Shown: positions 1 to 4,474 of the stretch, piece by piece | Layout of the letters: every line of letters begins with the position of its first letter | How positions within the stretch are numbered: the stretch's first letter is position 1 | Virus record (IMG/VR): IMGVR_UViG_2740892268_000007 | Length of the DNA: 4,474 bases | Strand: one strand, 5' to 3' | Source: a virus | Lineage: Duplodnaviria; Heunggongvirae; Uroviricota; Caudoviricetes | Notes under the pieces: generated by a model | Seen by the model: the letters and a program-made list of their open reading frames with translations, nothing else | Told to the model about the DNA's origin: nothing | Database searches by the model: none | Translations under genes and position numbers: made by a program

Positions 1-39
1 CCCGGCAGCCTTCAGGGAAAAATATCATCAGATGGCTGC

Positions 40-393
40 TTAAAAAAAGAACAAATGGTAGTGTCCGCTATTGCCAGTACACCTCAATTGCTCTGCGGCT
101 TCGCTCAGAGCTGGCGTATGTTCCCGGCCTACTGATTCACACAGGTAATCAACGAAACCGGACACCAGTTTTCGTTCGCGAGGCGTGATCGCCCCACCGA
201 CCGGAGTCCAGTAATCGAAACCCAGTTGCAGGAGTTTGAAAAAACGCTTGTGGAATGCGTAGTTACACACACGCTTAAAGTCTGCGTGTATCCACTCACC
301 TATTTTGATTTGATGCAGAAAATCGCAACTCTCCGGCGTCGCCGGGAGAAGTAATCCGGAAGAGGTTTGTTTGACCAGTTGTATATGTGCCAT
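40..393 (-). CDS. Hypothetical small phage protein (117 aa from ATG; track ORF 40..435 uses an upstream TTG)
   Basis: Open frame on the minus strand ending at TAA 39-37. ATG at 393-391 is preceded by GGAG with a 7-nt spacer (minus strand ccGGAGaaagccgATG), which I prefer over the TTG at 435-433 that overlaps the upstream stop. Four Cys residues; no family recognised. Last gene of the operon within the window. Confidence 0.6.
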   Translation of the reverse strand: MAHIQLVKQTSSGLLLPATPESCDFLHQIKIGEWIHADFKRVCNYAFHKRFFKLLQLGFDYWTPVGGAITPRERKLVSGFVDYLCESVGREHTPALSEAAEQLRCTGNSGHYHLFFF

Positions 394-431
394 CGGCTTT
401 CTCCGGTGGCACGGTGTTACACAGCAGGAGT

Positions 432-719
432 TCAATCCTGCTCAAGATTGTAGATGAGTTTATTCTTCAGCAAAAGCAGAAAACCAGCCTTAAAACCAAT
501 CTCTTTCAAAACCCGTAATGATGTGACAAATTCGTCCTCACGCAAAATAAAACCGTCCGTCAGAAGTCCATTACAAAAATAAAATAACACAGCACCGCTC
601 TTCCTTTGTTGAGATTGCAAACATCTAATGCGGCAATGGCTGACAATCGCTCCATTCTCAACGCGCACAGCATAGAGGCCATTTTCACTAAAAATTTCAC
701 GCAATTCTTCGATTTTCAT
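432..719 (-). CDS. Hypothetical small phage protein (95 aa)
   Basis: ATG at 719-717 preceded by GGAAGGA with an 8-nt spacer on the minus strand; stop TGA 434-432. Hydrophobic/amphipathic C-terminus (FKAGFLLLLKNKLIY). No family recognised. Confidence 0.6.
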   Translation of the reverse strand: MKIEELREIFSENGLYAVRVENGAIVSHCRIRCLQSQQRKSGAVLFYFCNGLLTDGFILREDEFVTSLRVLKEIGFKAGFLLLLKNKLIYNLEQD

Positions 720-800
720 CTTCAGAATCCTTCCAGATAAATAGCTCTCCCCTGTTCGGGGTCCATCCCTCTTCTCCCTGCGCGCTACTTAAGTGAGTCG

Positions 801-828
801 ATTCTATCTGCGAAGGTGCGCGAATCAA
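801..828 (-). promoter_or_regulatory. Candidate sigma70-type promoter for the 95-aa/117-aa gene pair
   Basis: On the minus strand: TTGATT (plus 823-828), 16-nt spacer, TAGAAT (plus 801-806), lying just downstream of the terminator and about 80 nt upstream of the ATG at 719. Hexamer match only; not validated. Confidence 0.25.
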
Positions 829-840
829 ATTCACCGGAAA

Positions 841-893
841 TAAACAACAAAAAACCCGCCGAAACGCTGAGAGATCACAGCGATGGGCGGGTT
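841..893 (-). terminator. Rho-independent terminator (minus-strand orientation), two-tier hairpin plus U-tract
   Basis: Minus-strand RNA: AACCCGCC (plus 853-860) pairs with GGCGGGUU (plus 886-893); an inner stem CGCUG/CAGCG (plus 865-869 / 878-882) has an 8-nt loop; this is followed immediately by UUUUUUGUUGUUUA (plus 841-854). On the plus strand the hairpin is followed by TAAGTG, so it is unidirectional. Confidence 0.5.
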
Positions 894-932
894 AAGTGCG
901 GGTGCGTTGAGGATGCCTGACACATCAGAGGT

Positions 933-960
933 GGGCGGGGATGGGATCAGCTCCCCGCCC
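933..960 (-). other. GC-rich 9-bp hairpin (GGGCGGGGA / TCCCCGCCC, 10-nt loop) enclosing the stop codon of the masked minus-strand ORF
   Basis: Perfect inverted repeat 933-941 / 952-960. The stop TGA (949-947) of the minus-strand frame emerging from the N block lies in the loop. No U-tract follows, so it is not a terminator by itself; it may be an RNA stability or processing element, or an upstream partner of the terminator at 841-893. Confidence 0.4.
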
Positions 961-1264
961 GGTCACTCTTACTTCCTGGNNNNNNNNNNNNNNNNNNNNN
1001 NNNNNNNNNNNNNNNNNNNNNNNNNNNNNNNNNNNNNNNNNNNNNNNNNNNNNNNNNNNNNNNNNNNNNNNNNNNNNNNNNNNNNNNNNNNNNNNNNNNN
1101 NNNNNNNNNNNNNNNNNNNNNNNNNNNNNNNNNNNNNNNNNNNNNNNNNNNNNNNNNNNNNNNNNNNNNNNNNNNNNNNNNNNNNNNNNNNNNNNNNNNN
1201 NNNNNNNNNNNNNNNNNNNNNNNNNNNNNNNNNNTGAAGCAGATAGCCTCAAGCACCCGCAGTC

Positions 1265-1294
1265 ATTCTACTTACCTCGCCAATATGAAATCAA
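1265..1294 (-). promoter_or_regulatory. Candidate promoter directed into the masked block
   Basis: On the minus strand: TTGATT (plus 1289-1294), 18-nt spacer, TAGAAT (plus 1265-1270). These are the same two hexamers as the candidate at 801-828. It sits just downstream of the queH-like stop and points into the N block. Hexamer match only. Confidence 0.2.
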
Positions 1295-1315
1295 TCAGAA
1301 AGGTGCCCCATAAAA

Positions 1316-2002
1316 TCACTCCTTCTCTTCTTTACCGTAGTGGAGTTGACCAATTTTGATAAGAGGGCGTCCCTGAGATTTGCGGTGTAGATTGGTATCG
1401 CGCAGAGAATACACACAGCCACAATATTCCTGCTGATAGAATTTTTCGCGCTTGCTGATTTCAATCATACGGGACGAGCCGCCCTGCTTGCGCCAGTTAT
1501 AATCCCAGTACACCATGCCCGGATAATGCGCGACGGCTCGCCGCCCACAGTCGTTAACCTGCTGCATATTTTTCCAGCGTGAAATGCCCAGTGAACTGCT
1601 GATCACACTGAAACCATTTTCAGCGGCGTACAGCGCTGTCCGCTCAAAACGCATGTCAAAACACATGGTGCAACGGATCCCTCGTTCGGGCTCCCATTCC
1701 ATTCCTTTGGCTCGTTCAAACCAGTTGTCTGTGTCGTAATCAGCATCAATAAACGGCACGCCGTGTTGTTCAGCAAAGCGAATATTCTCATCCTTACGAA
1801 TTAAATACTCTTTCTGAGGATGAATGTTCGGGTTGTAGAAAAAGATGGTGTAGTCGATTCCCGAGGCCTGAAGCGCCTCCATCACCTCACCGGAACATGG
1901 AGCACAGCAAGAGTGCAGTAGTAGTTTGTTTGCCCCGTTTGGGAGCTCCAATTTGGGCCGTTTGAAATCAGCAACTGTCATAAATATGTTTATTGGGGTC
2001 AT
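1316..2002 (-). CDS. queH: QueH-like epoxyqueuosine reductase (DUF208 family, Fe-S, cobalamin-independent)
   Basis: 228-aa ORF with ATG at 2002-2000 (alternative ATG at 1981-1979) and stop TGA 1318-1316. The protein carries [11 protein letters not shown] near the N-terminus, FYNPNIHP...EY...R, RC..C in the middle and [11 protein letters not shown] near the C-terminus, which I recognise from memory as the conserved Cys and aromatic motifs of the QueH/DUF208 family. No obvious SD in front of either ATG. Confidence 0.8.
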
Positions 2003-2149
2003 AAAAATATCAAAGAGTGTAGCATTAGAACGGGGCTATCGGAAACAGATGTGTGACTGCTCCCCGCCCTTTCGGGTGGTCTCCTGATGATTTGAGGGTG
2101 CAGAAATCCCTCCGGTTAAGGATTAAATTTTTAACAGTGCTAAATTTAA

Positions 2150-2506
2150 TTATTCAGTTCTGGATTTTGTCGCCCTGCGTATCCGCGCTTTCGCGTTACG
2201 CTCAATCTGTATCAGCTTTTCTATATTTCTCCGCCTTTCCTGTTCCTCCTGGCGCAATAGCCTTACATCATCTGCCAGTCTGGTTTCTCTTTTTGCCACA
2301 GAGAGCATCCAGTCAAACGGCTCCACAACCGCACCGCAGATTTTACAGCGGACCTGACGCTCTTTTTCGTCAACCCGTACAGAGGCGTGATGGCAATATG
2401 GTCTTTCCGATGGCTCATAAAGAAAATTAACCTGATTACGAGGGTCATCCTCTTTTACCGGAAATAAAACGATATTGCTTAACTCATCTTCTGGTTTTAT
2501 TTCCAT
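2150..2506 (-). CDS. Small zinc-ribbon protein with basic coiled-coil tail, function unknown (118 aa; maximal ORF 2150..2563 is 137 aa)
   Basis: ATG at 2506-2504 is preceded by the purine tract AAGGAGAGGAG (strong RBS). The alternative ATG at 2563-2561 directly abuts the upstream TGA (TGAATG) and has AGGAGG 11 nt upstream. Protein has C-H-H ... C-x-x-C (CHHASVRVDEKERQVRCKIC) followed by an Arg/Glu-rich helical tail. Stop TAA 2152-2150. Confidence 0.65.
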   Translation of the reverse strand: MEIKPEDELSNIVLFPVKEDDPRNQVNFLYEPSERPYCHHASVRVDEKERQVRCKICGAVVEPFDWMLSVAKRETRLADDVRLLRQEEQERRRNIEKLIQIERNAKARIRRATKSRTE

Positions 2507-2563
2507 GCTCCTCTCCTTTGATGCGAATGCCAGCGGTAATTGAAGCCTGATAGCTAATTTCAT

Positions 2564-2986
2564 TCACAGTATCGCCTCCTGAAAATTACCCTGATAGAAA
2601 GCCAGTACACGCTGCATAGCTTCGCTCTTCCGGCACTCGCGACAGATTATATTCAGGCGCCTGTCGTAGCGGCGTATTTCTCCGTCAGGTAATGACCAGA
2701 TAAGGTCCGGATCAACAACAACCGGTTTCCTCACCTTTACTCTCGAGAGTTTTTTGCGGGCGCTTTGCCAGTCCTTGCGAGCCTGTTCAGACGGGAATAA
2801 GCCGTAGCCAGAATTATATACATCACCACTTGCGACCAGTTCTATGCATAAGCGACCGACAGACGCACGACTGATACCTGTTTCATCTGACAACTGCCGA
2901 ATCGTGACCCGACCGTCCTGATGCACGAGTTCCACAATTCGCGTCTTCAGTTCTTCCCGCTGTTCGGGAGTAAAAGGTTTCGCCAT
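2564..2986 (-). CDS. ren: Ren-like winged-helix protein (140 aa)
   Basis: ATG at 2986-2984 preceded by a perfect AGGAGG with a 4-nt spacer, lying 11 nt after the helicase-loader stop. N-terminal HTH (TIRQLSDETGISRASVGRLCIELVASG). C-terminal motif ICRECRKSEAMQRVLAFY resembles, from memory, the lambda Ren C-terminus (...KECRQSAAMKRVLAVY). Its position directly after the helicase-loader gene matches lambda O-P-ren order. About 45 aa longer than lambda Ren. Confidence 0.55.
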   Translation of the reverse strand: MAKPFTPEQREELKTRIVELVHQDGRVTIRQLSDETGISRASVGRLCIELVASGDVYNSGYGLFPSEQARKDWQSARKKLSRVKVRKPVVVDPDLIWSLPDGEIRRYDRRLNIICRECRKSEAMQRVLAFYQGNFQEAIL

Positions 2987-3000
2987 AAATCCTCCTGAAA

Positions 3001-3792
3001 CTACTTAACAACCCTCGAATGGCTAACATTCGGACGCCAGCTCTCCCAGTTAAAATTCACCCAGCGCCCGCCGTTCATGACCATGCGATCCATCACCCGC
3101 TCGCCGAGCAATGTTTTCATCACCTCATAGTTCAGGTTTGTCAGCATCCCCACGCTGCGCATCGACGCTGTCCGGCGATCAACAATCTGGTGCAGCACCA
3201 CCTGCTCGTTTTTCGTCTCGCGCTGAATGCCAATTTCATCAAGAACCAGCAGATCCACTTCGCACAGCTCCCGCAAAAATTTTTCGCCTGACTGCCCGTC
3301 GTCATAGCTGGCGTGCAGGGCGCTCATAACATCAGCCACGGTAACCACAATCACTGTCTGACCGTCTTTCAGCAGGCGATTCCCGATAGCTGCCGCTAAG
3401 TGATTCTTCCCGGTACCAGGTTTTCCGCTGAACGCAAAATTTGTACACCCGGTCATCAGTTCATCGGCGATGGATTTCGCCTGGCTTAACGCGTATCGCT
3501 GGCCGTCGTTCTGNNNNNNNNNNNNNNNNNNNNNNNNNNNNNNNNNNNNNNNNNNNNNNNNNNNNNNNNNNNNNNNNNNNNNNNNNNNNNNNNNNNNNNN
3601 NNNNNNNNNNNNNNNNNNNNNNNNNNNNNNNNNNNNNNNNNNNNNNNNNNNNNNNNNNNNNNNNNNNNNNNNNNNNNNNNNNNNNNNNNNNNNNNNNNNN
3701 NNNNNNNNNNNNNNNNNNNNNNNNNNNNNNNNNNNNNNNNNNNNNNNNNNNNNNNNNNNNNNNNNNNNNNNNNNNNNNNNNNNNNNNNNNNN
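3001..3792 (-). CDS. DnaC/IstB-like AAA+ helicase loader (phage replication protein, YdaV/P-like); true start hidden in N block 3514-3792
   Basis: Visible part has Walker A (FSGKPGTGKNHLAAA), Walker B (DLLVLDEIG) and a C-terminal region typical of DnaC-like prophage proteins; stop TAG 3003-3001. A DnaC-like protein of roughly 245 aa would start inside the mask. The track ORF 3001..3972 (TTG) fuses it to the upstream initiator C-terminal domain through the Ns. Confidence 0.8.
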   Translation of the reverse strand, partial: XXXXXXXXXXXXXXXXXXXXXXXXXXXXXXXXXXXXXXXXXXXXXXXXXXXXXXXXXXXXXXXXXXXXXXXXXXXXXXXXXXXXXXXXXXXXXQNDGQRYALSQAKSIADELMTGCTNFAFSGKPGTGKNHLAAAIGNRLLKDGQTVIVVTVADVMSALHASYDDGQSGEKFLRELCEVDLLVLDEIGIQRETKNEQVVLHQIVDRRTASMRSVGMLTNLNYEVMKTLLGERVMDRMVMNGGRWVNFNWESWRPNVSHSRVVK

Positions 3793-4141
3793 CGCGAACA
3801 GGCCCTGGTATTCATTGGCGATGCTGTGTCGAATCACCTGCTCAGGTGTAAAACCCTGCTGACGGAATTTTTCCAGTTCCCGTATCGCCCCGTTAGCGCC
3901 CTGCTCCGTTCGAATCGGTTTTCGCAATGCCTGTCTGAACCGGACCCACTCATGCCAGAGTGTTTCCGGCAACCAATCGGGCAGCTCAATAGCCTCCGGC
4001 TCGAATTTTTTAGACGCTCGTTTTTGGCGAGGGGGAGATCAGTATTTAGATCTTCCTCTTCCTCTTCCTCTGGTAACGCTTTTTGATCCGTTTGTGTAAC
4101 GCTGGCAGCGTTACCTTTTCGTTTCAGTTCGCGTATTTTTG
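3793..4141 (-). pseudogene. Frameshifted middle and C-terminal portion of the phage replication-initiator gene (acidic linker plus helicase-loader-interaction domain)
   Basis: After the 4142..4405 ORF stops, coding continues without any start codon in the -1 frame (KKRAVTNERVTKIRELKRKGNAASVTQTDQKALPEEEEEEDLNTDLPLAK...), then again in the next -1 frame (KKFEPEAIELPDWLPETLWHEWVRFRQALRKPIRTEQGANGAIRELEKFRQQGFTPEQVIRHSIANEYQGLFA) into the N block. Frame changes coincide with T8 (4167-4174) and T6 (4006-4011) or T5 (4021-4025). This is either a true pseudogene or a homopolymer miscall. Confidence 0.5.
4051..4070. repeat. (TCTTCC)3 hexanucleotide tandem repeat, encoding EEEEEE on the minus strand
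   Basis: Plus strand tcttcc tcttcc tcttcc tc at 4051-4070; minus-strand codons gag gaa gag gaa gag gaa within the initiator linker. Confidence 0.7.
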
Positions 4142-4405
4142 TTACTCGCTCGTTTGTAACCGCCCGTTTTTTTTAGAGCTTTTTCCGTTATGACGTTCAA
4201 AGTTAGGTAGAGAAAGCCCTCCGTCATTTTCGACCAGCCATCCAACCTGAATTAACGCATCAGCAAAACCAGACATAAAAGTGATGCGATCTATTGCACT
4301 TTTTGTAACGCCGCGAGCGTTACAATCTGCATTACCGTCTATCATTTGTTGATCCGCCCATGCCCAGAAGCGAATAACCTGAGGTAGCCTGAGTTTAACG
4401 GACAC
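4142..4405 (-). CDS. N-terminal fragment of the phage replication initiator (replisome-organizer / YdaU-like DNA-binding domain), likely 5'-truncated
   Basis: 87-aa ORF (GTG 4405-4403, stop TAA 4144-4142) ending ...LSLPNFERHNGKSSKK, which resembles the lambda-O-type ...PQNEGKSPKK boundary between DNA-binding domain and linker. The first 9 codons (4380-4405) are encoded by what looks like an IS terminus, so the real N-terminus is probably missing. Confidence 0.5.
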   Translation of the reverse strand: MSVKLRLPQVIRFWAWADQQMIDGNADCNARGVTKSAIDRITFMSGFADALIQVGWLVENDGGLSLPNFERHNGKSSKKNGRLQTSE

Positions 4406-4474
4406 TCCTTCCTGAAATAGAATGGCATCAGAAGGAGCTAATAATGAGCAGAAAAACCCAACGTTACTCTAAAG
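4380..4474 (+). mobile_element. Probable IS3-family insertion sequence, left terminus and start of orfA (continues beyond window)
   Basis: Begins with 5'-TGAGGTAGCC (IS3-family elements characteristically begin 5'-TG). About 64 bp later there is AAGGAG, a 6-nt spacer and ATG (4444-4446) opening a plus-strand ORF MSRKTQRYSK..., which matches the N-terminal pattern of IS3-family OrfA proteins (basic stretch, then R-Y/F-S, usually followed by EFK). The orientation is divergent from, and abutting, the phage operon. Confidence 0.45.
4444..4474 (+). CDS. Partial CDS (first 10 codons): putative IS3-family transposase OrfA N-terminus
   Basis: ATG at 4444 with a near-ideal SD (AAGGAG, 6-nt spacer); reads MSRKTQRYSK and runs off the window. 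Identity inferred from 10 residues plus context only. Confidence 0.4.
   Translation, partial: MSRKTQRYSK

What the first reader, a model, noticed from the sequence alone, without database searches (positions are those of the whole stretch)
933..1294. Masked block is framed like a small moron cassette: promoter-like hexamers, hidden ORF, hairpin over the stop codon, then terminator
The 255-nt N block (980-1234) lies between a promoter-like TTGATT-N18-TAGAAT (1265-1294, minus strand) and a minus-strand reading frame that emerges from the Ns and ends ...PGSKSDRAGS-TGA at 949-947. The stop codon sits in the loop of a perfect 9-bp GC-rich hairpin (933-941 / 952-960), and the intrinsic terminator follows at 841-893. 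Promoter, short ORF (at most about 100 aa) and terminator inserted between operon genes is the classic architecture of an independently expressed phage accessory gene. The content itself is hidden, so only the frame is inferred.
Basis: inference. Interest (0 to 1): 0.45.

Follow-up and report, generated by a model that had tools for sequence, protein, structure and literature searches.

The report
Masked hok/sok toxin–antitoxin cassette in prophage
The masked block hides an ordinary, well-known hok/sok (hokW/sokW-type) small-toxin/antisense-RNA module of a lambda-like prophage, and the promoter, hairpin and terminator seen around it are the known regulatory ends of the hok messenger RNA.

Summary
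The visible features are real: a 255-N block (980-1234), TTGATT-N18-TAGAAT (1294-1265, minus strand), a perfect 9-bp GC hairpin (933-941/952-960), and a terminator (843-893). A viral contig (L003) matches all 3,940 visible bases at 100%. E. coli FDAARGOS_944 (L001) matches at 99.9%. Both carry the same 291 nt where the window has 255 N, so the mask does not preserve length.

The hidden sequence is a hok/sok type I toxin-antitoxin cassette:
- a 51-aa Hok toxin (Pfam HOK_GEF, 81 bits; 50/51 identical to HokW of phages 933W and Sp5);
- an in-frame 70-codon mok leader;
- a Sok antisense RNA gene;

The real stop is TAA at 971-969. The hairpin lies in the 3'UTR. It is the conserved terminal stem of the processed hok mRNA. 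The fbi element (912-900) follows it and pairs with the mRNA 5' end (1258-1247).

The "autonomous cassette/moron" idea is largely right. The ORF and the role given to the hairpin are wrong. Already known; low interest.

The parts
1265..1294 (-). hok promoter-like hexamers: -35 TTGATT (1294-1289), 18-nt spacer, -10 TAGAAT (1270-1265).
   Evidence: Found by the consensus scan. The -10 ends 7 nt upstream of position 1 of the Rfam hok-leader model. TAGAAT is near-invariant across the related loci while the -35 differs with each upstream context. Distant plasmid loci have a -10 at the same distance from the GG(N)GC start. Promoter activity was not tested.
1235..1258 (-). Visible first 24 nt of the hok mRNA. 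The 5'-terminal tac element GGGUGCUUGAGG is 1258-1247, followed by the start of the 5' hairpin.
   Evidence: RF01794 model position 1 aligns to L001 4195, which is window 1258. In the MFE fold of the full-length mRNA, nt 1-12 pair with the fbi element. Column entropy is 0.012 bits.
980..1234 (.). Masked block. It stands for 291 nt holding the rest of the hok leader, the sok gene on the opposite strand, the mok start, the hok SD and hok codons 1-48.
   Evidence: L003 matches all visible bases at 100% and L001 at 99.9%. Their sequences for the hidden block are identical to each other.
1135..1207 (+). Sok-like antisense RNA gene, about 73 nt. It is hidden; coordinates are counted from the high edge of the mask (L001 4072-4144). 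A weak promoter-like TTGCCT-N17-TAACCT lies at about 1102-1130 (+).
   Evidence: It aligns with the annotated 71-nt SokW misc_RNA of phage 933W. It folds into a long stem-loop followed by UUUU, -30.3 kcal/mol. The strict promoter scan did not find its promoter. Expression was not tested.
969..1088 (-). hok CDS: 51 aa, really 156 nt (L001 3870-4025). Only 969-979 is visible (..AGG AAG TAA; stop TAA = 971-969). The start codon lies in the mask, at about 1086-1088 counted from the high edge. The in-frame mok leader ORF (70 codons) starts 57 nt further upstream, at about 1143-1145.
   Evidence: RefSeq annotates hokD here. ORF list and translation. Pfam HOK_GEF 81 bits against a cutoff of 22. 98% identical to HokW. 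phrog_251, E = 1e-32.
933..960 (-). GC-rich stem-loop in the hok 3'UTR (9 bp, 10-nt loop), 8 nt after the stop. It is the terminal stem of the 3'-processed hok mRNA.
   Evidence: It is kept in 49 of 50 variants, with compensatory stem changes such as GGCGGGAGA/TCTCCCGCC versus GGCGAGGGA/TCCCTCGCC. It is present with quite different sequences in distant plasmid hok loci. In R1, 19 of 22 loss-of-function 3'UTR substitutions break a CG pair of this stem (PMC9841398).
913..926 (-). 3'UTR segment GAUGUGUCAGGCAU. In the full-length fold it is predicted to pair with the mok start / Sok-target region.
   Evidence: Helix 6 of the MFE fold, 87% of cells paired across 50 variants. The pairing is lost when the 3' end is removed in silico. 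Prediction only.
900..912 (-). fbi (fold-back inhibitory) element CCUCAACGCACCC, complementary to the mRNA 5' end (12 bp with one bulge).
   Evidence: MFE fold of the 449-nt mRNA (-191.5 kcal/mol, z = -9.4) closes nt 1-12 on this element. 97.7% of cells are paired in 50 variants. There is a compensatory U-A to C-G change between hokW- or pHCM1-type and R1-type loci.
843..893 (-). Intrinsic terminator of the hok mRNA: an extended hairpin (arms 853-860/886-893, with inner CGCUG/CAGCG pairs) followed by a U-run.
   Evidence: Most relatives have a shorter CCCGCUUCGGCGGG-U6 version. 30 of 74 loci, including 933W, lack a T-run within 70 nt after fbi.

Best explanation
The masked block and its visible flanks (window about 843-1294, minus strand) form one complete hok/sok-family type I toxin-antitoxin cassette of the hokW/sokW (hokD-like) subtype. 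It sits in a lambdoid prophage fragment between a queH-like gene and a rem-like gene.

How it most likely works, by homology with R1 hok/sok and Sp5 hokW/sokW:
1. A weak constitutive promoter (1294-1265) makes a hok mRNA of about 449 nt, starting at 1258 and ending at the terminator (843-893).
2. In the full-length RNA the 5' end (tac, 1258-1247) pairs with the 3' fbi element (912-900). A neighbouring 3'UTR segment covers the mok start. The RNA is therefore neither translated nor bound by Sok.
3. Slow 3'-exonucleolytic trimming removes the terminator and fbi and stops at the GC stem-loop (960-933).
4. The 5' region then refolds and exposes the mok ribosome-binding site and the Sok target.
5. 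While the short-lived Sok RNA is made (opposite strand, inside the mask), it pairs with the leader and the duplex is destroyed by RNase III.
6. When Sok supply stops, mok is translated, hok is translated by coupling, and the 51-aa membrane peptide Hok kills or lyses the cell.

Shown here: sequence identity, family membership, the predicted folds, conservation and covariation. Inferred: promoter activity, processing, Sok action and toxicity.

The biological payoff in this genome is unresolved. The candidates are retention of the DNA segment (addiction), help with lysis on prophage induction, or exclusion of other phages.
For: - Identity of the hidden sequence: L003 matches all three visible segments at 100% and L001 at 99.9%. 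Both hold the same 291 nt in place of the mask.
- Annotation: RefSeq annotates hokD there.
- Toxin: Pfam HOK_GEF 81 bits; phrog_251 'MokW-like host killing', E = 1e-32; 50/51 residues identical to HokW of 933W and VT2-Sakai.
- Whole locus: 91% nt identity from TSS to fbi with the 933W locus, where mokW, hokW and SokW RNA are annotated.
- Leader RNA: Rfam RF01794 117 bits against a gathering score of 59, starting at window 1258.
- Fold: the full-length mRNA folds at -191.5 kcal/mol, z = -9.4, with tac-fbi closure. Removing the 3' end in silico refolds the 5' end.
- Across 50 variants: 91% of cells paired against about 40% when partners are slid, 20 pairs with changes on both sides, tac-fbi 97.7% paired.
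- The GC hairpin is kept with compensatory changes and is present in distant plasmid loci. Those loci also show a tac-fbi U-A to C-G covariation.
- Mechanism and hairpin role: PMC9841398.
- hokW-sokW shown to be a functional type I TA: PMC8621323.
Against: - The window's own hidden bases cannot be read, and the mask length (255) differs from the 291 nt in the relatives.
- The promoter motif is not above chance on its own and has a suboptimal 18-nt spacer.
- The Sok promoter is only a weak consensus match (TTGCCT-N17-TAACCT) and the scan did not call it.
- tac and fbi are nearly invariant within the close set, so covariation for that helix rests on a few distant loci.
- NCBIfam Hok models score below their curated cutoffs (55 against 73), and PADLOC has no match.
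- The in-silico truncated fold shows the metastable-type local 5' hairpin rather than the published tac/ucb stem.
- No expression or toxicity data exist for this allele.
Confidence: 0.92

Rival explanations
1. The block is a plain protein-coding moron: a promoter at 1265-1294, one ORF of up to about 100 aa running through the mask in the frame ending ...PGSKSDRAGS-TGA (947-949), a hairpin over the stop codon, then a terminator.
For: The visible hexamers, hairpin and terminator exist. With Ns read as X, the ORF list shows an open frame at 947-1252.
Against: In the unmasked sequence that frame has 12 stop codons. The only long minus-strand ORF is the 70-codon mok/hok frame ending at TAA 971-969. 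The hairpin is conserved as an RNA structure in the 3'UTR. The leader matches a curated RNA family.
Confidence: 0.02
2. The cassette is a structurally intact but functionally dead relic. It lies in an IS-bracketed fragment of a decayed prophage, and its promoter variant (a 10-nt deletion that creates an 18-nt spacer) or some other change may have silenced hok, as has happened to several chromosomal hok loci.
For: - The window segment is bounded by two IS3-family copies that cut the neighbouring phage genes.
- The -35 and spacer of this allele differ from relatives that share the queH context.
- Truncated hok cassettes without a leader exist: K-12 Qin hokD and the plasmid loci L091/L092.
Against: - Every element is present and unbroken: the -10, tac, leader, mok, the Sok stem, hok SD, hok ORF, GC stem, fbi and terminator.
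- The toxin differs from the experimentally active HokW by one residue.
- The mRNA fold is far more stable than shuffles, z = -9.4.
Confidence: 0.12
3. The mask hides a shorter variant or something different in the true source, for example a 36-nt deletion that removes part of hok or sok, because the window has 255 N rather than 291.
For: The length mismatch is 255 against 291. Variants with a 21-nt deletion in the Sok stem do exist among the relatives (L050 and L065).
Against: - The second mask is also shorter than the real sequence (279 against 330 nt), while the 3,940 unmasked bases show no gap at all against L003. This points to masks of arbitrary length.
- None of the other matches listed for this stretch has a 255-nt spacing; all are 36-40 nt longer than the window.
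Confidence: 0.04

Closest known systems
hokW-sokW (with mokW) of Stx phages 933W and Sp5 (VT2-Sakai)
   Same: The toxin is 50/51 identical. Nucleotide identity from TSS to fbi is 91%. Both have an in-frame 70-codon mok, the same Sok stem-loop, the same tac and fbi sequences, and a GC stem after the stop. hokW-sokW has been shown experimentally to be a type I TA. After mitomycin C its Sok RNA disappears and HokW is made, and loss of the locus halves Sp5 release (PMC8621323).
   Different: - The genomic site differs. In 933W it lies near the ead/Ea22-like genes and runs without its own terminator into a ygiW/ydeI-like gene. Here it lies between queH and rem and has its own extended terminator.
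- The Sok 5' tail / mok start sequence differs.
- The hairpin loop is 10 nt rather than 4 nt.
- The -35 hexamer and spacer differ.
- The C-terminus is ..ESRK rather than ..ESEK.
hokD (relF) of the Qin cryptic prophage, E. coli K-12
   Same: The cassette is the same from the hok SD through hok, the GC stem, fbi and the terminator, and the downstream neighbour is the same (rem). The BLAST alignment spans about 750 nt at about 80% identity overall, much higher across hok, the GC stem and fbi. RefSeq names the window-type gene hokD.
   Different: In K-12 everything upstream of the hok SD (promoter, tac, leader, mok, sok) is replaced by relBE. The window-type locus keeps the complete regulatory leader.
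hok/sok of plasmid R1 (the prototype)
   Same: The architecture is the same: a -10 about 7 nt before a GG(N)GCUUGAGG 5' end, a structured leader, mok, a Sok antisense RNA, a GC stem directly after the hok stop, then fbi and a terminator. The mechanism is taken from this system (PMC9841398).
   Different: The toxin is only about 44% identical. R1 mok is read in a different frame from hok (my reading of the L089 sequence), whereas here mok is in frame. tac-fbi pairing is shorter in R1 (GGCGCUU/AAGCGCC). R1 is on a plasmid, not in a prophage.
Phage morons (autonomous promoter-gene-terminator insertions in lambdoid phages)
   Same: The cassette has its own promoter-like site and terminator and sits between genes of the early-right/nin region. 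It is found in many unrelated flanking contexts. PHROGs files it in the moron category.
   Different: The cargo is a two-RNA addiction module with antisense control rather than a single protein gene. Some copies lack their own terminator.

Membership tests
hok/sok type I toxin-antitoxin family | A small (about 50 aa) hydrophobic Hok/Gef-family toxin ORF. | tested here: met
   A 51-aa ORF in the unmasked relatives. Pfam PF01848 81 bits against a cutoff of 22. 98% identical to HokW. NCBIfam Hok subfamily models score below their cutoffs (55 against 73).
hok/sok type I toxin-antitoxin family | An overlapping upstream leader ORF (mok) through which hok is translated. | tested here: met
   A 70-codon ORF starts 57 nt upstream of hok and is in frame with it, as in the annotated mokW. 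Translational coupling itself cannot be tested here.
hok/sok type I toxin-antitoxin family | A cis-encoded antisense Sok RNA complementary to the mok translation-initiation region. | tested here: met
   A 73-nt segment on the opposite strand aligns with the annotated 71-nt SokW. It folds as a stem-loop followed by a U tail. Its promoter is only a weak consensus match and its expression was not tested.
hok/sok type I toxin-antitoxin family | The conserved structured hok mRNA leader. | tested here: met
   Rfam RF01794 117 bits (gathering score 59), full-length match 1-157 on the hok strand. The 5' hairpin has 4 covarying pairs.
hok/sok type I toxin-antitoxin family | Long-range tac (5' end) to fbi (3'UTR) pairing that locks the full-length mRNA. 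| tested here: met
   12 bp with one bulge, between window 1258-1247 and 912-900. It is in the MFE fold. 97.7% of cells are paired in 50 variants. There is a U-A to C-G compensatory change against R1-type loci.
hok/sok type I toxin-antitoxin family | A stable GC-rich stem-loop just after the hok stop, forming the 3' end of the processed mRNA. | tested here: met
   Window 933-960. Conserved with compensatory changes in 49 of 50 variants and in distant plasmid loci. Its role is taken from PMC9841398.
hok/sok type I toxin-antitoxin family | Hok is toxic, Sok neutralises it, and the mRNA undergoes 3' processing. | not testable with these tools
   Toxicity and Sok neutralisation were shown for the 98%-identical hokW-sokW (PMC8621323); toxicity, Sok neutralisation and 3' processing were shown for R1 (PMC9841398). 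Nothing was shown for this allele.
Phage moron (autonomous accessory cassette) | Own promoter, active independently of the phage operons. | tested here: inconclusive
   A promoter-like site sits at the right distance from the conserved mRNA 5' end and has a conserved -10. The motif alone is not above chance. No activity data.
Phage moron (autonomous accessory cassette) | Own terminator. | tested here: met
   A hairpin plus U-run at 843-893. This does not hold for all family members: 30 of 74 loci lack a T-run after fbi.
Phage moron (autonomous accessory cassette) | The same cassette is found in different genomic contexts among related phages. | tested here: met
   At least 19 upstream and 13 downstream sequence contexts among 74 loci. 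The location in 933W is different. Among different contexts, homology starts near the -10.

The most novel reading that the evidence does not exclude
The stretch that encodes both the Sok 5' tail and the mok start is by far the most variable part of an otherwise near-invariant cassette: 0.80 bits per column, against 0.11 in the hok CDS and 0.01 in tac. This could reflect diversifying selection that keeps the several hok/sok copies in one genome from cross-neutralising each other. In this genome the cassette could also be acting as the addiction module of a 4.3-kb IS-bracketed, composite-transposon-like fragment rather than of a phage. Neither idea was tested beyond these counts.
Probability: 0.12. 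Interest if true: 0.3.

Novelty: already known. Interest (0 to 1): 0.1.

Why it matters
It matters little for discovery. hok/sok is one of the oldest studied toxin-antitoxin systems. The hokW/sokW subtype has been annotated in Stx phages for decades and was characterised in 2021.

The result is useful as a calibration. A reader working only from the flanks correctly sensed an autonomous small-gene cassette. However, it chose the wrong frame, because Ns were read as open and the mask length is arbitrary. It also read an RNA-regulatory hairpin as covering a stop codon.

The analysis also gives a clean annotation of the visible bases as the hok promoter, tac, terminal stem, fbi and terminator.

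Tried and rejected
- The simple terminator scan missed the hok terminator because of its loop and stem rules. Folding and the inverted-repeat search were used instead.
- The strict promoter scan did not call a Sok promoter.
- PADLOC gave no match to Hok or Mok. NCBIfam Hok models scored below their cutoffs.
- The MAFFT alignment put the GC hairpin out of register, so helix 15 scored only 62% paired. Per-sequence folding was used instead.
- RNAduplex between the 5' and 3' regions gave over-extended, uninformative duplexes. tac and fbi of the distant loci were read directly from the sequences.
- Two of the six plasmid loci fetched (L091, L092) have lost the leader and could not be used for tac-fbi.
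- The in-silico truncated mRNA did not reproduce the published tac/ucb stem. It gave the local 5' hairpin instead.
- I considered a true 36-nt deletion in the window and rejected it, because the second mask is also short while the unmasked sequence has no gaps.

Full report
**1. Observation.** The window has two N blocks, 980-1234 (255 N) and 3514-3792 (279 N). On the minus strand, TTGATT-N18-TAGAAT lies at 1294-1265. A perfect 9-bp inverted repeat, GGGCGGGGA/TCCCCGCCC, lies at 933-941/952-960 with 10 nt between the arms, and no shuffle of the window produced one. A longer hairpin (arms 853-860/886-893) is followed on the minus strand by a U-run. The visible anatomy is therefore as described. 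Two cautions apply. The promoter motif is not above chance on its own, with 4 such sites in the window against 4.1 expected. The open frame through the mask exists only because Ns translate as X.

**2. Recovering the hidden sequence.** Megablast of the flanks against complete E. coli genomes hit 4,478 of 5,426 genomes, and the feature under the gap is annotated hokD or Hok/Gef family. E. coli FDAARGOS_944 (L001) matches window 87-4380 at about 99.9% without gaps in the unmasked parts. An exact-pattern scan of viral contigs found IMGVR_UViG_2671180821_000008 (L003), which matches all three visible segments, 3,940 bases, at 100%. L003 and L001 both carry the same 291 nt where the window has 255 N, and L003 carries 330 nt (L001 the same length) where it has 279 N. 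Both masks are short while the unmasked sequence has no indel, so I conclude that the masks do not preserve length. I do not think the source carries two deletions that happen to sit exactly under the masks.

**3. What is hidden.** On the minus strand the 291 nt contain a 51-aa ORF, MKQQKAMLIALIVICLTVIVTALVTRKDLCEVRIRTGQTEVAVFVDYESRK. An in-frame upstream extension brings it to 70 codons.
- The ORF matches Pfam HOK_GEF at 81 bits against a cutoff of 22.
- It matches PHROG 251, 'MokW-like host killing', at E = 1e-32. PHROGs puts this family in its moron category.
- It is 50/51 identical to HokW of phages 933W and VT2-Sakai (Sp5).
- PADLOC has no model for it. NCBIfam Hok models score below their cutoffs.
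- Rfam RF01794 (named 'sok') matches L001 4195-4020 full-length at 117 bits against a gathering score of 59. The match is on the hok strand; the model consensus begins GGGUGCUUGA and ends at the hok AUG. Position 1 of the model is window 1258.
- In 933W the homologous locus is annotated with mokW (70 aa), hokW (51 aa) and a 71-nt SokW antisense RNA. Our locus aligns to it at 91% from the transcription start to fbi. The Sok segment is included and folds into a long stem-loop with a U tail.

The frame ending ...PGSKSDRAGS-TGA (947-949) has 12 stops once unmasked. The real stop is TAA at 971-969, and the last visible codons are AGG AAG TAA. The TGA in the hairpin loop is accidental. There is no start or RBS near 1250. 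The mRNA begins at 1258, mok starts at mRNA position 114 and hok at 171 (coordinates).

**5. The visible flanks re-read.**
- High side of the mask: the -10 TAGAAT ends 7 nt before the conserved mRNA 5' end GGGUGCUUGAGG (1258-1247).
- Across 50 distinct related loci (82-100% identical; all but L010 homologous in the 5' half) the -10 and the 5' end are nearly invariant, while the -35 changes with each upstream context. In this allele a 10-nt shorter junction brings TTGATT from the queH-proximal flank to -35.
- Low side of the mask, in order: the end of hok, the GC stem-loop (960-933), a segment (926-913) predicted to pair with the mok start, the element CCUCAACGCACCC (912-900), and the terminator (893-843).
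- Folding the 449-nt transcript gives -191.5 kcal/mol, z = -9.4 against shuffles. The first 12 nt pair with 912-900, which is the tac-fbi closure.
- On the 50-sequence alignment, 91% of cells pair against about 40% when partners are slid. Twenty pairs change on both sides, and tac-fbi is 97.7% paired though almost invariant.
- The GC stem is kept in 49 of 50 variants with several compensatory versions.
- Distant plasmid hok loci (R1-type, a Klebsiella type, pHCM1; 37-44% toxin identity) show the same layout: a -10 about 7 nt before a GG(N)GC start, a GC stem of different sequence right after the stop, then fbi and a terminator. They also show a U-A to C-G compensatory change in tac-fbi.

**6. 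Mechanism.** The published model for R1 (PMC9841398) runs as follows. The full-length hok mRNA is locked by tac-fbi, so it is untranslatable and does not bind Sok. Slow 3' trimming yields a truncated RNA that refolds and exposes the mok SD and the Sok target. Sok binding leads to RNase III cleavage. Without Sok, mok translation drives hok translation. In that study 19 of 22 loss-of-function substitutions in the 3'UTR broke a CG pair of the terminal stem of the truncated RNA, which then disappeared, probably through 3'-5' exonucleases. Every element maps onto the window-type locus. Removing the 3' 85 nt in silico refolds the 5' end and frees part of the mok start region, although the predicted fold is the local 5' hairpin rather than the published tac/ucb stem. 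Family membership, folds and conservation are shown here. Promoter activity, processing, Sok action and toxicity are inferred.

**7. Is it a 'moron'?** Largely yes, in the architectural sense.
- The unit occurs in at least 19 upstream and 13 downstream sequence contexts among 74 loci.
- In 933W it sits elsewhere in the genome and lacks its own terminator, running into a ygiW/ydeI-like gene.
- In the K-12 Qin prophage the same cassette, with the same downstream gene rem, has lost everything upstream of the hok SD to relBE.
- Its cargo, however, is a known addiction module with an antisense RNA, not an unknown protein.

**8. Setting in this genome.** In L003 the window segment is bracketed by two direct copies (1,266 nt, 99.8% identical) of an IS3-family element (orfA HTH_Tnp_1, orfB rve). 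These copies cut the DUF1367 gene at window 87 and the ydaU-like replication gene at 4380. Further IS copies lie nearby. The cassette therefore sits in a 4.3-kb prophage remnant. For hokW-sokW in the intact Sp5 prophage, Sok RNA vanishes after mitomycin C and HokW is made. Loss of the locus halves phage release (PMC8621323). The same paper cites R1 hok/sok reducing T4 plating. In an IS-bracketed remnant the lysis-assist role is unlikely to apply. Retention of the segment by addiction, or no current role, are the alternatives, and I could not discriminate between them.

**9. Verdict.** The feature is a new copy of an already known system. Confidence that the hidden block is the hok/sok core is about 0.92. 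Interest is low (0.1). The only mildly novel thread is that the Sok-tail/mok-start segment is the variability hotspot of the cassette. That would fit selection for non-cross-reacting copies, and it is untested.

Noticed in passing
window 980-1234 and 3514-3792: The N masks do not preserve length. 255 N replace 291 nt and 279 N replace 330 nt in the contig that matches every visible base. The second mask hides the start of the ydaV (DnaC-like) gene and the end of the upstream replication gene.
   Followed up: yes
window 1-87 and 4380-4474; L003 7417-8682, 13061-14326, 5034-5746: The window segment is bracketed by two directly repeated IS3-family copies (1,266 nt, 99.8% identical; orfA 100 aa HTH_Tnp_1, orfB 272 aa rve; ends TGAGGT...). 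They truncate the DUF1367 gene and the ydaU-like gene. A third partial copy and an IS110-family transposase lie nearby. This is a composite-transposon-like prophage remnant.
   Followed up: partly
window 801-828 (minus strand): A second TTGATT-N16-TAGAAT promoter-like site lies just downstream of the hok terminator and upstream of the 95-aa ORF at 432-719. That ORF is a homologue of K-12 Rem (phrog_340, no Pfam match). The -10 is conserved in K-12 Qin.
   Followed up: partly
hidden block, mRNA positions about 106-128 (mok start / Sok 5' tail); A1 columns about 174-200: This is the most variable stretch of the whole cassette among 50 variants: 0.80 bits per column, against 0.11 in hok and 0.01 in tac. 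It is both the Sok recognition tail and its target.
   Followed up: partly
window 1316-2002 (minus strand): A full-length epoxyqueuosine reductase QueH homologue (Pfam QueH 220 bits), a tRNA-modification enzyme, sits in the prophage early region directly upstream of hok. No terminator lies between it and the hok promoter.
   Followed up: no
window 849-893 and 933-960 versus relatives (A1): This allele has an unusually large hairpin loop (10 nt against 4 nt). Its terminator is extended by a 23-nt insert that forms extra CGCUG/CAGCG pairs. Only the L004/L005/L010 group shares these features.
   Followed up: no
L091, L092 (Enterobacter and Klebsiella plasmids); L087 (K-12 Qin): In these independent cases the hok cassette has lost its promoter, tac, mok and sok leader to unrelated upstream DNA, while keeping the hok SD, the ORF, the GC stem, fbi and the terminator.
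   Followed up: no

Follow-up and report, generated by a model that had tools for sequence, protein, structure and literature searches.

The stretch of DNA analyzed here (4,474 nucleotides, hereafter the window) is the early-right region of a Rac-like lambdoid prophage, presented as a single strand, and all of its genes lie on the minus strand. The record NZ_CP065613.1 from Escherichia coli FDAARGOS_944, a strain that also carries ipaH, is 99.9% identical to the window across positions 1235-3513 and 87-979 and provides the gene order of the region. In that genome the cI-like and cro-like genes are followed by ydaT, a replication initiator gene and the ydaV (DnaC-type) ATPase gene, then by DUF977, a gene for a 118-aa hypothetical protein, QueH, hokD and a gene for a 95-aa hypothetical protein, and finally by DUF1367 (NinB-like), DUF1364 and DUF1133, four tRNA genes and the lysis genes. 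The same record shows that the masked block at 980-1234 holds most of hokD plus the hokD leader, and that the masked block at 3514-3792 falls where the ydaV-like ATPase gene meets the replication-initiator gene. There are no tRNA genes in the window. The prophage is visibly decaying, with an IS600 insertion and a frameshifted replication gene, and queH is nonetheless intact. As the original prediction had it, queH lies between a Ren-like gene (DUF977, PHROG 142) and the nin/late-regulator region of a lambdoid prophage, and the annotation bears this out. The features of the window are as follows.

969 to 1294, minus strand: hok/sok-type type I toxin-antitoxin module directly downstream of queH, from the hokD annotation and the sequence; the hokD stop codon is at 969-971, the hokD coding sequence and leader are mostly masked, and the promoter scan places a promoter-like site, TTGATT-18-TAGAAT, at 1294-1265
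1316 to 1981, minus strand: queH coding sequence, 221 aa, for the Fe-S, cobalamin-independent epoxyqueuosine reductase, with the start taken from allele comparison
1982 to 2052, minus strand: 5' leader that travels with queH, from upstream alignments of 5 and then 14 contexts
2053 to 2149, minus strand: distal, context-specific spacer that matches phages having the upstream gene but lacking queH
2150 to 2563, minus strand: hypothetical gene upstream of queH, with a zinc-ribbon match (PHROG 1621) that is weak and below the threshold; annotated by PGAP as 2150-2506, 118 aa
2564 to 2986, minus strand: DUF977 or 'Ren-like exclusion protein' gene with a winged-helix domain (Pfam PF06163, E=1.1e-33; PHROG 142)
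3001 to 3513, minus strand: 3' part of the ydaV-like (DnaC-type) replication ATPase gene, the remainder being masked, from the PGAP annotation of NZ_CP065613.1

The longest open reading frame at the queH locus runs uninterrupted from 1316 to 2002 on the minus strand and corresponds to 228 aa. It is present as it had been described, including the motifs that had been quoted from it (27 protein letters not shown, and EYCGCVYS), although the start assigned to it has to be moved 21 nt downstream. E. coli A10 has ATT in place of ATG-2002, with an in-frame TAA after it, and in one IMG/VR locus (L075) an extra C, a 1-nt insertion, shifts ATG-2002 out of frame. These two alleles led us to reject the 228-aa version. 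The ATG at 1981 is common to all of the compared alleles and is also the start assigned by PGAP (221 aa, WP_012421537.1), and hence we take ATG-1981 as the start of queH. The gap between queH and the end of the upstream open reading frame at 2150 is therefore 168 nt, which corrects the 147-bp spacer (2003-2149) reported earlier. A Shine-Dalgarno sequence is absent at both candidate start codons.

As far as the assignment of the enzyme alone is concerned, sequence and predicted structure leave us virtually certain that the open reading frame encodes a genuine, intact QueH. The Pfam QueH profile PF02677 (DUF208), which has a cut-off of 23.5 bits, matches with E=1.9e-65 and 220.6 bits over profile positions 1-174 of 175, and this full-length match means that it is not a chance open reading frame. 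The protein also matches Thermotoga maritima QueH (7lc5; E=5e-22, 30% identity). An alignment of the window protein with 34 homologues sharing 35-86% identity with it, drawn from an exhaustive HMMER search that gave 4755 relatives at E≤0.001 and from a word-index search, contains 17 invariant columns, all of which are kept in the window protein. Seven of these are cysteines (C25, C26, C29, C104, C107, C187, and C189 in the 221-aa numbering), and they make up the Fe-S/adjacent-metal constellation CCxxC ... CxxC ... CxC. The AlphaFold model built from the 35-sequence alignment (pLDDT 95.8, pTM 0.91) has an adenine-nucleotide-alpha-hydrolase-like fold, as in the crystallized QueH, and the top five matches of Foldseek in the PDB are the five T. 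maritima QueH entries (target-normalized TM 0.90-0.92, rmsd 1.3-2.0 Å, E down to 2.9e-14), with TtuA, TilS and other alpha-hydrolase-fold (PP-loop-type) enzymes far behind. Hence the profile search and the structure prediction that had been suggested as checks agree with one another and with the seven conserved cysteine ligands, and all three support the QueH assignment.

The prophage QueH is in fact a conventional enzyme and an ordinary member of its family. It resembles T. maritima QueH (7LC5/7LC7) in its full-length profile match and in its predicted fold (TM 0.92 and rmsd 1.3 Å against 7lc5, the best match), and it resembles chromosomal proteobacterial QueH in the seven conserved cysteines, with 79-92% identity to the Enterobacterales copies. 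What sets it apart from the known QueH enzymes is that its gene is phage-borne and resides in a host that already has QueG. The family is unusually conserved, with 76-80% identity even to proteins from Sphingomonas, Pseudomonas and Stenotrophomonas. Position 29 is Cys (CCAPC) in the window protein and in all of the 35 aligned sequences, whereas it is Asp (CCAPD) in the crystallized T. maritima enzyme. The entry for the D13N mutant of T. maritima QueH (9dco) is among the structure and sequence matches. The basic C-terminal tail (13 protein letters and more, not shown) lies outside the region aligned with T. maritima and is also found in the chromosomal enterobacterial QueH proteins. No NCBIfam model matches the protein, although PGAP names it, and its RefSeq/PGAP name is already 'epoxyqueuosine reductase QueH'.

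At the nucleotide level queH is a tight cassette of ~740 bp, made up of the coding sequence and a leader of 45-70 nt, with no terminator. The proximal ~45 nt of the leader are kept in all of the alleles compared and ~70 nt in most of them, and most of the E. coli nucleotide matches stop at about window position 2052. The distal spacer beyond it (2053-2149) goes with the upstream gene rather than with queH and is unrelated to the spacer between DUF977 and queH. BL21(DE3) has an empty site, in which DUF977 is directly followed by hokD, and the homology of its hok module restarts 3 nt past the queH stop codon, which defines the 3' junction. A survey of related prophages had been suggested, and among the IMG/VR prophage contigs queH keeps its position in 80 of 80 loci and always points the same way as the replication genes. 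Its upstream neighbor in these loci is DUF977 (64), the zinc-ribbon-like open reading frame of the window (12) or another gene (4), and its downstream neighbor is hokD (65), a Dcm methyltransferase that is part of a Dcm/NgoMIV-type restriction-modification pair (13) or the end of the contig (2). Other cargo at or next to the site includes a DUF1971 gene in A10 and, in ETEC4068, an opposite-strand open reading frame of 810 nt that takes the place of queH. The site between DUF977 and the nin region is an accessory-gene hotspot.

Regulatory signals were sought around the cassette with simple consensus searches, which a non-canonical promoter would escape. In the two contexts scanned, the coding strand upstream of queH lacks a sigma-70 consensus promoter, and the interval that separates queH from hok lacks an intrinsic terminator. 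The only candidate signal, read by eye within the conserved leader at 2012-2004, is TGnTATTTT, a weak motif resembling an extended -10 element; it was not flagged in the promoter scan and is present in all of the aligned alleles except the divergent A10 allele. A search of the whole window against Rfam at E≤1 found no element, and hence no preQ1 or cobalamin riboswitch, and the predicted RNA fold of the spacer is not more stable than those of shuffled controls (z=-1.28), so that a riboswitch or RNA element in the spacer was rejected. The gap before queH is roughly 170-270 nt in every context measured and is not peculiar to the window. The independent regulation that had been read from the long spacer is therefore not supported, as these searches found no promoter, terminator, Rfam element or stable fold and a comparable gap occurs in all contexts measured.

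These features also bear on the description of the gene as occupying a moron position. Like the morons and nin cargo of lambdoid phages (hok/sok, restriction-modification pairs, ipaH, tRNA genes), queH is polymorphic at a fixed site, has accessory cargo as neighbors and has a function in host-type metabolism rather than in phage propagation. Unlike a classical moron, it lacks a detected promoter or terminator of its own, and its GC content (about 0.50) lies within the range of its flanks (0.43-0.57), with no GC anomaly. The discrete insertion at a fixed site therefore stands, whereas queH falls outside the classical definition of a moron. The position of queH and the lack of detectable signals favor expression with the timing of the delayed-early operon, and the conserved leader leaves some room for expression in the lysogen.

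The gene is widespread in E. coli. It was found in 995 of 5426 complete genomes (about 18%), 985 of them at ≥80% coverage, in 1014 chromosomal and 3 plasmid places that are mostly 95-99% identical, and the carriers include ST131, some O157:H7 strains, APEC O1, strain 042 and Shigella-like strains. E. coli K-12 presumably lacks a prophage queH. The gene for QueG is present in all 5426 of these genomes and hence in every carrier of queH, which agrees with the earlier view that the prophage enzyme is a second, non-orthologous route beside QueG. When one genome was taken per GTDB species, the same prophage context was seen in Escherichia albertii only (99%), and the next relatives are chromosomal copies, with identities of 92% in Scandinavium, 91% in Kluyvera and 89-90% in Enterobacter. 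Among 50,697 deposited phage genomes HannyBb is the only isolated coliphage with a close copy (96.5% identical, annotated as 'hypothetical protein'), and the other 24 tblastn matches are to short 'Bacteriophage sp.' fragments from fecal metagenomes or to dubious records.

While the statement that enterobacteria normally use QueG holds for E. coli, it does not hold for the order, as many Enterobacterales, including Providencia, Photorhabdus, Erwinia, Serratia, Pantoea, Enterobacter, Kluyvera and Scandinavium, have QueH proteins that are 79-92% identical to that of the prophage. The non-phage chromosomal contexts of QueH were inspected in five cases (Scandinavium, Enterobacter, Photorhabdus, Providencia and Erwinia-like). 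The Scandinavium and Enterobacter copies lie among metabolic genes, the Providencia copy lies among tmcA, purC and a dapE-like peptidase gene, and the Erwinia-like copy, from metagenome contigs, adjoins purL; the Erwinia-like, Providencia and Photorhabdus proteins are 80-86% identical to that of the prophage. We consider it most likely that the phage gene derives from a chromosomal queH elsewhere in the Enterobacteriaceae. Judged from its rates of substitution, the protein is under strong purifying selection while resident in phages, with dN/dS values of 0.025-0.054 and dS values of 0.15-0.45 in pairwise comparisons among four distinct prophage alleles, and the copies in the 80 IMG/VR loci are all intact, with 221 codons and only five protein variants.

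We now consider the substrate of the enzyme. The annotation of the best-matching genome lists no tgt, dpdA or queC/D/E/F gene anywhere in its ~43-kb prophage, from the integrase gene to ipaH, no gene of the DpdA/TGT family or of preQ0 synthesis was found in the window with Pfam and NCBIfam, and the masked blocks hold no partner enzyme, as judged from the closely matching record NZ_CP065613.1. This upholds, now for a complete prophage, the earlier reasoning that in the absence of a TGT/DpdA-like partner a tRNA target is likelier than a DNA target. Host oQ-tRNA is therefore the only available substrate, and host tRNA is most likely the target of QueH. A rationale based on codon usage, namely a special need for Q, was rejected; the fraction of NAU codons is 0.556 in the prophage genes and 0.568 in a host sample of only 12 genes, which is no difference.

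E. coli makes oQ- and Q-tRNA, and it has no de novo synthesis of cobalamin, which it imports through BtuB. We know of no established physiological difference between oQ-tRNA and Q-tRNA in this organism. The reduction of oQ in E. coli is cobamide-dependent (Frey et al., 1988, by its title as cited; PMC5175355), and in other bacteria the place of QueG is taken by QueH (Zallot et al., 2017, according to PMC5372724 and PMC6063277). In the mechanism that we propose, the host enzymes Tgt and QueA would supply the oQ-tRNA substrate, and the prophage QueH, using a [4Fe-4S] cluster plus an adjacent iron and no cobalamin, would turn the epoxide of oQ34 into the cyclopentene of Q34 in the tRNAs for Asn, Asp, His and Tyr. 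This chemistry is carried over from the QueH family at large, on the basis of the T. maritima structures and of Zallot et al. (2017) as summarized in PMC5372724 and PMC6063277. The host QueG needs imported cobalamin, and the phage QueH would serve as a cobalamin-independent back-up, such that the tRNA would be kept fully Q-modified when cobalamin is scarce or is not taken up. A B12-independent back-up is the simplest benefit to consider because the QueG of E. coli needs a cobamide and E. coli imports its cobalamin. That the enzyme would convert oQ34-tRNA to Q34-tRNA without cobalamin is suggested by its high identity (79-92%) to the non-phage QueH of Enterobacterales. Its activity on the tRNA of E. 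coli, its benefit under B12 limitation and the timing of its expression are likewise inferred.

Taken as a whole, the reading that queH is captured prophage cargo, encoding a functional QueH that provides a second, B12-independent route from oQ to Q on host tRNA, is in our view a probable one. A further step, in which the prophage gene would be expressed in lysogens and would uncouple the completion of Q from the supply of cobalamin and its uptake by BtuB in roughly one in five strains, is put forward only tentatively. Expression in lysogens would amount to lysogenic conversion of the anticodon-modification state of host tRNA (oQ versus Q), which is a reasonable hypothesis. A gene for which no promoter or terminator was found may be silent in a repressed prophage, and in that case there would be no back-up of QueG in lysogens.

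The same enzyme and the same tRNA substrate could instead serve the phage, with queH being transcribed only as part of the delayed-early operon upon induction or infection, so that the level of Q-tRNA would be raised during lytic growth, either to tune the translation of the phage or to counter a host response based on the conversion of oQ to Q. We regard this as possible, if rather doubtful. In its favor, queH is embedded between the replication and nin genes and runs co-directionally with them at every one of the 80 loci, and neither a promoter nor a terminator was detected in the cassette. In addition, queG is induced and oQ is shifted to Q in Shewanella infected by a phage (2026 preprint); as the step from oQ to Q is dynamic during that infection, either timing of expression is biologically plausible. 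What weighs against a role confined to the phage is the lack of any NAU/NAC bias in the prophage relative to the host genes, the conserved leader and extended -10-like motif that travel with queH and make expression in the lysogen conceivable, and the intact state of queH in a prophage that is itself decaying.

Three other explanations depart further from the proposed B12-independent route on host tRNA. A status of queH as a neutral passenger of no benefit to phage or host, hitch-hiking with the hok/sok addiction module and the mosaic recombination of the nin region, would fit the tight linkage to hokD (65 of 80 loci) and the presence of QueG in every host genome. We nonetheless consider it improbable, as purifying selection together with the intact copies is evidence against such a passenger, the low dN/dS being maintained despite substantial synonymous divergence, and queH is also found without hokD directly downstream, beside the Dcm/NgoMIV genes or the DUF1971 gene. 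A similarly slim chance is given to the recruitment of QueH for another role, such as anti-defense or moonlighting, in the accessory-gene hotspot. The varied cargo at the site (hok/sok, Dcm with the NgoMIV-type endonuclease, DUF1971 and the 810-nt open reading frame of ETEC4068) speaks for it, whereas the conserved positions have no phage-specific changes, the identity to the non-phage chromosomal enzymes is very high, and there is no match to a defense-system model, PADLOC having found nothing for QueH or its neighbors beyond weak HTH noise. Hardly credible is the notion that QueH acts on a 7-deazaguanine in phage DNA, as an anti-restriction modification, rather than on tRNA. This would require a transglycosylase of the DpdA/TGT type and genes for preQ0 synthesis, which the prophage lacks, and oQ is made on tRNA by QueA; we know of no counterpart in DNA of the oQ that QueA makes. 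The enzyme is also 80-92% identical to chromosomal QueH of the tRNA pathway in non-phage contexts, and PADLOC gave no match, although queH does adjoin a restriction-modification pair in 13 of the 80 IMG/VR loci and phages do use the Q/archaeosine pathway for the modification of DNA (PMC6884629).

The proposed second route on host tRNA can be set beside several known systems. QueG (YjeS), which is cobalamin- and [4Fe-4S]-dependent, catalyzes the same reaction on the same tRNAs and is present in every carrier genome, although the two enzymes are non-homologous and have different folds, and QueG needs cobalamin (PMC5175355) and is part of the chromosomal core rather than accessory. The 7-deazaguanine clusters of phages (DpdA with FolE/QueD/QueE/QueC, and Gat-QueC, among others) are likewise phage-borne genes of the queuosine/archaeosine pathway; they put preQ0-type bases into DNA by means of DpdA, whereas here there is only the last, tRNA-specific step and no DpdA. 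The presence of two non-orthologous oQ reductases in one cell has a parallel in Acinetobacter baylyi ADP1, which reportedly has both QueG and QueH, both of them chromosomal. Unlike in that organism, the second enzyme in E. coli is delivered by a prophage and varies between strains (18% of complete genomes).

In literature searches that combined the names of the enzyme (QueH, DUF208, epoxyqueuosine reductase) with phage or prophage terms, no description of a prophage-borne queH turned up. The name QueH in the RefSeq annotation is already known, and what is new is its single fixed slot in lambdoid prophages, its frequency of 18%, always alongside QueG, and the strong selection. Work on the biology of queuosine takes E. 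coli K-12 as its reference organism, and in K-12 the last step needs QueG and imported vitamin B12. Provided that the prophage enzyme is active, Q would be completed without B12 in about 18% of natural E. coli strains, strains limited for B12 would not all have the same oQ/Q status, and temperate phages would carry an editor of the host translation apparatus in addition to toxins, defense systems and tRNA genes. To our knowledge this would, if true, be the first phage-encoded enzyme shown to complete the wobble hypermodification of host tRNA. The selection for it might lie in the limiting supply of corrinoids in the gut, or in the loss of BtuB by which cells escape colicins or BtuB-dependent phages.

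The findings also expose a gap in annotation. A survey of deazaguanine genes in phages found no homologues of QueA, QueG or QueH in the viruses analyzed (PMC6884629), and the lack of the CCxxC motif in the PHROGs profile may be the reason that viral QueH was missing from it. The family is phrog_3217, its profile begins at Met41 and hence is without that motif, and it is listed under 'unknown function' even though the protein is a conventional QueH.

The position immediately downstream of queH is a hotspot for accessory and defence genes, and its occupants differ between prophages. A hok/sok-type locus fills it in the window, and in 13 of the 80 IMG/VR prophage contigs that carry queH, hokD is replaced directly downstream by a gene for a DNA cytosine methyltransferase, which pairs with a restriction endonuclease of the NgoMIV family. 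The positions of these occupants are as follows.

Window 969-1294: hok/sok-type type I toxin-antitoxin locus (hokD), mostly masked, directly after queH.
L008 (E. coli O157:H7 locus, Z1768) 2806-4816: methyltransferase and NgoMIV-family endonuclease after queH.

The run of N that masks the hokD region is 255 nt long, and the matching stretch in the near-identical record NZ_CP065613.1 is 36 nt longer. A promoter-like site, TTGATT-18-TAGAAT, lies at the hok/sok locus on the minus strand (1294-1265). The NZ_CP065613.1 prophage holds further cargo, comprising four tRNA genes (Ile, Arg, Thr, and Gly; L001 9183-9493) upstream of the lysis cassette, none of the four being a Q-tRNA, a gene for the T3SS effector ipaHb at the far end (L094 16761-18587), and a DedA-family gene adjoining the lysis genes (L001 6723-7235).

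The prophage in the window seems to be decaying while queH remains intact, as suggested by a split replication-initiator gene and an IS600 insertion. Over 3793-4405 the initiator gene is 97.8% identical to its NZ_CP065613.1 homologue with two gaps, and whereas the latter is an intact ORF of 262 amino acids, the window copy is broken across different frames:

Window 4142-4405 and 3793-3972: replication-initiator ORF fragments in split reading frames.

At the left end, positions 1-86 are non-prophage sequence matching the end of the IS3-family element IS600 (93% identity), and homology to NZ_CP065613.1 stops at position 86, within a DUF1367/NinB-like gene that is truncated, with about 102 of its 198 profile positions preceding the cut. 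The source of the window is therefore distinguished from E. coli FDAARGOS_944 (NZ_CP065613.1) by an IS600 insertion. IS600 is common in Shigella.

QueH is unusually conserved among Proteobacteria, with the E. coli prophage copy sharing 76-80% amino-acid identity in the homologue lists with copies from Sphingomonas, Rhizobium, Paracoccus, Pseudomonas, and Stenotrophomonas. Those lists also include implausible organism labels (Bacillus subtilis and a 328-kb 'Acinetobacter phage MD-2021a'), which are probably contaminated assemblies. The PHROGs profile phrog_3217, labelled 'unknown function,' aligns to residues 41-228 of the window protein, its start falling at the internal Met41. This start point suggests that the ORF annotated in many phage records is truncated at the N terminus and lacks the CCxxC motif. 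Such annotation would conceal the identity of QueH from phage annotation pipelines.

An exact 11-nt direct repeat, GCTCCCCGCCC, is present twice. One copy lies just downstream of hokD (950-960); the other lies upstream of queH, in the distal part of the spacer (2059-2069), where it overlaps a small hairpin (GCCC-GAAA-GGGC). Both copies read GGGCGGGGAGC on the coding strand, and the repeat may be due to chance. On the plus strand, opposite to queH, a promoter-like site (TTGAAA-17-TATGTT, 1962-1990) overlaps the first queH codons and faces the upstream gene. It may be an antisense promoter, or the match may be fortuitous. This opposite-strand site is conserved in two contexts, the second being L010 (5647-5675), which has TATTTT for TATGTT.

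Follow-up and report, generated by a model that had tools for sequence, protein, structure and literature searches.

In phage lambda, the ren gene lies downstream of the replication genes in the order O-P-ren-ninB. Lambda ren mutants are reportedly sensitive to Rex exclusion, as Toothman and Herskowitz are said to have found in 1980, so that ren has been given a role in the escape from it; this Rex-escape phenotype is known for lambda Ren only. The gene is dispensable for P-lethality and for replicative killing, and the CRISPRi effects on ren vanish when Q is supplied, which indicates that its apparent essentiality is polar on Q. Furthermore, ren is located within the nin5 deletion, and lambda nin5 phages still form plaques. 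According to Thomason et al., ren is transcribed from pR and is "likely involved in DNA replication", and two-hybrid experiments revealed interactions of the Rex proteins with O and Ren.

The window analysed here, i.e., the whole stretch of 4,474 nucleotides, carries a gene of the Pfam family DUF977, which an initial annotation had described as encoding an extended Ren-like protein with a candidate anti-exclusion function. The gene (2564-2986, minus strand) is an intact ORF running from ATG to TGA and encoding 140 aa. The perfect AGGAGG ribosome-binding site noticed earlier is indeed present: sequence inspection places the consensus Shine-Dalgarno at 2991-2996 on the minus strand, 4 nt 5′ of the ATG, in the context GTAG TTTC AGGAGG ATTT ATG. 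Equally confirmed was the position directly after a helicase loader, as the ATG lies 14 nt past the stop of a DnaC/IstB-like gene. This upstream gene (3001-3747, minus strand) encodes a loader ATPase of the ydaV type, as judged from its correspondence with 11240-11986 ("ydaV ATP-binding protein") in L002, an E. coli prophage which served as a reference and is 99.8% identical to the window over 1235-3513. Its translation contains the Walker motif GKPGTGKNHLA, and the gene is partly masked because positions 3514-3792 are given as N. It is preceded by a replication-initiator gene in the YdaU position (3754-4380, minus strand; phrog_2509, E=9e-37), which is a pseudogene here. The DUF977 gene closes the early-right replication operon of a Rac-type lambdoid prophage and, like the genes of the Ren family in the strict sense, it lies immediately behind the final replication gene, in the order initiator, ydaV, DUF977 gene. 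The slot is that of lambda ren, which ends the pR-type replication operon ahead of the NinB-like region, but the upstream gene is P in lambda and a DnaC-like loader here. No promoter or terminator signal of note was found around the DUF977 gene.

The family assignment is unambiguous. The protein matched Pfam DUF977 (PF06163) with 116.5 bits against a cut-off of 22.1 (E=1e-33), residues 1-136 covering positions 1-134 of the 134-column profile. Its best PHROG match was phrog_142, "Ren-like exclusion protein" (E=2.7e-44, residues 1-139 on positions 1-115 of 116), and lambda Ren matched the same profile with E=1.6e-41; taken alone, the phrog_142 match is partly circular because the profile holds both DUF977-type and Ren-type proteins. 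The gene is 99.8% identical in DNA to that of the RefSeq "DUF977 family protein" WP_001118169.1, and identical 140-aa ORFs occur in Shigella flexneri SFBU1023 (L024) and E. coli ECMA0423 (L041). Homologues in phage records are named either "LygF" or "Ren-like exclusion protein"; "LygF" is a mere locus name, taken from a difference region of Salmonella Enteritidis, and has no functional content. Such "LygF" homologues were present in 24 phage records, mostly with 72-77% identity (e.g., Rac-SA53 and Shigella phage 75/02 Stx) and in one case with 61.9%. The protein in the window shows no material difference from the DUF977/LygF proteins of Rac-type, mEp460-like and Stx phages. It is a typical DUF977 member, already catalogued, and the link to Ren is already present in PHROGs and in pharokka-style annotations.

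DNA similar to the DUF977 gene was detected in 3,617 of the 5,426 complete E. coli genomes, although the match covered at least 80% of the query in only 87 of them; lambda-type ren was found in 2,873 of the same 5,426 genomes. The diversity of the family is limited: a single-sequence search of 1.84 billion representatives gave 116 clusters at 50% identity with E<=1e-3. No Ren-type protein appeared among the matches of that search at E<=1e-3, so that only profile methods connect DUF977 and Ren.

As an independent check, separate alignments were built for diverse DUF977 proteins (27-83% identical to the query) and for Ren proteins, lambda Ren being represented by the 96-aa NP_040633 from NC_001416. 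The hhalign comparison of the DUF977-only and Ren-only profiles gave a probability of 96.9% and E=1.9e-10 in a single register over both domains. When the domains were compared separately, the C-terminal parts (24 columns) matched each other with P=1.9e-10, whereas for the winged-helix halves, including the Ren N-terminal domain MTGKEAIIHYL...INQAAAKMARAG, the match was weak (P=5e-4, probability 31%) even though the fold class and the register agreed. The cross-domain controls gave P=0.12 (N-terminal vs. C-terminal) and P=0.64 (C-terminal vs. N-terminal). By these profile comparisons, the DUF977-Ren signal comes almost wholly from the 24-column C-terminal motif; homology to Ren is secure only for this motif, and the DNA-binding halves may have no specific relationship.

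In pairwise BLASTP, only residues 112-131 of the protein (NIICRECRKSEAMQRVLAFY; 2594-2653, minus strand) aligned with lambda Ren, at its residues 73-92 (NLVFKECRQSAAMKRVLAVY), with 12 of 20 positions identical and 17 of 20 positive (pairwise E=3e-7). The Ren-only HMM scored 18-25 bits on DUF977 proteins and, among the best-scoring matches listed, nearly all placed Ren 70-93 on DUF977 109-132; in the opposite direction, lambda Ren obtained no score with the Pfam DUF977 model. The comparison with Ren that the initial annotation had named as a check therefore did detect similarity, mainly in the C-terminal motif whose close resemblance to Ren had been noted there, and the "Ren-like" label stands on PHROG 142 for both proteins, the 96.9% profile match and a common genomic slot. 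The shared motif spans 20-24 residues and reads N..[C/F].EC[R/K].S..M.R[V/I]L.[F/V]Y. The protein in the window conforms to the strict Ren motif TN(L/I)(I/V)FKECRxSxxMKRVLAVYG except that C115 replaces the Ren Phe, giving CxxC here vs. FxxC in lambda Ren. This exchange separates the two types almost perfectly: on the DUF977 side the residue is Cys in 151/152 proteins, and on the Ren side it is Phe in 41/41; the motif chemistry of DUF977 and Ren may therefore differ.

At the DNA level, the motif is 62% identical to that of lambda, with only 7 of 20 third codon positions but 17 of 20 second positions conserved. These values rule out recent recombination as the origin of the shared motif; the third positions indicate old divergence, the motif having been kept by selection at the protein level. 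When a single genome of each bacterial species was scanned with a degenerate DNA pattern of the motif, 43 stretches were obtained, 41 of which belonged to true family members. The scan revealed enterobacterial intermediates of 96-141 aa that connect the Ren and DUF977 forms: a 100-aa Siccibacter protein combines a Ren-like N-terminus with the DUF977-type CxxC, 117-aa proteins of Scandinavium and Citrobacter combine a long linker with the Ren-type Phe, and proteins of Enterobacter (114 aa) and Lelliottia (129 aa) are of in-between length. On the basis of these alignments, we conclude that Ren and DUF977 are branches of a single superfamily of enterobacterial prophages, composed of a winged helix, a variable linker and the C-terminal motif. 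There is little doubt that the protein in the window belongs to this Ren-superfamily/DUF977 group.

The order of parts is thus common to both proteins, but their dimensions are not. With 140 aa vs. 96 aa, the protein is larger than a Ren in the strict sense (~96 aa, short linker), and its motif starts at residue 112 vs. residue 73 in lambda Ren, values that are also the medians of the two families. Of the total difference of 44 aa, the net internal excess accounts for ~29 residues (the post-wing helix and the basic linker), the remainder forming short extensions at the two termini.

The N-terminal HTH proposed earlier was borne out as a winged helix-turn-helix at residues 1-66 (2789-2986, minus strand), with three helices and a beta-hairpin wing bearing the invariant G62 and F64. 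In the AlphaFold2 model (mean pLDDT 78; model numbering equals ORF numbering minus one), this domain is predicted very confidently (blocks 10-70, pLDDT 94-96). It is followed at residues 67-110 (2657-2788, minus strand) by a post-wing helix and a basic variable linker, as delineated by the model, the family alignment and composition; the model shows a helix at 66-85, pLDDT below 50 at 86-99, and short C-terminal helices over the motif with pLDDT 57-76. Partial disorder of the linker is accordingly predicted. For Ren, the AlphaFold model, with pLDDT 43.6, is too poor for structural comparison; its helix order is as in the DUF977 model. The family-invariant residues are T28, G62, F64, Y107, N112, C115, E117, C118, M124, R126 and F130 (ORF numbering). 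C115 and C118 form the DUF977-specific CxxC, for which a zinc- or disulfide-mediated dimer contact is our guess.

The segment that had been taken for a basic, Pro-rich insert relative to lambda Ren corresponds to A69-R110 (42 aa). It is basic indeed (13 K/R vs. 6 D/E), but with 3 Pro (7%) it is not Pro-rich; a net excess of ~29 aa is real, but Ren has its own wing/linker of ~22 aa at this place, so that the segment is not simply absent from Ren. The idea that it could alter specificity found no favour, since it is the least conserved segment and includes ~15 residues with pLDDT <50. As linker length and sequence vary across the whole DUF977 family, the "insert" is a family trait and not a peculiarity of the gene in the window.

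The winged helix raises the question of whether the protein could be a conventional small transcription regulator of the MarR/DeoR/Lrp kind, which would act on downstream "nin-like" or host genes and use the C-terminal motif for dimerisation. The first 60 residues match many winged-helix families, including sub-threshold or near-threshold matches to regulator HTH families (HTH_24, which exceeds the Pfam threshold, IclR, MarR_2 and AsnC), and the HTH residues G25, R26 and T28 are conserved, as would be expected of such a regulator. However, the protein has no ligand-binding or canonical dimerisation domain, and the one signature specific to the family is a tail of 24 residues that follows a linker for which partial disorder is predicted. 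Moreover, no promoter-like site was found on the minus strand between the gene and the downstream genes, and by its position rule the gene goes with replication genes, not with a target of regulation. We therefore consider a role as a conventional regulator improbable, and less likely than the two roles discussed below.

Other winged-helix proteins were compared as well. Structure searches returned only generic winged helices, and the PADLOC defence models gave no match apart from weak ones to Csa3/CasR-type winged helices (E-values of at least 1.7e-3). A reading as a Z-alpha domain (PKZ/ZBP1/ADAR1), to which the fold and, weakly, the sequence gave matches, was rejected: the Asn and Tyr that contact Z-DNA align with G44 and I48, the family has mostly Arg/His and non-aromatic residues at these positions, and the Pro-Pro-x-Trp wing corresponds to G-L-F-P-S in the window protein; the likeness of the fold is generic. 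Z-alpha and the MarR/ArsR/MntR-type winged helices also lack the post-wing helix, the linker and the Ren motif of DUF977. Like the protein in the window, YdaW of the K-12 Rac prophage has a winged helix and is encoded immediately downstream of ydaV in Rac-type prophages, but an identification of the two was likewise rejected. YdaW belongs to other families, DUF1627 (PF07789) and phrog_630, and has no Ren motif; the BLASTP match between the two (E=0.054) was confined to the HTH, and the window ORF gave no DUF1627 match. A retron-Sen2 "blocker" activity has been reported for ydaW; since there is no homology beyond the generic HTH, this activity cannot be transferred to the DUF977 gene. In Rac-SA53 and L008, a DUF977 gene and a DUF1627 gene are found side by side.

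Across prophages, the gene with the motif comes immediately behind the last replication gene, of whichever type, in ~19 of the 20 contexts sampled. The upstream gene is P in lambda and Phytobacter. It encodes a DnaB-like helicase, according to Pfam, in Leclercia and Siccibacter and, by sequence resemblance only, in Silvania, at a second Siccibacter locus and in a truncated Kluyvera neighbour. An IstB/DnaC-like loader precedes the gene in the window, in L010, in Citrobacter and, as judged by the Walker motif only, in Enterobacter; an O-like protein of 320-335 aa does so in L004 (HTH_36), L012-15 (weak HTH_36) and L006 (no Pfam match on record); DUF1627 takes this place in L008 and L011/Rac-SA53. 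The sole exception to the replication-gene rule is Scandinavium, where RecT is encoded upstream. The DUF977 gene is very likely an accessory gene of the replication operon. The constant position could merely reflect the conserved gene order of lambdoid phages, which would count against a Ren-like explanation.

The explanation that we prefer, with a probability of about 0.45 for the whole of it, is that the protein belongs to the lambda Ren superfamily, as a member with a long linker, and acts as a Ren-like accessory factor. It would be made together with the replication proteins upon induction or infection; the winged helix would position it on DNA or at the replication complex, and a partner would be bound through the conserved C-terminal motif. 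In its accessory role, it would sustain phage replication and development in cells bearing a Rex-type abortive-infection system. Since the motif is kept behind non-homologous replication proteins, a host factor or an exclusion protein of wide distribution is a more likely partner than the initiator or loader of the phage itself. The DUF977 prophages sampled have YdaS/Cro-YdaT modules in their immunity regions, and no gene resembling rexA or rexB was seen beside the repressor; the situation of lambda, in which the phage protects itself against its own Rex, therefore does not apply. An anti-Rex or anti-exclusion activity as such, the function put forward in the initial annotation, is drawn from homology to one genetically defined protein and appears to us possible but doubtful. 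No experiments on any DUF977 protein and no papers on DUF977 function were found in the searchable literature.

About as likely as an anti-exclusion activity, and thus similarly tentative, is a replication-accessory DNA-binding protein with no part in defence evasion. Its winged helix would bind at or near the phage origin or the replication complex, its motif would contact a host replication protein, such as DnaB or a chaperone active in remodelling the loader complex, and the protein would tune initiation or the switch to late replication. This agrees with the location directly downstream of the last replication gene, regardless of the protein type, in ~19/20 contexts, with the strong ribosome-binding site 14 nt past the loader gene, with the view of Thomason et al. 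on ren quoted above, and with candidate origin palindromes ~1.1-1.3 kb upstream of the DUF977 gene, within the initiator gene. These palindromes have the form GTAACGC...GCGTTAC and occupy 4096-4114 and 4305-4323. The genetics of lambda speaks against it: ren falls within a deletion that still allows plating, it is needed neither for P-lethality nor for replicative killing, and its CRISPRi effects proved polar.

The Ren-like reading may also be joined with the features of the DUF977 branch. The shared Ren/DUF977 motif would then represent a portable anti-abortive-infection module with one common partner, either an exclusion protein of the RexA/RexB type or a host replication factor monitored by such systems, and a further dimer contact, dependent on zinc or on redox state, would come from the DUF977-specific CxxC. 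We regard this combination as rather unlikely. If it is true, DUF977, with similar DNA in about two thirds of the complete E. coli genomes, would be among the commonest counter-defence genes of enterobacterial prophages, and the lambdoid "post-replication slot" (Ren, DUF977, DUF1627/YdaW) would be a locus dedicated to counter-defence. If DUF977 simply acts like Ren, it would constitute a counter-defence or replication-protection family with representatives in thousands of prophages of E. coli and Shigella and would offer a second, more diverse way into the mechanism of Ren, a question since 1980. As the result of a scan, the finding is routine, because the gene was catalogued, its link to Ren recorded and the present copy resides in a dead prophage fragment. 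Its useful products are a sharply defined common motif, the natural intermediates and the rule that the motif gene comes right behind the last replication gene irrespective of its type, and the DUF977 family as a whole provides useful natural variation for studying the mechanism of Ren.

As to the state of this copy, the window is a short contig of a dead, IS600-bounded prophage remnant, as follows from the IS600 at both ends and from the damage to the initiator and NinB-like genes. Its source is probably a Shigella or an E. coli resembling Shigella, given the identical proteins of S. flexneri SFBU1023 and E. coli ECMA0423. The left boundary of the fragment (1-86) is 100% identical to both IS600 copies of L002, and the right one (4380-4474) is 100% identical to the L002 IS600 copies. 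The left IS600 truncates a DUF1367/NinB-like gene, whose DUF1367 match covers only positions 1-102 of the 198-column profile. At the other end, IS600 removed the 5′ end of the initiator gene at 4380, and three-frame translation against the intact L002 gene further showed that a T-run near 4169-4176 carries a +2 frameshift and that there is an indel patch at 4037-4055. At this locus, the DUF977 gene is a passenger in the dead fragment, and the chances are about even that it is inactive here, being an undecayed ORF severed from its early promoter by IS600. This agrees with the IS600 ends, with the truncated and frameshifted initiator gene, with the truncated NinB-like gene and with the lack of a promoter-like site on the minus strand upstream of the gene within the fragment. 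On the other hand, the DUF977 ORF has remained intact together with its ribosome-binding site and the loader gene, all at 99.8% identity to the copy in a more complete prophage, and the identical protein is still encoded in genomes of S. flexneri and E. coli. Inactivity at this locus would, in any case, describe one copy and is compatible with every explanation at the family level.

Downstream of the DUF977 gene lies a gene for a 118-aa protein of phrog_1621 (2150-2506, minus strand; E=5e-56), a family with function unassigned in PHROGs. The TGA of the DUF977 ORF abuts an ATG, but the downstream gene more probably starts at the ATG at 2506, since this start has its own AGGAGAGGAG site and since both the phrog_1621 alignment, which begins at residue 20 of the longer ORF, and the RefSeq call (12481 in L002) begin there. 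The phrog_1621 protein contains a zinc-ribbon-like pair of CxxC, with a Zn_Ribbon_TF match below the threshold.

Natural forms intermediate between lambda Ren and DUF977 (the long-linker form with CxxC in its C-terminal motif, where Ren has Phe) were found at six loci (L043, 6394-6696; L052, minus strand; L019, 7372-7725; L045; L053; L023). The Siccibacter proteins, 100 aa long, combine a Ren-like N-terminus with CxxC; the 117-aa proteins of Scandinavium and Citrobacter bear the long linker together with the Ren-type Phe; by length, the series also includes an Enterobacter form of 114 aa and a Lelliottia form of 129 aa. Sequences matching lambda ren exactly were also detected in assemblies from bacteria that are unrelated, including Pseudomonas, Bradyrhizobium, Oceanobacillus, Psychrobacter, Nocardioides and Veillonella (loci L018, L022, L025, L026, L028-L031, L033, L037, L040, L048, L050 and L056). 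Many of these contigs are very short, and several carry a coverage of about 1x in their names; most simply, these matches represent contaminating lambda DNA.

The K-12 protein YdaW (L003, 5753-6313) belongs to DUF1627/phrog_630 and not to DUF977; ydaW has been described as a toxin "blocker" of retron-Sen2 (bioRxiv 10.1101/2020.06.22.160242). In Rac-SA53 (L011, 4223-5423) and in a metagenomic prophage (L008, 3237-4354), the DUF1627 and DUF977 genes lie in tandem behind the replication genes, thus suggesting that this position serves as a slot that gathers different winged-helix proteins.

Both ends of the window (1-86 and 4380-4474) are 100% identical to the termini of IS600 (IS3 family), so that the window amounts to a prophage fragment of 4.3 kb between IS copies, a form typical of Shigella-type short-read contigs. 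The DUF977 gene under study (2564-2986, minus strand) is present in two copies each in E. coli ECMA0423 and S. flexneri SFBU1023 (L020, L039), which indicates that the prophage fragment is duplicated in these genomes; in each pair, one copy differs by a single G102R change. The correspondence with L002, a near-identical and more complete E. coli prophage, allowed us to place two N runs. The first (980-1234) falls within the intergenic region between the QueH gene and a 95-aa ORF, adjoined by the hokD toxin gene, which lies mostly at about 933-979 with its final few bases masked; the second (3514-3792) masks the codons for the N-terminal part of the DnaC-like protein as well as the end of the replication-initiator gene.

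The latter (3754-4380, minus strand; phrog_2509, in the YdaU position) is a pseudogene where IS600 stands in place of the first ~34 codons. When compared to the intact L002 gene, its T-run near 4169-4176 carries a +2 frameshift, and there is an indel patch at 4037-4055. The gene also contains two palindromes that are nearly identical, GTAACGCTGGCAGCGTTAC and GTAACGCCGCGAGCGTTAC, together with the half-site-like repeats TTGTTACTCGC and TTGTAACCGCC (jointly at 4096-4114, 4305-4323 and 4139-4163); they are candidates for origin iterons or for binding sites of the initiator or the winged-helix protein.

Downstream of the DUF977 gene, an ORF of phrog_1621 with no assigned function was called as 137 aa (2150-2563, minus strand), its true start probably being the ATG at 2506, which gives 118 aa and has its own AGGAGAGGAG site. 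The product contains two CxxC pairs and is zinc-ribbon-like, the match to Pfam Zn_Ribbon_TF falling below threshold. The epoxyqueuosine reductase QueH gene (1316-2002, minus strand; Pfam E=2e-65), an unusual cargo gene in a lambdoid phage, sits in the prophage early region with the replication module on one side and a NinB-like gene on the other.

Follow-up and report, generated by a model that had tools for sequence, protein, structure and literature searches.

The minus strand of the window (the whole stretch of DNA analysed here, 4,474 nucleotides) encodes a replication module from a lambdoid prophage of the Rac-like type. We conclude with high confidence that the broken reading frames next to the right end of the window are an initiator pseudogene of such a prophage in Shigella sonnei, and that three mutations, all real and independent of one another, have inactivated it. 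These are a change of length in a poly(A) run, a 10-bp deletion between short direct repeats, and an insertion of IS600. What the comparisons described below show directly is where the lesions are, how they recur across assemblies, and what the intact ancestral gene looks like. The initial annotation, made from the sequence alone, had proposed that one initiator gene was spread over three frames by two one-base deficits in homopolymer runs, resulting either from assembly errors or from the decay of a cryptic prophage. The existence of a single gene was borne out, as its pieces align in order to one intact protein of 262 aa, and so was the common direction of the two shifts. Decay, with the IS as part of it, also holds: the mutations are real and occur in hundreds of assemblies.

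The initiator gene and its neighbourhood

The remnant of the initiator gene extends on the minus strand from position 4379 down to 3793, where it enters a run of N. Its first segment (4145-4379) corresponds to approximately codons 37-106 of the intact protein, i.e., the rest of the N-terminal domain, and finishes with an out-of-frame tail, NGRLQTSE, up to the TAA at 4144-4142. This had been correctly identified as the end of an 87-aa minus-strand ORF, except that the stop is 8 codons after the A-run, not 11. The second segment (4037-4166, minus strand), placed in the second frame by alignment to the intact protein, encodes the inter-domain linker, first basic and then acidic (KKRAVTNERV...EEEEEEDLNTDLP). 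The third (3793-4029, minus strand) encodes the C-terminal domain in the third frame (PRQKRASKKFEPEAIELPDWLPETLWHEW...) until it enters the N run. Translation reproduced the earlier readings of both frames, the former as a linker ending in EEEEEEDLNTDLPLAK and devoid of a start codon of its own, the latter as KKFEPEAIELPDWLPETLWHEW.... As judged by sequence comparison, the three segments (3793-4379) are pieces of one predicted phage initiator gene of the YdaU/O type. We also considered that they might be separate downstream genes. This was rejected: all three are collinear with a single protein, and the middle one lacks a start codon. None of the intact homologues in over 80 loci stops at the end of the 87-aa ORF.

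The run of 279 N (3514-3792) hides the last ~31 codons and the stop of the initiator gene, as well as the start of the gene of a DnaC-like loader. Every relative has 330 bases at this place, and for this reason reading frames cannot be followed across it. The 3' end of the initiator gene under the run would be that of the relatives, which are identical in the visible parts. A second run (980-1234) has 255 N where every relative has 291 bases. Given these differences, the N runs do not preserve length and represent scaffold gaps or masking. Under this second run are most of a hok toxin gene and its immediate upstream sequence. A listed 323-aa ORF (3001-3972) is an artefact that joins the C-terminus of the initiator to the loader.

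The 3' part of the loader gene, of the ydaV type and encoding a DnaC/IstB-like helicase loader, is at 3001-3513 (minus strand), in agreement with the RefSeq annotation of two E. coli loci (L001 and L002). The 248-aa loader product of a full-length relative (L005) has a Pfam match to IstB_IS21/Bac_DnaA. The visible part shows no indel relative to L001, and this partner of the initiator appears to be intact in the relatives. The same strand further encodes a DUF977 protein (2986-2564), a 137-aa zinc-ribbon-like ORF (2563-2150), QueH (2002-1316), and a 95-aa ORF (719-432). It also carries a DUF1367 gene (40-435) that is cut by an IS600 copy on the left, leaving profile positions 1-102 of 198.

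The intact form and family of the initiator

We searched 5,426 complete genomes of E. coli by megablast with positions 3793-4474 as the query and found 667 genomes with at least 80% query coverage. The best 30 of these 667 matches all end at window position 4380, and most of them have 596 bases where the window has 588. The intact orthologues in L001 and L002 consist of one ORF of 789 nt (262 aa), located between ydaT and ydaV, with 97-98% DNA identity to the window. One of them is labelled 'phage replication initiator YdaU family protein' in RefSeq. Isolated phages have orthologues that are 96% identical, also as single ORFs, which go under the names ydaU or 'DNA replication protein O'. In the PHROG collection, the intact protein covers all of profile 2509, 'replication initiation protein' (positions 1-277/277, E=1e-89), and it also matches PHROG 678, 'replication initiation O-like'. 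The pieces in the window are recognised separately: segment 1 matches PHROG 2509 at profile positions 36-103 (E=3e-36), and segment 3 is recognised with E=6e-9, its matches including PHROG 6451, 678 and 18589. In the gene tables of L001, L002 and L005, which show a lambdoid immunity-replication module, the initiator is directly 5' of the gene for the DnaC/IstB-like loader.

The C-terminal 124 aa of the protein are 81% identical to YdaU of the K-12-type Rac prophage, and BLASTP revealed no similarity between its N-terminal half and K-12-type YdaU. The search of Pfam with the 262-aa orthologue gave no family at E<=0.01, including the DUF1376 (PF07120) of K-12 YdaU. NCBIfam gave no family for the intact protein, with a single weak match to a DnaT C-terminal model (E=0.006) that is far below the cut-off. 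Since the N-terminal half is unrelated, the initiator is a mosaic relative that has only the C-terminal domain in common with K-12 YdaU. There is a weak resemblance between its last 19 residues (244-262; gene at 3898-4683 of L001) and the C-terminal end of the primosomal protein DnaT (NF002770), and this tail of the initiator is conserved in the K-12-type YdaU too.

The first lesion: a poly(A) run of variable length

The first frame junction is a poly(A) tract of 8 on the minus strand (4167-4174), whose identification as the first frameshift site is supported by the alignment. The positions given earlier for this run (T8 on the plus strand) and for the two candidate sites of the second shift, T6 at 4006-4011 and T5 at 4021-4025 (A5 on the gene strand), are correct in the sequence. 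The DNA alignment and the BLAST comparison both show that the intact gene has A6, i.e., two bases fewer. This is the majority state, found in at least 64 of the 84 related loci, in which the run is crossed in one frame. When E. coli was checked with a 110-nt query, none of the 162 matching genomes reached 99% identity over the A-run stretch, and all 25 of the matches listed had two bases fewer than the window. A9 is the state of the closest alleles from Shigella, which are at the same locus. A 261-aa protein of S. dysenteriae (WP_119163372.1) has KKK in an otherwise intact sequence, where A9 is known from the protein only, and KKK is also present in a partial protein of S. sonnei. A scan of metagenome contigs for the A9 allele gave no matches.

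Hence, the proposed one-base deficit at this run is correct relative to the rarer A9 and incorrect relative to the common A6, from which the window differs by an excess of two bases. We think that the one-base loss (A9 to A8) is probably the more parsimonious origin of the allele. A single-base slip is the smallest step, and alleles with A9 and the very same 10-bp deletion exist at this locus (L083 and L052). These observations, the KKK of the intact S. dysenteriae protein and of the partial S. sonnei protein, and the failure to find any A8 allele without the 10-bp deletion all count against a direct expansion of A6 by two bases, in which case the first lesion would be an excess. This second route is the less likely one, even if it starts from the state of most related loci and of all the listed E. 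coli genomes, and even if the nearest intact allele, L001, is only 1 substitution away. Alleles with A7 (L026 and L080), which have a +1 frameshift and a 123-aa ORF, are carried by 84 contigs under the name of S. sonnei or S. flexneri. Because lengths of 6, 7, 8 and 9 were all observed, the poly(A) tract is a recurrent frameshift hotspot.

The second lesion: a 10-bp deletion

The second shift had been placed at the T6 run or at the A5 run, yet both have the lengths found in intact genes. The true second frameshift is a 10-bp deletion with its junction at 4030-4036 (minus strand). The intact gene reads GATC-TCCCCCT-AAA-TCCCCCT-CGCC, the undeleted state of the repeat being TCCCCCTAAATCCCCCT, and the window has the deleted form: one copy of the 7-bp direct repeat TCCCCCT remains, and the DNA alignment shows that the other copy and the AAA spacer (TCCCCCTAAA) are gone. 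The junction was found in none of the 532 matching E. coli genomes, and its search in the contigs of species-representative genomes gave no matches. The deletion is common to every A8 and A9 allele found.

The frame arithmetic of the initial annotation worked because +2 and -10 each have the effect of a one-base loss on the frame; their sum, -8, is not divisible by 3. The addition of one T to each run, which had been suggested as a repair, does make the frame open again, but the protein is not the ancestral one, since it reads ...DLPLAKNERLKKFEPE instead of ...DLPLNPPRQKRASKKFEPE. Two -1 shifts deduced by frame arithmetic alone cannot reveal the type of indel.

The third lesion: an insertion of IS600

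The homology to the gene ends at 4380, where the left end of an IS600 element (IS3 family) begins on the plus strand (4380-4474); the insertion is after codon 36. This sequence, with the terminal repeat TGAGGTAGCCTGAG... at 4380-4405 and the start codon (ATG) of orfA at 4444, is identical to annotated IS600 copies of E. coli that have unrelated flanks. The element has the ends TG...CA and is annotated in E. coli as 'IS3-like element IS600 family transposase, programmed frameshift'. It is flanked by a target-site duplication of 3 bp (GGT on the gene strand), one copy of which is at 4377-4379 (minus strand), the second being outside the window. In the full-length relative L005, a complete IS600 (~8764-10026) has the first 36 initiator codons on its far side. 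The sequence of this locus is ...GGGAAGGT-IS600-GGTTATTCGC, compared with GGGAAGGTTATTCGC in intact genes, and GGT is present at both junctions, whereas the empty-site alleles (L040, L083 and L087) have a single GGT.

The 87-aa ORF had been taken as the start of the gene. However, its start codon, GTG (4405-4403, minus strand), is inside the terminal repeat of IS600 and, given that gene homology stops at 4380, it opens with nine IS600 codons. The ORF is chimeric, part IS600 end sequence and part gene remnant, and the first 36 codons of the gene are on the other side of the IS and do not form part of the window. A stretch of 1.26 kb of IS600, whose transposase gene is directed away from the remnant, separates them from the rest of the initiator gene.

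The other extremity of the window (1-86, plus strand) is the right end of a second IS600 in the same orientation, as revealed by comparison with the right end of IS600 in L005. Since this copy truncates the DUF1367 gene, the window is a segment of prophage between two IS600 copies. In L005, three IS600 in the same orientation (about 7092, 8764-10026 and 14407-15672) punctuate the prophage remnant. Approximately 400 index blocks have the 87-aa ORF on contigs of at most 2-5 kb, the size expected from short-read assemblies that break at these IS600 copies. In one locus (L010, 7176-10264; GCA_001248565.1), what comes before the IS600 next to the 87-aa remnant is not the usual N-terminal fragment but a Rac module of the K-12 type (recET, kilR, sieB, ydaT, a DUF1376 ydaU and a 241-aa ydaV), and the downstream genes differ too. 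This arrangement looks like the result of IS600-mediated recombination between two Rac-like prophages.

Real mutations versus assembly artefacts

The exact 87-aa ORF is present on 492 contigs that are named S. sonnei by their sources (e.g., 'putative bacteriophage protein [Shigella sonnei]', FORC11_0721); for the 41-aa N-terminal fragment, the count is 344 contigs. In each of the eight genomic loci that we fetched, including chromosomes of 4.8 Mb, A8 and the 10-bp deletion occur together. When the window was compared with L001, an intact prophage of E. coli, the 3,759 aligned nt contained only 5 substitutions and these 2 indels. Taken with the E. coli searches above, these data show that the lesions are real and specific to a lineage of Shigella.

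These data bear on the alternative, also raised by the initial annotation, that the cell has an intact gene and the assembly has frameshifts only through under-called homopolymers. The first site is indeed a long homopolymer, the N runs point to a possible draft scaffold, and some relatives assembled from long reads (L007-L012) have split ORFs elsewhere. We nevertheless regard such an artefact as exceedingly improbable. The second lesion is a 10-bp deletion and not a change in a homopolymer, the identical ORF on 492 contigs comes from many projects with 4.8-Mb chromosomes among them, and the IS600 has a clean 3-bp target duplication. The bias that under-calling was expected to leave at other homopolymers is not seen either: none of the other five runs of at least 6 differs from L001 over 3.76 kb. 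As for the split ORFs, they affect IS and modA/modB genes in several of the 4.8-Mb assemblies (L007-L012), and in L009 (10728-11475) ydaV is split into 69+182 aa and the interval has 331 bases instead of 330. This suggests long-read indel errors in these assemblies. Despite these split ORFs, none of the assemblies differs in the length of the A-run (A8) or in the 10-bp deletion.

Allele series and probable order of events

A pattern scan allowing for A6 to A10 identified 76 further loci, and the alleles can be arranged by the three lesions. At least 56 loci have A6 and the undeleted repeat, with IS600 absent or not assessable, and 8 other A6 loci have a repeat that does not fit the simple pattern. 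Two loci have A7 with the undeleted repeat and no IS600. The deleted repeat is associated with A9 and no IS600 in two loci (L052 and L083), with A8 and no IS600 in another two (L040 and L087), and with A8 and IS600 in 14. In L040 and L087, the ORF is 113 aa long; it corresponds to SS53G_2911 of S. sonnei 53G, and 159 contigs carry it. The two flanks of the IS in L005 are matched at 99.3-99.9% identity by L040, L083 and L087, and two of these (L083 and L087) extend to the neighbouring IS600 copies. Judging from these flanks, they are empty-site alleles of the same locus, and they suggest that A9 with the deletion came first, then A8 with the deletion, and finally IS600.

We infer both an order of events and a loss of function. 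Strand slippage would have first expanded A6 to A9, with the in-frame gain of one Lys codon. A 10-bp deletion where the linker meets the C-terminal domain would have come next, by slipped mispairing between the 7-bp repeats (TCCCCCT-AAA-TCCCCCT), and the loss of one base (A9 to A8) would then have shifted the frame at the A-run. The latest event would probably be the simple transposition of IS600 to a site after the 36th codon, with duplication of 3 bp of the target. All three lesions belong to ordinary types of mutation. As read from the sequence, no functional initiator could be made from this locus. The decay is recent, because the rest of the module is 99.9% identical to intact prophages, and this agrees with the continuing spread of IS600 and build-up of pseudogenes in S. 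sonnei (PMC7373316).

Indels among 83 related loci are found only at short repeats, namely the A-run, (GAGGAA)n, the TCCCCCT repeat, an 11-bp site, and one T4 run. The copy of S. flexneri (L013 6811-7443, SFBU1023; also L014, L053, L059 and L063) has A6 and the undeleted repeat, and carries an 11-bp deletion further downstream, in the C-terminal domain, resulting in a 210-aa product (AAN42505). It is an independent and convergent inactivation in another species of Shigella. The (GAGGAA)n tract (4051-4071, minus strand) encodes poly-Glu, with 6 Glu codons in the window. Its length varies among near-identical alleles (2, 4, 6, 8, 10, 12, 14 or 16 Glu codons), including among chromosomes of S. 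sonnei.

Palindromes, slippage and recoding

The coding region of the initiator contains two 19-bp palindromes, GTAACGC-N5-GCGTTAC, with perfect arms, at 4096-4114 and 4305-4323 (209 bp apart), where 0.00 are expected by chance. We searched for further degenerate copies of this 19-bp palindrome and found none. In lambda, ori is inside the O gene and has palindromic iterons. By analogy, the palindromes could be candidate binding sites of the initiator, with the origin inside the gene. The role of origin is putative, and the arrangement differs from the lambda ori in that there are only two palindromes, 209 bp apart. The slip-prone tracts of the linker are next to or between these two palindromes. 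One may speculate that the poly(A) run (6-9) and (GAGGAA)n (2-16) together act as a contingency-type switch of the replication competence of the prophage, an idea to which we give very little credence. If true, the Shigella alleles would be snapshots of a replication switch before its permanent loss.

Runs of 8-9 A/T can cause slippage of the RNA polymerase, and the run varies from A6 to A9 among alleles, which leaves room for programmed recoding, i.e., for A8 as a slippage site from which a full-length or alternative initiator is still made. We find this reading wholly implausible. Intact homologues with A6 are read straight through, so the shift is not conserved, and the phage orthologues are single ORFs. 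Moreover, slippage could not repair the 10-bp deletion that accompanies A8 in every allele found, and IS600 has removed the first 36 codons and the upstream region, with its transposase gene pointing away. The earlier suggestion that transcriptional slippage at the A8 run could rescue a fraction of the transcripts is therefore moot. The reading that we retain is that of a gene inactivated by real mutations.

Significance and comparison with known systems

This is a case of routine reductive decay, already known in kind. It shows that the 87-aa and 41-aa 'bacteriophage protein' entries of S. sonnei are fragments of one dead initiator gene. The locus is a worked example of the stepwise decay of a prophage in which intermediate alleles are still present in the population, and the presence or absence of IS600, together with the length of the hexamer repeat, could serve as minor lineage markers.

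The gene mxiE of Shigella flexneri depends on transcriptional slippage at an A/T run, and there the shift is conserved and required. The pseudogene is similar in having a long A-run at a frame junction, in the same genus. It differs in that homologues of the initiator are intact without the shift and in that two further lesions destroy the gene. The intact form resembles lambda O, as a two-domain initiator with a flexible linker and an adjacent gene for the helicase loader; at the level of sequence, no homology of lambda O to this family of initiators has been demonstrated. The closest parallel in gene order is YdaU of Rac, encoded in the ydaUVW operon, whose function was described as undetermined (PMC11014345). 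Both genes come after cI/cro-like and ydaT genes and directly before a DnaC-like ydaV, and their products have the C-terminal domain in common, whereas the N-terminal domain is unrelated and the copy in the window is a triple-hit pseudogene. Finally, IS600 is one of five IS whose expansion extends to every species of Shigella (Hawkey et al. 2020, PMC7373316). The most recent IS activity is in S. sonnei, where IS600 expansion and the accumulation of pseudogenes are ongoing (PMC7373316). The pseudogene described here is of the same kind as the IS-driven and slippage-driven pseudogenes of Shigella reported in that study, to which it adds a nested series of alleles.

Follow-up and report, generated by a model that had tools for sequence, protein, structure and literature searches.

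The analysed stretch of DNA (the window; 4,474 nt of the tailed-phage record IMGVR_UViG_2740892268_000007) contains the 3′ part of a defective prophage's replication-initiator gene on the minus strand, which abuts the left end of an insertion sequence, referred to here as copy A of IS600, on the plus strand. The features of this region are as follows.

3793–4379, minus strand: 3′ part of the initiator gene, codons 36 to about 233, a pseudogene in three frames; the remainder lies under the run of N at 3514–3792
4030–4043 (approximate): loss of 10 bp, TCCCCCTAAA, which the intact homolog has between two TCCCCCT repeats
4142–4405, minus strand: chimeric 87-aa ORF, with a GTG and first nine codons from the IS600 terminus, then initiator codons 36–105, then out-of-frame codons
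4167–4174: T8 run (A8 on the gene strand), which is A6 in the intact homolog; a +2 frameshift
4377–4379: one copy of the 3-bp target-site duplication, ACC on the plus strand and GGT on the gene strand
4380–4474, plus strand: left end of IS600 copy A, comprising an imperfect terminal inverted repeat with 5′-TG, a leader, a Shine-Dalgarno sequence and the first 10 orfA codons plus one base
4380–4406, plus strand: left terminal inverted repeat (IRL) of IS600, about 27 bp, as delimited by aligning one end of the reference copy with the other
4395–4423, plus strand: promoter-like TTAACG-17-TAGAAT facing orfA, a consensus match only
4432–4437, plus strand: Shine-Dalgarno sequence of orfA, AAGGAG, 6 nt before the ATG, as read from the sequence
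4444–4474, plus strand: start of orfA (MSRKTQRYSK...), with the ATG at 4444; the window ends within the gene

Over its last 95 bases, the window is identical at 95 of 95 positions to the left end of IS600, a member of the IS3 family, and can be aligned base for base with a reference copy of that element (L002:2501-2595). Among complete E. coli genomes, 3298 records match this segment, 3139 of them at 99% identity or better (E 1e-41), and RefSeq annotates the matched positions as ‘IS3-like element IS600 family transposase’. Judged by these alignments, the likeness is far beyond chance; the name IS600 follows the RefSeq annotation of the element. The sequence TGAGGTAGCC begins at 4380, with the terminal TG at 4380–4381, and 64 nt separate this tip from the ATG at 4444. 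In the reference copy, the two ends agree at 19 of 27 positions and have the tips TGAGGT and ACCTCA. The peptide MSRKTQRYSK corresponds to residues 1–10 of the 100-aa OrfA of the full element. Upstream of it, TTAACG-17-TAGAAT is the sole promoter-like site in 4100–4474, where 0.5 such sites are expected by chance, and is a possible candidate for the transposase promoter. A first-pass annotation, made from the letters of the window, had proposed an IS3-type left end at 4380 that opens an OrfA gene; this reading is borne out, and all of its coordinates are correct (4380 for the start, AAGGAG, ATG at 4444, GTG at 4405, 38 bp between the two starts and 64 nt from tip to ATG).

The same plus-strand ORF could in principle encode something other than a transposase, such as a phage repressor divergent from the operon, with its likeness to an insertion sequence being fortuitous. 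The chance of this is practically nil. All 95 bases are 100% identical to IS600, the ORF continues as a 100-aa OrfA with an HTH_Tnp_1 domain in loci identical to the window, and the real repressor/cro pair lies beyond the element. No support for a repressor at 4444 was found, and the idea was rejected on account of the identity to OrfA.

Homology to uninterrupted prophage initiator genes ends exactly at 4379/4380, as expected from the first-pass proposal that the element sits inside the 5′ end of the initiator gene. With positions 3795–4474 as the query, 667 E. coli genomes match only the first 586 bases, up to window position 4380, and none of the complete E. coli genomes covers both parts, the best coverage (86%) being that of the phage part only. 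An uninterrupted homolog of 262 aa (in locus L001), named ‘phage replication initiator YdaU family protein’ in RefSeq, can be followed in the window as far as ...GCGAATAACC (4379). From T4380 onward, the match is to a complete IS600 that sits in ninF (L002:2501-3764, 1264 bp, CGC/CGC flanks), and the T at 4380 is compatible with both the phage and the IS600 sequence. The intact initiator gene extends 104–105 nt further in the 5′ direction, with its ATG start codon 105 nt before the break. The N-terminal region of the initiator is indeed shortened in the window, and intact homologs do not start at the GTG at 4405, which lies inside the element.

The junction itself is found in Shigella sonnei. 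The three unmasked segments of the window are 100% identical to two S. sonnei chromosomal loci (L003, GCA_000815825.1, and L004). An exact look-up of the chimeric 87-aa protein in an assembly collection returned 481 blocks, mostly on contigs of 2–5 kb, with 14 blocks having contigs above 1 Mb. An exact scan of species-representative genomes with a 31-base junction pattern gave no match, presumably because S. sonnei has no separate representative there.

The window ends 95 bases into the element; the full element and its far side were read in eight related loci. A complete IS600 of 1264 bp is present in six of the eight, and the copy in L003 (L003:8763-10026) is identical to the reference copy at 1261 of 1264 positions. 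Its genes are orfA (100 aa) and, in the −1 frame, orfB (272 aa), and it has an A AAA AAG slippery site at IS position 316, where a −1 slip would yield a 385-aa fusion in the full copy, in agreement with the ‘programmed frameshift’ annotation of IS600 in RefSeq. OrfA of the full copy matches PF01527 HTH_Tnp_1 (E 1.5e-20). OrfB matches PF00665 rve (E 8.7e-26) as well as rve_3, rve_2 and HTH_21, and scores 334 bits against NCBIfam NF033516 ‘IS3 family transposase’ (cutoff 160). The right end reads ...ACACCTCA (...CCTCA) in L002, in L003 and in a second IS600 copy at window 1–86. The full orfA/orfB pair with its frameshift site and the right inverted repeat ending in CA, both anticipated by the first-pass annotation, are therefore present.

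So is the short duplication that it had predicted. In L003, the boundaries of the element read ...CATTAGGGAAGGT joined to TGAGGTGTACTGG... and ...GGCTACCTCA joined to GGTTATTCGC..., and GGT stands on both sides of the element in L003, L005, L006, L007, L009 and L010. The uninterrupted gene (...GGGAAGGTTATTCGC...) has a single GGT; thus, a 3-bp target was duplicated. Beyond the element in L003 lie the initiator ATG and the first 35 codons (105 nt), a 5′ fragment that has been called as a 41-aa ORF running 6 codons into the element; this product occurs on 344 contigs, all named S. sonnei. Further upstream are a YdaT-like gene, a P22_Cro-like gene and a divergent HTH_3 repressor gene. Since the 35 codons missing from the window are kept on the far side, the gene is interrupted and not deleted. 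The first-pass statement that the element truncated the initiator gene consequently holds as to interruption and fails as to truncation. On this comparison of loci, the arrangement is that of a simple transposition that split the gene without loss of target sequence. As a separate observation, the YdaT-like gene (L003:8273-8578) encodes 101 aa in S. sonnei and 140 aa in L001 (L001:3275-3697) and L008, and may be another shortened gene of this prophage.

Taken together, IS600 almost certainly transposed into a lambdoid/Rac-like prophage of an S. sonnei ancestor, between codons 35 and 36 of the initiator gene, duplicating GGT. IS3-family elements typically transpose by a copy-out/paste-in route via a circular intermediate, and insertion here would have followed the same route. 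The element lies antisense to the early-right operon of the phage, with its left end (transposase promoter region, Shine-Dalgarno sequence and orfA start) abutting the 3′ part of the initiator gene.

The other end of the window also belongs to an IS600. A second copy (copy B; L003:14407-15670), oriented like copy A, has its right end at positions 1–86. This copy cuts a DUF1367 gene after about nt 307 (window 87–393). It is flanked by AAT and GTT, with no duplication, and in S. sonnei chromosomes it borders on its other side an integrase fragment next to modC; this combination marks it as the endpoint of a rearrangement or deletion. With an IS600 at either end, the window is an inter-IS600 segment, and this accounts for the recovery of the region mostly as 2–5 kb contigs (an IS600-bounded piece of about 4.5 kb) in short-read assemblies. 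In two of the loci, the far side of copy A has other contents. In L008:7176-10264 (GCA_001248565.1, CXFB01000014.1), a Rac-type ydaU (DUF1376) and ydaV are followed directly by the insertion sequence, and in L004:7723-10264 another IS fragment lies beyond it, with the cro/repressor region missing. These different far sides suggest recombination between IS600 copies or between prophages.

Accordingly, the 4379/4380 junction in the source genome might now be the endpoint of an IS600-mediated rearrangement or deletion that moved or removed the initiator 5′ end and the cro/repressor region. L004 and L008 share an identical junction (682 of 682 positions with the window) and have an IS fragment and a Rac-type ydaV, respectively, on the far side, and copy B, lacking a duplication and standing next to an integrase fragment, indicates that such rearrangements did occur in this prophage. 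This is nevertheless unlikely for the source genome, given the simple-insertion arrangement with its GGT duplication in six of eight loci and the 41-aa far-side product on 344 contigs; even under rearrangement, the junction would have arisen from the same simple insertion.

The presence of an IS600 right end at 1–86 and a left end at 4380–4474, in the same orientation, also allows the two copies to be viewed as a composite transposon that moved a 4.3-kb segment (loader, DUF977, QueH, hok and rem) as a unit. This is most improbable. Copy A stands within one contiguous gene and has a perfect duplication of its own, so it inserted alone; the outer flanks of the supposed composite (GGT and GTT) are unmatched, as are those of copy B (AAT and GTT). 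The segment moreover occupies the same chromosomal place by modC in seven of eight loci, the eighth, L008, having only the junction and the ydaV part in another prophage context. The composite transposon was rejected on these flank sequences, and no IS600-bounded segment with an outer 3-bp duplication was seen at an unrelated site.

Insertion of copy A by itself is not the only lesion of the initiator gene. When the intact 262-aa homolog is aligned by tblastn, residues 33–105 fall in frame −1, 104–162 in frame −3 and 152–233 in frame −2, a shift through three different frames caused by the A8 run and the 10-bp deletion. The deletion at about 4030–4043 is common to all S. sonnei loci examined. 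Owing to the +2 frameshift and the 10-bp deletion, the remnant is a pseudogene regardless of the insertion sequence, and on the alignment the two indels are unrelated to it. In addition, a (GAAGAG)n tract at window 4051–4071 encodes the acidic linker of the initiator. The window, L003 and the intact E. coli homolog have three units, L009 has six and L010 seven; this is a hexanucleotide length polymorphism within the pseudogene among S. sonnei assemblies.

Assignment of the gene as an initiator follows its PHROG and RefSeq labels, with origin binding and initiation as predicted functions. The intact homolog (L001:2409-3197) matches phrog_2509 ‘replication initiation protein’ over residues 1–262 against 1–277 of 277 (E 3.9e-89) and has no Pfam or NCBIfam match, even at E<=10. 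In particular, PF07120 DUF1376, the N-terminal domain of Rac YdaU, is absent from it at E<=10, whereas the Rac-type protein of L008 matches DUF1376 with E 2.7e-26. The C-terminal 124 aa of the initiator are 81% identical to this Rac-type YdaU, and the N-terminal approximately 140 aa are unrelated to YdaU and fall in phrog_2509. By these comparisons the initiator is a mosaic, and the RefSeq name ‘YdaU family’ applies to its C-terminal half only. Gene order in L001 is ydaT, initiator and ydaV (ATP-binding), and L003 has the same order with the insertion sequence inside the initiator; the gene directly downstream of the initiator encodes a DnaC/IstB-like loader (PF01695/PF00308).

Two runs of N interrupt the window, at 980–1234 (255 nt) and 3514–3792 (279 nt), and are 36 and 51 nt shorter, respectively, than their L003 counterparts. 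The first corresponds to L003 13223–13513, most of a hok/gef gene, and the second to 10614–10943, which includes the end of the initiator and the beginning of ydaV. The masking may not preserve length, or else the source differs from L003 there.

A by-product of the insertion is the 87-aa ORF that begins at the GTG at 4405, 38 bp from the ATG at 4444. As the first-pass annotation had noted, its start and first nine codons lie within the insertion sequence: MSVKLRLPQ is encoded by the IS600 terminus and occurs in every IS600 copy, which makes the ORF an artefact of the insertion. Against phrog_2509, it aligns with profile positions 34–102 only (E 9e-37), keeping 70 initiator residues. The product occurs on 492 contigs under the name S. 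sonnei ‘bacteriophage protein’. It might be argued that the ORF is a genuine gene, expressed from the IS end and encoding an initiator fragment with a remodelled N terminus, given that gene callers have annotated it in hundreds of assemblies and that those 70 residues of the N-terminal domain are retained. There is very little likelihood of this. In addition to the origin of its start codon, the only SD-like motif available to the GTG, AAGGAG, overlaps it, leaving zero spacing; a promoter scan of 4100–4474 gave no outward-facing candidate on the minus strand; and the ORF ends at a frameshift-induced stop, without the C-terminal half that is 81% identical to Rac YdaU. The 87-aa ORF is most plausibly a mis-annotation brought about by the insertion.

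As for the consequences of the insertion of IS600 into the initiator gene, 1264 bp of antisense element now separate the cro-side genes from the remainder of the operon, and the initiator frame is broken. Initiator function would be abolished, translation of the 5′ fragment stopping 6 codons into the element. The downstream genes (DnaC-like loader, DUF977, QueH, hok and rem) would be uncoupled from the cro-side promoter, which could help to immobilise an already decaying prophage. That the operon was cut off from its early promoter, as also supposed in the first-pass annotation, is a reasonable inference. Terminator-like sites on the operon strand of the element show no excess over shuffled sequences, so that any polarity would have its origin in untranslated-RNA (Rho-type) effects. 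In the promoter and terminator scans, the promoter-like site facing orfA was the sole feature to exceed what shuffled sequences would give.

A more far-reaching idea is that the insertion was a selected, lineage-fixed event that locked the prophage remnant by killing the initiator while keeping QueH, hok and rem, and that the two direct IS600 copies render the 4.3-kb segment excisable or amplifiable by IS–IS recombination. The wide occurrence of the junction is the sole observation in its favour, and the idea is considered very unlikely.

A third IS600 copy in L003 (L003:6380-7091) consists of only the first 712 nt, and an adjoining gene for a 389-aa IS3-family transposase appears to interrupt it. 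The IS load of the L003 prophage comprises three IS600 copies, another IS3-family element, an IS110-family element and an insertion sequence in the lysis region. Within the window, the minus strand at 1316–2002 carries a 228-aa ORF, called as a 221-aa gene in L003, that matches PF02677 QueH (epoxyqueuosine reductase family). This gene sits between an unannotated 118-aa gene and hok in the prophage and is queuosine-pathway phage cargo.

For practical purposes, the 87-aa and 41-aa ‘bacteriophage proteins’ are two halves of one IS-split pseudogene, each extending a few codons into the element, and should be annotated as such. The junction could further serve as an S. sonnei lineage marker. Beyond correct annotation, the importance of the insertion is small: it is a further case of prophage decay brought about by IS600 in Shigella. 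Both the element itself and the way in which it inserted and acted are textbook, and the site is already present, though poorly annotated, in hundreds of public S. sonnei assemblies. A literature search returned nothing specific to IS600 at the initiator locus.

The interrupted gene can be compared with known replication modules. Lambdoid initiators such as lambda O combine a variable origin-binding half with a conserved loader-binding half, and by analogy the mosaic described here follows the pattern expected for them. The Rac YdaU/YdaV module likewise consists of a ydaT-like gene, an initiator and a DnaC-like loader, and shares the C-terminal 124 aa (81%) of the initiator. Unlike Rac YdaU, which has a DUF1376 N-terminal domain, the interrupted initiator lacks DUF1376 and belongs to phrog_2509.

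IS600 is one of five insertion sequences (IS1, IS2, IS4, IS600 and IS911) that have expanded in all Shigella species, where IS insertions are a main source of gene inactivation and IS600 is a main cause of pseudogenes (Hawkey et al., 2020; PMC7373316). The word ‘prophage’ has no occurrence in the main text of that study. The insertion described here is an instance of the same pseudogenisation process, found in hundreds of S. sonnei assemblies. Compared with the known IS600 of Shigella and E. coli, copy A has the same ends (TGAGGT...ACCTCA), orfA/orfB layout, A AAA AAG motif and 3-bp duplication, the duplicated triplet being GGT here and CGC for the reference copy in ninF. Copy A thus differs from known IS600 only in its insertion site, a prophage initiator gene.
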